Positions 1 through 64,000 are shown, counted from the stretch's first letter. The stretch is 64,000 nt of DNA from an uncultured Chitinophagales bacterium (GCA_964550435.1 CAZJZI010000005.1:10713-74712), one strand, 5' to 3'. The notes: a model not told the origin generated them from the sequence alone. Translations and numbers: made by a program.

Positions 1-1
1 G

Positions 2-2401
2 TATCTCTTTTCACCAGACCTTGCCCGATCGAATCATGGTCTCACACCACCTGGATTCCGGGAGGGGATAGCGGTTCACGCCGAAACTGAGTTACAATCC
101 GGCGTAGCCGGTCGCGGGAATTTTGCCCCCTTCACGAATCCATTTTATGCGAACCTGAGTTCAACTAACCCCTGGAATCTGAGTCAACTGCTTACTCCCT
201 CACCCATTTCACGACCACAGGACCGTTTTTACGTCGGAGGATACCAATTTTCAGACTGGCTTATGCGAACTCACGACTCGACGCTTGTCCGTAAGTCCCT
301 GCATCGTTTCGCTACTTTTCCATACATCGGATATGCCCCATACTTATGGCACGCCACAGGAAAATCGATGAGAAAATTATATAACGAGTTTGCTGACGAT
401 GCTGCTAATCGATTAAACATCCTTCACACTGACAGGGACTCGCTTTCGCTCAAATCTTTCCCACATCAAAAAGGGGATGGGGATTTCATGTTTGCTCCAG
501 TTTGGATGGATGATCAAAACATACTCTTTTATGGCTCCTGGTTTAATTTGGCTTCAGGATTCTACTCATTAGACACTCAAAATGGGCAATTCACGCGTAT
601 TTTCGAGACCAGAATTGATGAAAACTATCGTTTTGATATCAGTAGTGACCGAAAATCCATTTTATATTCGCGTTACCAGCCTCATCCCACACACTCTGCG
701 CGATTTATAACCGATATTTTTGAATTGAGTTTGGACTCAAATTCAGAGAAAAGAATTACAGATAATCAACGTGTTCGCTCTCCGCTTTACCAATCCGAAA
801 CGACTATCTTCGCTCTGGCTACCATCCAATCCACACATCTTCCTGTTACTATTGAAAAATCCACCGGTGAAGTAAATCCATGGGTGATTCTTTCTCCATC
901 TCCAGAAACCGATTTAATCACTGTCACTGATTGGGCATTGAGTCCAGACAAAAGTCAGATGGCAATCATTGTAGTCATCAATGAGCAACAAGGGATATGG
1001 ATCCAGTCCATATCAGAGCTCATGACCCTGGACCTCACGCGCCAGCCCAATGTCCACCTCCCCAACACCACACTACAAAACCCAACCTGGGCACCTGACG
1101 CCACACTCTGGTTCTCCTCGGGACAATCCGGTATTCAACAAATCTACCAATACAATCCCAAAACCATATCCCTTTCCCAGCGAACCAACCACCTCTGGAA
1201 TCTCACATTCCCGGCTTTATCACCCGACGGATCAACCCTGAGCGTCGTCACCCAGTCGCAAAACAATCGCATCCTCGCCACCATCCCAACCACCTCCCTC
1301 AACTCACTCCCCATTTCAACACCAACCAGGCAACTCCCAGTCCTTACTGCGTCCCCCATTCCATCATACGATCTAACCCCGACCCGCTACCGGACCGGTG
1401 CTGCCTGGCTCAAGCCCCGAACCGTTCTTCCTTGGACAACAGAGCTCAATTCAGACGGCGATCTAGCATACGGTATTAGTCTTCACAGTTCCGATGTGCT
1501 ACGTCAAAATGCGTATCAGGCTGACATCCTGTACGGTAACGAAACCTTGTTTTATGATCTGAACTATCGATACTCCGGATTCACACCGATGCTTTTGATC
1601 CGTGCGATGCAATCTCCTTATGATCCTGGAAATCCGACGGATCGAAAGAACATTCGATTCTTTGGTATCGAACGGGAATACGGTTTGGGATTCATATACC
1701 AGCACCTGATTGACCACCGAAATACCGCGAACAGTTTCTATGTCCAACCAGAGTTACTGTACCGAACATCACAAATAGTGGTAGAAGATGACCAAATCAG
1801 TGAGAATAATCAGACTACTCCATGGATAGGTTCTATCAGAGCCCGAGTATACTCCTCTTTCAATTATCGCTTGAGATCAAATATCAGGTCGGTAACTCCG
1901 GTTACCGGAGCACAACTTTTTGCTCAAATTGACCAGGATTTGACCATGATTGAGTCTGACAGATCCGAATTCTCAGGACTCAGATTAGGTGGTTTCACCT
2001 ATTTCCAACCAATAAAATCATGGAATCAAACACTTAGATTAGGGGTTCAATCCGTTTGGCAAAATCGACGTGGGTATAACACATTATCTTTAATACACGA
2101 TGGTTTTGACGATATGATTTCTGTTCCACAAGACTTTGTTTCAGTTTCTACCCGTTACACGATTCCACTTGGACATCCCGACTCCGGCAGTATCCTTATT
2201 CCCGCTTTTCTGGAGCGCTACTATCTTTCTTTATTCTCTGAAACCATCATAAATCACGATTTTTCCACTTTCAACTCAGTAATTGGAGCAGGATTACGCT
2301 CAAGAATCCGCATATTCTACAATTTAACCCTGGATATCGGCGTTGGAGTTGCAATTCAGCCAGGAAAATCCGGTTCGGAAACGATTGTCTTCGATTTTTG
2401 A
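2..2401 (+). CDS. Outer-membrane-type protein with TolB/PD40-like beta-propeller repeats; 5' end probably outside the window
   Basis: Frame 2 has no stop from nt 2 up to the listed ATG at 263, so the ORF likely starts upstream. PD40-like motifs are present (LSPDKSQMA, ALSPDGSTLSVV). The C-terminal half is rich in alternating aromatic/polar strands and ends ...IVFDF (terminal Phe, typical of OM beta-barrels). Confidence 0.5.
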   Translation, partial: YLFSPDLARSNHGLTPPGFREGIAVHAETELQSGVAGRGNFAPFTNPFYANLSSTNPWNLSQLLTPSPISRPQDRFYVGGYQFSDWLMRTHDSTLVRKSLHRFATFPYIGYAPYLWHATGKSMRKLYNEFADDAANRLNILHTDRDSLSLKSFPHQKGDGDFMFAPVWMDDQNILFYGSWFNLASGFYSLDTQNGQFTRIFETRIDENYRFDISSDRKSILYSRYQPHPTHSARFITDIFELSLDSNSEKRITDNQRVRSPLYQSETTIFALATIQSTHLPVTIEKSTGEVNPWVILSPSPETDLITVTDWALSPDKSQMAIIVVINEQQGIWIQSISELMTLDLTRQPNVHLPNTTLQNPTWAPDATLWFSSGQSGIQQIYQYNPKTISLSQRTNHLWNLTFPALSPDGSTLSVVTQSQNNRILATIPTTSLNSLPISTPTRQLPVLTASPIPSYDLTPTRYRTGAAWLKPRTVLPWTTELNSDGDLAYGISLHSSDVLRQNAYQADILYGNETLFYDLNYRYSGFTPMLLIRAMQSPYDPGNPTDRKNIRFFGIEREYGLGFIYQHLIDHRNTANSFYVQPELLYRTSQIVVEDDQISENNQTTPWIGSIRARVYSSFNYRLRSNIRSVTPVTGAQLFAQIDQDLTMIESDRSEFSGLRLGGFTYFQPIKSWNQTLRLGVQSVWQNRRGYNTLSLIHDGFDDMISVPQDFVSVSTRYTIPLGHPDSGSILIPAFLERYYLSLFSETIINHDFSTFNSVIGAGLRSRIRIFYNLTLDIGVGVAIQPGKSGSETIVFDF

Positions 2402-2438
2402 TTACATTATGATATAAACTCTAACCAACTTCACAGCT

Positions 2439-2981
2439 ATGAAAACTTCTCTGATTTCTCTGTTTACTCTTTTAATCGTGCTGGTAGCAAGCACGAGTGA
2501 TGTACTTGCACAGCAGGTCCCAAACCCGCGTGTGAGCCCAACCATGATCTCAGCAACTACTGTTGATGACGCGTATCTCAAAGTTGTTTATGGGATGCCT
2601 TTCAAACGTGATCGTGTTGTATTTGGTGAGCTGGTTCCTTACGGTCAAGTATGGCGTACCGGTGCTAATGAAGCAACTGAAATTACCTTGACCAAGGACA
2701 TGGTTTTCCATAATACTGAAATCCCAGCTGGCCACTACTCTTTGTTTAGCATCCCAAACGAAAACGAATGGACAATCATTTTTAATCGTGAGTTAGGTCT
2801 CTGGGGCGCGTTCAACTACAAAGAAGAGCACGATGTAGCACGTTTTACTGTCCCGGTAGAAAATCTTGATGATACCTGGGAAGCTTTCCGTATTCTTGTT
2901 GTAAACGAAGATGGAACGCAAGCTATTCAAATGCGCTGGGATAAAACCGGCGTTACAATACCTTTTCGTGTTAATTCCTGA
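2439..2981 (+). CDS. Secreted DUF2911-family protein
   Basis: Signal peptide MKTSLISLFTLLIVLVASTSDVLAQQ. Motifs VVYGMPFKRDRVVFGELVPYGQVWRTGANEATEITL and AGHYSLF are typical of DUF2911. Confidence 0.6.
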   Translation: MKTSLISLFTLLIVLVASTSDVLAQQVPNPRVSPTMISATTVDDAYLKVVYGMPFKRDRVVFGELVPYGQVWRTGANEATEITLTKDMVFHNTEIPAGHYSLFSIPNENEWTIIFNRELGLWGAFNYKEEHDVARFTVPVENLDDTWEAFRILVVNEDGTQAIQMRWDKTGVTIPFRVNS

Positions 2982-3007
2982 TTAGCGGTTTAAAACTGAT
3001 TTAAACT

Positions 3008-3039
3008 AAAAAAGCGGGGTTTAACACTCCGCTTTTTTT
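3008..3039. terminator. Bidirectional intrinsic terminator between convergent genes
   Basis: A6 + GCGGGG (3014-3019) / CTCCGC (3027-3032) stem with one G-U pair and a 7-nt loop, followed by T7. Confidence 0.6.
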
Positions 3040-3065
3040 ATTTATAAAAAACAGATTTTATAAAC

Positions 3066-3437
3066 TTAATCGAATTGTTTCTCCCAGGGAACCATGTTAC
3101 GAACTTTTTCGAGTAACTCTTCGGGAACATCCAACTCCATTTTCAATACTTGCATAGCATGGGTTTTTCCCTGGGCATCCAGTTTCAGAGAAACTGTTCC
3201 ACCACCACCAAGACTATCATTTAATATGAAATTGAGTGCTCCAATATTTGGGAGTTCATAGCGTTCAACTGGACCTTTACACACATATTTCATGTGTTCT
3301 TTAACTACTTCTGGAGTTAATACTTGCTTTAAAAATAGATAAACATCAGGATGACGGGCAATGATACCAACGTTACTTGCATTTCCTTTATCGCCACTAC
3401 GTCCGTGCGCTATTTCAATAAGCCTCACTCGTGCCAT
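3066..3437 (-). CDS. Stand-alone AtuA-C-terminal-like (ferredoxin-fold) domain protein
   Basis: N-terminus RLIEIAHGRSGDKGNASNVGIIAR and LPNIGALNFIL resemble the C-terminal domain of AtuA/DUF1446 proteins. It starts 2 nt after the purM stop, so it is probably co-transcribed. Confidence 0.45.
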   Translation of the reverse strand: MARVRLIEIAHGRSGDKGNASNVGIIARHPDVYLFLKQVLTPEVVKEHMKYVCKGPVERYELPNIGALNFILNDSLGGGGTVSLKLDAQGKTHAMQVLKMELDVPEELLEKVRNMVPWEKQFD

Positions 3438-3439
3438 AG

Positions 3440-4444
3440 TTATATTATTTTTCCAATTTGAATTAGTTTCTCATCATTCTCAACTGCCCAACTTTGAATA
3501 GACTTTGAAGCATCAGGTGATGCTATAATTACAAGTCCAACACCCAGATTCATAGACAGACGCATATCATCTTCAGGGACGTTACCAAGTTGCTGAATCA
3601 ATTGAAAAATTGCGGGACGATCCCAACTTGAATAGTCCACATCCATTTTTAGTCCGCCATGCAGAACTCGTTTTGTATTTCCTTCTATTCCACCACCTGT
3701 AATATGTGAAAATGCATTTACGCCTGGGATGGATTTGAGTCCTCTGATTACAGATAAATATGATCTGTGCACCGCTAGTAATGCTTCTCCAACACTTTTT
3801 CCATCAAGCTCATCTGGTCTATCATTCACATCATAACTATTAAATAACACCTTGCGTGCCAATGAGTATCCGTTAGTATGAAGACCAGTACTAGGAACTC
3901 CCCACATGATATCTCCGGATTTTACTTTTGTACCGTCGATGATTGCGTCACGATCTACAACTCCAACAATAGTACCAGCAAGGTCAAATTCTCCATCTTT
4001 ATAGATATCGGGCATTTCAGCGGTTTCACCACCAACCAGGGCACAACCATTTTCTTTACAAGCAACTGTAAATCCTTTAATTACATCATAAGCGATGTGC
4101 TGTTGAAGTTTTCCCGTTGAAAAATAATCCAGGAAGAAAAGTGGTTCAGCCCCACAAACTGCGATGTCGTTCACGCAATGATTTACCAGATCTTGACCAA
4201 CGGTATCATATTTTTCATGTTTGAAAGCAACAATAAGTTTTGTTCCTACACCATCAACACTGCTCACCAGTACAGGATCTTTCATTGTTGTAAAATCTGG
4301 TCTAAAAAGACCTCCAAATCCACCGATGTTAGCTAAAACCGACGAATTATGGGTTTCTTTGACGATTCCTTTAATAGAATCAACCAGTTCTTCGCCTGCT
4401 TTTACGTCAACTCCGGAATCTTTGTAGGTAAATTGCTTTTGCAT
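3440..4444 (-). CDS. purM: Phosphoribosylformylglycinamidine cyclo-ligase (AIR synthetase)
   Basis: YKDSGVDVKAGEELV N-terminus, DGVGTK, full-length PurM-like 334 aa. Confidence 0.95.
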   Translation of the reverse strand: MQKQFTYKDSGVDVKAGEELVDSIKGIVKETHNSSVLANIGGFGGLFRPDFTTMKDPVLVSSVDGVGTKLIVAFKHEKYDTVGQDLVNHCVNDIAVCGAEPLFFLDYFSTGKLQQHIAYDVIKGFTVACKENGCALVGGETAEMPDIYKDGEFDLAGTIVGVVDRDAIIDGTKVKSGDIMWGVPSTGLHTNGYSLARKVLFNSYDVNDRPDELDGKSVGEALLAVHRSYLSVIRGLKSIPGVNAFSHITGGGIEGNTKRVLHGGLKMDVDYSSWDRPAIFQLIQQLGNVPEDDMRLSMNLGVGLVIIASPDASKSIQSWAVENDEKLIQIGKII

Positions 4445-4539
4445 GATAGATGAATGAAACGTATCTCGTTTGGGTTGTATAAAGATACAAATATGAGAAG
4501 AGTCTTTTAAGCTTTTAAAAGAATACTTTTCCCCTAAGG

Positions 4540-4916
4540 TTTTCCACAGATGTATTCGAAAAGTAAATATTTTATTTAAATGTTCTCTTAACTATTAGGT
4601 GGTGTGGATATGTGGATAAAAAAGTTATTCAGAGTACTTGTTATATTTGTGGGTGTGTTGTTAATAAAAATGTGGAAAATTTGATTCTATTTTTTAAAGA
4701 CTTTATCAAAATATGAACTACACTTATTAACACTGTCACATATATCATATATGTAGATTTTGACCGATAATCCACATATAAAGTTATCCTGATTTTATGT
4801 GGGTTTCCTTTCATTTTCTGTGGATGAAAATGTATAACTAAATTTGCATTTTGAATTTTGTTCTTGTGAACAAATTATTAACGCAGTTTATCCACTTATC
4901 AACACAGTTATACACA
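4540..4916. promoter_or_regulatory. DnaA-box cluster / candidate oriC in the purM-dtd divergent spacer
   Basis: Nine 9-mers with 0-1 mismatch to TTATCCACA at 4540, 4603, 4611 (perfect, reverse), 4671, 4768, 4819, 4888, 4896 and 4908, flanked by AT-rich tracts. Confidence 0.45.
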
Positions 4917-5356
4917 TGAAAATAGTACTCCAACGTGTCTCCAAGGCGGATGTTAAAGTCGATAAAAAGGTTGTTGGGGCTATAGGATATGGACTGTTGG
5001 TTCTCGTTGGATTTCATACTGATGATACTCAGGAATCAGTTCGATGGATGTGTGATAAAGTTATAAAAATGAGAATATTCCACGATGATGATCAGAAAAT
5101 GAACAGATCGATACAGGATGTGAATGGCGGATTACTTGTTGTTTCACAATTTACATTATATGGTGATGCTCGCAAGGGTAACAGACCGAGTTTCATTGAA
5201 AGTGCTCGCCCGGAAATAGCTATCCCGTTGTATGAATATATGCTCGATTATATAAAGTCTGAATCAAATCTGAAAGTTGAAAGCGGAGAATTTGGTGCGA
5301 TGATGGAGGTATCATTGGTTAATGATGGACCAGTTACTATTCTATTGGAGAAGTAA
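4916..5356 (+). CDS. dtd: D-aminoacyl-tRNA deacylase
   Basis: MKIVLQRVSKADVKV... and SQFTLYGD motifs. I prefer the internal ATG at 4916 (146 aa, canonical length) over the track start at 4844. Confidence 0.9.
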   Translation: MKIVLQRVSKADVKVDKKVVGAIGYGLLVLVGFHTDDTQESVRWMCDKVIKMRIFHDDDQKMNRSIQDVNGGLLVVSQFTLYGDARKGNRPSFIESARPEIAIPLYEYMLDYIKSESNLKVESGEFGAMMEVSLVNDGPVTILLEK

Positions 5357-6249
5357 TGTCTATTCTGTTTCTCTTTGTAGATGGTATTGGAATTGGGGGT
5401 GATTGTACTGATAATCCATTCAGTATGTATGAATGGCCCGGTTTTTCATCCATTACATATGGACAAAAATTAACTCTTAAAGCCCATTTTAATAGTACTT
5501 CCTCACTTGTTTTTAAGGCGATTGATGCCAATTTAGGCGTGGATGGATTACCACAATCCGGAACTGGACAAGCCACTTTGTTCTCTGGACAAAATGCTTC
5601 AAAGATTATAAATAAACATTTTGGTCCTTATCCACATTCCGGAATTAAACATCTTTTGATGAAAGAAAGTCTTTTTCATAAATCCATTGAGATGGGAAAA
5701 AGACCATATTTCATAAATGCATTCCCACAGATATTCTTTGAAAGAGCTCAGGTTAGAAACCGATGGAGTTGTTGTACCTTAATGACTAAAAGTTCTGGTC
5801 TGAAAATCAATTCTGTAGATGAAGTCATTGATGAACAAGCTATTACAGCCGAAATTATTCAGGATTACTGGCGTCAGCATCTGGATTTAAAGATTCCGGC
5901 GATTTCTATATTACAAGCAGCCGAACGCGTTGCTAAAGTAAGTTCAGCTTTTGATTTAACACTAATGGAATACTATTTGACAGACAAAGCAGGTCACGAG
6001 CAAAACATAGATACGGCCTTTAAAGCATTGGAAAGACTCGACACATTCTTAAAGTACTATATTGAGGAGAAACCCGCAGATCAGACGTTAGTTATCTGCA
6101 GTGATCATGGAAATATTGAAGATTTATCAGTTAAAACTCATACTGTTAATCCTGTCCCTTTGATTGTTCACGGACCGAAGGCAGCTTTTTTCACAGATGT
6201 GGAATCTATACAGGATGTGACACCATCGATTCTTCGCAGCCTGGTATAA
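5356..6249 (+). CDS. Alkaline-phosphatase-superfamily metalloenzyme (phosphoglycerate/phosphopentomutase-like)
   Basis: Metal-ligand-like motifs FVDGIGIG, TDKAGHEQ and CSDHGN. The start codon overlaps the dtd stop (TAATG). Confidence 0.55.
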   Translation: MSILFLFVDGIGIGGDCTDNPFSMYEWPGFSSITYGQKLTLKAHFNSTSSLVFKAIDANLGVDGLPQSGTGQATLFSGQNASKIINKHFGPYPHSGIKHLLMKESLFHKSIEMGKRPYFINAFPQIFFERAQVRNRWSCCTLMTKSSGLKINSVDEVIDEQAITAEIIQDYWRQHLDLKIPAISILQAAERVAKVSSAFDLTLMEYYLTDKAGHEQNIDTAFKALERLDTFLKYYIEEKPADQTLVICSDHGNIEDLSVKTHTVNPVPLIVHGPKAAFFTDVESIQDVTPSILRSLV

Positions 6250-6285
6250 AAAAGGTTCGAAATACGCTGTACTCCGAACCTTTTT
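6248..6285. terminator. Bidirectional intrinsic terminator
   Basis: A-run + GGTTCG (6254-6259) / CGAACC (6275-6280) + T5, between convergent genes. Confidence 0.6.
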
Positions 6286-6303
6286 ACTAATTAACGGATC
6301 GAA

Positions 6304-6858
6304 TTATTTAATTGCATCGATTAGGCGCTGCTGAATTTCATCAACAGTCCCGAGTCCATTTACGCTCTTGTACATACCTTTTTTTCGATAGTGCTCCATA
6401 ACGGGTGCAGTTTCTTGTTCATAAACCTTTAAACGCACTTTAATTTTCTCAGGAGTATCATCCTCACGTCCTTGTCCGCGGTTTACCAAACGAGAAACAA
6501 GTTCATTTTCAGGGACTTCCATCGCAATGAATGCATTAACTTTCTCACCACGTTCTTCTAATAAAGCATCAAATGCTTCAGCCTGAGCAACTGTTCGTGG
6601 AAATCCATCGAGGATATACCCATTTTTGAATTCGGGTTTTGCAATGGTCTCCTGAACCATTTCTACAACGACTTCATCCGAAACTAATTTACCAGAATCC
6701 ATGATAGCCTTTACCTTTACTCCCAAAGGAGTTTGGTTCTTAATGGCATTTCGGAACATATCTCCGGTTGAAAGTTGTGGTACACTTAGTGACTCTTCCA
6801 ATAATTTTGCCTGGGTTCCTTTACCAGCACCAGGAGGTCCAAATAATATGATTCGCAT
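6304..6858 (-). CDS. adk: Adenylate kinase (short, no zinc lid)
   Basis: MRIILFGPPGAGKGTQAKLL P-loop and ILDGFPRT motif. Confidence 0.95.
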   Translation of the reverse strand: MRIILFGPPGAGKGTQAKLLEESLSVPQLSTGDMFRNAIKNQTPLGVKVKAIMDSGKLVSDEVVVEMVQETIAKPEFKNGYILDGFPRTVAQAEAFDALLEERGEKVNAFIAMEVPENELVSRLVNRGQGREDDTPEKIKVRLKVYEQETAPVMEHYRKKGMYKSVNGLGTVDEIQQRLIDAIK

Positions 6859-6988
6859 AACTAATGAATGAATGATTAAATACTAATAATGATTATTAAC
6901 AGTAATACCCTATTATTTAAGCGATGGAAGATAAGCATAACCTGAAAAACTTACCCCCATTTCTCTGATTCAATTAATATACCCGACC

Positions 6989-7930
6989 ATGCAAGTAGAC
7001 TCTACTCAAAGTAATACCTCTTCCCCTGATACAACGTCCGTTTTCGACTCAATTGTTGAAAAAGTTGATGTGAATTTATTGCAAGAATTCCGTGATTTAA
7101 TGGAATTAACACTCTTCAAAATTCAAGAGACACCAATTACTATTACATCTATTGTAATGTTTGTGTTGTTCCTTGTCATTTTCAGTGTCGCTGGAAGGGT
7201 TCTAAGCAGACTACTTTTTAAAAAGGCTTTGCAGCGATTGGATATGGATCCTGGCATCAGGTTTACATTGATGAGATTTACCAACTACACCATAGTTTTT
7301 ATAGGGTTAGTAATTTCATTTCAGTTTATAGGAATAGACCTGAGTGGGTTAGCTGTTATATTTGGATTACTCTCTGTTGGTATAGGTTTTGGTCTTCAAA
7401 ACGTCACATCAAACTTCATATCAGGGTTAATTTTGCTGATAGAGAGACCAATAAAAATTGGTGATAGGATTGTCGTCAACGATCAGGAGGGTGATGTATC
7501 TGAAATCAATATGCGTTCTACAACCATTAGATCATTGGATAATATTTCCATAATTGTACCCAACGCAGACTTTATTTCTGGAAGAGTGATAAACTTTTCA
7601 CACGGAGATCCAAGGATCCGTGTAAGGGTAGATGTAGGAGTTTCCTATTCAAGTAATCTTGAACTCGTTTTAAAAACATTGAAGCAGGCAGCTCTTGATC
7701 ATCCGGATATTTTAAAAACTCCTGAACCCATAGTCATATTTAAAGATTTTGGAGAGTCCTCATGGGATTTAGCAGTGGTGGGATGGATTGACAACCCTAA
7801 AGACCATTTAATCATAGCCTCTGATATTAGAATGAATATTGTAAGACTGTTCGACCAGCACAAAATTGAAATTCCTTTTCCTCAAAGAGATATAAACTTC
7901 AGAAACATTCTTTCGTATAAGGAGGAGTGA
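6989..7930 (+). CDS. Mechanosensitive ion channel, MscS family
   Basis: TM helices followed by GLQNVTSNFISGLILLIERPIKIGDRI, the MscS signature region. Confidence 0.85.
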   Translation: MQVDSTQSNTSSPDTTSVFDSIVEKVDVNLLQEFRDLMELTLFKIQETPITITSIVMFVLFLVIFSVAGRVLSRLLFKKALQRLDMDPGIRFTLMRFTNYTIVFIGLVISFQFIGIDLSGLAVIFGLLSVGIGFGLQNVTSNFISGLILLIERPIKIGDRIVVNDQEGDVSEINMRSTTIRSLDNISIIVPNADFISGRVINFSHGDPRIRVRVDVGVSYSSNLELVLKTLKQAALDHPDILKTPEPIVIFKDFGESSWDLAVVGWIDNPKDHLIIASDIRMNIVRLFDQHKIEIPFPQRDINFRNILSYKEE

Positions 7931-8255
7931 ATAACTAAACAATAAAGCGGGAACAAAATCCGTTAAAGTAGTGTTGTTTAGATAAGTTCTTTGATTAATT
8001 GGTATTACATCGCATTCTGAAGAATCGATACTTTTGGCACACAAACAAAAACCGAGCCAAAAATATTGTAAAACGGCGACAAAATTGTAAATGAATGTAA
8101 AATTGTAGCATAAAAATAGTAATCGCATGTAAATGCGATTGAAATCGGCTACAAAACACCGTAAATTAAGGGCGTTGTGATAATTGTTATCCAGTTATCG
8201 TTGTTATCACACAAGATTCTCAAATCACATACATCTATTGACGACTAAGACCCAG

Positions 8256-8290
8256 GACCTCGCTTGTAGAAGGGCGAGGTCTTTTTTTTT
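8256..8290 (+). terminator. Strong + strand intrinsic terminator, about 330 nt downstream of the mscS stop
   Basis: GACCTCGC (8256-8263) / GCGAGGTC (8274-8281) perfect 8-bp stem, 10-nt loop, T9 (8282-8290). On the minus strand no T-run follows the stem. Confidence 0.65.
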
Positions 8291-8313
8291 GTGCGATTTC
8301 TGAAATTACGAAA

Positions 8314-9717
8314 TTATGGGAAAATTCCTAATTGTTCGTAAGAATGGCCTATCTTATTAATTGCACTAACAAATGCAGCTGTTCTCAAATCGATTTTATG
8401 TCGATCTCTGATTTCTTTTATTTCATTGTATGCTGTGATCATGGTGTCTTCAAGTCCTGAGTCAACCAAATCTCTTTCGTCTGCACCGTGAACAATTTTT
8501 TTAATAATGTCTTCGGAGAACTTTCTACCAACGAGATCTTCAACACCCTGAACCATTTTTCTCATCGCGTTTTCTTCAAAACGACGCTCCATTCGTCCGA
8601 ATCTGACATGGGATAGATTTTTTAGCCACTCAAAATATGACACAGTCACCCCACCGGCATTCAAATAATTATCCGGTATTATCAATGCACCGCGATCTTT
8701 CATAATGTCGTGAGCCTCGGCGGATGTAGGGCCATTAGCACCCTCGCCAATGATTTTAGCTTTAATTCGAGGGGCATTTTCTTCTGTAAGCTGGTTCTCA
8801 AGAGCCGCGGGAATGAGAATGTCACATTCGACCTCTAATCCTTTTGAAGAGTCAATGAATGACTCGGCCCCAGGATAGTTAAGAATTGAGCCGGTCTCAT
8901 TTCTGTGTTTCATTACTTTTTCAAGATCAAGACCTCTTGGATTGTAAATAGCGCCCTCGTATTCACAAAGTCCAACTAGAACGGCTCCCGCTTCTTCGAA
9001 ATACTTGGCCGAATAATACCCAACTTTACCGAGTCCCTGAACAACTACTGTTTTCCCTTCGATTCCCTTGGTTAGTCCTAGTGCTTTCATGTCTTCGATC
9101 TGATCACATGCTTCACGAACTCCAAAAAACACTCCACGGCCTGTAGCTTCGGCCCGACCACGGATTCCTGACTGGTGAATTGGCTTTCCGGTTACCACTG
9201 CTGAGGCGTCAATATTTGGACTCAGCGCACGATAGGTGTCCATAATCCAAGCCATTTCTTGTTCACCAGTCCCATAATCTGGAGCCGGAACATCAACACC
9301 AGGACCAATGAAGTTTTTTGCCCATAATTCGTATGTGTACCTGCGGGTAATTCTCTCCAACTCTGATTTTGAGTACTGGTTTCTGTCAATTTTAATACCA
9401 CCTTTTGCTCCTCCAAAAGGGACATCCACAACTGCGCATTTATAGGTCATCAGAGCAGCCAAGGCGGTTACCTCATCTTCATTAACCAACATACTGTAAC
9501 GGATTCCACCTTTGGTTGGAGAGCGATGATGACTGTGTTCTGCTCTCCATGCGTGAATAGTTTCGATTTCGCCATTATCACGTTCAAGCGGGAACGTCAT
9601 GTGGTACACACTGTTACAGGACTTTATCTGGTTCAGGATTCCGGGCGATAGCTTTGTATACTTTGCAGCTCTATCGAAATTCTTATTTACCTGTTCGAAA
9701 AACTTGTAATTCGACAT
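8314..9717 (-). CDS. gdh: Glutamate dehydrogenase (Glu/Leu/Phe/Val dehydrogenase family)
   Basis: [18 protein letters not shown] and the Rossmann motif [10 protein letters not shown]. Confidence 0.9.
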
Positions 9718-9832
9718 TGTTTACCTCTGGCGTTTGTGTATGATGATAGATTGCTAACAGGAACCATGATAATACAAAGGCTTGTACTATACTCCAAATC
9801 CATGAAACATCAATTTATTGAGGTTGGCTAGA

Positions 9833-10786
9833 TCAATCTTTGAAGAGCGCTTCAACAAATGAAGTTCGATCGAAAATCTGTAAATCTTCAATTTTCTCAC
9901 CAACGCCAATGTACTTAACCGGGACGTTCAATTCTGATGATATCCCAATTACTATTCCGCCTCGAGCTGTGCCATCAAGTTTTGTCAGGGCTAGTCCTGT
10001 GATTTCAACCGCCTGAGTGAATGCTTTAGCCTGGAGCATTGCGTTTTGACCGGTAGACCCATCAAGAACCAGGATTACTTCGTGAGGGGCATTGTCAATT
10101 ACTTTGCTAATAACACGTTTAATTTTGCCTAGCTCATCCATCAGAGCTGTTTTATTGTGAAGTCGACCCGCAGTATCAATCAGTACAACATCAGTATTCC
10201 GAGACTTTGCTGCCGAGACAGTATCGAAGGCTACAGCAGCTGGGTCTGCTCCTTGACCTTGTTGAATTATGGGGACTCCAGCTCGTTGACTCCAGATAGT
10301 TAGCTGTTGTACAGCCGCAGCACGAAATGTATCAGCCGCACCCAGATAAACAGATTTACCTGCTAACTTGTAGAGGTTGGCCAGTTTGCCAATGGTTGTC
10401 GTTTTTCCAACACCATTCACCCCTACAATCAAAACAACATGTGGTTTGTCGAGAAATTCCGCGTCAAATTCAGCCGGTCTGCCGGGATCATTATCTTTTA
10501 GTAGTGCGATTATCTCTTCTCGCAAGATTCTCTGAAGTTCGTTACTGTTGAGGTATTTGTCTCGTGCAACACGATCTTCAACACGTTTGATAATTTTTAA
10601 AGTGGTAGGAACGCCGACGTCTGATCGAATCAGAATTTCTTCAAGTTCATCCAGAATTTCATCATCAACGGTATCTTTTCCGGCAATTGCCCGACTTAAT
10701 CTTGATACAATTCCGTCACGGCTCTTTTCGAGACCCGCTTCCAGACTTTCTTTTTTCTTAAATCCTAGTTTTTCTAGAAAACCCAT
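9833..10786 (-). CDS. ftsY: Signal recognition particle receptor
   Basis: GVNGVGKTTTIGKLA, DTAGRLH, LTKLDGTARGG. Confidence 0.95.
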   Translation of the reverse strand: MGFLEKLGFKKKESLEAGLEKSRDGIVSRLSRAIAGKDTVDDEILDELEEILIRSDVGVPTTLKIIKRVEDRVARDKYLNSNELQRILREEIIALLKDNDPGRPAEFDAEFLDKPHVVLIVGVNGVGKTTTIGKLANLYKLAGKSVYLGAADTFRAAAVQQLTIWSQRAGVPIIQQGQGADPAAVAFDTVSAAKSRNTDVVLIDTAGRLHNKTALMDELGKIKRVISKVIDNAPHEVILVLDGSTGQNAMLQAKAFTQAVEITGLALTKLDGTARGGIVIGISSELNVPVKYIGVGEKIEDLQIFDRTSFVEALFKD

Positions 10787-10794
10787 AAGTGTAG

Positions 10795-11379
10795 TTAGTT
10801 AAAATCTGCTCCACGTTGAATCTGGATGAATCGATAGATATAGTCAAAAAAGGAGTATATCAGAATCACAGTGGTTGAAACCAGCAGGTATGAAATAAAT
10901 TGAGTATATCCCGGAAAGAAGAATGCCATGATCCAATATGCGGCCAGGAAATTTACGAATATTTTACCTGACATCACCGACATTGCCACTTTTCCCTTTT
11001 TCTTTCCAATCAACAATGATCCCAGCATTATTAGAAAATCTCTACTCAGACATAACGTTACAAACCATATTGGAATCAAATCTATCCAACCAGCATAAAT
11101 GAATAGCATTCCAGCCAATAACTTGTCCGCAACCGGATCAGCAACTTTACCTAATTCAGTTATTTCGTCATTAAATCGGGCAGCCCAGCCATCCAGATAA
11201 TCTGATATAATTGCATAAACAACCAAACTGGTAAATAAAGTGTTTATTCCATGCTTGGAATGAATAAATATCAAAATGGGGGCAACAAGAATTCTACTCA
11301 GCGAAAAAAAATTCGCCAAGGTTATGTACTTATTCTTCACGACAAATTTGCGTTTGTCTATGAATTGTGCCGGTTGCAT
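10795..11379 (-). CDS. CDP-alcohol phosphatidyltransferase family protein
   Basis: DYLDGWAARFNDEITELGKVADPVADK matches D-x2-DG-x2-AR...G-x3-D-x3-D; multi-pass membrane protein. Confidence 0.75.
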   Translation of the reverse strand: MQPAQFIDKRKFVVKNKYITLANFFSLSRILVAPILIFIHSKHGINTLFTSLVVYAIISDYLDGWAARFNDEITELGKVADPVADKLLAGMLFIYAGWIDLIPIWFVTLCLSRDFLIMLGSLLIGKKKGKVAMSVMSGKIFVNFLAAYWIMAFFFPGYTQFISYLLVSTTVILIYSFFDYIYRFIQIQRGADFN

Positions 11380-11442
11380 GAGTTTAATCTGGGGGTATGT
11401 CTTATTTTATGCTAAAATAACAATAACCTTTTTGCTTTTTAT

Positions 11443-11991
11443 ATGCTAATCCACCACAAATTGATAGAAAAGAAAATTAAAGCGGAATGTGTTTTTGATG
11501 GAAACTTGTTGAAAGTCTGGAGAGATGATGTTCTATTACCAAATGGGAATATTTCGCAAAGAGAATGGATAAAGCATCCTGGAGCCAGTGCGGTGGTTCC
11601 AATATTTGAAAATGGTGACGTAATGCTGATTCAACAGTTCAGGTATGGTGCAAAACAAGTTTTTATTGAGGTTCCAGCTGGAAAACTAGATCCGGGTGAG
11701 GCTCCAGATGTCTCTGCTGTACGCGAACTCGAGGAAGAGGTGGGTTTGAGATGTGAAGATCTCATTTACCTAGGACATCAGTATCCCGCTATCGGTTTCT
11801 CTGATGAAATACTTCATAATTTTCTGGCTATCGGACTAACAAAGGTTTCTGATCACACAGATTATGATGAATTCGTAGAACCACTACGCGTCTCGATGAA
11901 ACAAGCTTTGGATTGGGTCTTTGATGGAACAATTAATGATGCAAAGTCAATTATTGCCTTGGTAATGGCTAATAAAGCGTTAAAGCGGTAG
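11443..11991 (+). CDS. NUDIX hydrolase (ADP-ribose pyrophosphatase-like)
   Basis: Nudix box GKLDPGEAPDVSAVRELEEEVG. Confidence 0.8.
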   Translation: MLIHHKLIEKKIKAECVFDGNLLKVWRDDVLLPNGNISQREWIKHPGASAVVPIFENGDVMLIQQFRYGAKQVFIEVPAGKLDPGEAPDVSAVRELEEEVGLRCEDLIYLGHQYPAIGFSDEILHNFLAIGLTKVSDHTDYDEFVEPLRVSMKQALDWVFDGTINDAKSIIALVMANKALKR

Positions 11992-12056
11992 AGCACTTGC
12001 CCGCCCGGCCAAAATTACATATATTACACATATATAAGTAATTAGGATCCGCAATC

Positions 12057-13127
12057 ATGGCTGTAAGGAAAATCATTCACATTGACATGGATGCATTTTA
12101 TGCCTCAGTTGAGCAGCGTGATTTTCCTGAATATCGTGGTAAACCGGTTATTGTTGGGGGATCACCAAACTCTCGCGGAGTTGTATCAACAGCCAGTTAT
12201 GAGGCACGAAAGTTTGGAGTACACTCAGCAATGCCAACCAGCCAAGCGTATCGACTTTGTCCAGAGGGTATTTTTGTACATCCTAGATTTGAAGTCTATA
12301 AAGAAGCATCAAATCAAATACGTGAAATTTTTCATGAGTATACAGACTTGGTTGAACCTCTTTCACTTGATGAAGCTTACATTGATGTCACAGAAAATAA
12401 GTCCGATAATCCATCAGCTACTCTGATAGCTATTGAAATACAACGTAAAGTTAAACAGAAAACTCAGCTGACGTGCTCGGCTGGGGTTTCTTACAATAAG
12501 TTTCTGGCAAAAGTCGCATCCGGATTCAAAAAGCCATCAGGACTAACTGTAATTGCACCTGATAAAGCACTGGAGTTCATTCATGCTCTCCCAATTGGAA
12601 AGTTTTATGGAGTTGGGTCTGCAACCGAGAAAAAAATGAAGGAGCTTGGAATTAATACCGGAGCAGAATTGGCCTTGTTGACCGAGCATGATCTCGTCCA
12701 TCATTTTGGAAAAGCTGGACATTACTACTATCAAATAGCAAGAGGAATAGACGAACGAGAAGTAAAACCAGATCGGGTTAGAAAGTCAGTGGGTGCTGAG
12801 AATACATTTGCTACCGACCTGTCAGACATAGAGGATATGCATTTCAGACTTGCAGAAGTCGCAGATACCGTGGAAAGGCGACTCAAAAAGATTAATACGT
12901 CAGGGCGTACCGTGACTTTAAAAGTAAGATATAGCAATTTTGATATATGTAGCCGAAGTCTGACATTAAATAATGATGTTCAGGATGCCCCCGACTTACT
13001 ACATATAGCCATTTCATTACTTGGGCAAACAGAAGTTGATCATAGAGCAGTAAGACTACTTGGGATTTCAGTTTCGAATTTGTCAATCGGTAGAGAAGAG
13101 TCCTCTCAATTAACTCTCGGAATTTGA
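12057..13127 (+). CDS. dinB: DNA polymerase IV
   Basis: IIHIDMDAFYASVEQRD, SLDEAYIDVT, Y-family polymerase length. Confidence 0.95.
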   Translation: MAVRKIIHIDMDAFYASVEQRDFPEYRGKPVIVGGSPNSRGVVSTASYEARKFGVHSAMPTSQAYRLCPEGIFVHPRFEVYKEASNQIREIFHEYTDLVEPLSLDEAYIDVTENKSDNPSATLIAIEIQRKVKQKTQLTCSAGVSYNKFLAKVASGFKKPSGLTVIAPDKALEFIHALPIGKFYGVGSATEKKMKELGINTGAELALLTEHDLVHHFGKAGHYYYQIARGIDEREVKPDRVRKSVGAENTFATDLSDIEDMHFRLAEVADTVERRLKKINTSGRTVTLKVRYSNFDICSRSLTLNNDVQDAPDLLHIAISLLGQTEVDHRAVRLLGISVSNLSIGREESSQLTLGI

Positions 13128-13712
13128 ATCATTAAATGGTATCGGATCAGTATCAAGAGCGATATCCAGAAGCTTTGAATATTTTGTAGGGGCAATTTCG
13201 ATACATCCAAATTGCTGAAGAAAAGAGTTCTTAAATTGAACATCCCACAGCACAAATCCCTTTTTTACCAATGTACTGTGGCAGAAATGAAGTGCAATTT
13301 TCATGCATTCAGGTTTGCTTTGAAACACTGATTCTGCAAAAAAAGCACCACCAAGTGCAATTCCATAAAGTCCACCGCACAGTTCTTCATCTTTCCATAC
13401 TTCAATAGAGTGCGCCAATCCAACTTTGTGAAGAGAAACAAAGGTTTCTCTGATGGTATTGTTAATCCAGGTAGACTCTCGGTTTGAACATCCATCAATC
13501 ACACCTTCAAAATTCTTGTTTATACCAAGGGTGTACTTTTTAGTTCTTATCGTTCTTAAAACTCTTTTGGGAATGTGAAATGAATCAAGCGGAAAGACTC
13601 CGCGTTTGGTTGATGAGTACCATTCTACCTCCACATCTGAGCCTTCTTTCCCCATAGGAAAGTATCCCTGACAGTAGGCTTCTACCATGAATTCGGGACT
13701 GATAACAGCCAT
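13110..13712 (-). CDS. aat: Leucyl/phenylalanyl-tRNA--protein transferase
   Basis: YCQGYFPM and the GGLYGIALGGAFFAESVF motif. The 3' end overlaps the dinB 3' end by 18 nt. Confidence 0.9.
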   Translation of the reverse strand: MAVISPEFMVEAYCQGYFPMGKEGSDVEVEWYSSTKRGVFPLDSFHIPKRVLRTIRTKKYTLGINKNFEGVIDGCSNRESTWINNTIRETFVSLHKVGLAHSIEVWKDEELCGGLYGIALGGAFFAESVFQSKPECMKIALHFCHSTLVKKGFVLWDVQFKNSFLQQFGCIEIAPTKYSKLLDIALDTDPIPFNDSNSES

Positions 13713-13720
13713 ATTAGTAC

Positions 13721-15109
13721 TTAAACGTTAGCCTGCGATAACTTAGCGAAGTATTCTTTGGCTGCGGCACGAACTTTAGGTGACAATAACAAAGTGGAAG
13801 TCATGGTTGGTATGGCCATCAAAGCAAAAGCTCCATCGACAAGACTAATCACAGCATTGATTGATGCTACAGCGCCAAACCATATCGAAAAGATGTAAAA
13901 GTAGTTGTACCAGTGTTGACGCTCGGCACCGAGTAGGAATCCAAGGCACTTAGTTCCGTAGTACGAATAGGTAAACATGGTAGTTAAACTGAAGATCAGA
14001 ACACAAACGATGAGAATGATCAGCCCGATCTGCCCGGGCATACCTTCCATGAAAGCCATCGCCGTTAATGTTACCCCGTCTACAGAAGTGTCTGTCCAAA
14101 CGCCAGTCATTAAAATTGCCAACCCAGTCATGGTACAAACGATAAGTGTATCTATGACAGGTTCGATCATTGCAACAAGTCCTTCACGTACGGGTTCTTT
14201 CGTTTTAGCCGCACCGTGTGCTAGGGCTTCCGTACCAATACCAGCCTCGTTTGAGAACGCTGCTCTACGTATTCCAGTACGTATTACTTCACCAACGGCA
14301 CCACCCATAACGGCATTTCCGGTAAAAGCATCGGTGATTATGAGGTTGAAGTAATAGGGTATTTCAGAAAAATGCATAAAAACGATATACAGAACGGATC
14401 CACTATATAGGATCACCATTAATGGAACCAGTTTAGCCGCCACATTTCCAATTCTTTTGATTCCACCAAAAATTACCAGAGAAACTAGACCGACCAGGAA
14501 TAGGCCAATTAGTGCATCAGACGTAAATGTTGCACCGGCCTCAACGACTCCATAAGGAATTAAAAGTTTGTCTCTGATGATTTGGGTGAGTTGATTAGAC
14601 TGGAACATTGGAGTACAACCAATTAGACCACATAGGGCGAACATCACGGCCAGAGGCTTCCATTTTTCACCAAGACCCTCGCGAATAACATACATAGGAC
14701 CACCCTGAAGCTTACCTGAACTATCTTTTCCACGATACATTACTGCCAATGTACAGGTGTAAAACTTGGTCATCATACCAACTAAAGCACTTACCCACAT
14801 CCAGAAAAGTGCTCCTGGACCACCCATGGATATTGCAATTGCTACACCACTTATATTTCCCATCCCAACTGTTGCGGCTAGGGCAGAAGACAGCGCCTGA
14901 AAATGGTTGATGTCTCCGGGTGCATCAGGATCATCAAATCTGCCAGTGATAACCTGTATAGAATGTTTGAAGTATTTATATGGTTGGAAACGGGAGTGGA
15001 TTACGAAATAGAGTCCACCACCTATGAGTAGTATTAACAGTGGAGTCCCCCAGGCGTAATTTCCAAATGCTACGAATACGGTTTCCAGAAAATCTAAAAA
15101 TTCAGTCAA
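13721..15109 (-). CDS. Alanine/glycine:cation symporter (AGCS family)
   Basis: FQALSSALAATVGMGNISGVAIAISMGGPGALFWMW signature; multi-pass membrane protein. Confidence 0.9.
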   Translation of the reverse strand: MTEFLDFLETVFVAFGNYAWGTPLLILLIGGGLYFVIHSRFQPYKYFKHSIQVITGRFDDPDAPGDINHFQALSSALAATVGMGNISGVAIAISMGGPGALFWMWVSALVGMMTKFYTCTLAVMYRGKDSSGKLQGGPMYVIREGLGEKWKPLAVMFALCGLIGCTPMFQSNQLTQIIRDKLLIPYGVVEAGATFTSDALIGLFLVGLVSLVIFGGIKRIGNVAAKLVPLMVILYSGSVLYIVFMHFSEIPYYFNLIITDAFTGNAVMGGAVGEVIRTGIRRAAFSNEAGIGTEALAHGAAKTKEPVREGLVAMIEPVIDTLIVCTMTGLAILMTGVWTDTSVDGVTLTAMAFMEGMPGQIGLIILIVCVLIFSLTTMFTYSYYGTKCLGFLLGAERQHWYNYFYIFSIWFGAVASINAVISLVDGAFALMAIPTMTSTLLLSPKVRAAAKEYFAKLSQANV

Positions 15110-15278
15110 AATGATTAAGATTGAGTTTTTGGTGATTGACGCAATTTATTGACGCAGCAATATATAAAAATCGAGGTTTAAATCGATTTAAAACTACAAT
15201 TGATCAAAAATGGGATAAGATCATCTAGCGCCACTTCCGGAACATGTGTCGGTTGAGGCATTTGGGACGGGTATAATT

Positions 15279-15911
15279 CTAACCGATTATTGGCCTAATA
15301 CCGTTGATTATGAACTGAACACCGATACACAGAGTTATAAAACCCATAAGACGGGTAAATCCTGCCATTCCCGTTTTTCCCATGAAGCGCATGAATGCAG
15401 GGGATATGCGAAGAACGATAAATGCACCGATAGAGCAAAGAATAATGGCCGCGGTTATCAATGTGTAGTTGGTAAACGATAAGTCCTGAGAAGCAAAACT
15501 CATCACAACAGCTATTGATCCCGGGCCAGAAAGAAGTGGCATTGCCATTGGACTAAACGAAATATCGGGCTTTTCCTTGGCAGCAGTTTCGTCTTCATCA
15601 CTGAGTTTTCGTCCGCCTTCTTTAGGATTCAGCAAAGAAAAAGCCCAGTTCATGATCATTAAACCACCAGCGATTCGAATTCCCTCCAGTGAAATACCAA
15701 AAAAACTGATTATGTAGGTTCCGCCAAACAAAAAGCTGAGCAGAATGGCAGACATGAAGATTGAGGCTTTGAGAGCCTGTTTTTTTCTGAATTGGTCAGA
15801 ATCGTTTTCGGTCAGGACCAAAAATATGGGAACCGCCGAAATTGGGTTAACTATCGCAAAAATGGCGATGAAATATCCGAATAGTAATGATATGAGGTAG
15901 AATGGATCCAA
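15279..15911 (-). CDS. MarC-family integral membrane protein
   Basis: IVNPISAVPIFLVLT motif; six predicted TM segments; about 210 aa. Confidence 0.8.
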   Translation of the reverse strand: MDPFYLISLLFGYFIAIFAIVNPISAVPIFLVLTENDSDQFRKKQALKASIFMSAILLSFLFGGTYIISFFGISLEGIRIAGGLMIMNWAFSLLNPKEGGRKLSDEDETAAKEKPDISFSPMAMPLLSGPGSIAVVMSFASQDLSFTNYTLITAAIILCSIGAFIVLRISPAFMRFMGKTGMAGFTRLMGFITLCIGVQFIINGIRPIIG

Positions 15912-15987
15912 GCGGAGCGCGATTTAAGAATGTCTGCCAACAAAGTTACGATTTTTATATAGCCATGCAAAGTTAGTCTACTAAAAC

Positions 15988-18807
15988 CTACATGTTTAGC
16001 AATGGTTTGAGGTATCTACCAGTATGCGATCCGGGAATTTTGGCAACTTCCTCGGGTGTTCCGGTAGCTATTATATTTCCACCTTCAAACCCACCTTCTG
16101 GACCAACATCAATGATCCAATCCGCAGATTTGATAACATCCAAGTTGTGTTCAATGATAATTACTGAGTGTCCATTTTCTATGAGTCGGTTAAAAGAGCT
16201 CAATAGTCTGTAGGTGTCTTCAAAATGAAGACCGGTGGTTGGTTCGTCAAAAAAGTAAAGTGTGTGATCAGAGTCCTCACGCGCCAGAAATCGAGCCAGT
16301 TTTACCCTTTGTGCTTCTCCACCGGATAATGTAGTTCCACTTTGGCCTAATTTGAGGTAACCCAGCCCGACATCCTCCATCACCTGAAGTTTGTTTGTAA
16401 TGGTGTCATTTCCTTCAAAGAATCCTAGGGCATCTGAAATAGACATTTCAAGCACGTCAAAAATGTTCTTGCCCTGATATTTGATCGCAAGTACGTCTTT
16501 TCGGTATCGCATGCCGTTACAAGCTTCACACGGAAGCTCAATATCGGCCAAAAACTGCATCTCTATGGTTTGAACCCCTTCACCCTGACACGTTTCACAT
16601 CGTCCACCAGGAACGTTGAAAGAGAAATGTCCAGGTCCATATCCCATGATCTTAGATTGTCGGGTATTTGCGAACAAATCCCTGATACCATCGAATGCTT
16701 TTGTATAAGTTGCCGGGTTAGACCGGGTTGATCTACCAATAGGAGTTTGGTCAACCATTTCAACAGAGGAGATATGTATCAAACCCGATAATTTTTTGTG
16801 ACGCCCGACTTTACCGTTCCAGGTACCAATTTCTTTCATGATTCCGGCATAAAGGGTATCGTGCACCAATGTTGATTTTCCTGATCCACTCACTCCCGTT
16901 ACACATACTAGTTTTCCAAGAGGGAAATCTACATCAACATGCTTCAGGTTGTTTTCAGATGCGCCGCGTAATTCGATTTTTTTGTCATTGCCCTTTCTTC
17001 TGACTTCAGGAACAGGAATTTGTTTCCTTCCTGACATAAACTTACCCGTTAGTCCATTTGACTTTAGTAATTCACTGTATGAACCACTAAATACTACTTC
17101 TCCGCCATAAGAACCCGCAAATGGGCCAATATCGATGATGTTATCTGCCGCTGCAATCATCTCTGGATCATGTTCAACAACCAGTACGGTGTTGCCAATA
17201 TCCCGGAGTGATTTTAGGATATCAATCAGCCTGTCGTTATCACGGGGATGAAGCCCGATGGTTGGCTCATCCAATACATAAAGACTACCAATAAGAGAGC
17301 TTCCTAATGCATTAGCCAAGTTTATTCGCTGTGCTTCACCCCCAGAAAGGGTGTTGGTCTGACGGTCCAGCGTCAGGTAATATAAACCTACTTCATCCAG
17401 GTAGCGCAACCGCTTTCTAATTTCATAGAGAATTTGGGTAGCAACAGACTTCTCATAATCTGTTAACTCAAGATTGTCAAACCATTGTCGTGCATGACCT
17501 ATTGTCATTTCACTAATCTGTCCGATATGCATATTATTGATCTTGACATTCTGAGCGTCTTTCCTAATTCGATACCCATCACATTCAGGACAACGGGAAT
17601 ATCCACGATATCGAGCGTAAAATACCCTCATGTGAACCTTATAAAAGTCAGACTTGATTTCATCAAAGAATTGATAAATGCCTCCGTATTCGTCTTTCCC
17701 TTTCCAGATTACATCTCGAAGTTCTCGACTTATTGAGTGGTAGGGCTGATCAATAGAAAAACCATGTCGGGCACAAACCTTTACGAGGTCCCTGAGCCAT
17801 AAATTGTTTTTGGGTCCGTTGAAAGGGGCAATTGCACCTCCCCGAATGGATAAATCCGGATCTGGGATGACTTTGTCCTCGTCAATTCCAGCAACACGTC
17901 CAAAACCTTCACATGCCGGACATGCTCCAAAGGGATTATTAAATGAGAACATTTGCGGTGTTGGTTCCACAAAATCAATTCCATCTAATTCAAATCGGTC
18001 GCTGAAAGTAGATTCCTCACCACCACGTTTTTTCAGTATGCAACGTCCAAGACCTTCGCGAAATGCAATTTCGAGCGAGTCGGCAAGCCGTGACCGAAAC
18101 TCTGGGTCATCTTTTTTAATTACCAATCGATCAACTAATACCCGACATTTTTCTGGAGAGATACTTTTTGGGTTAAAATCCGGATCATTAATATCTATCA
18201 ATGTTTCATCTGAACTCAATAACCTGGTAAAACCACGCTCAACTAAAACTCCAAGTTCCTGCTTTAGTTTTTGCTTGTCGTGACGTGGAAATTGAAACAG
18301 GATGTAGAACCTTTCGCCGTCCTCCCAATTAGAAAATATATCTTCGACAACCGATGTAGGGGTGTCTTTTTTTACCACACGACCCGAAACAGGTGAAAAT
18401 GTTGTTCCGATCCTTGCAAACATGAGACGCATGTAATCATAGATTTCGGTCGTGGTACCCACTGTAGACCGAGGATTACTAGTCGTATTTTTCTGCTGAA
18501 TGGCCATAGCAGGTGAAATGCCCTGCATGAAATCCACATCGGGCTTGTCCATGCGTTCCAGAAATTGACGGGCATAACTCGAAAGGCTCTCAACATAACG
18601 TCGCTGTCCCTCTGCATAAATTGTGTCAAATGCAAGGCTTGACTTTCCAGAACCAGATACACCAGTTATGACTGTAAGCTTGTTACGTGGAATTGTAACA
18701 TCTATGTTTTTCAGATTGTGTACCCTGGCACCACGAATAATTAACCCATCTTTTGCTGATGGAGGTTTAGTGGCAAAATCAGTTGTTTCTTTCAAATTCT
18801 GGCTCAT
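15988..18807 (-). CDS. uvrA: Excinuclease ABC subunit A
   Basis: Two ABC ATPase modules ([26 protein letters not shown] x2), zinc-finger Cys clusters, 939 aa. Confidence 0.97.
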
Positions 18808-19138
18808 AGTGTATTATAAATTGAACCTTGCAAATTACAGTTATTTCCCCTGAAATGGGAATCATAAAGCAAGTTCAAATCAGTAAACTGAATCATGGCA
18901 TTCTCAATTCCCTCATGTCTCTCGAATCCACAATTTAAGTTTCGACTTAAAAGTATCTATTTGGGGAACGGATTATATTTGAGCCTGGGTTTGGCTTGTA
19001 AATCTTGTTAAAAATTGCGGCATATGTCGATACGATCAAGATTTATTGTTGAGCCAACAAAAAAATTTATATTTTAACCGCTCAACACAAAAGGTTAGTG
19101 GACCTCTAATTACAACACCAACCCCGTAATTAACTACG

Positions 19139-19681
19139 ATGAAAAAGCCATCGGCATTCAGTCTGGCTATGTCTGCGATATCACTCATGATCTTCTGGAC
19201 GATCATGAGTGGATTCCTTGATGCTGTTCACCTATCTATGGGTGTGTTCTCGGTTGCCCTTGCAATGCTGCTGAACTACAGACTTAAATCACACCGTTTT
19301 TTTGAAGACGACATGAACGACATCAAGGATTTGCGTTTCGGTCATGCGATTTTCTACTTCTTTTGGATGATAGTACAGGTTTTTAAGTCCGCCATTCATG
19401 TCGCGAAAGTAATTATCAGTCCATCGATGCCGACAAACCTTGCTATGGTTCAGTTTAGGGTAAATCTACCTAACGCGCATGCAAAAATGATTCTAGGTAA
19501 CTCAATCACACTAACACCGGGAACAGTTACAGTATCTATTGAAGACGATATCTTCGTTGTACATGGATTGGATGACAATTCATTTGAAGGTATTCTAAAT
19601 GATGAAATGCCCCAACAGGTCCTGAAACTGTTCAAGTCTGAGGTGCACCCAGTGGTAAGTGACATTAAATATCTATCCTAA
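19139..19681 (+). CDS. mnhE: Mrp/Mnh cation:proton antiporter subunit E
   Basis: MnhE-like N-terminal TM pair and ITLTPGTV motif; first gene of the Mrp operon. Confidence 0.8.
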   Translation: MKKPSAFSLAMSAISLMIFWTIMSGFLDAVHLSMGVFSVALAMLLNYRLKSHRFFEDDMNDIKDLRFGHAIFYFFWMIVQVFKSAIHVAKVIISPSMPTNLAMVQFRVNLPNAHAKMILGNSITLTPGTVTVSIEDDIFVVHGLDDNSFEGILNDEMPQQVLKLFKSEVHPVVSDIKYLS

Positions 19682-19694
19682 TATCTCTAAATTC

Positions 19695-19970
19695 ATGGAG
19701 AGCGTTTTTTTATACAGTGCGGTTCTTCTTACGGTGATTATTGCGGTTCCATTGATACGTGTTATCAAGGGCCCTACCGTTTTTGACCGAATCCTCGCCA
19801 CTAATGCAATTGCATCCAAAACAATTGTATTGATTTTATTGATTGGATCTTTGTTTGATAGACTTGATATGTTTATTGATATCACGCTAGCATACGCAAT
19901 TTTGGGTTTTATTGGTGCTCTCATCATCTCCAAGTATTTAATCACCACGCAGGAGGAGAAGAATGATTGA
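19695..19970 (+). CDS. mnhF: Mrp/Mnh antiporter subunit F
   Basis: A 91-aa three-TM protein (RVIKGPTVFDRILA motif). I prefer the ATG at 19695 (after the mnhE stop) to the track start at 19659. Confidence 0.75.
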   Translation: MESVFLYSAVLLTVIIAVPLIRVIKGPTVFDRILATNAIASKTIVLILLIGSLFDRLDMFIDITLAYAILGFIGALIISKYLITTQEEKND

Positions 19971-20301
19971 GTTACAGCAGATATTAGTCATCATTTTTGT
20001 GCTTTCAGGAATATTTTTTATGACTGTTGGTAGTATTGGGATTCTTCGACTTCCTGATTTTGTTGCTCGTACCCACGCTATATCAAAAAGTGATACACTG
20101 GGTATTATTTTGGTAATTGTGGGTCTCATTATTCATGAAGGAGTTGGATTTACCAGTGCAAAATTGTTTTTAGTTGTTTTGTTTATTGCTTTAGCAAACC
20201 CAGTCGGGTCACATGCGCTGGTTCTCGCTGCTATCAAAAAGGGAATCAAACCAATCATTCAAAACAAGGGAAATAACTCAGCCCCAAAGGAGGATAAATG
20301 A
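19963..20301 (+). CDS. mnhG: Mrp/Mnh antiporter subunit G
   Basis: GSIGILRLPDFVARTHAISKSDTLG signature; 8-nt overlap with mnhF. Confidence 0.85.
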   Translation: MIELQQILVIIFVLSGIFFMTVGSIGILRLPDFVARTHAISKSDTLGIILVIVGLIIHEGVGFTSAKLFLVVLFIALANPVGSHALVLAAIKKGIKPIIQNKGNNSAPKEDK

Positions 20302-20543
20302 TCTGGGAACTCGAACTTGTCCTCTATATTTTCCTTACAATTGCCGCTTTTTTGGCTATTGAGGCAAAAGACTTATTAGTAGCTGTTGTAATGACCTCCG
20401 TTTTCAGCTTTGTCATAGCACTGCTCTTTATCACAATGGGTGCTGTCGATGTTGGATTTACAGAAGCCGTAGTAGGAGCTGGTGTTACTGGTATTCTGTA
20501 TGTACTTGTATTATATAAAACTACGCGGGAGACAAAAGATTGA
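20298..20543 (+). CDS. DUF4040 / MbhD-like membrane subunit (equivalent to part of the MrpA C-terminal region)
   Basis: An 81-aa protein with the AVDVGFTEAVVGAGV motif; ATGA overlap with mnhG. Confidence 0.65.
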   Translation: MIWELELVLYIFLTIAAFLAIEAKDLLVAVVMTSVFSFVIALLFITMGAVDVGFTEAVVGAGVTGILYVLVLYKTTRETKD

Positions 20544-20839
20544 AACTACTTAAGATATTTGTGCTCGTTGCATTCGCGGGATTGATGATTTATGCTTCTT
20601 CTGATCTTCCATTCCGTGGTGATCCTAATAATTCCATGCATGCCGAAGAAAGTCTAACCGGGACACCTGTAATGGGGAATTACTTTATTCAAAATGCATA
20701 TCGTGATGCTAAAACACCAAATATAGTTACCGTCGTTCTTGGTGACTATCGTGGTATCGATACCCTTGGCGAGCAGGTAGTAATATTTACCGCTGGTATG
20801 ATTGCATTACTTATCCTAAGAAGAGCTCGGAGAGATTAA
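20540..20839 (+). CDS. MnhB-related / MbhE-like small membrane subunit
   Basis: NIVTVVLGDYRGIDTLGEQ motif, characteristic of the MrpA-C/MnhB region; overlaps the previous stop. Confidence 0.6.
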   Translation: MKLLKIFVLVAFAGLMIYASSDLPFRGDPNNSMHAEESLTGTPVMGNYFIQNAYRDAKTPNIVTVVLGDYRGIDTLGEQVVIFTAGMIALLILRRARRD

Positions 20840-20841
20840 CC

Positions 20842-21282
20842 ATGGATAAACAGTTCTATAGTCCAATCATCCTACTCGGAGCCAGGCTGCTAAGTCCATA
20901 TATCTTCATCTTTGGGATGTATGTGATTTTTCACGGTCATTACAGTCCGGGTGGTGGATTTCAGGGTGGCGCACTACTTGCAGCATCCGTTTTGCTGATG
21001 CGTGTTGCGGCGGGACAAGAAATCGGATTTAGTCAACTCAAGGGCAAACTCACACATCCATTGGGAATTGTTGGAGTTATAATCTATTTCGGTACCGGAT
21101 TATTGGCATTTACAACTGGAGGATACTTCCTGGACTATGGATCACTACCTGTTTCAGGCATTGACCCGGCCATGTTGCGCTTCTGGGGAATATTGACCAT
21201 CGAAATAGGAATCGGAGCTGCGGTAATGGCCATTTTGGTATCACTTTACGACAATATTGTACAAGGAGAGGACCATGATTGA
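20842..21282 (+). CDS. mnhB: Mrp/Mnh antiporter subunit B
   Basis: GHYSPGGGFQGGALLAASVLL motif. Confidence 0.8.
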   Translation: MDKQFYSPIILLGARLLSPYIFIFGMYVIFHGHYSPGGGFQGGALLAASVLLMRVAAGQEIGFSQLKGKLTHPLGIVGVIIYFGTGLLAFTTGGYFLDYGSLPVSGIDPAMLRFWGILTIEIGIGAAVMAILVSLYDNIVQGEDHD

Positions 21283-21646
21283 GTTTATCACAGGCCATTA
21301 TGCATATTGGTTTTCGATTATTTTGATGTGTATTGGGCTTTATGGAATGATGTTTAAAAAGAATCTGGTCAAAAAGACCATCTCTCTTTCCATCTTTCAG
21401 GCATCAATAATCCTATTTTTTGTATCCGTAGCATCTAAATGGGATGCAACTGTCCCGGTTAAATCTGATGACTTACCGGTTAGTCAGGTCGAGCTGTATC
21501 TGAATCCACTCCCTCATACACTTATGCTTACCGCAATCGTAGTAGGTGTGGCAACACTAGGTGTAGCATTCACTTTTTTGATGGCCATTTACAACAGGTA
21601 TCAGACACTCGATGAACAGGAACTCTTAGAGAAAATGAACAACTGA
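21275..21646 (+). CDS. mnhC: Mrp/Mnh antiporter subunit C (NuoK-like)
   Basis: Three TM segments, NuoK-like. I prefer the ATG at 21275 (AGGAG upstream, 8-nt overlap with mnhB) over 21257. Confidence 0.8.
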   Translation: MIEFITGHYAYWFSIILMCIGLYGMMFKKNLVKKTISLSIFQASIILFFVSVASKWDATVPVKSDDLPVSQVELYLNPLPHTLMLTAIVVGVATLGVAFTFLMAIYNRYQTLDEQELLEKMNN

Positions 21647-23124
21647 TGGAAATGCATTTTCCGGCGCTCATTGCGCTAAACTATTTATTGTTTTCACTGC
21701 TCATCGCACTTTTTGGATTTTGGAAGCCTAGACTTTCGCATCCACTTGCTGTAACTGGAGCTTCAATATCCTCAGTTTTGTCTGTTTTAACCTTCTTTTC
21801 GTACATAAATGAAGGTAGTTTAAGATATACTTTCGGCGGATGGCAACCACCCATTGGGATTGAGTTCGTATATGATGGACTTTCCGGATTTATACTAATT
21901 GTTATTAATACAATTGCAGCTATAGTCCTTCTTTATTCGGGACACAGCACAAAAAGAGAGCTTCCTGACAAAATTGCCGCTTACTACACCCTTACCATGC
22001 TTCTCATGCTTGGGTTTACCGGGATGGTGTTAACTGGTGACCTCTTCAATTTGTATGTATTTCTCGAGGTATCATCGCTTTCAAGCTATGCTTTAATAGC
22101 AATTGGAAACAAAAAAGCTCATTACTCTGCATTCAGATACCTAATAATAGGTACACTAGGTGGAACACTTTATTTATTCGGTGTCGGATTCCTTTACACA
22201 GTGACTGGAACCTTGAACATCATCGATATGCATGCAATTCTGATGCAGATTGGTGACTCAAGAGCGATATTTACAGCTTTACTTCTCATAATTGTTGGGG
22301 TTGGAATCAAGGCGGCTATATTCCCTATGCACGGATGGTTGCCTGAATCGTACGCTAATACTAATTCAGCTACATCTGCACTTATTCCACCAATTGGGAC
22401 CAAAGTAGCAGCTTATATTTTGTTCAGAGTGTTCTACTATGTGTATGGAATTGAATTAGTAGATGCTCATATCCCGGTCACTTTATTTTTGGGAATTCTT
22501 GCTGCGATTGGAATTCTATACGGCTCCATTATGGCTATTGCCCAGACCGATCTAAAGCGGATGCTTGCATACAGTAGTATCGCCCAGATTGGATATATAA
22601 TAATGGGACTAAGCCTTGCAAATCCATGGGCTTTTGCCGGAGCACTTTTGCACGTTCTCGCTCACGCTGTAATGAAGGGTGGACTGTTTATGGTGAGTGG
22701 TAATCTAATGTATAAAGAAGGCCACACAGATATTACTAAGTTTAATGATTCATATCGTCGTAAATACCCGTTTACAATGGCAGCATTTACGGTTGCAGCC
22801 ATATCCATGGTTGGATTACCACCACTGGCCGGATTCTTTAGTAAGTGGTATCTCGTTCTAGGTACGGTTGATGCATCTAACTGGTTTTTCCTTGCTGCAA
22901 TCCTAATTAGCTCTCTGCTCAATGCCGTTTATTTCTTCCGAATTCTTGAGAAAGTATACATGAAGAATCCGGAAATAAAACAAGCCAAAGCCGATGATAG
23001 TCCACGGGACGAGGCGCCATTTGTCATGGTATTAACAACAGTAATTATGGCAATTGCACTTATTGTAATCGGATTTGGTAATGCAACGATTGTAGAGTTT
23101 CTAATAAAATTATATCCAATGTAA
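21646..23124 (+). CDS. mnhD: Antiporter-like subunit 1 (MrpD/NuoN family proton-conducting membrane transporter)
   Basis: FPMHGWLPESY, LAYSSIAQIGYI and HAVMKGGLF motifs; the start overlaps the mnhC stop. Confidence 0.85.
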   Translation: MEMHFPALIALNYLLFSLLIALFGFWKPRLSHPLAVTGASISSVLSVLTFFSYINEGSLRYTFGGWQPPIGIEFVYDGLSGFILIVINTIAAIVLLYSGHSTKRELPDKIAAYYTLTMLLMLGFTGMVLTGDLFNLYVFLEVSSLSSYALIAIGNKKAHYSAFRYLIIGTLGGTLYLFGVGFLYTVTGTLNIIDMHAILMQIGDSRAIFTALLLIIVGVGIKAAIFPMHGWLPESYANTNSATSALIPPIGTKVAAYILFRVFYYVYGIELVDAHIPVTLFLGILAAIGILYGSIMAIAQTDLKRMLAYSSIAQIGYIIMGLSLANPWAFAGALLHVLAHAVMKGGLFMVSGNLMYKEGHTDITKFNDSYRRKYPFTMAAFTVAAISMVGLPPLAGFFSKWYLVLGTVDASNWFFLAAILISSLLNAVYFFRILEKVYMKNPEIKQAKADDSPRDEAPFVMVLTTVIMAIALIVIGFGNATIVEFLIKLYPM

Positions 23125-23172
23125 CGGTTGCTACTGGCAACCTCGCTGTTTTCACCTTTAAATTGTTGATCC

Positions 23173-24645
23173 ATGGATCATTCTTTGGTTCCTTTACTGG
23201 CGATTCTGGTTTCACTTATAGCAGTGATCCCAATTCTATTGAGTTCATCCAAACCCAATCTGCGGGAAACGTGGACCATATTGGCTGCCGTCATCAAATT
23301 TGGCCTAGTACTTACACTCCTTCCTGGAGCATTAAATGGACATACGGTAATATTACCGCTTTTTGACCTTGCGCCGGGCATACCTCTGCTTCTTAAAGCT
23401 GATCCAATGGGGGTCTTTTTTGCTACTATTGCTTCTGGTTTGTGGATATTTACCTCATTCTACTCAATTGGATATGTTCGAGGTGCAGGTGAACACAAAC
23501 AAACCCGGTATTTTGCCAGTTTTGCTGTGTGTTTATCCGCGACCATTGGAATCGCTTTCTCCGGTAATCTTGTAACATTCATTTTGTTCTATGAAATGCT
23601 TACACTGGCTACATACCCACTTGTGATTCATAATGAGAAAAAAGAAGCCATACAAGCCGGGCGAAAGTATCTCGGATTTACACTTACTGCTGGACTTCTA
23701 CTCATAGCCGCAACAGCGCTTGTTTATCACTACACCGGTTCTGTCGACTTTGTGGCTGGTGGACTCTTTAACGGAGTTGATATTCCCTATGTGAATATGC
23801 TGATTATATTCATGTTGTTTCTGGGAGCAGTAGGTGTTAAAGCGGGAATTATGCCTATTCATGGATGGTTGCCTGCCGCTATGGCAGCGCCAACACCTGT
23901 AAGCGCCTTGTTACATGCCGTTGCAGTTGTTAAATCAGGCGTATTTGCAGTTATAAGAGTCGTTGGTTTTGTAATTGGAACTGATGTGATGGGAAACTAT
24001 GGACTAAACGATATTCTAATCGTTCTGTCGGGTACAACCATTATTGTGGCATCACTTATAGCGTTTGCTCAGGATAACCTTAAACGACGATTAGCCTATT
24101 CAACAGTTGGTCATCTTTCTTACATCGTTCTTGGTGTTGCCTTGCTCACTCCCTTAGGAATGCAAGGAAGCATCATGCACATTGCTGCACACGCAACAAT
24201 GAAGATTACATTGTTCTTCGTAGCAGGTGCTATATATGTTAACCTACACAAGACGGAGATTAGTCAACTCAACGGAATAGCCAAGGTAATGCCTTGGACC
24301 ATGGCTGCTTTTACAATCGGTTCGCTTGGGCTGGCCGGCGTACCACCACTAAATGGATTCTTGAGTAAGTGGTATCTGGCAATCGGATCATTACAAGGAG
24401 ATATGGTATTACCAGTCGTAATTCTTGTGATCAGTGGGCTTTTGAATATTGGCTATTTCTTTCCAATTATTCACAGAGCCTACTTCAGAAAAGGTGAGGG
24501 ACTTGAAAAATATGGTGAGGCATCTCCCTTTATGGTTGTTCCGTTAATGGTTACTGCGATTCTGTCGATTTTATTCGGACTCTTCCCAGACTTGTTCTTT
24601 GGATTTTTCCAGTTAGCGAGCGCTGTGGCCGCTTCATTGTTTTAA
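23173..24645 (+). CDS. Antiporter-like subunit 2 (MrpD/NuoM family)
   Basis: MPIHGWLPAAMAAPTPVSALLHA, LAYSTVGHLSYI and HATMKITLF motifs. Confidence 0.85.
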   Translation: MDHSLVPLLAILVSLIAVIPILLSSSKPNLRETWTILAAVIKFGLVLTLLPGALNGHTVILPLFDLAPGIPLLLKADPMGVFFATIASGLWIFTSFYSIGYVRGAGEHKQTRYFASFAVCLSATIGIAFSGNLVTFILFYEMLTLATYPLVIHNEKKEAIQAGRKYLGFTLTAGLLLIAATALVYHYTGSVDFVAGGLFNGVDIPYVNMLIIFMLFLGAVGVKAGIMPIHGWLPAAMAAPTPVSALLHAVAVVKSGVFAVIRVVGFVIGTDVMGNYGLNDILIVLSGTTIIVASLIAFAQDNLKRRLAYSTVGHLSYIVLGVALLTPLGMQGSIMHIAAHATMKITLFFVAGAIYVNLHKTEISQLNGIAKVMPWTMAAFTIGSLGLAGVPPLNGFLSKWYLAIGSLQGDMVLPVVILVISGLLNIGYFFPIIHRAYFRKGEGLEKYGEASPFMVVPLMVTAILSILFGLFPDLFFGFFQLASAVAASLF

Positions 24646-24678
24646 CACCCCAATTACACATTGATAACTTGAATTAAT

Positions 24679-24894
24679 ATGAAAAAATGGCATTGGGTAG
24701 CTTTAGGAGTTTTGACCGTAATCAGTTTGATTCTGGAGTTCACTTTCCTGGCTGATTATGATTCGCATTGGTGGAATTCTATCCCGGCATTTTATGCAAT
24801 ATGGGGTTTCCTGAGCTGTATTGTGATAATTTATGTTTCTAAATGGCTCGGAAAATTGTTCATCTTTAGAAAAGAAAATTACTATGATAACTGA
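24679..24894 (+). CDS. Small two-TM membrane protein embedded in the Mrp operon
   Basis: A 71-aa ORF with two hydrophobic helices. Its 3' end overlaps the next subunit's start by 11 nt. I recognise no family. Confidence 0.4.
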   Translation: MKKWHWVALGVLTVISLILEFTFLADYDSHWWNSIPAFYAIWGFLSCIVIIYVSKWLGKLFIFRKENYYDN

Positions 24895-26605
24895 AATGTT
24901 ATTTTTCCCGGCTCTCGTACTGTTCTTAGGAGCGGCTATATTATCTGTTATTCCATGTAAGTACAGATCCAGCGCATTCTTAGTGTTTCCGGCACTTGCT
25001 CTTTTTGCAGTGTTCTCAATGCCGGATGGGTACACACTTACCATTCCTTTCGCAAGTTATGAACTAAACCCGGTCAATGTAGATGCTCTTAGTAGAGTAT
25101 TTGGTATAATATTTGCCTTTATCGCAATTGTTGGTGGTGTTTACGCATTTCATATTCAGGATAAAACCCAACAACTATCTGCACTGATATATGCAGGTGG
25201 TGCACTCGGGGTCACATTTGCCGGCGATTGGTTTACACTTTTTGTGTTCTGGGAAATCATGGCCGTTTCATCCACCTATCTAATTTGGGCTCGTAAGGAG
25301 TCAGACTCAGATACAGTTGGACTGCGATATTTACTTGTTCATATTTTTGGTGGTGGATTACTGTTTAGTGGAATATTGATGCATATTGCTCAAACTGGCA
25401 GTGTCACTATTACTGCTCTACCTGATGAATACACTATTTCGTCGGTTCTTATGCTATTAGGGGTAGCTCTCAATTCTGCAATTCCTCCACTCCATGCATG
25501 GCTTGCCGATGCATATCCACGTGCTACCATCACTGGTGCTGTGTTCATGTCAGCTTTTACAACCAAATCCGCAGTATATGTTCTTATAAGAGTATTTCCA
25601 GGATGGGATATACTCTTATGGCTAGGGGTTGTTATGGCATTATATGGGGTTGTTTATGCGGTATTAGCAAATGATATCAGACAAATTCTTGCTTATCACA
25701 TTGTGAGTCAGGTGGGATATATGGTGGCTGGTGTCGGACTGGGGACAGAGATGGCCTTAAATGGAACAGCGGCCCATGCATTCAGCCACATATTATATAA
25801 GTCTCTACTTTTCATGGGGGCAGGTGTAGTATTGTATTCCACAGGTAAAAGTAAGTTGACCGAACTTGGAGGATTTGCTTCAAAAATGAAGGTGGTGGTC
25901 TTTCTATACATGATTGGTGCGTTCTCAATTTCTGGTTTCCCATTCTTTAATGGATTCATTAGCAAGTCTATGATTGTGTCTGCAATGGGCAACGCTCATG
26001 CTGAAACGGCCATGCTGTTACTTATTTTAGCATCCGTGGGTACGTTCCTTCACACAGGACTTAAACTCCCATATTTTACATGGTTTGGTGAGGCTAATTC
26101 TGAAATAACAGTTAAACCCATCCCACAAAATATGATTGTTGCAATGGGTATCGGAGCTTTTTTCTGTACTTTATTTGGCGTGTATCCTGATTTGCTCTAC
26201 AGATACCTTCCTTACGCCAATGACTATCAACCATATACCATTTATCATTTTGTTGAAATGATCCAAATTCTTGTATTTACTTTTGTTGGATTCTGGCTAC
26301 TTCGTGGCAAATTGTCGGGCGAACCATACCTGGCACTAGACACTGATTGGTTCTATCGTAAACCGGCGGCGCTCGTTAAGAGAATATTTGTTTATGGTGT
26401 AGACAAGACATTTGATAAAGCTGAAGATGTAGTTTTAAGTACTCGGGTTGCTGTATCTAAAAGATTTATTAATCCAATGCAATGGCTTAATCCATTTACA
26501 TCCTCTTCAAACCAGGCTAAAAGCTATAGCTCTGGTATTGAAGTTGTTCTCGCTTTTATTCTAATGGTATTCGGAATTATTTCTCTGGTCTATTTTTTGG
26601 TATAA
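24884..26605 (+). CDS. Antiporter-like subunit 3 (longer MrpA-N/NuoL-like or MrpD-like, 573 aa)
   Basis: PPLHAWLADAYPRATITGAVFMSAFTTKSAVY, LAYHIVSQVGYM and HAFSHILYKSLLF motifs. I prefer the ATG at 24884 (MITEMLFFPAL) over the track start at 24833. Confidence 0.8.
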   Translation: MITEMLFFPALVLFLGAAILSVIPCKYRSSAFLVFPALALFAVFSMPDGYTLTIPFASYELNPVNVDALSRVFGIIFAFIAIVGGVYAFHIQDKTQQLSALIYAGGALGVTFAGDWFTLFVFWEIMAVSSTYLIWARKESDSDTVGLRYLLVHIFGGGLLFSGILMHIAQTGSVTITALPDEYTISSVLMLLGVALNSAIPPLHAWLADAYPRATITGAVFMSAFTTKSAVYVLIRVFPGWDILLWLGVVMALYGVVYAVLANDIRQILAYHIVSQVGYMVAGVGLGTEMALNGTAAHAFSHILYKSLLFMGAGVVLYSTGKSKLTELGGFASKMKVVVFLYMIGAFSISGFPFFNGFISKSMIVSAMGNAHAETAMLLLILASVGTFLHTGLKLPYFTWFGEANSEITVKPIPQNMIVAMGIGAFFCTLFGVYPDLLYRYLPYANDYQPYTIYHFVEMIQILVFTFVGFWLLRGKLSGEPYLALDTDWFYRKPAALVKRIFVYGVDKTFDKAEDVVLSTRVAVSKRFINPMQWLNPFTSSSNQAKSYSSGIEVVLAFILMVFGIISLVYFLV

Positions 26606-26626
26606 CCATCAGTTCTAAACATAAAT

Positions 26627-26668
26627 AAAGCCCCCTTTTTTCTGGACAGAAGGGGGCTTTTTCTTTTT
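26627..26668. terminator. Bidirectional intrinsic terminator
   Basis: GCCCCCTT (26630-26637) / AAGGGGGC (26650-26657) stem flanked by an A-run and a T-run, between the end of the Mrp operon and the convergent gene. Confidence 0.7.
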
Positions 26669-26680
26669 AAAATGGAGTAG

Positions 26681-27664
26681 TTAATTCCATTCTACATTTA
26701 CGCTACCACCGCTAGTTCTCATCGAAATTGCGTAACCTCCGCCATTCATAGATCCCGACACTGAACTGCGCTTTGTTTCACCGGTGAAGTTTTGCAATGG
26801 GATGTTAACGGAATTTCCTTTGAGATCCAGATTATATCCCAGTCCATTAGGTAGTGTAGCTCTTATTGTTCCACCACTTGTTCTGAGGGAAATTGGACCC
26901 TCAACTTTCAGCATGTTTGCTCTTATTGATCCACCACTTGTTGAAGCGTCTACCTCGCCTGAGAGATTATCAAGATTTATACTACCACCAGACGTAGAAA
27001 GCTCAACTTTTCCAGCGGTGTTCTTAGCAGAAATACTTCCGCCACTTGTTCTAACATTGATTTCGCCTCCAGACTCATTCAATGAAATGGAGCCACCGCT
27101 AGTTCTTGCATCGACAACCCCGCCAAGATTATTCAAACTCAATGAACCACCTGAAGTACGTGCTTGAAGTGACCCGTTAAGTTCATCCAATGATATTGAT
27201 CCACCGCTAGTTCGAACGTCTATATTGAAATTTACAGGTACAAGCACCTCAAAGGAGATGGACTCATTATTTCGTGAAAGTATGGTCTGTCGGATATTTT
27301 TTCTTTCTGCACTTGCAATTATTGTATTGCCCGATTTTGTTATTTCAATATCGAAGTTAGAAAGATCCGTGTCCTCTGGAAGAAGGTACTTTCCGCCCCT
27401 TCGAACATACATTCTGACTTCTGCTTCGTCTACATCCGCACCTTTAACTTTAATGCTTCCTCCGGATGTTCGTAGCTCCAGATTTTCACCAGATGATGCA
27501 GCAAAGCGGTGCACACTATAGGCGTTACTGTTGTCCTGTTTTTTGTATTTATAGTAGATATAGTCTAATCGTGTACTGTCATTATCTAATACTGTATTTC
27601 CTGCTCCCATGAAGATGAGAGCGCCCATAATTATTATAGCTGATAAACTTTTAAACATATTCAT
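26681..27664 (-). CDS. DUF4097-type beta-strand-repeat protein (putative adhesin/beta-helix), secreted
   Basis: N-terminal hydrophobic signal. Nine (R/S)TSGGS(I/L/V) motifs in total, seven of them consecutive with an 18-19 aa period. Confidence 0.7.
   Translation of the reverse strand: MNMFKSLSAIIIMGALIFMGAGNTVLDNDSTRLDYIYYKYKKQDNSNAYSVHRFAASSGENLELRTSGGSIKVKGADVDEAEVRMYVRRGGKYLLPEDTDLSNFDIEITKSGNTIIASAERKNIRQTILSRNNESISFEVLVPVNFNIDVRTSGGSISLDELNGSLQARTSGGSLSLNNLGGVVDARTSGGSISLNESGGEINVRTSGGSISAKNTAGKVELSTSGGSINLDNLSGEVDASTSGGSIRANMLKVEGPISLRTSGGTIRATLPNGLGYNLDLKGNSVNIPLQNFTGETKRSSVSGSMNGGGYAISMRTSGGSVNVEWN
26855..27220 (-). repeat. Coding tandem repeat block (seven units of about 54-57 bp) inside the DUF4097 gene
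   Basis: TSGGS(I/L) motifs at aa 151, 169, 187, 205, 224, 242 and 261 of the protein. The mirrored PPLV periodicity appears in the antisense ORF. Confidence 0.7.
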
Positions 27665-27807
27665 TGTGTTTCCTCACCGATTGATTGTGAATTTCGGAGT
27701 GTTTATACGACCCAACTGGTAAAATGTTTAGAAAAGGGCTTCCTATTGATTAAACAGACTAGAAAAATCCATAAATTTGGGCATCAATTTAATCTAATCA
27801 CACCCCT

Positions 27808-28659
27808 ATGAAGTTACCATTTGCACTGGCAAAGAGATTTGTTGCCGGAGAAGCCTTTGAGCAGGCTGTTTCCAAAGTTAAAGATCTGAATGATAAAGGT
27901 ATTGCAGTCACATTAGACTTACTCGGTGAAAATGTAACAGAGAAAAAAGTAGCCGATGATACCAGGGAGGAGTATAAAGATCTTATCAAAGGTATATCAG
28001 ACCTTGGATTGAATTCCAGCATTTCGATCAAATTAACCATGATGGGTTTAGATATTGACCGAAACTATACAAGAGATAACCTTTTTTCACTTTTGGATGT
28101 AGCCAAAGAGCACAACAGTTTTGTCCGAATTGACATGGAAGGGACTGACTACACGCAGGAAACCGTTGATATCTTTAAAGAAGCTCAGAAAGTTTATGGG
28201 AGTAGTGTAGGAATTGTAATTCAAGCATACTTGCACCGATCTAAGGGCGACATCGATGATTTGGCGTCTGTAGGGGCAGACGTTCGATTATGCAAAGGAG
28301 CATACAGTGAACCTGAGCGATTGGCTATTCAAAAAATGCCACAGATTCGTGATGCCTATAAAGAATATGCCAAAGTACTTCTTGCTAAAACACCCTATCC
28401 CAGAATGGCTACACATGATGATCAACTAATCGATTTTATTAAATCATATGTTGCTGAGCAAGGCTTAGACAAGTCTCGATTTGAGTTTCAAATGCTTTAT
28501 GGTCTACGTCAGGACACCTGTGAGCAAATGGTCAAAGATGGATATAATGTAAGGGTATATGTACCATATGGCACGATGTGGGTTCCATACTTTACACGAC
28601 GACTGAAGGAGAGAAAAGAAAATGTATTCTTTGTACTCTCTAATCTATTTAAGAAATAG
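27808..28659 (+). CDS. Proline dehydrogenase family protein (monofunctional)
   Basis: RFVAGEAFEQAV...KGIAVTLDLLGE N-terminus, LCKGAY, and C-terminal YVPYG...YFTRRLKERKEN, typical of small PutA-type proline dehydrogenases. Confidence 0.8.
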   Translation: MKLPFALAKRFVAGEAFEQAVSKVKDLNDKGIAVTLDLLGENVTEKKVADDTREEYKDLIKGISDLGLNSSISIKLTMMGLDIDRNYTRDNLFSLLDVAKEHNSFVRIDMEGTDYTQETVDIFKEAQKVYGSSVGIVIQAYLHRSKGDIDDLASVGADVRLCKGAYSEPERLAIQKMPQIRDAYKEYAKVLLAKTPYPRMATHDDQLIDFIKSYVAEQGLDKSRFEFQMLYGLRQDTCEQMVKDGYNVRVYVPYGTMWVPYFTRRLKERKENVFFVLSNLFKK

Positions 28660-28721
28660 GGTTAAAACTGGTCGATAAACCTTCCGTGTCACAAAAAAAG
28701 TAGATAGTAACCCGAAAATTG

Positions 28722-28751
28722 TTGACAATTGGTGGAAAAATGAAGTATATT
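28722..28751 (+). promoter_or_regulatory. Sigma70-like promoter candidate for tRNA-Asp
   Basis: TTGACA (28722-28727), 18-nt spacer, TATATT (28746-28751), about 40 nt upstream of the tRNA. Confidence 0.4.
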
Positions 28752-28789
28752 TAGGGCCTATCACAAAATGGTGGTTAACGCCATTTGAT

Positions 28790-28863
28790 GGTCCGGTAGT
28801 TCAGTTGGTTAGAACGCCTGCCTGTCACGCAGGAGGTCGAGGGTTCGAGTCCCTTCCGGATCG
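28790..28863 (+). tRNA. tRNA-Asp (anticodon GUC)
   Basis: Manual cloverleaf: acceptor GGTCCGG/CCGGATC, D arm GTTC-AGTTGGTTA-GAAC, anticodon arm CCTGC-CTGTCAC-GCAGG, T arm GAGGG-TTCGAGT-CCCTT, discriminator G. CCA is not encoded. Confidence 0.95.
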
Positions 28864-28866
28864 CAG

Positions 28867-28899
28867 AAGCCATCTATCATTCGGTAGATGGCTTTTTTT
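28867..28899 (+). terminator. Intrinsic terminator after tRNA-Asp
   Basis: AAGCCATCTA (28867-28876) / TAGATGGCTT (28885-28894) 10-bp stem followed by a T-run. Confidence 0.7.
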
Positions 28900-28954
28900 A
28901 TTTGTGCGAACGTGCAATACATGCTCATCTAAGTAATTAAAAAACAGTAATATA

Positions 28955-30847
28955 ATGACTCATAAATCAATTTATCCAACGTATGATGTTATTGTAGTCG
29001 GAGGTGGTCACGCTGGAAGTGAAGCTGCTGGAGCTGCTGCTCAAATGGGTTGTAAGACTCTGCTAATTACGATGAATCTGAATGCAATTGCTCAGATGTC
29101 ATGTAATCCAGCAATGGGTGGGGTTGCAAAGGGTCAATTACTTAGAGAAGTTGACGCGCTCGGTGGACTGTCTGGAATCGTTACTGACAAATCAACAGTT
29201 CAGTTTAGAATGTTGAATAGGTCTAAGGGTCCGGCTATGTGGAGTCCTCGGGCACAGTGTGACCGAATGTTATATGCTCAAGAGATGCGAAAAATGCTTG
29301 AGAGTAAAAAGAATCTGTACTTTAGACAAGATAATGTCATCAAGGTTCTCATTAATGAAGACAAGCAGGCCTATGGAGTAGTAACACAAACGGGACAAGA
29401 GATACTGTCGAAAGCTGTTGTTTTGACCAGCGGGACGTTTCTAAACGGATTAATACACATTGGCGAAAAACAGTATGGTGGTGGCCGCTCAGGCGAAAGA
29501 GCATCTCATGGAATCACTGAATGTTTGGAAGACCAGGGTTTTGAATCTGGAAGACTCAAAACGGGAACACCGCCTCGGCTTGATGGAAGAACAGTGAATT
29601 ATGAAAAACTTGAAATTCAATATGGTGATGAAGACTCTGAATCATTCTCTTTTCTCTCCAAGGAGGTTCTCCCGGTTGATAAACAATTAACCTGCTGGAT
29701 TGGCTATACAAATCCAGAAGTTCATGAAATGCTTAAGACCGGATTTGATAGAAGTCCAATGTTTAATGGATCCATAAAGTCAACGGGCCCAAGATATTGT
29801 CCAAGTATTGAAGATAAGATTAATCGTTTTTCCGACAGAGACAGACATCAGCTGTTTCTTGAGCCTGAAGGTTGGGACACCTATGAGATGTATCTTAACG
29901 GATTTTCAACCAGTCTCCCTGAAGATGTTCAGTATAAAGCGCTACAAACAGTACCCGGATTCGAAGAGGTCGTAATGCTACGACCTGGTTATGCCATTGA
30001 ATACGATTTTTTCCCTCCTCATCAAATCTACAGAAGTATGGAGACAAAAATTGTAGCTAATCTATTTTTCGCTGGACAAATAAATGGAACTACTGGTTAC
30101 GAAGAGGCCGCTTGTCAGGGATTAATGGCTGGTATCAATGCGGCAAGGAAAGTCCAAGAAAAGGAACCTGTTATACTCAAACGATCGGAAGCATATATTG
30201 GAGTATTAATCGATGATCTGGTAGGCAAGGGGACAGACGAGCCTTATAGAATGTTTACCTCCAGAGCAGAGCACAGAATATTACTCAGGCAGGATAATGC
30301 TGATCTTAGATTAACAAAGATCGGTTATGAAATTGGCCTTGCGGAAGAAGATCGATACCATTTAATGACGGCAAAGTCTGAAGCAGTAGACAAAGTTCAT
30401 AAAATAATTGCCGATCATTCCGCTCAACCAAACATAATCGATTCATATCTTGAAGAACAGGGGACGTCACCTCTTAAACAAGCTGTGAAGTTGCCAACTA
30501 TTGTAACTCGCCCGCAAGTATCTCTTGCAGGTATTCTGACAGTAGATACTGAATTGGCTACAAAGATTTCTGAAATAACATCAGACAAACAAGTCGTCGA
30601 TCAGGTTGAGATCCAATTAAAATACGCCGGCTATATCGAAAAAGAATTCGAAATGGTAGATGAAATCAACCGACAGGAAAATCTGATTGTTCCAGATAAA
30701 ATAAACTACGACCAAATTAAAAGTCTATCTTCTGAAGGTGTTGCAAAGCTAAAGAAAGTAAGACCAGAAACTATCGGACAGGCAAGCAGAATAAGTGGTG
30801 TTACACCAAGTGACATTGCTGTACTCATGATTTATCTCAAAAAATAA
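28955..30847 (+). CDS. mnmG: tRNA uridine 5-carboxymethylaminomethyl modification enzyme
   Basis: YDVIVVGGGHAGSEAA FAD motif, SCNPAMGG, 630 aa GidA-like. Confidence 0.97.
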   Translation: MTHKSIYPTYDVIVVGGGHAGSEAAGAAAQMGCKTLLITMNLNAIAQMSCNPAMGGVAKGQLLREVDALGGLSGIVTDKSTVQFRMLNRSKGPAMWSPRAQCDRMLYAQEMRKMLESKKNLYFRQDNVIKVLINEDKQAYGVVTQTGQEILSKAVVLTSGTFLNGLIHIGEKQYGGGRSGERASHGITECLEDQGFESGRLKTGTPPRLDGRTVNYEKLEIQYGDEDSESFSFLSKEVLPVDKQLTCWIGYTNPEVHEMLKTGFDRSPMFNGSIKSTGPRYCPSIEDKINRFSDRDRHQLFLEPEGWDTYEMYLNGFSTSLPEDVQYKALQTVPGFEEVVMLRPGYAIEYDFFPPHQIYRSMETKIVANLFFAGQINGTTGYEEAACQGLMAGINAARKVQEKEPVILKRSEAYIGVLIDDLVGKGTDEPYRMFTSRAEHRILLRQDNADLRLTKIGYEIGLAEEDRYHLMTAKSEAVDKVHKIIADHSAQPNIIDSYLEEQGTSPLKQAVKLPTIVTRPQVSLAGILTVDTELATKISEITSDKQVVDQVEIQLKYAGYIEKEFEMVDEINRQENLIVPDKINYDQIKSLSSEGVAKLKKVRPETIGQASRISGVTPSDIAVLMIYLKK

Positions 30848-30858
30848 CAGGAACAATA

Positions 30859-31560
30859 ATGTTTCACGTGAAACATACAATTTCAACTGGAAGTGTTTCA
30901 CGTGAAACATTGGAGTTAGTTGAAAGTCAAATTGCCGAGAATAGGGGATTGATTAGTGAGTATATCAGTAAGTTGCTTTATTGGAACAAGCGAGTAAACC
31001 TGGTTAGCAGGGATCTATCTGTAGAACTGATTGGCAAACATGTGGCGCATTCACTCATGATCCAGTATTCATCTGTATGGAACAACGACGCAAGCCTAAT
31101 CGTTGACGCTGGTTCTGGTGGCGGTCTTCCTGGGATTCCACTTGCTATGGTTTCAGGGAATCAATTTGAACTAGTTGATATCGTCGAGAAAAAAATGATG
31201 GCTTGTAAAGATATTGTAAGATCAATTGGAGTTCGAAATGTAAAGACAAAACACTCGAGTATTGAGCAAATAGTCCATAGTGTACCATTTCTATATGTAA
31301 CGAAGCATGCGTTTAAGTTGAATGATTTTTTGCAATTAACAGAGGGACAAAATTATTCAGCCGCAATTTTTCTCAAGGGGGATGATTACGAGAGTGAATT
31401 AAATGAATGTGAATCATCATTAATGCTTGAAGTAATCAAATTGTCCGATTATCATAGTGATATATTCTACGCAGGAAAAAATGTAGTCACCCTCTTCAAT
31501 CCACATGAAAAGCCAAGAACGCAGGCTTCAGATTCTTCTGATGCTTCAGTCGAGACGTAA
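30859..31560 (+). CDS. rsmG: 16S rRNA (guanine527-N7)-methyltransferase
   Basis: VSRETLELVE N-terminal motif and the SAM-binding motif DAGSGGGLPGIPLA. It follows mnmG as in the classic gidA-gidB pair. The exact start is uncertain. Confidence 0.9.
   Translation: MFHVKHTISTGSVSRETLELVESQIAENRGLISEYISKLLYWNKRVNLVSRDLSVELIGKHVAHSLMIQYSSVWNNDASLIVDAGSGGGLPGIPLAMVSGNQFELVDIVEKKMMACKDIVRSIGVRNVKTKHSSIEQIVHSVPFLYVTKHAFKLNDFLQLTEGQNYSAAIFLKGDDYESELNECESSLMLEVIKLSDYHSDIFYAGKNVVTLFNPHEKPRTQASDSSDASVET
30860..30875. promoter_or_regulatory. parS site 1 (perfect consensus palindrome)
   Basis: TGTTTCACGTGAAACA, exact 16-bp parS consensus; includes the last two bases (TG) of the rsmG start codon. Confidence 0.8.
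30894..30909. promoter_or_regulatory. parS site 2 (perfect consensus palindrome)
   Basis: TGTTTCACGTGAAACA again, 34 bp from site 1; encodes VSRET in a different codon phase. Confidence 0.8.
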
Positions 31561-32443
31561 GCACATAAATGTAGACTATCTGGCCGAATATTTCGATGTT
31601 AGCCGTCGGACCATATTCAGAGACCTGAACTTCATATCCGAAATGGATGTGCCCATAGCCCACGATCTGGAAAGTGGCTACTCGATTCCAAAGACATTCT
31701 CAATTCCACCTCTCATGTTTAATGACAGAGAAATCTCTGTTATTCGGGTTGGCTTATCATTTATTGAGTCACAGACGAACACCGATATGAGAGTTGCCGC
31801 AAAATCAGTGGCAATAAAGATAGAGAATGTGCTCCCCCCAGCATTAAAACCTCTGTACACTACAATGGAAAATAGCGTCATTGTAGATCCGGTTCGTAAT
31901 CGTTTATCTGATGAAATCAGTGAGAGTGACTGGTACGTCATATCGGGCGCTATATCAAATAATAACAGTATTTTATTTAGATATAAAAAAACAGAACTTA
32001 CCAGAAATGTAGATCCGTATATGCTCGTTTACTATAGTGATCACTGGAATTTAATCGGGTATGACAAAGGGCGAGTTGGATACAGAAATTTCAGACTAGA
32101 GTTCATATCAGACCTTGAAGTGACAGACTCGAAATTCGAAAGAGCTGATGACTTAGGGCCAACACATCTATTTAAAGGGCTCGACGATAAGTCAAAGCAG
32201 AGCGAGGTTTCCATCAAAGTTAAAGTGAATATATGGAATGAGTTTTATAGGACAATCCCAGCAGAAATTATAGACAAGAAAAAAGTAGGGGCCTATTATG
32301 AAGTTAAATTGAAATTCGATTCGTTAGAGAATTTAGACAGGATACTTTTTAGATATGCTAATGATGTTATCCCATTATCACCCAATGAGTTGCTTTATAT
32401 TCGTAAGACCAGGTTATCTGAAATGTTAGAAGAGATCAAATAA
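31505..32443 (+). CDS. HTH + WYL-domain transcriptional regulator (YafY-like)
   Basis: N-terminal DeoR-type HTH (RRLQILLMLQSRRKHINVDYLAEYFDVSRRTIFRDLNFI) and a central WYL-like region (YYSDHWNLIGYD). It overlaps the rsmG 3' end by 56 nt. Confidence 0.75.
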   Translation: MKSQERRLQILLMLQSRRKHINVDYLAEYFDVSRRTIFRDLNFISEMDVPIAHDLESGYSIPKTFSIPPLMFNDREISVIRVGLSFIESQTNTDMRVAAKSVAIKIENVLPPALKPLYTTMENSVIVDPVRNRLSDEISESDWYVISGAISNNNSILFRYKKTELTRNVDPYMLVYYSDHWNLIGYDKGRVGYRNFRLEFISDLEVTDSKFERADDLGPTHLFKGLDDKSKQSEVSIKVKVNIWNEFYRTIPAEIIDKKKVGAYYEVKLKFDSLENLDRILFRYANDVIPLSPNELLYIRKTRLSEMLEEIK

Positions 32444-32475
32444 AAAAAGGCATCGAGTAAAACCCGATGCCTTTT
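32442..32475. terminator. Bidirectional intrinsic terminator
   Basis: A7 + GGCATCG (32449-32455) / CGATGCC (32465-32471) + T4, between the WYL regulator and convergent gyrA. Confidence 0.6.
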
Positions 32476-32494
32476 AATTTGTGGTGACTTTGGA

Positions 32495-35044
32495 CTATTC
32501 GATATCTAATCCAAGATCAGCTTGTGGTGCATCACTACCCTCGGGGGTTGGTGTCCCATCGGGTGCAATACCGCCTTCCAGTGTTGAATCAATTTCATCG
32601 TCATCATCGGAAACTACTCTTGTAACTCCTCCGATACTGTCTTCAACACCAAGTTTTATAATTCTAACGCCTTGAGTGTTTCGTCCCATGGATCGAATAT
32701 CCTTACTATGCATTCGGATAATCTTTCCTTTTTGGGTTATTATCATCAAGTCGTCATTGTCGTTAACTTCTTTAAGTGCAATCAAACTTCCGGTTTTCGG
32801 TGTAATCTTCATGGTTATTACGCCTTTACCGCCTCGTGTTTGTTCACGATAGTCGTCAACCAAACTACGTTTACCGTATCCTTTTTCAGAAATGGCAAGT
32901 ACAGTTGCTTCATTGGTGTTTTTGACCACAACCATATCCACAAGCTCGTCATCAGCATTTTCATCCAGATTCATACCTCGAACACCACGAGTATTTCGAC
33001 CCATGTCCCTAACATCAGTTTCATAGAATCTGATTGCACGTCCATTTTTAGCACCTAGTATAATTACGCTTGTGCCATCGGTGAGTTTTGATTCGAGTAG
33101 TGTATCGCCGTCATCAATATTGATTGCTATGATACCATCTTTACGTGGTCTACTATATGCTTCGAGAATGGTTTTCTTAACAACACCCTTCTTGGTAGCC
33201 ATGATGATATAGTGATTGTTGATATAGTTCTCATCTTCCAGTGTCTTGATTGGAACAAAGGTTTTAACTCTATCATCTCGGTCAATCTGGATTAGGTTAA
33301 CAATAGCCCTACCACGACTTAGCCGGGTTCCTTCAGGGATTTCATAAACCTTGAGCCAATAACATTTCCCTTTTTCAGTAAAGAAGAGAATATAGTTATG
33401 GTTCGTGGCAACGAAGAGATGCTCGATATACTCTTCATCTTTGGTAGTCGCGCCCTTGAGTCCGACCCCACCACGTTTTTGACGTCTATATCCACTAACG
33501 GGTGTACGTTTTATATAACCGGTATTGGAAATAGTAACTACAACATCTTCGTCGGCAATCATATCCTCAATACTGAAATCTTCAGCAGAGTACACAATCT
33601 GGGTACGACGTTTGTCACCATATCTATCCTTAAGGTCGTTCAGTTCAAACTTGATGATATTAAGTTGTGCTTGTCTGCTTCCCAGGATTCGGCGGAATTC
33701 TTTAATCTGATCCAGAATATCTTTGTATTCAAGATCTATTTTATCACGTTCGAGAGCAGTAAGCTTCTGTAAACGCATGTCCAGTATGGCTTTAGCCTGT
33801 ATGTCGGTTAACCCATACTTCCTGCGAAGCTGATCATTTGCTTCTGGTACATTTTTTGAAGCTCGGATCGTTTTAATAACCTCGTCAAGGTTGTCGATAG
33901 CAATCTTCAACCCTTCCAAAATATGCGCTCGTGCCTCAGCCTGATCCAAATCATATAGTGTACGACGAATAATCACTTCGATACGGTGATCAACGAAGTG
34001 ACGGATCAATTCTTTGATGTGCATCACCTTCGGACGACCCTTGACCAAGGCAAGGTTAATAATTCCGAAAGTAGTTTGCATCGAAGTGTACTTGTACAAC
34101 TGATTCAAAACTACACTAGGAACAGCTCCACGTTTCAGAATGATAACAAGGCGCATGCCCTCACGGTCTGATTCGTCACGGACATCAGCAATGTCAGTAA
34201 GTTTTTCAAGTGATATTAACTCGGCTATCTTCTGAATTAATAATGCTTTGTTAACCTGATATGGAAGCTCGGTTACTACGATTTGCTCACGATTCCCACG
34301 TAGCTCCTCAACGGTAGCTAACGCACGAAGTGTAACCTTTCCACGTCCCGTTTCATAAGCCTCTTTAACACCTTCGTATCCATAGATAATACCACCTGTA
34401 GGAAAATCAGGAGCAGTAATGAACTTCATCAACTCAGCTATAGTGATATCCTGATTGTCGATATAAGCGTTGATTCCGTTTACAACTTCAGTCAGGTTGT
34501 GGGGAGCCATGTTGGTAGCCATACCAACTGCAATACCAGATGAACCGTTAATCAATAGATTTGGAACCATACTTGGAAGTACGGTTGGTTCGGTAAGAGT
34601 ATCGTCAAAGTTTGGTTGGAAGTCGACGGTATTCTTATTGATGTCAGAGAGCATTTCCTCGGCAATACGCTTCATTCTTACCTCGGTATAACGCATCGCG
34701 GCAGCAGAGTCACCGTCCACGGACCCGAAGTTACCCTGTCCATCTACGAGTGGATAACGAAGCGAAAACTCCTGAACCATACGGACGATGGTATCATAGA
34801 CCGCTGAATCACCATGAGGGTGATATTTACCAAGAACCTCACCTACGATACGTGCACTTTTCTTGTAAGGCCGATTGTGAAGCATTCCAAGTTCACTCAT
34901 TCCATATAGGGCACGTCTGTGAACCGGTTTAAGACCGTCACGAACATCTGGAAGGGCGCGGGACACGATAACCGACATCGAATAATCGATGTACGATGAT
35001 TGCATCTCGCTTTCAATTGTTATAGGTATAATTTTATCTGCCAT
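32495..35044 (-). CDS. gyrA: DNA gyrase subunit A
   Basis: DGLKPVHRR, active-site region AAMRYTE, C-terminal beta-pinwheel repeats, acidic tail. Confidence 0.97.
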
Positions 35045-35060
35045 AATGAGTTAGGTCGTT

Positions 35061-37028
<1,968 letters not shown>

Positions 37029-37171
37029 CTATAAACGTGTTTGTAGTGCACTAAAACCGATAAAGCCATATCGGATTCCCACTTAAACGCAGATGAACAC
37101 ATTAGAACAAAATAACAGTATTTAGTCAATTTTGCAGTTTTTTTGACTAAAAAAGATTCATGTGGGAAGTG

Positions 37172-37180
37172 TGTGGATAA
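37172..37180 (-). promoter_or_regulatory. Isolated perfect DnaA box in the gyrB/rpmB divergent spacer
   Basis: TGTGGATAA is the reverse complement of TTATCCACA. A TGTGGGAAG half-match lies at 37161-37169. Confidence 0.35.
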
Positions 37181-37263
37181 CTGAATTTTATAATTGTTTA
37201 TGCTACGAAATAGTGCTATATTTGTAATCTTTCGAAAAATAATTCACACAATTTAGTTGAAAA

Positions 37264-37512
37264 ATGGCACGCAGAGATGATATTACGGGAGCCAAAGCGT
37301 TGAATGGTTACCGTTCTTCCCATGCTAACAACAAAACAAAGCACCGTTTTGATGTTAACTTGCAAAAGAAACGTTTTTATATCCCTGAAGAAGATCGTTG
37401 GGTAACGTTAAAAGTTACTTCTAAAACACTTCGCACCATCAATAAAAATGGTATTTCCGCAGTATTGAGAGATGCTGAAGCGGCTGGTACCTTGAAGAAG
37501 GGAGTAATCTGA
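37264..37512 (+). CDS. rpmB: 50S ribosomal protein L28
   Basis: [38 protein letters not shown] matches the L28 family. Confidence 0.95.
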
Positions 37513-37513
37513 T

Positions 37514-37684
37514 ATGGCAAAAGCTAAAGGCGTACGTATTCAGGTGATTCTTGAGTGCACCGAAAAGCCGGGCACTTCACGTTACGTTACAGTTAAAAAC
37601 CGTCGTAACACAACCAATCGCTTAGAGCTTCGCAAATACAATCCAGTATTACGCAAGCATACGGTACACAAAGAAATTAAATAA
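37514..37684 (+). CDS. rpmG: 50S ribosomal protein L33
   Basis: Not in the ORF track (56 aa). My translation is [56 protein letters not shown]. It starts 2 nt after the rpmB stop. Confidence 0.9.
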
Positions 37685-37695
37685 GAGGCTATCTC

Positions 37696-37860
37696 ATGGC
37701 AAAGAAGCAAACATTCGGTGATAAGGTACTTGCAGCTAAGTTAGCACAACGTAAAATGGCTAAGGTGATTGTTTCTGAAAAATCACCAAAGGGCACCATT
37801 TCATACCGTGAAGTAACGGTTGATGTTGACAAGGTGAACGATTATCTGAAAAACGCTTAA
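37696..37860 (+). CDS. DUF4295-like small protein (conserved partner of rpmB-rpmG in the FCB group)
   Basis: Not in the ORF track (54 aa). My translation is MAKKQTFGDKVLAAKLAQRKMAKVIVSEKSPKGTISYREVTVDVDKVNDYLKNA. Its position and KVIK/YxF-type pattern fit DUF4295. Confidence 0.6.
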   Translation: MAKKQTFGDKVLAAKLAQRKMAKVIVSEKSPKGTISYREVTVDVDKVNDYLKNA

Positions 37861-37898
37861 TCAGATTCGTTTCTAACTTCCAGTTGCTATTTTTCTGA

Positions 37899-37929
37899 AG
37901 GCTGCATGTTTCATGTGGCCTTTTTTTTT
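37899..37929 (+). terminator. Intrinsic terminator of the rpmB-rpmG operon
   Basis: AGGCTGCATG (37899-37908) / CATGTGGCCT (37912-37921) stem with two G-U pairs, followed by a long T-run. Confidence 0.7.
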
Positions 37930-37988
37930 GCAAAACAGTGATTTTGATTTCAATCATAATCAGTACATTTCCACGTTAGGAGTATACT

Positions 37989-38450
37989 ATGAACTTATAT
38001 GAAAAAATCTTAGCAGACTTAAAAGAGTCCATGCTAGCAAGGGATTCCGCCCGCTCAACTGTATTACGTTCACTTAAGGCCGCAATTCTTGAAAAAGAAA
38101 TCAGTCTTCGTACCGGAGGCGAACGGTCAGAACTAACAGACGAGGTCATAACACAGGTGTTGATGAAAGCCGCAAAACAACGCAAAGACTCGCTCCAGCA
38201 GTACATGGATGCCAATCGTGAAGATCTGGCCGAGACCGAGCGCTATGAATTAGGCATAATAGACGCATATTTGCCCAAAATGATGTCGGAAGACGAAATT
38301 CTGGCTGTTGTCAAAGAAACAGCAGAAAAAGTTGGGGCTTCGAGTCCTGCCGACATGGGCAAACTCATGGGACCACTCATGGGCAAGGTAAAGGGAAAAG
38401 CCGATGGTGCACTTGTAAATAAAGTGGTAAAAGAATTTTTAGCCCAATAG
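37989..38450 (+). CDS. GatB/YqeY domain protein
   Basis: LKESMLARDSARSTVLRSLKAAILEKEI and C-terminal GKLMGPLMGKVKGKADG. Confidence 0.85.
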   Translation: MNLYEKILADLKESMLARDSARSTVLRSLKAAILEKEISLRTGGERSELTDEVITQVLMKAAKQRKDSLQQYMDANREDLAETERYELGIIDAYLPKMMSEDEILAVVKETAEKVGASSPADMGKLMGPLMGKVKGKADGALVNKVVKEFLAQ

Positions 38451-38454
38451 CATA

Positions 38455-39045
38455 ATGCCAATTAATGCCTTAGATATTATCATTGCACTTCCGATCCTCA
38501 TTTTCTTTGTTGCAGGGCTTAAAAACGGATTTATCGAAGAATTCGTCGGTTTGGTTGGGCAGGTATTGGCAATATTTTTGGCGTTCACGTTTATGAGTGA
38601 TTTTTCCTTGTTTTGGGAAGAGTTTTATGACATTGAGTCTGCCTGGATTCCGTTTTTCTCTTTTATTGTCATTTATTTAGGTGCAATAATTGTAGTAAAA
38701 CTCATTATAAAACTGATGGAGTCTGTTCTCAAACTTGCCAAACAATCAATCATAAACCATTTTTTTGGTGGGGTTTTCAGTGGACTTAAAGGTGCAGTTA
38801 TAGTGTCTACATTTTTGGTGATTCTTGGTGTACTTGGACAACCCAGGCAGGAGTACACACAGAACTCTTTGCTGTATTCGTACATTTTGCCAATAGCTCC
38901 AACAACATATAACTATATTAGCAGGGTGTTGCCGGGCGTCGGTGAGTTTCAGGAACAAGCAGGTGAGTATTTTAAAGACCTGGATGTAACAGCAATACTT
39001 ACCGGACAAGAGAATCCCGCAAAAGAGTCATTATCGACTCCGTGA
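38455..39045 (+). CDS. CvpA-family membrane protein
   Basis: N-terminus ALDIIIALPILIFFVAGLKNGFIEE, four TM segments, typical CvpA architecture. Confidence 0.75.
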   Translation: MPINALDIIIALPILIFFVAGLKNGFIEEFVGLVGQVLAIFLAFTFMSDFSLFWEEFYDIESAWIPFFSFIVIYLGAIIVVKLIIKLMESVLKLAKQSIINHFFGGVFSGLKGAVIVSTFLVILGVLGQPRQEYTQNSLLYSYILPIAPTTYNYISRVLPGVGEFQEQAGEYFKDLDVTAILTGQENPAKESLSTP

Positions 39046-39083
39046 TAATTTAAATATAATTAAACATTTATAGTCTGTTAAGC

Positions 39084-40298
39084 ATGTCATTTTTACCGGT
39101 AAGTGAGCAACTAGAAATAATTAAACGTGGAACGGTTGAAATCGTACCCGAAGACGAACTCGTCCAGAAGCTGGAAAAATCCTACAAAACCAGCACTCCA
39201 CTTAGGATTAAACTAGGTTGTGATCCAACCAGACCAGACCTGCATCTGGGACATTCTGTAATCCTTCGAAAAATGCGTCAGTTCCAGGATCTGGGACATC
39301 ATTGTATCCTTATAATTGGTGATTTTACGGGAATGATTGGTGATCCAACAGGTGCCAACAAAACCCGTCCTGCACTTACTATTGAAGATGTTCGTGAAAA
39401 TGGGAAGACTTACTTCGAGCAAGCTTCAAAAATTCTGGATGCCGAAAAAACTGAGATTGTCTACAACTCGGATTGGCTAGGTGCTATGAAATTTGAGGAG
39501 GTCATTCGTCTAGCCTCAAAATTTACTGTGGCTCGTATGATTGAACGGGATGACTTCACCAAACGCTACCAAAACGAAGAGCCCATTTCATTGCACGAGT
39601 TTCTGTATCCTTTGGCTCAGGGCCAGGATTCGGTCTATCTAAAATCTGATGTAGAACTTGGTGGAAGTGACCAAAAATTCAATTTGTTGGTTGGTCGTCA
39701 GCTTCAAAAAGAAGCCGGACAGTCTCAGCAGGTCTGCCTGATGATGCCGTTATTGGTTGGCACAGACGGAACCAACAAAATGAGCAAGTCTTATGACAAC
39801 TACATTGGTATCAATGAAGAGCCTAATGATATGTACGGTAAGATGTTATCTATTCCCGATGACCTCATTTATACATATTATGAGCTGGTTTCTGACATTT
39901 CAAATGATGAACTCGGATTAGTAAAAGAGCGAGCAAAGAGCGATCCACGAAATTCAAAACATGATCTGGCTTTGGCCATTACCAGATTGTATCATGGAGA
40001 GGAGGCTGCTTATGCTGCAAGAGCCTATTTCGAACAAACCATTATCAATAAAGAAATACCGGATGATATTCCAGAAGCAGTGTTTTCTGCGGGCACTGCT
40101 GAAAGACTAATTGGAATTATTACTTCTCTGAATTTTGCACCGAGTAATGGTGAGGCCAGGCGTTTAATTCAACAAGGGGGAGTGTCCCTTGATGGGGAAC
40201 AGGTTTCAGATCCAACAATTGAAATTATATTTGAGGACGGATACTCAAAAGTTCTTAAAGTAGGCAAACGAAAATTTGCTCGATTACTAGGTAGGTAA
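39084..40298 (+). CDS. tyrS: Tyrosine--tRNA ligase
   Basis: HIGH-type motif (PDLHLGH), KMSKS, C-terminal S4-like domain. Confidence 0.95.
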   Translation: MSFLPVSEQLEIIKRGTVEIVPEDELVQKLEKSYKTSTPLRIKLGCDPTRPDLHLGHSVILRKMRQFQDLGHHCILIIGDFTGMIGDPTGANKTRPALTIEDVRENGKTYFEQASKILDAEKTEIVYNSDWLGAMKFEEVIRLASKFTVARMIERDDFTKRYQNEEPISLHEFLYPLAQGQDSVYLKSDVELGGSDQKFNLLVGRQLQKEAGQSQQVCLMMPLLVGTDGTNKMSKSYDNYIGINEEPNDMYGKMLSIPDDLIYTYYELVSDISNDELGLVKERAKSDPRNSKHDLALAITRLYHGEEAAYAARAYFEQTIINKEIPDDIPEAVFSAGTAERLIGIITSLNFAPSNGEARRLIQQGGVSLDGEQVSDPTIEIIFEDGYSKVLKVGKRKFARLLGR

Positions 40299-40322
40299 AT
40301 TGTGTTCAATAAAAAACTGAGT

Positions 40323-41132
40323 ATGAAATTAACCACTCTTGTATTATTTGCGGCTCTCATCCTGGGAGTGGTAAAAGACGCATCTGCCCAATCACCTCGC
40401 AATAAGGTTATTGAGTTTCTGGAACAAACAGGGATCGCTGAACAGCTCAATGATATACCGTATATCATTAACGAGCAGTTTGTGGCAGAGGAACAGCGAT
40501 TTCAACCAGAGATTCAGACTGAGATCAAGTCTCAACTGATGTCATCGTTTAATACTGAGCTGGTACGAGAAGATGCAATATCATTTGTATTGAATGACAT
40601 TGAGCAGGGCCATATTCAGGCTGTAATTGATTGGCTTAATACTCCTTTGACCATGAGAATGAATGAATTGGAAGTTCAGGCTACAACTCAGGAGAGTCAG
40701 GCAGATTTAGCTGCTTTTGTGGAAAAGGTTCAGGCTGGCGATATCGATCAAGCTCGGCTGGAAACTATTTTGGCCTTCGATGATTTGACCAGAACCACCA
40801 ATAGTACAGTAGAATATATTGCTGAACTCTACATGGCACTGGTTCAGGCGATGAATCCATACGTTTCGTCAGAGGATAAAATAAATCCTGATGACACCGA
40901 AGCCATGAAGACTATGATAATTCAAGAGGTCTATCCTCAGTACAAAGATGTAACAGTTATTCTCAATTTGTATACTTATAAAGAGGTATCTGATGAAGAC
41001 TTAAATGATTATATCGGATTCTACAAAACTCCAGCGGGAATCTGGTTTACAGAAGTATCATCAGGAATTTTTAAACACGTGCTAAATCAGGCAACTCTAC
41101 GCGTGCGCGAAGCTCAAAGCTTTAACGACTAA
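40323..41132 (+). CDS. Secreted hypothetical protein (weak DUF2059-like C-terminal motif)
   Basis: Signal peptide MKLTTLVLFAALILGVVKDASAQ; DEDLNDYIGFYKTPAGIWF resembles DUF2059. I prefer the ATG at 40323 over the GTG at 40302. Confidence 0.4.
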   Translation: MKLTTLVLFAALILGVVKDASAQSPRNKVIEFLEQTGIAEQLNDIPYIINEQFVAEEQRFQPEIQTEIKSQLMSSFNTELVREDAISFVLNDIEQGHIQAVIDWLNTPLTMRMNELEVQATTQESQADLAAFVEKVQAGDIDQARLETILAFDDLTRTTNSTVEYIAELYMALVQAMNPYVSSEDKINPDDTEAMKTMIIQEVYPQYKDVTVILNLYTYKEVSDEDLNDYIGFYKTPAGIWFTEVSSGIFKHVLNQATLRVREAQSFND

Positions 41133-41145
41133 TAGTATTATAGCA

Positions 41146-41910
41146 ATGATAATATCTTCCTACAATGTAAATGGAATAAGGGCGGCCGTTAAAAAGGGAT
41201 TTGTTAAGTGGGTTTTGGAAACAACTCCGGATGTTATTTGTTTACAAGAGCTAAAGGCCGATGAAACTCAGATTCCTGATGAAATAAAGGCAATGGGATA
41301 CTACGAAGTATATCATCCGGCCGAGAAAAAAGGATATTCAGGAGTTGGAATTTTATCAAAAATTGAGCCAGAGTTGGTCAAAATTGGTATGGGACTTGAC
41401 TGGGTTGACGCAGAGGGAAGAGTTGTTATGGCCAGAGTTAATGGAGTGGATATTTACTCTGTCTATGCTCCTAGCGGAACCTCCGGAGATGCCCGTCAAC
41501 AACTAAAATATGAGTTTTTAGATGCGTTTCATGCTTTTTCGCGTCCCTTGTTAGAGCGAGATCATCCAGTCGTTTTATGTGGTGATTACAACATTGCACA
41601 TAAAGAAATCGACATACATGACCCGGTTTCAAACAAAAAATCATCGGGATTTCTACCCGAGGAACGTGAATGGTTTACAAAATATCTCGAGTTAGGATTC
41701 AAGGACGTATTCAGAGAGTTGTATCCGGATTTGAAGGATATCTATAGCTGGTGGACTTATCGCGCTGGAGCCAAAGGCAATAACAAAGGCTGGAGGATCG
41801 ACTACCATTTAGCAAGTCCAACGCTGAGTTGTAAAGCTATCTCAGCAACTATTGAGCGTGAATTGAATATGTCGGATCATGTGCCGGTAACTATCAAATA
41901 TGATATTTGA
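41146..41910 (+). CDS. xth: Exodeoxyribonuclease III
   Basis: SYNVNGIRAA, CLQELK, GDYNIAH, SDHVPV. Confidence 0.9.
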   Translation: MIISSYNVNGIRAAVKKGFVKWVLETTPDVICLQELKADETQIPDEIKAMGYYEVYHPAEKKGYSGVGILSKIEPELVKIGMGLDWVDAEGRVVMARVNGVDIYSVYAPSGTSGDARQQLKYEFLDAFHAFSRPLLERDHPVVLCGDYNIAHKEIDIHDPVSNKKSSGFLPEEREWFTKYLELGFKDVFRELYPDLKDIYSWWTYRAGAKGNNKGWRIDYHLASPTLSCKAISATIERELNMSDHVPVTIKYDI

Positions 41911-41925
41911 TAGCGCTTATATAGC

Positions 41926-43980
41926 CTAGTTAGTGAATTCTTTTTTGAGCTTTTCTATCTGATCTCGAATTCTGGCTGCCTCTTCGAACTCCAGGTTTCT
42001 GGCTGCTTGCATCATAGACTCCTGAAGATAGTTCATAAACTCGTTTTTGTCGCTGAAAACGACTTCTTTCATAGCAGGATTAGCCTTGTAGTGAATTCCG
42101 TCGTCAGCAGCTTTAATGAGTTCTATGGATGTATCCCCATCTTCATACTGACGATCAAAATCCACTTTCTGATTGCTGATCAGAGATGGGTCCACCAGCG
42201 GTTTTAGTTCCTTGTAGACGGTTTGTGGAGATATACCGTGTTCCTCATTGTATTTAGCCTGAATATCTCTGCGACGATTGGTTTCATCAATTACATAACG
42301 CATGCTATCGGTAATTTTATCCGCGTAGAAAATCACGCTTCCAAATTGGTTTCTTGCAGCGCGACCCGCAATCTGCATTAGTGATGTTTTCGAACGCAAA
42401 AATCCTTCTTTATCCGCATCTAAAATGGCCACTAGTCCCAATTCTGGGATGTCAATTCCCTCTCGAAGCAGGTTTATTCCGACCAGTACATCAAAATCAC
42501 CTCTTCTGTATCTGAAAAGCACTTCGATACGCTGAATGGCATCGAGTTCGCTATGCATATAAGCGGCTTTGATTCCCAGATTTTTGAGGTATTCAGAGAG
42601 CTCTTCACTCATTCGTTTAGTAAGTGTTAGCACTAAGGTGCGCTCATTACGAACAATACGTTTTCGAATTTCGTGAATCAGGTCGTCAATTTGATTTTTT
42701 AAAGGACGAACCTCAATTTCAGGCTCCATGAGTCCGGTTGGACGAATAATTTGCTCAACAAATACACCTTCAGATTTCTCAAGTTCGTAATCGCTTGGTG
42801 TGGCACTTACAAAAATGCACTTCTTGACCATACTTTCCCATTCTTCGAAGGTCAACGGTCGGTTGTCGAGAGCAGAAGGTAGTCGGAATCCGTGTTCAAC
42901 AAGTGATACTTTTCTGGATCGATCGCCTCCGTACATGGCACCAATCTGTGGAATTGACTGATGACTTTCATCGACCACCAAAAGGAAGTCATCCGGGAAG
43001 TAATCAATCAGACAATAGGGGCGTTCGCCTGGCTTTCTTCCAGCCAAATAGCGAGAGTAATTCTCGATTCCGGCACAATACCCGATTTCCTGAATCATTT
43101 CAATATCAAACAAAGTGCGTTGCTCCAGGCGATGAGCCTCCAGGAATTTTTCTTCATTGCGAAGGACTTCAGTACGCCACACAAGCTCATCCCGAATATG
43201 GTTTATCGCTTCAGCCAGACGATCTTTACTGGTTACATAATGAGAAGCTGGATAAATCACATATTGATTTACTTTCTCAATTTCTTTACCTGTGTCAGGA
43301 TCAAAAAGAGCCATACTTTCAATCTCATCACCCCAAAAAGTGATTCTTAGTGCCTGATCGGAATATGCCGGGAAAACATCGATAACATCTCCACGAACAC
43401 GAAATACAGCCCGACGAAATTCTATGTCATTTCTTGAATAATGAAGATCCACTAAGTCATATAAAAGCTTATTTCTTGAAATTTCCCGACCCACTTTCAG
43501 GTGGATAATCAGTTTTTCATATTCACTTGGGGATCCAATACCATAGATGCAGCTAATAGATGAAACTATGATTACATCTGTTCGGCCAGACAGCAGGCTA
43601 CTTGTTGAACGCAGGCGAAGTCGTTGGATCTCATCGTTGATAGAGAGATCTTTTTCGATGTATTTGTCTTGTGATACCAAATACGCTTCTGGCTGGTAGT
43701 AATCGTAATATGAAATAAAAAACTCGACCGAATTCTCTGGGAAAAAGTCGCTTAACTCCCGATATAACTGTGCTGCAAGGGTCTTGTTGTGGCTCATTAC
43801 CAGTGTTGGTCGGCCATACTTTTCAATTACAGAAGCAATAGTTCTGGTCTTTCCCGACCCGGTAATACCAAGCAATGTTTGAAACTGATCGCCTCGCAAT
43901 AACCCTGAATACAAATCTTCGATGGCTTTTGGTTGGTCCCCGGCTGGAGAAAATTGTGAAACTAATTTGAAATCGGACAT
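41926..43980 (-). CDS. uvrB: Excinuclease ABC subunit B
   Basis: GITGSGKT Walker A, DESH box, beta-hairpin region, C-terminal UVR domain (EFEEAARIRDQI). Confidence 0.97.
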   Translation of the reverse strand: MSDFKLVSQFSPAGDQPKAIEDLYSGLLRGDQFQTLLGITGSGKTRTIASVIEKYGRPTLVMSHNKTLAAQLYRELSDFFPENSVEFFISYYDYYQPEAYLVSQDKYIEKDLSINDEIQRLRLRSTSSLLSGRTDVIIVSSISCIYGIGSPSEYEKLIIHLKVGREISRNKLLYDLVDLHYSRNDIEFRRAVFRVRGDVIDVFPAYSDQALRITFWGDEIESMALFDPDTGKEIEKVNQYVIYPASHYVTSKDRLAEAINHIRDELVWRTEVLRNEEKFLEAHRLEQRTLFDIEMIQEIGYCAGIENYSRYLAGRKPGERPYCLIDYFPDDFLLVVDESHQSIPQIGAMYGGDRSRKVSLVEHGFRLPSALDNRPLTFEEWESMVKKCIFVSATPSDYELEKSEGVFVEQIIRPTGLMEPEIEVRPLKNQIDDLIHEIRKRIVRNERTLVLTLTKRMSEELSEYLKNLGIKAAYMHSELDAIQRIEVLFRYRRGDFDVLVGINLLREGIDIPELGLVAILDADKEGFLRSKTSLMQIAGRAARNQFGSVIFYADKITDSMRYVIDETNRRRDIQAKYNEEHGISPQTVYKELKPLVDPSLISNQKVDFDRQYEDGDTSIELIKAADDGIHYKANPAMKEVVFSDKNEFMNYLQESMMQAARNLEFEEAARIRDQIEKLKKEFTN

Positions 43981-44132
43981 TCTAAACGTATTTCCGTTTG
44001 AAAGTGTATTGATTTATTTACGAAATTGCAGTCCCAGGTAAATCATGCACAAAGGGATGCACAATTTGGGTTAACCAGACAATATAACCATTCCGGGGAT
44101 GTCAATCTTATAACAACTTAGGTAAAACAATC

Positions 44133-45260
44133 ATGCCCACGTCATCTTTAAATGAACATCGAAAACGAATTGATGAAATCGATGAGCAGATACTAGATTT
44201 GCTAAAAGAACGAGCCGAAGTGGTTAAGGGAGTTCTTTTGACAAAGATTCAGAACAAACTACCGATTTATGTAGCCGGCAGGGAAGATCTGAAGATTCAA
44301 TCTTTTCGGGAAATGAGCGTTAAAAGGGGGCTGGATCCGGATTGGGCTGAAGATTTTCTACGTATGATCATGAGTTCAAGTAGAGCAAGTCAGTCATCAA
44401 GCGAGTTTCCATGTGCAACGACTCAACCCAAAACAATACTTATTCTTGGTGGTCGGGGAGGAATGGGAAAACAGTATGCAACACTGTTTTCTGCAAGCGG
44501 GCATCAGGTTAGAATTCTGGATAAAAATGACTGGAATAAAGCGACTGAGTTATTTGATGGTGTTGATTTGGTTATAGTCTCTGTACCTATAAACATCACA
44601 GAACGAATTATCGAACAATCTATCAAATACCTTCCTGAAGGAGCCATTCTCGCTGATTTTACCAGTAATAAGGAAGGTCCGCTTAGTTCGATGTTGCATA
44701 ACTATGGCGGTCCGGTTGTTGGACTTCACCCGATGCACGGTCCGGATATGTCGAATCTATCGAAACAGTTAATGATAACATGTCATGGACGTGACGAAGA
44801 CAGCTACACCTGGGTGATAAATCAATTTCAACTGTGGGGAATGCGCGTATTGGCAGTAGATCCAAAACAACACGACAAAGTAATGAATCTGGTACAGGGA
44901 TTGCGACACTTTGTAGCTTTACTACATGGTTCTTTCATGAAAACAACAGAGCTTAAACCTGAGCAGATACTTCACTTTTCTTCTCCGATCTATCGAGCTG
45001 AGCTCATGATGACCGGGCGAATCTTTGCACAGGATGCAGAACTGTATGCTGATATTGTTTTTGCAAATGAAGAGCGTAGAAAGATTCTCATTGATTTCTT
45101 GCAACACCATGAGCGACTTGCAGATATGGTTAGAATTGGAGATAAACAAGCGTTTATAAAAGAGTTTGAATCCATTACTGAATTCTTTGGTGATTTCGCA
45201 GAAACCGCGTTGAACGAAAGCGGGTATCTGATAAATCGTCTTGCGGACCGGTTTTCGTAA
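44133..45260 (+). CDS. tyrA: Bifunctional chorismate mutase / prephenate dehydrogenase (T-protein)
   Basis: N-terminal chorismate mutase helix RKRIDEIDEQILDLLKERAEVV. Rossmann region ILGGRGGMGKQYATLFSASGHQVRILDKNDW is collinear with E. coli TyrA. Confidence 0.9.
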   Translation: MPTSSLNEHRKRIDEIDEQILDLLKERAEVVKGVLLTKIQNKLPIYVAGREDLKIQSFREMSVKRGLDPDWAEDFLRMIMSSSRASQSSSEFPCATTQPKTILILGGRGGMGKQYATLFSASGHQVRILDKNDWNKATELFDGVDLVIVSVPINITERIIEQSIKYLPEGAILADFTSNKEGPLSSMLHNYGGPVVGLHPMHGPDMSNLSKQLMITCHGRDEDSYTWVINQFQLWGMRVLAVDPKQHDKVMNLVQGLRHFVALLHGSFMKTTELKPEQILHFSSPIYRAELMMTGRIFAQDAELYADIVFANEERRKILIDFLQHHERLADMVRIGDKQAFIKEFESITEFFGDFAETALNESGYLINRLADRFS

Positions 45261-45328
45261 ATCTTCGTATATTTGAGATCTGACTAATTATGCAGTTTCA
45301 GTCTGCGCCATTATTTAAGGAATAGGGA

Positions 45329-48300
45329 ATGAACATAGAGAGCCATCCGATAGCACGGGAACTAAACAAGCGTATTCTGATCATAGATGGAGCCATGGGC
45401 ACGATGATCCAGACGTATAAATTGACCGAAGCTGACTATCGGGGAGATCGTTTTAAGGATAGCCCATTCGATTTGAAAGGTAACAACGACCTGTTGAGTT
45501 TAACTCAGCCCCAGATCATTGAAAAGATTCATGAATCGTTTTTATTAAATGGTGCCGATATCCTAGAAACAAATACGTTTAATGCGAATCCGATATCATT
45601 AGCTGATTATCATCAGGAAAGCCTCACATATGAGTTAAATTTCGAGTCTGCGCGGTTGGCGCGTCGTGTGGCGCAGAAGGTGACGCAGATGGATGTAACG
45701 CGGCCCAGGTACGTTGCCGGGGCCATGGGTCCAACGAATAGGACGTTATCATTATCGCCGGATGTGAACGACCCGGCATATCGAGCGGTCGATTTTGATC
45801 AGGTAGTAGATGCGTACAAAGAGCAGATCCGCGGTCTGATAGATGGTGGAGTTGATCTTTTACTTGTAGAGACTGTTTTTGACACGCTTAACTGTAAAGC
45901 TGCCCTGTTTGCAGTTCAGCAGTATTTCGATGAGACTGGAAATATTGTTCCTGTTATGGTATCTGGTACTATTGTTGATGCCAGTGGAAGGACTTTGTCA
46001 GGTCAAACAACAGAATCGTTCTGGATATCGGTGTCGCATATGCCGTATTTATTGAGCATTGGGCTAAACTGTGCTTTGGGATCACGCCAGATGCGTCCAT
46101 TTATTCAAGAATTGTCTCGCGTTGCTACATGTCGTGTGAGCCTGTATCCAAATGCCGGACTACCTAATGAGTTTGGGGGTTATGATGAGAGTCCGGACTA
46201 CATGGCTGAACAGATACGGGACTATGCGCGGTCTGGATTTTTGAATATAGTTGGAGGGTGTTGTGGCACCAGGCCTGAGCATATCCAGGCTATAGCTAAA
46301 AGTGTAGAAGGGATGGCTCCACGTGAGATTCCGAGTCGTGAACCCTATCTGCAACTGAGTGGACTCGAGCCTTTGGTGATTCGTCCAGAGACAAACTTTG
46401 TGAATATAGGTGAGCGTACCAATGTAACAGGATCGAAAGTATTTGCTAATTATATACTGAACAATGACTTTGATAACGCATTGCGTGTTGCCAAGCAGCA
46501 AGTTGAAAATGGTGCACAGATCATTGACATCAACATGGACGAGGGAATGCTTGACTCCAAGGCTGCTATGTCTCGCTTTTTGAATCTACTTGCATCTGAG
46601 CCGGATATTTCCCGTGTTCCATTTATGATTGACTCTTCGAAATGGGAAGTGTTGGAAGCCGGGTTGAAATGCATTCAGGGCAAAGCGATTGTAAACTCTA
46701 TTTCTCTCAAGGAAGGGGAAGTCAGATTCATTGAACAGGCTAAACTGGTAAGGCGTTATGGTGCTGCTGTAATTGTTATGGCGTTTGATGAACAGGGTCA
46801 GGCAGACAGTCTGGAGCGCCGGATTGAAATTTGTTCTCGGGCCTACAACATCTTGACTCAAACGGTTGGATTCCCGCCACAGGACATAATTTTTGATCCA
46901 AATATACTTACTGTTGCAACCGGTATCGAAGAGCACAACAACTACGCCGTAGATTTCATTGAAGCAACACGATGGATCAAAGAAAATCTGCCACTTGCCA
47001 AGGTCAGTGGTGGCGTTAGTAATATTTCATTTTCCTTCAGGGGTAATAATGTTGTGCGTGAGGCCATGCACACAGCATTTCTTTATCATGCCATCAAAGC
47101 CGGTCTGGATATGGGAATCGTTAATGCCGGGCAAATAGAAGTATACGACGAAATTGAGCCAGTACTTAAAGATTTAGTAGAGGATGTGTTGCTGAATAGA
47201 CGACCGGATGCCACTGAACGCCTCATCGAACATGCTGAGTCGGTAAAATCGACCGGTAAACAAGAAGTACGAGTTGACCAATGGAGAAGCCTTCCTGTAA
47301 ATGAACGCCTGTCACATGCATTGGTAAAAGGTATTGTCGATTACATTGATGAAGACACCGAAGAAGCCAGACTGCAGGCGGATAGTCCACTAAATGTGAT
47401 TGAAGGCCCTCTAATGGATGGTATGAACGTGGTTGGAGATCTGTTTGGCGCCGGAAAGATGTTCCTACCTCAGGTCGTGAAAAGTGCCCGAGTGATGAAA
47501 AAAGCGGTGGCTTATCTGATTCCGTACATAGAGGCAGAAAAATTATTGGCGGAAGATACTCGTCCACGTGCTAAAGTGTTGTTGGCAACAGTGAAAGGAG
47601 ATGTCCATGACATCGGGAAGAACATTGTCTCTGTAGTATTGGCGTGTAATAATTATGAGGTCATTGATCTCGGCGTGATGGTGCCCAAGGAGAAAATTCT
47701 GGACGCTGCTGTTGAACATGGAGTTGATGTTGTAGGACTGAGTGGTCTAATAACCCCATCTCTTGACGAAATGGTCGATATTGCCACCGAAATGGAACGT
47801 CGTGGAATGAAACTTCCACTCTTGATTGGCGGGGCGACAACGTCAAGGGTCCACACAGCTGTCAAGATAGCACCTGAATATAGCGGACCAACCATTCACG
47901 TATTGGATGCATCCCGAAGTGTCCCCATTGTCAGTAAGCTGGTCTCAGACGATGCTGCAGAAGCATTTAAAGTGGAAATCAAAGCGGAGTATAATGAGGT
48001 ACGGGAGCAATACGGTCGCCGCAAACAGGTTAAGCAGCAGTTGTCTCTTAAGCAGGCACGTGAGAACAAATATGCCATTGACTGGTCTGGGTATAAACCG
48101 CCCAAACCAAACAAACCAGGCGTACATGTTATCAACGATATACCGTTGGCGGTTTTGAGGCCATATATCGACTGGACCCCTTTTTTCATCACCTGGCAGC
48201 TGACGGGTAAGTATCCGGCAATTTTAGAAGACGATGTAGTAGGATCTGAAGCACGTAAACTTTTCGACGATGCTAACAGTATGCTGGATAAGATTATCCG

Positions 48301-49081
48301 TGATGGTTCACTAAAAGCACAGGCTGCCTATGGTCTTTTTCCTGCCAACTCGAATGGTGATGACATACTTGTTTATTCAAACGAACAACGAAATGTCGTT
48401 GAACATACGCTCCACATGCTTCGCCAGCAAACTGTGAAACGTGCTGGACAGCCAAACAAATCAATTGCCGACTATGTTGCTCCCGTTGAGACAGGACTTG
48501 AAGACTATATTGGAGCATTTGTTGTCACTGCTGGTGTTGGAATTGAAAAAATACTTGAGAAGTTTCAAAAAGACCATGACGATTACTCATCAATTATGGT
48601 GAAAGCGTTGGCAGATCGGCTTGCTGAAGCATTTGCCGAATATCTGCATGAACAAGTTCGAACGCTGCACTGGGGATATGCTGCAGACGAAAAACTTTCC
48701 AATGAAGAGTTGATTCGTGAAGCCTACAAGGGCATTCGTCCGGCACCAGGTTATCCGGCAAATCCGGACCATACCGAGAAACCGACACTATTCAGGTTAT
48801 TAGATGCTACTAATAATACAGGAGTAACACTAACTGAAAACTTTGCTATGTCTCCAGCAGCCTCCGTTTGCGGGTGGTATTTTAGTCATCCGGAATCTGA
48901 ATATTTTAGACTTGGAGAAATTGGAAAAGATCAAGTTATCGATTACCATATCCGTAAGGGTATGACGATGAAGGAAATCGAGAAATGGTTGTCTCCAATA
49001 TTGGGTTACGATGGTACGGCCGCGAATCCAAAGCCCGAAATAAAATGCGATTGTGGGATTTCGCATCCCATAATATCGTAG
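45329..49081 (+). CDS. metH: Cobalamin-dependent methionine synthase
   Basis: 1250 aa with Hcy-binding (GGCCGT), pterin-binding, B12-binding (DVHDIGKN) and AdoMet activation domains in canonical order. Confidence 0.97.
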
Positions 49082-49204
49082 AACTTTCTGTTGTTGATTT
49101 CGAAAAAATATATATCTTGGCGGCGTTGAGGGATCGATTTCGTCAGGTAGTCTGGTTATGTCTTTTGTACGATCAGTTATTTAAAACTTTAAACAGGATC
49201 AAGT

Positions 49205-49588
49205 ATGACATTTACCGAAATTTCGCATGACATCAAGATTAGTGTTCAGCCGATTTACGTGGAAAGAGAGTCAGATCCTACTAATGGGCGCTTCGTTTAC
49301 GCCTATTTTGTAACCATCGAGAATCTGGGATCCGAGACGGTTCAACTGACGCACAGACAATGGTACATTCACGATTCCAATGGCGAGTCGCATGAAGTGT
49401 ATGGCGAAGGCGTCGTTGGTCGACAACCCGTAATCGCGTCTGGTGAAGTATACAACTACAACAGTTTTTGTGTACTTAAGTCCTTTGAGGGAACGATGGA
49501 GGGATTCTATGAAATGCTTAAAGAAGATGGTCACAAGCTGAAAGTAACCATACCAACGTTTATCCTTCGGTCTCACTTGATGAACTAG
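49205..49588 (+). CDS. apaG: ApaG (DUF525) protein
   Basis: FVYAYFVTIENLGSETVQLTHRQWYIHDSNGE and GEGVVGRQP motifs. Confidence 0.85.
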   Translation: MTFTEISHDIKISVQPIYVERESDPTNGRFVYAYFVTIENLGSETVQLTHRQWYIHDSNGESHEVYGEGVVGRQPVIASGEVYNYNSFCVLKSFEGTMEGFYEMLKEDGHKLKVTIPTFILRSHLMN

Positions 49589-49592
49589 ATTG

Positions 49593-49619
49593 AAAAAGCC
49601 GGTTAAACCCCGGCTTTTT
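49593..49619 (+). terminator. Intrinsic terminator after apaG
   Basis: AGCCGG / CCGGCT stem (49597-49602 / 49610-49615) followed by T5. Confidence 0.6.
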
Positions 49620-49647
49620 CATTTTTACGAAATCAAAATAAGCAAGT

Positions 49648-49684
49648 AAAAAAAAGGACTATACCGGTCAGATATAGTCCTTTT
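49648..49684 (-). terminator. Intrinsic terminator after gpx
   Basis: GGACTATA (49656-49663) / TATAGTCC (49673-49680) 8-bp stem. On the minus strand it is followed by a T8 run. Confidence 0.65.
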
Positions 49685-49721
49685 AGTGGATGGTGATGGG
49701 ATATATATACTCGCTTAACTC

Positions 49722-50273
49722 TTACTTTGTTAGAATCGTTTCAATCGACTGCAATATTTCGTTGCTCATTGGGCTTGTACGACTTCTGAAGCGACGAACT
49801 AATTTTCCATCTTTGTCGATCAAGAATTTTTCGAAGTTCCAATTGATGTCACCGGTAAAATCTTCGTTTGGCTGGGCTGTCAGGTAGGCGAAAAGCGGAT
49901 CCTGGTCAGCACCTTTTACAGAAACTTTAGAAAACATCGGAAAAGTTACACCGTAGTTGGCTTCGCAAAACTGAGCGATTTCTTCGTTGGTGCCGGGCTC
50001 TTGCCCGTTGAAATTATTCGCAGGAAAGCCAAGAATTACAAAATCCTTACCTTCGTATTTTTCATAAAGAGCCTGTAGGTCTTTGTACTGTGGTGTAAAT
50101 CCGCATTTAGAAGCTGTGTTTACAATGAGAACTGCTTTACCTTTGTAGGCCTCGAGATTTACTTCTTTACCTTTAATATCTTTCTTTACGAAGTCATGCA
50201 GGTTATCGGGATCGGTTGTAAATGAAGTTGTCATGAATGCTGCGGCGAATATTAGTGTTAGAATGATTTTCAT
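49722..50273 (-). CDS. Glutathione peroxidase (Cys type), with signal peptide
   Basis: NTASKCGFTPQY active-site motif (TGC Cys codon), FPANNF, WNFEKFL. Confidence 0.9.
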   Translation of the reverse strand: MKIILTLIFAAAFMTTSFTTDPDNLHDFVKKDIKGKEVNLEAYKGKAVLIVNTASKCGFTPQYKDLQALYEKYEGKDFVILGFPANNFNGQEPGTNEEIAQFCEANYGVTFPMFSKVSVKGADQDPLFAYLTAQPNEDFTGDINWNFEKFLIDKDGKLVRRFRSRTSPMSNEILQSIETILTK

Positions 50274-50335
50274 ATCTTTGTTATTGACTTAAGGTGATAC
50301 TGTAAAAAGGCAAAATTAACCCAAAAAGTTCCATT

Positions 50336-51091
50336 GTGAAAAGACTCCTACTTATTTTTACCCTAAGTTTTACAACGACTTACTTTTTCTCGCCTGATAT
50401 AGCCCAGGCCCAAATGTTTTCTGTCCAACCAGACAGACAAGTAACTAACTATACACCAGGTATTGCAATCACGGCTGGATACAGTGCTATGAGTTTCGAC
50501 TATCGAGGTCCAAATTTTAGTACCATCATCCCTGGACCAGAGCAAATCGGATCAACATTCCAATTCACTGACCCTCTGTTTCAGGTAGGTGTTGAAATGC
50601 TGGGATTTAGCGCATATGCACTATTTGGCAGAAATTTAGGGGAATTCAGCAATGCATATAGCCAGATTGGTGCCAGTATTGGGAATCAGGTTCCTTTGAT
50701 TCGCTCTTCAGCTTTTCGCCTTGGGGTACCTATCAGATTGGCGACCGATTATATCATCGTGAAAAATAACACTCTTTTAACCTCACAAGAGTTTAAGCAA
50801 AACACGTTTGGAATTCATAGTGGTCTAGATTTTGCAGTTAGACTTGCATCCAGACTACGATTCGAAGCTTCAGGCTTGGCTGGATATTCCTATTCGGTAT
50901 CTGGATTTGGGAATTCGGGTGGTACCGCAGTAGATTTGGTATTGAAAAACAGGCTATATTTTGATAATCTACTCAGACAATACGGCGTAGTGGTTGGATT
51001 TGACCTAAATTCAAGAAAATATTCTTTAGACGATAATAGATACGATCACCTTGCACTTCAGCAAATGGTCACTATTGGAGTAACTTTCTGA
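50336..51091 (+). CDS. Hypothetical outer-membrane beta-barrel-like protein (GTG start)
   Basis: Signal peptide (M)KRLLLIFTLSF...AQAQ, alternating-strand composition, C-terminal ...IGVTF. Confidence 0.35.
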   Translation: MKRLLLIFTLSFTTTYFFSPDIAQAQMFSVQPDRQVTNYTPGIAITAGYSAMSFDYRGPNFSTIIPGPEQIGSTFQFTDPLFQVGVEMLGFSAYALFGRNLGEFSNAYSQIGASIGNQVPLIRSSAFRLGVPIRLATDYIIVKNNTLLTSQEFKQNTFGIHSGLDFAVRLASRLRFEASGLAGYSYSVSGFGNSGGTAVDLVLKNRLYFDNLLRQYGVVVGFDLNSRKYSLDDNRYDHLALQQMVTIGVTF

Positions 51092-51387
51092 TGAAACCGG
51101 ATAAACTCATCTTAGAACTTGAGGAAGTCGTTTCCAGACTTGGATTTAAGGTGCGAAAAGAAAAGGGTAATTTTCGGGGAAGCAATTGTGTTTTGGCCGG
51201 AGAGAGAATCATAATGCTGAACAAAAATACTCCGGTTGAAATGCATATCGGAACATTGGCAAAATTCATACTGTCTCAAAAGCACGATGAACTATATTTG
51301 AAACCGGTAGTTCGTAAAGAACTTGAAATGATTTGGGAGAAACTAGAGATGACCTCCGAACCGGAGTTTAATTTTGATGGGAACTGA
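51091..51387 (+). CDS. Hypothetical 98-aa protein
   Basis: The ORF start overlaps the previous stop (TGATG). I recognise no family. Confidence 0.3.
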   Translation: MKPDKLILELEEVVSRLGFKVRKEKGNFRGSNCVLAGERIIMLNKNTPVEMHIGTLAKFILSQKHDELYLKPVVRKELEMIWEKLEMTSEPEFNFDGN

Positions 51388-51478
51388 AATACCTGCAAAT
51401 CACCAGTTCAAAGAAATTCTTGAGCAATCTGGTGATCAACCATTACCACAGTCGCTTTATCATGAACCCAAAAGTGGC

Positions 51479-52237
51479 ATGAAGGTTACGTTTTTGGGTA
51501 CTGGAACGTCTATGGGAGTTCCTGTAGCAGGAAATTTTGGTCGGGAAATACCGACGGGGGACAGAAGAGATGAACGCTATCGCAGCTCTATCTGGATTCA
51601 AACCCCCAAGACTTCGATTGTAATCGATGTTGGTCCAGAGTTTAGACTACAAACACTCCGATCGGGTATTCGTCGGATTGATATGGTTCTTATTACCCAT
51701 GAACATTTCGATCATATCGGTGGTCTAGACGATTTAAGGCCCTTTAATTATATGCAAAAAGCAGTCATTCCGGTAATTACAACCCCGGGATGTGCTGAAT
51801 CGATCCACAGACGATATGACTACATTTTTGAACCTAATAAAACACCAGGTTCAGTGGATATTGCGATGCAAACGGGTCTTGAGAAAGTTCAATTCAGAGA
51901 TTGTGAAATAACCCCACTACAGGTTATGCACGGTGATTTGCCGATATTTGGTTTCAGAATAAACAATCTGGCGTATATAACAGACTGTAGTTTTATACCG
52001 GATGAAACCTTCGATTTAATTCGGGGGTGTGACGTACTCATTCTTGATGCGTTACGATGGGAACCTCCCCACCCGACACATTTTACCGTTGAGGAGTCTA
52101 TTCAAGCGGCAAGACGTTCGGGTATACCACAGACATATCTAATCCACATGTCATCGTATGTACATCATGAAGACTCCAACAGACGCCTACCAGAGGGTAT
52201 CCGGTTGGCATACGACCAACAAGTAGTCTATTTATAG
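51479..52237 (+). CDS. MBL-fold metallo-hydrolase (PhnP-like)
   Basis: MKVTFLGTGTSMGVP start and the HEHFDHIGG metal motif. I prefer the internal ATG at 51479 (252 aa) over the track start at 51374. Confidence 0.7.
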   Translation: MKVTFLGTGTSMGVPVAGNFGREIPTGDRRDERYRSSIWIQTPKTSIVIDVGPEFRLQTLRSGIRRIDMVLITHEHFDHIGGLDDLRPFNYMQKAVIPVITTPGCAESIHRRYDYIFEPNKTPGSVDIAMQTGLEKVQFRDCEITPLQVMHGDLPIFGFRINNLAYITDCSFIPDETFDLIRGCDVLILDALRWEPPHPTHFTVEESIQAARRSGIPQTYLIHMSSYVHHEDSNRRLPEGIRLAYDQQVVYL

Positions 52238-53307
52238 GACGTTAATCCACGCTTATCTAGATTATCGACGATTTTTTTTATGTCTTGAGATGAATCAAGT
52301 TTAAGAACTACGATAGAATCTTCGGTTTCAATAACTCCAACGCCCATTAGTCCGACCATAGCGACCAGTTTTTTGCTATGGGTTTTCACAAGACAGTTCT
52401 GGACATCGTGTAAAATGGTATTTTCATCAACAATGACGTTTCCGTCATCATCTTTGTTCCCGTGTTCATAGACTGCAAACCAGCTTCCCACGTCACTCCA
52501 TCCAAATTCGCCGGGAATAACATGAACAGCATCAGTTTTTTCCATGATGCCATAATCGATTGAAATGGAAGTGACCAGGTTGTAGAAATTCTCAAGGGCC
52601 GAAGCAAAATCATCATCCATGGCCTCTTGAAATACCTCTATTTCACGATAAATAACTGGTTGATGAAGGCTAAATTGCTCTAATATGGTATCCGCTTTCC
52701 AGATAAACATACCGCTATTCCACAAAAAGTCGCCAGATTCTAAAAAAGTTATTGCTGTTTTTAAATCCGGTTTTTCAGCGAAGGTTTTAACAATAAAAAC
52801 GGGGTCGTTACCGGATTTGTCGACCTGGTTTTCATCCAGTTGGATATACCCGTAACCGGTCTCCGGACGGTGTGGAGTTATCCCAATTGTAACCAAATTT
52901 GGCCCATTATCGGCCTTATTTAGACCAGTTTCCAAAATTTCTAAAAATCGCTTTGGTTTGGTGATATGATGATCGGCCGGGAGGACAATCATCGTAGCAT
53001 TTGGGTCTCTTTTAAGTAAAATAGCAGCTGCCGCAGCCACACACGGAGCGGTGTTTTTCGCAATTGGCTCGCCAATAATGTTTTCCGCGGGCATATCGGG
53101 AAATTGTTCCTGAACCAGGTCAACATAGTGAGCATTTGTGACAACCAGGATCCGTTCCATCGGAATCAGTGGCAAAATTCTATCAACAGTGCTTTGAATC
53201 ATTGATCGATCACCAAGCAAGTTTAAAAATTGTTTGGGTCTAGCTTGTCTGCTAGTTGGCCAGAATCTGGTTCCGGCGCCACCTGCCATAATTACAGCGT
53301 ATCTCAT
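52228..53307 (-). CDS. Mannose-1-phosphate guanylyltransferase-like sugar nucleotidyltransferase
   Basis: MRYAVIMAGGAGTRFWPTSRQARPKQFL N-terminus. I prefer the ATG at 53307. Confidence 0.8.
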   Translation of the reverse strand: MRYAVIMAGGAGTRFWPTSRQARPKQFLNLLGDRSMIQSTVDRILPLIPMERILVVTNAHYVDLVQEQFPDMPAENIIGEPIAKNTAPCVAAAAAILLKRDPNATMIVLPADHHITKPKRFLEILETGLNKADNGPNLVTIGITPHRPETGYGYIQLDENQVDKSGNDPVFIVKTFAEKPDLKTAITFLESGDFLWNSGMFIWKADTILEQFSLHQPVIYREIEVFQEAMDDDFASALENFYNLVTSISIDYGIMEKTDAVHVIPGEFGWSDVGSWFAVYEHGNKDDDGNVIVDENTILHDVQNCLVKTHSKKLVAMVGLMGVGVIETEDSIVVLKLDSSQDIKKIVDNLDKRGLTSYK

Positions 53308-53360
53308 GATATTGGATTCGGTTAACAAAAATAGGGATACAAATGTACCGATTTTAGCGC

Positions 53361-54434
53361 TTAACTCGAAACCTTGTCTGCATTTTGGAGCGTGAAGCTA
53401 AAAGTTGAGCCCTGATTCACCTGACTTTCAATGAGTAGTTGTTCATTATGGGCTTCGAGGATGTGTTTTACGATAGATAATCCGAGGCCACTTCCACCTT
53501 TTTCTCTTGCTCGTGACTTGTCTATACGATAAAATCGCTCCGTTACCCGTGGAATGTCCCTTGGTTCTATGCCTAAACCAGTATCAGTTATAGTAATCAG
53601 GTACTTTGATGGATTCTTGGGATAGATTTTGACACCTACGGTTACCAATCCGTTTGGTTTGTTGTACTTAATGGCATTTTCAATAAGATTAATCAGTACC
53701 TGACGAAGTTGATTTCTGTCTGCCATTACAGTGATTTTACCATCAAAATCAATCATTTTAAGGGTAATAGACTCATTTTGTGCTTTATACTGCAGATTTT
53801 CTACTACTTCAAGAATGATATCTTTTATACGGATTGCCTGAAGATCAGATCTTAATTCACCGGATTCAAGTTTGGAGATCTCCATCAGGTCACGAGTGAG
53901 GACATTCAATCTGTTAACGTTTCTCATTGCTTTTTCCAGAAAGCTTTTGTTTACTCGTTCATCGTGCAGAGCTCCATTTAGCAAGGTTTCAATAAATCCC
54001 TGTATTGCAAAAATAGGAGTCTTAAGCTCGTGTGAAATATCTCCGATAAATTCCTTACGGTAATTTTCTAGTCGATTCAAACGCTGAAGTTCTTTTTCGG
54101 TTGATAAGACCGTTCGGTTCATACTCACAATAATTTCGTCGAGCTCATCCTTTTTCAGGTAGTGTTCCTCCTGAAATTCTTCAAACTGTTTATGGGCAAG
54201 ATGGTAAAGGGCTGATTCAAGTCGGTTTAGCCGCCGTTGAAGAAAGTGTCGGGCAACCAAATAGCTGATTATCAAAATCGCTACTGATCCCATGAAAGCA
54301 TACTGGAACGCCTCGATTAGCGGGACGTGAAGTACAAGAATTACGGTTTCAACACCAAATGAAAAAAAGCTGATAATCAGTGCAATACGAAAGGCGAGGT
54401 AAAAAAACTGATTGTTGCCCTGATTTCCGTTCAT
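53361..54434 (-). CDS. Sensor histidine kinase
   Basis: Two N-terminal TM segments, H-box FIGDISHELKTP, N/G boxes (NLIENAIKY, DTGLGI, GGSGLGLSIV). Confidence 0.85.
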   Translation of the reverse strand: MNGNQGNNQFFYLAFRIALIISFFSFGVETVILVLHVPLIEAFQYAFMGSVAILIISYLVARHFLQRRLNRLESALYHLAHKQFEEFQEEHYLKKDELDEIIVSMNRTVLSTEKELQRLNRLENYRKEFIGDISHELKTPIFAIQGFIETLLNGALHDERVNKSFLEKAMRNVNRLNVLTRDLMEISKLESGELRSDLQAIRIKDIILEVVENLQYKAQNESITLKMIDFDGKITVMADRNQLRQVLINLIENAIKYNKPNGLVTVGVKIYPKNPSKYLITITDTGLGIEPRDIPRVTERFYRIDKSRAREKGGSGLGLSIVKHILEAHNEQLLIESQVNQGSTFSFTLQNADKVSS

Positions 54435-54437
54435 ATG

Positions 54438-55142
54438 TTATTCTTTGAAGCGATATCCAACGCCTTTTACAGTTTCGATATAGTGGTCGCCTAATTTCTC
54501 GCGGATTTTACGGATGTGGACATCCACAGTACGATCTATTACAAAGATGTTATTTCCCCAAACTTCATTTAGTAAAGTCTGGCGATCAAGAACTTTCCCT
54601 TTGCGTGCAGCAAGATAAGAAAGGACTTCGAATTCTTTACGAGGTAGTTGGAACTCTTCACCATCTCGGATAACCAGATAGCGTCCCCGATCGATGGTTA
54701 AATCTCCGACCTTCAACACGGGTTCAGCCTCTTCAACATCGCCAACCCTACGTAAGACGGTTCTAATTCGTGAGACCAATTTGGATGTTGAAATGGGCTT
54801 AGACAAGAAATCATCAGCGCCCATTTCCAGGCCTTCGATTTCGGTTTTCTCGTCACCACGAGCGGTTAGAAAAATTACCGGACGGATTTTCAATACCGGA
54901 TCGTCCTTGAGTACTTTACACACTTCGATGCCTGTCATTTTGGGCATCATGATATCAAGGATAATAAGATCGGGATTATGTTTGCGGGCTAGTTTAATAC
55001 CGTCTTGGCCATTTTCGGCCTTTAGAACGTTATAGCCTTCTTTTTCGAGATTATATTCGATGAGGTCGAGTAGATCAGCTTCATCGTCGACGATCAGGAT
55101 GGTTTCTTTTGCCACTGTCGCGGGGATTATGTGACGGGTCAT
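54438..55142 (-). CDS. OmpR/PhoB-family response regulator
   Basis: Receiver domain (ILIVDDE, LIILDIMMP, TARGD) plus a winged-helix C-terminus (VDVHIRKIREKL, TVKGVGYRF). Confidence 0.9.
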   Translation of the reverse strand: MTRHIIPATVAKETILIVDDEADLLDLIEYNLEKEGYNVLKAENGQDGIKLARKHNPDLIILDIMMPKMTGIEVCKVLKDDPVLKIRPVIFLTARGDEKTEIEGLEMGADDFLSKPISTSKLVSRIRTVLRRVGDVEEAEPVLKVGDLTIDRGRYLVIRDGEEFQLPRKEFEVLSYLAARKGKVLDRQTLLNEVWGNNIFVIDRTVDVHIRKIREKLGDHYIETVKGVGYRFKE

Positions 55143-55402
55143 ATTGTTACCGTAAAGTTAACAAAGGGTAATGTAGTGATAAACTGTGGGATGTTAAATT
55201 TATGTTATGAAAGCGAGTGCTCGCACTCGCGAAAACGGTAAACTGTAAACGGCCATGCGGTTTGCAGCGTTATAAGTGGCCTATCAACACGCCCTAAGAC
55301 TAACTTGATTTCAGTTTAAATATTTTAATGCTGCTAGAATCTGGATGGGCTGTTTACTGGTTACGGTATCCTGAATGGCTGTTTACAGTTTACTGGTTAC
55401 TC

Positions 55403-56002
55403 TTATCTGTAAAGTAACTGCAACGCGGCGCGGACGAGATTACCGGTGTCGTTAAGATCGGGATTGGATTTAAGCACCTGAGCTACTGCTTTTTCGGCAT
55501 CCTGACGTTTGAAACCAAGTGCCTCAAGTGCTGAAATCGACTCTTTGTCCGGTCCTTCTGGAATCAGAGACACATCTGCCGAAGCACCCGTCCCGATAGA
55601 CGATCCAATTTTATCTTTTAGTTCAACAACCAAACGTTCGGCAGTCTTTTTGCCGATACCAGGCGTTCGGGCAAGCATTACAGTATCCTGTTTTCCAATC
55701 GCGCGAACCAGATCATCAGTCAGCATACCACTCATGATTGTCAGAGCCAATTTTGGACCGATACCTTTAACGGTAATCAGCATTTCAAATAACGATTTAT
55801 CTTTGCGATGGACAAACCCGAATAATCGTTGCTCGGATTCGGTAATATGATGATATATGTGTAAGAAAGCAGATTTTCCAGTTTCGGGCAGAGAATCGTA
55901 GGCCTGGGTGCTTATTCCGACTTCATAACCAACCCCAGAAACATCCATAACAACACGATTTGGGTGTTTTTCTGCCAGAATTCCATTCAAAGTTACAATC
56001 AT
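55403..56002 (-). CDS. ruvA: Holliday junction branch migration complex subunit RuvA
   Basis: MIVTLNGIL...VVMDVSGVGYEV, two HhH motifs (GIGPKLA, GIGKKTAERL). I prefer the ATG at 56002 (199 aa). Confidence 0.9.
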   Translation of the reverse strand: MIVTLNGILAEKHPNRVVMDVSGVGYEVGISTQAYDSLPETGKSAFLHIYHHITESEQRLFGFVHRKDKSLFEMLITVKGIGPKLALTIMSGMLTDDLVRAIGKQDTVMLARTPGIGKKTAERLVVELKDKIGSSIGTGASADVSLIPEGPDKESISALEALGFKRQDAEKAVAQVLKSNPDLNDTGNLVRAALQLLYR

Positions 56003-56030
56003 GTCGTTCGTTAAGTATAAATTTTGATAA

Positions 56031-56609
56031 TTATCGGGTTCTGTCTGGATTTTCGGCAACGAATTGCTCCCATCCTGATTTTGCATGGTTTTGGTGCTTC
56101 TTCTTTGTAGAAGTCAAAGCTACGCGATGTGGTTGATTCATGCGCATGATATGACACCAGGCTACTGCAAGAGCATCGGTTGCATCGGATGGGTACTTCG
56201 TGCCATGAAGATTCAGCACCTTATCGAGCATATATGCAACAGAATCTTTGCTGGCATTCCCGTTACCAGTTATGGATTTCTTGACCATTTTGGGGTAGTA
56301 CTCCTCTATGGTTAGTCCCGAGTTTAGTGCGGCCAGCATTGCAGCTGCCTGTGCTCGCCCAAGTTTAAGTAATGCTAAAGGATCTTTACCATACAGTGGG
56401 GTTTCGACAGCGCAGGCATCGGGCTTGTGGGTCTGAATAAGAGTAATAATTGCTTGATAAATAGTTTGTAGCCGGAGAGTATGATCCTCGATGTGGCCAA
56501 CCCGTATCACATCACAGAATATCATTTCGTACTTACTTCCTACCTGCTTTAGCACCGAAATACCGGTGTTTCGTGAGCCAGGGTCAATTCCAAGTACGGT
56601 ATAGCTCAT
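56031..56609 (-). CDS. ruvC: Crossover junction endodeoxyribonuclease RuvC
   Basis: VLGIDPGSRNTGISVL, catalytic-region ETPLYGK and DATDALAVAWCH. I prefer the ATG at 56609 (192 aa). Confidence 0.9.
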   Translation of the reverse strand: MSYTVLGIDPGSRNTGISVLKQVGSKYEMIFCDVIRVGHIEDHTLRLQTIYQAIITLIQTHKPDACAVETPLYGKDPLALLKLGRAQAAAMLAALNSGLTIEEYYPKMVKKSITGNGNASKDSVAYMLDKVLNLHGTKYPSDATDALAVAWCHIMRMNQPHRVALTSTKKKHQNHAKSGWEQFVAENPDRTR

Positions 56610-56664
56610 AATAGGTGAATTGTACTCCCCGGAGTTGAATGTCACTCCGGGGAAGAGTGGTGAC

Positions 56665-57513
56665 TTAAGACAGTCCGTCGTCTTGGTTGTAGATCCTCGC
56701 CAAATCGGCAATTAGGTCTTCGCTTATTCCATTCGTGGAGAAACCACCATCGTGGAAAAGGTTTTGCATGGTAACCTTGCGAGTAAGGTCTGAGAATAAG
56801 GTAACGCAGTAATCGGCACAATCATCAGCGGAAGGGTTTCCGAGTGGAGACAGTTTCTCGGCAAAAAGGAACATACCGTCGAACCCTTTAATACCTGCAC
56901 CTGCGGATGTCATGGTTGGTCCCTGGGATATGGTGTTAACACGTATTTTCTTGTGACCCAATCGGCTTCCATAATTTCTTGAGATACTTTCGAGGAGAGC
57001 TTTGGCATCATTCATATCAGAGTACTTCGAAAAAACGCGTTGTGCTCCGATATAACTGAGTGCTACAACGCTTCCATTTTCGTTCACAATGTCGTGTACT
57101 TCCGTAGCGAAATGAAGAATTTTATGCAATGAAATTGCTGAAATATCGAGCGACTGCATGAAGAACTTGTAATCGAGATCTTTATAGTCTTTCTTCTTAC
57201 GAATGTTAGGTGACATTCCGATTGCGTGTAGAATGAAATCGATTTTGCCAAACTTTTCCTTCACTTTAGTGATTAAGGCGTCGACTTCTTCTTCGCTGGA
57301 AACATCACAAGGGATTATCTCTGCATTTGTTTCTTCTGACAGGGCGTTGAGCTGTCCCAAACGAAGGGCGATTGGAGCATTGGATAAAACAAACTCTGCA
57401 CCTTCTCGATGGCACGCAAGAGCAACCCGCCAGGCTATAGATCTCTCGTCGAGAGCACCGAAGATGATTCCCTTTTTACCTTTTAATAATCCATATCCCT
57501 GTGAATAATTCAT
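56665..57513 (-). CDS. fabI: Enoyl-[acyl-carrier-protein] reductase (NADH)
   Basis: LKGKKGIIFGALDERSIAW, YIGAQRV...Y...MNDAKALLES, FabI-type SDR. I prefer the ATG at 57513. Confidence 0.88.
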   Translation of the reverse strand: MNYSQGYGLLKGKKGIIFGALDERSIAWRVALACHREGAEFVLSNAPIALRLGQLNALSEETNAEIIPCDVSSEEEVDALITKVKEKFGKIDFILHAIGMSPNIRKKKDYKDLDYKFFMQSLDISAISLHKILHFATEVHDIVNENGSVVALSYIGAQRVFSKYSDMNDAKALLESISRNYGSRLGHKKIRVNTISQGPTMTSAGAGIKGFDGMFLFAEKLSPLGNPSADDCADYCVTLFSDLTRKVTMQNLFHDGGFSTNGISEDLIADLARIYNQDDGLS

Positions 57514-57772
57514 ACAAAAACTCCTGAAAATTGCATTGTTTACGATTCGTGTTCCCAAGACATCCGATTATACAAGTGATTACCATAGTGGTTTGGATGT
57601 CATTATGACAAGAATAGCTATAGTTTAGGAAATTATCTACAGGTTTAATCGACCATTGATGAAGGAAATCAATGGAGCAATGTTTACACGCAAATTGAAT
57701 GTTGATAAATGGTGAATTTCTCGCTATTTTTCCTGACTATCCAACAAAATCTGCAACTTGTACTAAACAATC

Positions 57773-59116
57773 ATGTTTGACGATTTATCCGGCAAGCTCG
57801 GATCGGCATTCAAATCACTTTCAGGACAATCGAAGATCACCGATGTTAACATCGCTGAATCCGTTCGAGAGATCCGTCGTGCGCTTTTGGATGCAGACGT
57901 CAACTATGAAGTTGCCCGGGAATTTACCCGCAAGATCAAAGCAGAGGCTGACGGTGCGGGTGTTTTAACGAGTGTTTCTCCGGGTCAGCAGTTTACCAAA
58001 ATCGTATACGACGAATTGGTGTTTACGCTGGGTGGCAAGAAAGAAGAAATTCGTTTAGCGAGCACACCCCCTACCGTGATATTGATTGCAGGGCTTCAAG
58101 GTTCGGGTAAAACCACCTTTGCTGCCAAGTTGGCTAAGTATTTAAAAGAGAAGAAACACGTGCCCATGCTGGCTGCAGCGGATGTGTATCGTCCGGCAGC
58201 GATTGACCAGCTCAAGACATTGGCATCACAAATCAATGTCCCGGTGTTCTCTCTGGAAGAGAAAAATGCGTTGAAAGTAGCCAAAGAGGCTTTAATTGAA
58301 GCTAGAAAACAGGCATGTGATGTGTTGATTGTGGATACTGCAGGTCGATTGCATGTAGACACAGAGATGATGGACGAGGTTGCTGCTATTAAAGATGCCC
58401 TCAAGCCCAATGAAATTTTGTTTGTAGTAGACTCGATGACGGGTCAGGATGCGGTAAATACGGCGCGTGAGTTTAATCAGCGTATAGATTTCGACGGTGT
58501 TGTATTAACGAAGCTTGACGGTGATACCCGTGGTGGGGCGGCACTTTCAATCAAGAAGGTGGTAGAGAAACCAATCAAGTTTGTTTCAACAGGTGAGAAG
58601 CTTGATGCCTTATCTGAGTTTTATCCAGATCGAATGGCACAACGAATCCTTGGAATGGGTGACGTTGTTTCCTTAGTAGAAAAAGCTCAGCAACAATTCG
58701 ACGAGCAGCAAGCCAGAGAACTGTCGTCGAAAATCCGCACCGACAGCTTCAATCTGGAAGATTTTTATGCACAACTGCAGCAGATCAAGAAAATGGGATC
58801 TATGCAGGATTTGCTTGGCATGATTCCCGGTATGGGAAATGCTTTGAAGAATGTTGAAGTTGGTGATGATACGCTTAAGCCCATTGAAGCCATTATCAAC
58901 TCGATGACGCCCGAAGAGCGACGGAAGCCGGAGCTGCTGAATGGCAGCCGACGCAGAAGAATAGCAATCGGGTCTGGAACTACTGTTCGGGATGTTAATG
59001 AACTCATGAAGCAGTTCGAACAGATGAAAAAAATGATGAAAACCATGCAGAAAATGGGCGGTATGGGTCGTGCAATGCACGGACTCAAAAATATGATGGC
59101 GTCTGGAAGACGTTAA
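57773..59116 (+). CDS. ffh: Signal recognition particle protein
   Basis: MFDDLSGKL, GLQGSGKTT, DTAGRLH, Met-rich M domain. Confidence 0.97.
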   Translation: MFDDLSGKLGSAFKSLSGQSKITDVNIAESVREIRRALLDADVNYEVAREFTRKIKAEADGAGVLTSVSPGQQFTKIVYDELVFTLGGKKEEIRLASTPPTVILIAGLQGSGKTTFAAKLAKYLKEKKHVPMLAAADVYRPAAIDQLKTLASQINVPVFSLEEKNALKVAKEALIEARKQACDVLIVDTAGRLHVDTEMMDEVAAIKDALKPNEILFVVDSMTGQDAVNTAREFNQRIDFDGVVLTKLDGDTRGGAALSIKKVVEKPIKFVSTGEKLDALSEFYPDRMAQRILGMGDVVSLVEKAQQQFDEQQARELSSKIRTDSFNLEDFYAQLQQIKKMGSMQDLLGMIPGMGNALKNVEVGDDTLKPIEAIINSMTPEERRKPELLNGSRRRRIAIGSGTTVRDVNELMKQFEQMKKMMKTMQKMGGMGRAMHGLKNMMASGRR

Positions 59117-59162
59117 ACTCGACTCAAGAAAACAAAACTAAACGTTGTATTAGGAGAACAAC

Positions 59163-59798
59163 TTGGTAAAGATAAGATTACAAAGACACGGTCGAATCCG
59201 ACTCCCTTACTATCACATCGTTGTTGCTGATAGCAGGGCTCGTCGCGACGGACGTATCATTGAGGATCTGGGCCGTTATAGCCCAACCGAACAACCAGCG
59301 ATGGTGAAAGTTGACACAGACAAAGTTATTGCCTGGATCAACAAAGGTGCTCAGCCAACTGACACTGTTCGTAGTATCCTCAAAAAAGAAGGCGTCTACC
59401 TGCGTATGCATCTCATGCGTTGGGGCAAAACTGCTGAAGAAATCGATAAAGCTGTAGAAGATTTCAAAGCTACCAAAGGTGACAAAACAGCTTCTGCTGC
59501 TGCAACACGTCGTGCTGCACTCAAGCAAGAAGAAGAGCGTGTAGCTAAAGCTGACGCTGCTCGTGCTGCCGATGAAGCTAAGAAAGCTAAAGAAGCTGAA
59601 GAAGCTGCTAAAAAAGCGGAAGAAGAAGCTGCTAAGGTTGCCGAAGAGGCTCCTTCTGCTGAAGAAGCCGTTGCTGAAGCAGAAGTTCCAGCCGAAGAGG
59701 CTCCTGCTGCTGAAGTAGAAACTCCAGCCGAGGAATCTCCTGTTGCTGAAGCAGAAGCACCAGCTGACGAGTCTTCAGAAGAGACTAAAGAAGCCTAA
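59163..59798 (+). CDS. rpsP: 30S ribosomal protein S16 with a long Ala/Glu/Lys-rich C-terminal extension (TTG start)
   Basis: (M)[30 protein letters not shown] is the canonical S16 N-terminus. The only start that preserves it is the TTG at 59163, 7 nt after TAGGAGA. Confidence 0.9.
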
Positions 59799-59836
59799 GT
59801 CTGAAATTCGGCTAAACCGATTCAACTAAACCACCG

Positions 59837-60358
59837 ATGCGAAGTAACTGGACCACTGTTGGATTCATTTCACGCATTCACGGATTAAAAGGTGAGGTTG
59901 TATTGGAGCCTGAGTTTGAGGAAGACCTCTACTCCATTGATAGGGTATACTATTTTGGTAAACCAGGTCAAGATCCGGTTCCGGTCAGAATCAACTCATT
60001 CAAGCTGGTAAGAAAAGGCGACCAGCAATCGTTCTTTGTCACAATTGACCAAATTACAGATCGTACTGAAGCTGAAAAGCTAAAGGGACTCTCAGTGTTT
60101 CTTCCATCCGAAGAAGTCGAAATCGATGAAGATTCAGAATTGGATTTGATTGGGTATCGAGTTGTGGATGCAGTAACAGGAGATGATCAGGGGAAAGTGG
60201 TAGACGTGATCGATAATCCGGCACATACACTGCTTCAAGTTGTTGAAAACGGAGCTTATTTCATACCATTAGTGGATGAGTTTGTTACTGAAATCAACGA
60301 TAAAACCCGAATCATCAAAGTTGTAGACATTGAAGAGTTAAAAACGCTGAACGGATGA
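59837..60358 (+). CDS. rimM: Ribosome maturation factor RimM
   Basis: VGFISRIHGLKGEV, PRC-barrel C-terminus, conserved position between rpsP and trmD. Confidence 0.9.
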   Translation: MRSNWTTVGFISRIHGLKGEVVLEPEFEEDLYSIDRVYYFGKPGQDPVPVRINSFKLVRKGDQQSFFVTIDQITDRTEAEKLKGLSVFLPSEEVEIDEDSELDLIGYRVVDAVTGDDQGKVVDVIDNPAHTLLQVVENGAYFIPLVDEFVTEINDKTRIIKVVDIEELKTLNG

Positions 60359-61050
60359 TCAGAATCGACCTCATATCGGCTGTGCCCGGACTACTGGTTA
60401 GTCCATTAGAGCATAGCATCGTAAAACGAGCTCGTGACGGTGGTTTTCTGGAGGTTTACATTCATGACTTGCGTGATTATACCGTTGATAAACATCGAAA
60501 AATCGATGATTATCCATATGGTGGCGCATCAGGAATGGTACTAACAGTACAACCCATTTTTGATTGTATCCGAAAGCTCCAATCTGAACGGGATTACGAC
60601 GACGTGCTTTTTATGGCACCCGACGGAGAACCTATGAATCAGAAGTTGGCCAACCGATTTTCGCTGATGGGAAACATCATCATATTGTGTGGACACTATA
60701 AAGGAGTAGATCAGCGGGTTCGCGACACATTGATCACACGGGAGGTGAGTCTCGGTGATTTTGTTCTATCAGGTGGCGAATTACCAGCTTTAGCGATAGT
60801 CGATGCTGTAGCCAGACTCATTCCCGGTGTTTTGGGTGATGCAGAAAGTGCACTGGAAGACTCTTTTCAAGAAGATCTTTTGGGGCCACCAGTGTTCACC
60901 AGGCCACCAGTTTATGAAGGGATGGAAGTTCCGGAAGTTTTGACATCCGGGAATCATGCCAAAATAAAAAAGTGGGAACTGGAGCAGTCGATTGAAAGAA
61001 CAAAAACGCGCCGACCGGACTTGTATAGAAAATATTTGAACGAACATTAA
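60355..61050 (+). CDS. trmD: tRNA (guanine37-N1)-methyltransferase
   Basis: [39 protein letters not shown]. Confidence 0.95.
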
Positions 61051-61079
61051 CAAATGCCAACAGGCTAATCAGTAAAACA

Positions 61080-61427
61080 ATGGACAAGATTAAATTAGTA
61101 GAACAGACCCAGGTTAACGAAAACCTGCCAGCGTTCAACGTAGGTGATACGGTTAACGTACACTACCGTGTTCGTGAGGGTGAAAAAGAGCGTATTCAGC
61201 AGTACGAGGGTGTTGTTATCAACATGCGTGGATCTGCTGCCAACAAAACCTTTACTGTTCGCAAGATTTCAAACAACGTGGGTGTTGAGCGTGTGTTCCC
61301 AATGTACACACCTTTCATCGCAAAGCTTGAAGTTAAGAAGCAAGGTAAAGTGAGAAGAGCTAAGTTGTTCTATCTCCGTGAGCTTCGCGGTAAAGCAGCC
61401 CGTATTAAAGACAAGAAAACTATCTAA
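61080..61427 (+). CDS. rplS: 50S ribosomal protein L19
   Basis: [38 protein letters not shown]. Confidence 0.95.
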
Positions 61428-61454
61428 GACGTTTCTCCAACGTTTAGTTTTCAT

Positions 61455-61489
61455 AAAAAAGGCCGTGTCCGAAAGGAGACGGCCTTTTT
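61455..61489 (+). terminator. Intrinsic terminator of the ffh-rpsP-rimM-trmD-rplS cluster
   Basis: GGCCGTGTCC-GAAA-GGAGACGGCC (61461-61484) stem with one mismatch and a GNRA loop, followed by T5. Confidence 0.7.
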
Positions 61490-61540
61490 GTGCTTAACGT
61501 AACTCTTATTCAGGCAAACAAGGGTTTCGGGAACAATTGA

Positions 61541-62638
61541 TTACTTGAATTTGATTTCGATCTTCTCGGTTGGTGCCAAATTAGAATTTCGACTTGTAAT
61601 CTCTTGAGCTACTTTGAATGCTATCTGAGTAAATACACCATCGGCAGGTTCATCAACGGATACAGGTTTTCCGAAGTCTCCACCCTCTCGAATAGGCTGT
61701 TGAAGTGGAACTTCACCAAGGAAAGGCACTTTTAGAGTGGTTGCCAGATTTCGGGCCCCATCTTTCCCGAAAATGTAATATTTCTTGTCAGGAGCATCAG
61801 GCGGGATGAAATATGCCATGTTTTCAATAATTCCCAAGACTGGGACATTCACTTTTCTGAACATTGTAACTCCTTTTCGGGCATCGTCAAGTGCAACTTC
61901 CTGCGGTGTTGATACTATTACAGCTCCGCTGAGTGGGACCGTTTGCACGATTGTAAGTTGGATGTCCCCAGTTCCGGGAGGCATGTCCAAAACAAGATAA
62001 TCCAGAGGTCCCCAGATTGCTTCTGTTAGAAACTGTTTAACAGCACTGGATACCATAGGTCCACGCCATACAACCGCTTCGTCTGTGTTAACAAGGAATC
62101 CCATAGAAAGCAGTTTTACGCCGTACTTTTCTAACGGAATCAATTTTCGTTGTGTGTTAATATTGGGTCTTTCACCCTGTAATCCGAACATGGTCGGAAC
62201 TGACGGACCATAGATGTCGGTATCAACTAGGCCAACTGATGCGCCCGTTTTTGCTAATGCAACGGCCAGGTTAGCTGCAACAGTAGACTTGCCAACCCCA
62301 CCTTTTCCCGAAGCCACGGCAATAATGTTTTTAACATGTGTTAACATATCGTTTTCGCCAGATGACTGCGCGCCACCACCCGAGGTGGATTTAATGCCAA
62401 TTTTAATCACTGGAACGATGTCTTTGTGAACGAGTTCCCTTATTGCACTTTCACAGGCTTGTTGAATCTGTTGTTTAACTTTATCGGAGGTAGTGGATAA
62501 ATTGACGGTAAGTGAAACAACCATACCATCAATCTGTATGTTTTCAATGGATTTGGTAGATACGAGGTCCTTGCCCAAGTCGGGATCCATTACTACTCGG
62601 AGAGCATCCAGAACCTGTTCAGCATTGATTGTAGTCAT
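61541..62638 (-). CDS. apbC: Fe-S cluster carrier ATPase (Mrp/ApbC/NBP35 family)
   Basis: N-terminal DUF59-like domain, deviant Walker A ASGKGGVGKST, CxxC-free ParA-like core. Confidence 0.9.
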   Translation of the reverse strand: MTTINAEQVLDALRVVMDPDLGKDLVSTKSIENIQIDGMVVSLTVNLSTTSDKVKQQIQQACESAIRELVHKDIVPVIKIGIKSTSGGGAQSSGENDMLTHVKNIIAVASGKGGVGKSTVAANLAVALAKTGASVGLVDTDIYGPSVPTMFGLQGERPNINTQRKLIPLEKYGVKLLSMGFLVNTDEAVVWRGPMVSSAVKQFLTEAIWGPLDYLVLDMPPGTGDIQLTIVQTVPLSGAVIVSTPQEVALDDARKGVTMFRKVNVPVLGIIENMAYFIPPDAPDKKYYIFGKDGARNLATTLKVPFLGEVPLQQPIREGGDFGKPVSVDEPADGVFTQIAFKVAQEITSRNSNLAPTEKIEIKFK

Positions 62639-62800
62639 GAAATAATTCGTTTTAGCAGTTATAATAAAATGGCTATTCTACTGAAAGCTATTCAATAATT
62701 AATTGGGTTTTAAAATACGAAATCCTTTGGTGTAATGTGGGAGAACACAAAAATCGTTCATATAGATGGTAGATGAAAAGTTCATGTAAAGTGGCAGGAA

Positions 62801-63211
62801 ATGATTAAATTTGAGGCACAAATGAACCCACACTCTGATATGTCACGCAGTACTAAAGATTCCATCAAGCACGTTAAGATTCCCACACAAATTCCAGTTC
62901 CTGGTGGTAAGCTCATTGAGGAATTTATTGGGCGAATAAATAGTGGTGATACAAACGTATCAATTGCGCATATGATCGCACCACCAGAATGGGGTGAAGA
63001 ACCACAAACACCTGAATTTGACGAAATAACTATCATGGTGAGGGGAAAAATGCAGATTGAAACTCCAGAAGATACAATAGTACTGTCCGCCGGCGAGGTA
63101 TTTATGGTTAAAAAGGGAATTAAAGTCTGCTATAGCAATCCCTTTAATGAAGAGAATGAATATTGGGCCATCTGTTTTCCTGCATTTTCTGTAGAATTAG
63201 CAGGACGATAA
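62801..63211 (+). CDS. Cupin-domain protein
   Basis: Small beta-barrel-like protein (ITIMVRGKMQIE...GEVFMVKKGIKV) immediately upstream of gcvT. The start is uncertain. Confidence 0.45.
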   Translation: MIKFEAQMNPHSDMSRSTKDSIKHVKIPTQIPVPGGKLIEEFIGRINSGDTNVSIAHMIAPPEWGEEPQTPEFDEITIMVRGKMQIETPEDTIVLSAGEVFMVKKGIKVCYSNPFNEENEYWAICFPAFSVELAGR

Positions 63212-63229
63212 ACACATTAAGTTATACCT

Positions 63230-64000
63230 ATGTTAAAAAGAACTCCATTTTTTGAAGTGCATCAGCATGCTGGTGCCAAATTGATAGACTTTGGTGGATT
63301 TGAAATGCCTGTACAGTATGCCGGAATATTGAAAGAGCATCAGGCAGTACGTGACAGAGCAGGTATGTTTGATGTTTCACACATGGGTGAAATCATGGTT
63401 ACCGGTCCGAAAGCATTGGAATTGGTACAGTATGTGACTGTAAATGATGCGACTAAACTTGCGCCCGGTAAAATTCAGTACTCAGCAATGTGCTATCACA
63501 ATGGTGGAATTGTGGACGACTTGTTGGTTTATAAAATAGAGGAAGAAAAATATCTTCTCGTGGTTAATGCATCCAATAAAGACAAAGATTTGTCATGGAT
63601 CATCGAGCAGAATGAAAACATTGGAGCTCAAATTGAAGATATTTCGGAAAATACATGTCTATTAGCCGTTCAGGGACCCAAATCAGTTGAAGTCCTGCAG
63701 AAACTGACATCGATAAATCTAAGTGAAGTATCTTATTACAGTTTCAGGATAGGTGACTTTGCGGGGTACTCTGATATTATATTGTCCGCAACGGGATATA
63801 CCGGAGAAAAAGGATTTGAAATATACTTTGATGGTACAATGGCAAATCCAACAGAAATTTGGAATAAGATAATTGAAGCAGGTTCTGCTGAAGGACTTGA
63901 ACCAGCTGGACTTGGTGCAAGAGATACGCTACGGCTTGAAATGGGCTTTGCATTGTACGGAAATGACATATCTGCAGAGACTACTCCGCTTGAAGCTGGA
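63230..64000 (+). CDS. gcvT: Aminomethyltransferase (glycine cleavage T protein); 3' end outside the window
   Basis: Absent from the ORF track because there is no stop in the window. I translated from ATG 63230: MLKRTPFFEVHQHAGAKLIDFGGFEMPVQYAGILKEHQAVRDRAGMFDVSHMGEI...GLGARDTLRLEMGFALYGNDI. The frame is open through nt 64000. Confidence 0.9.
   Translation, partial: MLKRTPFFEVHQHAGAKLIDFGGFEMPVQYAGILKEHQAVRDRAGMFDVSHMGEIMVTGPKALELVQYVTVNDATKLAPGKIQYSAMCYHNGGIVDDLLVYKIEEEKYLLVVNASNKDKDLSWIIEQNENIGAQIEDISENTCLLAVQGPKSVEVLQKLTSINLSEVSYYSFRIGDFAGYSDIILSATGYTGEKGFEIYFDGTMANPTEIWNKIIEAGSAEGLEPAGLGARDTLRLEMGFALYGNDISAETTPLEAG

What the first reader, a model, noticed from the sequence alone, without database searches (positions are those of the whole stretch)
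4445..4918. Dense DnaA-box cluster in the purM/dtd divergent spacer: candidate oriC not adjacent to dnaA
This 471-bp spacer is the longest non-coding gap in the window. Nine 9-mers within 0-1 mismatch of TTATCCACA lie in 377 bp. They are 4540-4548 TTTTCCACA; 4603-4611 TGTGGATAT fused to 4611-4619 TGTGGATAA (a perfect box, reverse orientation); 4671-4679 TGTGGAAAA; 4768-4776 TAATCCACA; 4819-4827 TGTGGATGA; 4888-4896 TTATCCACT; 4896-4904 TTATCAACA; and 4908-4916 TTATACACA, which abuts the dtd ATG. Both orientations occur. The boxes are interspersed with very AT-rich tracts (roughly 4560-4595 and 4681-4760) that could act as an unwinding element. The origin-linked genes mnmG-rsmG and two perfect parS sites lie 26 kb away, and dnaA/dnaN are not in the window. 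Gene orientation to the right of the spacer is only weakly biased to the + strand, so support from strand bias is weak.
Basis: partly seen in the sequence, partly recalled or inferred. Interest (0 to 1): 0.6.

Follow-up and report, generated by a model that had tools for sequence, protein, structure and literature searches.

The report
Predicted chromosome origin between purM and dtd
The 471-bp gap between purM and dtd is most likely this bacterium's chromosome replication origin: an ordinary DnaA-type origin that lies away from the dnaA gene, as is already known to be common in this bacterial group.

Summary
Nine DnaA boxes (0-1 mismatch) lie at 4540-4916, against 0.25 expected from shuffles of the spacer.

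The cluster is conserved in 11 related metagenomic genomes (Bacteroidota/Balneolota-labelled MAGs and contigs, PurM identity down to 64%). In the closer relatives the boxes keep their distances from the dtd start to within 1-2 nt.

The conserved core is a left box, then about 45 nt of AT-rich DNA, an invariant TAG, a 4-nt G-rich spacer, and an 8-bp-offset double box (TGTGGATATGTGGATAA). This layout resembles the DnaA-box/DnaA-trio unwinding module of B. subtilis and has the polarity of E. coli oriC (DUE to R1 ... R4).

Box columns are 83% conserved and the other spacer columns 53%. Unrelated dtd and purM loci carry no boxes.

Orientation-corrected GC skew changes sign at the spacer, but the signal is weak.

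No dnaA gene and no second box cluster were found from about -29 kb to +59 kb.

Verdict: predicted oriC, confidence about 0.8. It is a new member of a known kind. The main rival is a non-origin DnaA-box cluster that titrates DnaA or regulates the flanking genes.

The parts
4445..4915 (.). Whole purM/dtd divergent spacer = predicted oriC (471 bp, 72% A+T)
   Evidence: Conserved in 11 related loci: L001-L004, L007-L010, L014, and the partly held spacers of L095/L096.
4540..4548 (+). Left DnaA box TTTTCCACA. It bounds the AT tract on the purM side and faces it.
   Evidence: 95% column identity, with TCCACA invariant. It lies 61-66 nt from the double box in the eight relatives measured.
4549..4589 (.). 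AT-rich tract 1, the candidate DNA unwinding element (DUE)
   Evidence: 82% A+T. 4567-4596 is the least stable 30-mer of the spacer. The tract is AT-rich in all relatives, with a recurring ATTTTT(T)AAA core.
4590..4598 (+). DnaA-trio-like triplets AAC TAT TAG (5'->3'); the box-proximal TAG is invariant
   Evidence: TAG shows 100% identity in the 8-sequence alignment. It is present in all 9 relatives with a readable module, 4 nt from the proximal box in 8 of them and 5 nt in L009. It meets the (NAN)x3 rule of PMC8287927.
4599..4602 (+). 4-nt G-rich spacer GTGG between the trio and the boxes
   Evidence: The length is fixed at 4 nt in the window and eight of nine relatives, and is 5 nt in L009.
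4603..4619 (-). Double DnaA box TGTGGATA|TGTGGATAA with an 8-bp offset; the distal box is perfect
   Evidence: This is the most conserved 10-mer of the spacer at 0.94 identity. The composite recurs in the nine relatives with a readable module.
4625..4633 (+). Weak box TTATTCAGA (2 mismatches) inside the conserved AAGTTATTCAGAG
   Evidence: repeat family D3, shared with 4780-4792.
4659..4679 (-). Box pair with a 12-bp offset: weak TTATTAACA (4659-4667) and TTTTCCACA (4671-4679)
   Evidence: Box 4671-4679 has 0.90 identity.
4680..4760 (.). AT-rich tract 2, an alternative or additional easily melted region; it contains weak boxes at 4703 and 4724
   Evidence: 4661-4760 is the least stable 100-bp stretch of the 64-kb window. 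Weak boxes.
4768..4792 (+). Box TAATCCACA (4768-4776) plus weak box TTATCCTGA (4784-4792)
   Evidence: AAAGTTATCC(C/T)GATT is conserved in the closer relatives (window, L001-L004; partly L007).
4812..4858 (.). Very highly conserved block holding box TGTGGATGA (4819-4827, minus orientation) and a Bacteroidetes-type -7-like motif TAAATTTG (4839-4846). Probably the dtd promoter.
   Evidence: Nearly identical in the window and L001-L004. Motif scan. The promoter consensus TAnnTTTG is from my own knowledge; function is inferred.
4888..4916 (+). Right-end array of three boxes, TTATCCACT / TTATCAACA / TTATACACA, with offsets of 8 and 12 bp. It is in opposite orientation to the left double box and abuts the dtd ATG.
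   Evidence: Inverted repeat I1, 4602-4620 versus 4887-4905, 89% complementary. Identity 0.62-0.84.
3440..4444 (-). purM, transcribed away from the spacer
   Evidence: TIGR00878, E = 7e-109.
4916..5356 (+). dtd (D-aminoacyl-tRNA deacylase), transcribed away from the spacer
   Evidence: TIGR00256, E = 1e-56, aligned from residue 1.
30860..30909 (+). Two perfect parS sites (origin-proximal marker, 26 kb from the spacer)
   Evidence: 0.01 expected by chance.

Best explanation
The purM/dtd spacer is the DnaA-dependent chromosomal replication origin (oriC) of this Bacteroidota/Balneolota-group bacterium. The dnaA gene lies elsewhere.

Proposed mechanism:
1. DnaA occupies the strong boxes: the perfect box at 4611-4619, the invariant left box at 4540-4548, 4671-4679, and the right-end array at 4888-4916.
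2. DnaA then fills the weaker neighbours, which sit at 8- and 12-bp offsets.
3. The double box at 4603-4619 sits 4 nt from an invariant TAG and the AT tract 4549-4598. From there a DnaA-ATP oligomer extends onto the plus strand (5'-AAC TAT TAG-3') and melts this tract. This follows the box/trio 'basal unwinding system' of B. subtilis and the DUE-R1 arrangement of E. coli.
4. The oppositely oriented right-hand boxes act like the R4-side half of E. coli oriC, or like the distal looping boxes of B. subtilis.
5. Divergent transcription of purM and dtd away from the spacer may help opening.

Shown here by computation: enrichment, conservation, architecture, low duplex stability, skew polarity, and the absence of dnaA or another cluster nearby.

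Inferred: DnaA binding, the exact site of unwinding, helicase loading, and any role of transcription.
For: 1. Enrichment. There are 9 boxes against 0.25 expected. The rest of the window has no stretch with more than 3.

2. Conservation of the cluster. Seven further genomes keep dtd-spacer-purM with 5-12 boxes. In the closer relatives (L001-L004) the boxes sit at conserved distances from the dtd ATG: 367, 304, 296, 236, 88, 19 and 11 nt, to within 1-2 nt. L009 (cut at the contig end) and L095/L096 (spacer only partly held) also carry the module. In L014 a 170-aa gene separates purM from the spacer, yet the cluster stays.

3. Footprint. Box columns are 83% identical and other spacer columns 53% (Mann-Whitney p = 4e-17). 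The TAG is 100% conserved.

4. Core module. Left box, about 45 nt AT-rich, TAG, 4 nt, TGTGGAwA|TGTnnAnAA is present in all nine relatives with a readable module. It fits the BUS search rules of PMC8287927: box with 2 mismatches or fewer, spacer 16 bp or less, at least 3 NAN.

5. Polarity. It is the same as in E. coli oriC, checked on real E. coli sequence between mnmG and mioC. The DUE lies 5' of R1 = TGTGGATAA, and the far-end R4 = TTATCCACA.

6. Duplex stability. The two AT tracts are the first and third least stable 100-bp stretches of 64 kb.

7. Negative controls. Of 61 unrelated metagenomic dtd loci, 54 have 0 boxes upstream, 6 have 1, and only the relative L014 has 5. purM in L005/L006 has another upstream gene and no boxes.

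8. Skew. The orientation-controlled 'side' coefficient is positive in all 9 sources where it could be fitted (the window and 8 relatives). The pooled change point lies at -500..0 bp from the spacer centre. The baseline is +0.015+-0.008 on the dtd side of the window. On the purM side it is -0.051+-0.023 (L095, 0 to -20 kb) and -0.026+-0.011 (L097, -9 to -29 kb).

9. Origin-proximal context. parS x2, mnmG-rsmG and gyrB-gyrA lie within 24-32 kb.

10. Prior. In Bacteroidetes oriC is commonly far from dnaA (PMC4755523).
Against: No whole-chromosome skew profile or marker-frequency data exist, and the dnaA locus of this lineage could not be examined.

The skew signal is small. GC3 skew is confounded by a coding-strand effect and has the wrong sign at -19 to -29 kb. 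The right-minus-left difference at the spacer exceeds all 12 unrelated-locus controls in two relatives (L004, L014) and in the L001-left/window-right composite, but not in L002.

The formal 'at least 3 contiguous NAN trios' rule is met only in the window, L004 and L007. It has a 10-25% chance rate in this AT-rich context.

Gene orientation near the spacer is not co-directional with forks leaving it.

Three boxes and a promoter-like motif lie in the dtd leader region, so a regulatory role cannot be excluded.
Confidence: 0.8

Rival explanations
1. A non-origin DnaA-box cluster. It would act as a DnaA titration or reactivation site (like E. coli datA or the six B. subtilis DBCs), or as a DnaA-controlled divergent promoter region for dtd and purM. 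The true origin would be elsewhere, for example at dnaA.
For: B. subtilis has six intergenic DBCs outside oriC, mostly close to oriC, and some regulate neighbouring genes (PMC3245932).

Here box 4819-4827 lies just upstream of a -7-like motif, and three boxes lie between that motif and the dtd ATG.

The dnaA locus was not seen. The skew evidence is weak.
Against: [quoted passage not shown] This cluster instead keeps its position and internal spacing across genomes whose PurM is only 64-88% identical.

It carries a conserved AT tract plus an invariant TAG at a fixed distance from a double box. That is an unwinding-type module not needed for titration.

dtd and purM elsewhere have no boxes.

Bacteroidetes origins are usually not at dnaA.
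Confidence: 0.13
2. One part of a bipartite origin, or one of two origins. A second DnaA-box module elsewhere would be required or would act as an alternative.
For: Bipartite origins exist (H. pylori, PMC3479198, listed; B. subtilis oriC1/oriC2). Only about 88 kb around the spacer was inspected.
Against: No second cluster lies between -29 and +59 kb. The spacer already contains boxes in both orientations plus an AT-rich element, so it looks self-sufficient.
Confidence: 0.04
3. Chance or compositional artefact of an AT-rich intergenic region.
For: The spacer is 72% A+T, and the box consensus is AT-rich at its 5' end.
Against: Dinucleotide shuffles of the spacer itself give 0.25 boxes, with a maximum of 3 in 5000. 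The C/A-rich core TCCACA occurs 12.7 times per kb here against 0.59 per kb in the window. The boxes are the conserved columns.
Confidence: 0.01

Closest known systems
Escherichia coli oriC (between mnmG/gidA and mioC)
   Same: Not next to dnaA (about 42 kb away; PMC3245932). AT-rich DUE at one end. The DUE-proximal box reads TGTGGATAA on the DUE strand and the far-end box is inverted. Both use TTATCCACA-type boxes and close-packed weaker sites.
   Different: There are no GATC-rich 13-mers here, and no IHF or Fis sites were identified. The box-to-box span is 285-305 bp here against 180 bp (R1-R4). Box pairs overlap with an 8-bp offset. An extra box sits on the far side of the AT tract. The flanking genes differ.
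Bacillus subtilis basal unwinding system (DnaA-box#6/7 + DnaA-trios; PMC6669920, PMC8287927)
   Same: Tandem boxes, a short G/C-type spacer, TAG (3'-GAT-5') triplets and then AT-rich DNA. The better box is the distal one. It lies 12 bp from the first trio, within the reported 10-13 bp peak.
   Different: The B. subtilis module lies between dnaA and dnaN. Here the two boxes overlap by one base, whereas the search rule allows at most 3 bp between boxes. Only 1-3 contiguous trios are present, depending on the genome.
Predicted and validated Bacteroidetes origins (Prevotella intermedia OMA14 chromosome 1; Cytophaga hutchinsonii oriC plasmids)
   Same: Roughly 0.5-kb intergenic clusters of E. coli-type boxes at a skew switch, far from dnaA (PMC4755523). 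The C. hutchinsonii prediction was confirmed experimentally (PMC3531139, ref. 11).
   Different: The sequences and flanking genes of those origins were not available to compare. The purM/dtd position appears specific to the lineage found here.
Non-origin DnaA-box clusters (E. coli datA; B. subtilis DBCs)
   Same: Several high-affinity boxes in an intergenic region in the origin-proximal part of the chromosome.
   Different: Those clusters have no conserved unwinding module, and their positions are not conserved between species.

Membership tests
DnaA-dependent bacterial chromosomal origin (oriC) | Cluster of DnaA boxes well above background | tested here: met
   9 boxes against 0.25 expected; 16 boxes at 2 mismatches or fewer.
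DnaA-dependent bacterial chromosomal origin (oriC) | Adjacent AT-rich DNA unwinding element | tested here: met
   4549-4598 and 4680-4760 contain the first and third least stable 100-bp stretches of the window. Both are AT-rich in all relatives. Actual unwinding was not tested.
DnaA-dependent bacterial chromosomal origin (oriC) | Coincides with the switch of strand compositional asymmetry | tested here: inconclusive
   Orientation-corrected GC skew changes sign at the spacer in pooled and extended data. The magnitude is small, only -29 to +59 kb is covered, and GC3 is inconsistent.
DnaA-dependent bacterial chromosomal origin (oriC) | Conserved among related genomes as a non-coding element | tested here: met
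   11 related loci. Boxes are 83% identical against 53% for the rest of the spacer.
DnaA-dependent bacterial chromosomal origin (oriC) | Replication starts there in vivo / the fragment replicates autonomously | not testable with these tools
   Needs marker-frequency analysis or an oriC-plasmid assay.
Basal unwinding system (BUS; PMC8287927) | DnaA box with 2 mismatches or fewer, within 16 bp of the trios | tested here: met
   The perfect box at 4611-4619 is 12 bp from TAG. The 1-mismatch box at 4603-4611 is 4 bp from TAG.
Basal unwinding system (BUS; PMC8287927) | At least three contiguous NAN trios, with GAT (3'->5') most frequent next to the box | tested here: inconclusive
   The window has AAC TAT TAG, so it meets the rule. 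Only 3 of the 9 genomes tabulated (window included) meet it. The chance rate is 10-25%. The proximal TAG is invariant.
Basal unwinding system (BUS; PMC8287927) | Tandem boxes separated by at most 3 bp | tested here: not met
   The two boxes overlap by 1 bp (8-bp offset) in the window and the relatives. This is a deviation from the published search rule.
Basal unwinding system (BUS; PMC8287927) | DnaA-dependent strand separation that needs both boxes and trios | not testable with these tools
   Needs the BHQ strand-separation assay with the cognate DnaA.
datA / DBC-type DnaA titration site | Box cluster that binds DnaA but does not initiate replication | not testable with these tools
   Box cluster: met. 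Absence of origin activity cannot be shown in silico. The presence of an unwinding-type module argues against it.
DnaA-regulated promoter | Boxes overlapping or just downstream of a promoter of the regulated gene, as a feature tied to that gene | tested here: inconclusive
   Boxes flank a -7-like motif upstream of dtd. However, 60 of 61 unrelated dtd loci and the purM loci of L005/L006 carry 0-1 boxes.

The most novel reading that the evidence does not exclude
This lineage may open its origin in a way not described for the model systems. A short (about 45 nt) AT tract is clamped between two inward-facing DnaA-box elements: the invariant left box and the 8-bp-overlapping double box. Composite 17-bp 'double boxes' would be the real recognition unit, and DnaA might engage both strands.

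The evidence does not exclude this. The fixed 61-66 nt distance, the invariance of both elements, and the dominance of 8- and 12-bp offsets all fit it. However, the trio-like triplets on the minus strand next to the left box are not above chance.
Probability: 0.1. Interest if true: 0.5.

Novelty: new member of a known kind. Interest (0 to 1): 0.3.

Why it matters
It gives a precise, testable origin for an uncultured Bacteroidota/Balneolota-group lineage. The element map names the boxes, the trio, the spacer and the AT tract.

Practical uses:
- setting the start point and replichores of these genomes;
- growth-rate estimates from metagenome coverage (peak-to-trough ratio);
- building oriC plasmids for genetics, as was done for Cytophaga hutchinsonii.

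It adds a comparative data point: the box / G-rich spacer / TAG arrangement extends to this group, and origins away from dnaA keep E. coli-like polarity. It does not change current understanding of replication initiation.

Tried and rejected
- Plasmid similarity search of the spacer: no match.
- Exact-protein look-ups of the window's PurM and Dtd, and of P0007: not on record.
- Rfam, at gathering threshold on the whole window and at E <= 1 on the spacer: only tRNA-Asp elsewhere, so no riboswitch or sRNA in the spacer.
- Sigma-70 promoter and terminator scan: not above shuffles, and that consensus probably does not apply to this group.
- A 57-aa ORF inside the spacer (4641-4814, minus strand): not conserved in any relative.
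- The perfect box at 5628-5636: it comes from the codons for P-Y-P-H and varies at synonymous sites in relatives, so it is not a functional box.
- A minor box enrichment at 57.5-58.8 kb: the gene there is ffh, not dnaA.
- A second, convergent set of DnaA-trios on the minus strand beside the left box: runs of 0-3, no better than shuffled AT-rich DNA.
- GC3 skew as a cleaner replication signal: it is dominated by a coding-strand effect in L095 and L097.
- The PPK/RuvB divergence point about 21 kb to the purM side, considered as an alternative origin: it has no boxes, and the GC-skew baseline has the same sign on both sides.
- Walking along the 257-kb contig: the exact protein of L095 was not returned, so a 74%-identical relative's contig (L097) was used instead.
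- Literature search for Balneolota origins: only false hits on the genus name 'Oricola'.
The regex motif scan agrees with it.

Full report
**Observation.** The sequence at 4445-4918 is as described.
- All nine 9-mers within one mismatch of TTATCCACA are at the stated positions and strands.
- The flanking genes are purM (3440-4444, minus strand) and dtd (4916-5356, plus strand). Both were identified by NCBIfam equivalog models, so the spacer is 471 bp.
- Dinucleotide-preserving shuffles of the spacer itself give 0.25 boxes on average and never more than 3 in 5000 trials.
- The remaining 63.5 kb hold 21 boxes, with no more than 3 in any 500 bp.
- The core TCCACA is about 20-fold enriched in the spacer. 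Seven more boxes appear at two mismatches.
- The two AT-rich tracts are real. 4661-4760 is the least stable 100-bp stretch of the window and 4548-4647 the third least stable.
- The spacer is the longest non-coding gap. Its only internal ORF of 50 aa or more (57 aa) is not conserved.
- Rfam finds nothing in the spacer.

**Context.**
- The window carries two perfect parS sites at the start of rsmG.
- It also carries mnmG-rsmG and gyrB-gyrA at 32.5-37 kb. All of these are typical origin-proximal markers.
- No DnaA signature motif or tblastn hit occurs in the window or in any fetched locus.
- The closest relatives are MAGs labelled 'uncultured Chitinophagales' or 'Bacteroidetes bacterium' (PurM identity 77-88%). 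More distant ones are labelled Balneolaceae or Balneolales (64-69%). NCBI places Balneolales in the Bacteroidota/Chlorobiota group.

**Comparative evidence.**
- In L001-L004, L007, L008 and L010 the divergent dtd-spacer-purM arrangement is kept. The spacer (456-520 bp) holds 5-12 boxes.
- In L001-L004 the boxes sit at the same distances from the dtd ATG as in the window, to within 1-2 nt: 367, 304, 296, 236, 88, 19 and 11 nt.
- L009 (cut at the contig end) and L095/L096 also carry the module.
- In the metagenomic relative L014, a 170-aa gene lies between purM and the spacer, yet the cluster persists next to dtd.
- In the eight-sequence alignment A1, box columns are 83% identical to the window and the rest of the spacer 53% (Mann-Whitney p = 4e-17).
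- Negative controls. Of 61 other metagenomic dtd loci with at least 500 bp upstream, 54 have no box, 6 have one, and only L014 has five. In L005/L006, purM follows a co-oriented gene and has no boxes.
- The cluster is therefore not a general regulatory feature of either gene. It is a lineage-specific, strongly constrained non-coding element.

**Anatomy.** The conserved core, read on the plus strand, is:
- the left box TTnTCCACA (4540-4548);
- about 45 nt of AT-rich DNA with a recurring ATTTTT(T)AAA;
- triplets ending in an invariant TAG (4596-4598);
- a 4-nt G-rich spacer (GTGG);
- a double box, TGTGGATA|TGTGGATAA (4603-4619), whose halves are offset by 8 bp.

The rest of the spacer follows:
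- further minus-oriented boxes (4659 weak, 4671);
- a second AT-rich tract (4680-4760);
- a plus-oriented box at 4768 and a minus-oriented box at 4819;
- a 45-nt block (4812-4858), nearly invariant among the closer relatives, that contains a Bacteroidetes-type -7-like motif TAAATTTG;
- a right-end array of three plus-oriented boxes with offsets of 8 and 12 bp, abutting the dtd ATG.

Across the ten origins examined, same-strand box offsets are dominated by 8 bp (12 cases), 12 bp (19 cases) and 20 bp (6 cases).

**Comparison with known origin mechanics.**
- The published definition of the basal unwinding system (BUS) asks for a DnaA box with 2 mismatches or fewer, an optional second box, a spacer of 16 bp or less, and at least three NAN trios. 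The triplet 3'-GAT-5' (= 5'-TAG-3') is the most frequent next to the box, the better box tends to be the distal one, and the peak distance is 10-13 bp (PMC8287927).
- The window fits. It has AAC TAT TAG, a 4-nt spacer, a 1-mismatch proximal box, and a perfect distal box 12 bp from the trio.
- There are two caveats. Only 3 of the 9 genomes tabulated (window included) have three contiguous NAN, and that rule alone is met by chance 10-25% of the time in such AT-rich DNA. Also, the two boxes overlap instead of being separated by at most 3 bp.
- The strong evidence is therefore the invariance of TAG and of its 4-nt distance from the box, not the formal rule.
- I checked the polarity on real E. coli sequence. 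There the 13-mer DUE lies 5' of R1 = TGTGGATAA, and the far-end R4 reads TTATCCACA.
- The spacer has the same overall polarity: AT tract, then minus-oriented boxes, and finally plus-oriented boxes.

**Strand asymmetry.**
- Raw cumulative GC skew in the window is dominated by gene orientation.
- After controlling for orientation, the best change point in the window is at 1.5-5 kb.
- The 'side' coefficient is positive in all 9 sources where it could be fitted, the window and 8 relatives.
- The pooled change point within +-11.5 kb lies at -500 to 0 bp from the spacer centre.
- The right-minus-left difference at the spacer exceeds all 12 unrelated dtd loci and all internal positions of the window for L004, L014 and the L001/window composite, but not for L002.
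- I extended the purM side with two database searches. L095 comes from a 257-kb JGI contig that carries the same module. Its 20.6 kb on the purM side have a GC-skew baseline of -0.051+-0.023.
- L097 comes from a relative's 46-kb contig covering about -9 to -29 kb. Its baseline is -0.026+-0.011 in window orientation, with the same sign in both halves.
- The dtd side of the window has a baseline of +0.015+-0.008.
- The sign change is thus consistent but small. GC3 skew is confounded by a coding-strand effect and is inconsistent beyond -19 kb. I rate this line of evidence as supportive, not decisive.
- No other box cluster and no dnaA gene lie between about -29 and +59 kb.

**Interpretation.**
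- The best explanation is that this spacer is oriC (confidence about 0.8).
- The main rival is a non-origin DnaA-box cluster. B. subtilis has six of these near its origin, and some regulate adjacent genes (PMC3245932).
- Those clusters sit upstream of different genes in different Bacillus species and have no known unwinding module. The present element is conserved in position and internal spacing across deep divergence, and it includes an AT tract with a box-proximal TAG.
- A regulatory side-role is plausible. Box 4819-4827 and the three leader boxes bracket the putative dtd promoter. Both flanking genes are transcribed away from the spacer, which could aid opening as gidA transcription does in E. 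coli (my own knowledge; inference).

**Novelty.**
- Origins far from dnaA are stated to be common in Bacteroidetes (PMC4755523).
- One Bacteroidetes origin, that of Cytophaga hutchinsonii, has been validated with oriC plasmids (PMC3531139).
- I found no literature on Balneolota origins in the library.
- The finding is therefore a new member of a known kind. It is a well-resolved origin prediction for an uncultured lineage, with minor peculiarities: 8-bp overlapping double boxes, and a box on each side of the AT tract.
- The idea that both flanking elements load DnaA on opposite strands is not supported beyond chance. I keep it only as a low-probability novel reading.

Noticed in passing
window 30860-30909: Two perfect parS sites (TGTTTCACGTGAAACA), 34 bp apart start to start, lie at the very start of rsmG. 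No parA or parB is seen beside them among the genes annotated. A WYL/HTH regulator follows at 31505-32443.
   Followed up: partly
window 32495-37263: gyrA (32495-35044) and gyrB (35061-36986) are adjacent on the minus strand. A single perfect DnaA box (37172-37180) lies in the gyrB/rpmB divergent spacer. The apparent 1-kb gap that follows is filled by rpmB, rpmG and a 54-aa gene.
   Followed up: partly
window 4812-4858: This 45-nt block is nearly identical in the window and L001-L004, and is more conserved than most boxes. It contains box TGTGGATGA and a -7-like TAAATTTG. It is probably the dtd promoter, but another origin-binding factor is possible.
   Followed up: partly
window 5628-5636: A perfect TTATCCACA lies inside the gene downstream of dtd. 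It arises from codons for Pro-Tyr-Pro-His and varies at synonymous sites in relatives, so it is a coding coincidence.
   Followed up: yes
window 1-3000: The first 3 kb have higher G+C (0.45-0.47 against about 0.40) and a strongly negative GC skew (-0.2), even though the TolB-like beta-propeller gene at 263-2401 is on the plus strand. This inflates the apparent skew switch within the window.
   Followed up: partly
L005 5985-6043; L006 9939-9992: In a sub-lineage with 74% PurM identity, purM follows a co-oriented gene of about 500 aa with a spacer of about 55 bp and no DnaA boxes. The origin must lie elsewhere in those genomes, which points to a rearrangement with a breakpoint at the origin.
   Followed up: partly
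L097 12772-12924 (about 21 kb to the purM side of the spacer in a relative): This is a strong gene-orientation divergence point between ppk and ruvB, with about 10 kb of genes pointing away on each side. It has no DnaA boxes and no change in the orientation-corrected GC skew.
   Followed up: yes
window 4540-4548 and the minus strand of 4549-4565: On the minus strand a TAC triplet lies 2-3 nt from the left box in several relatives. L008 has three NAN triplets there and, by eye, L010 has five. A shuffle test covered the window and six relatives before the script stopped at L010, and it shows this is not above chance.
   Followed up: yes
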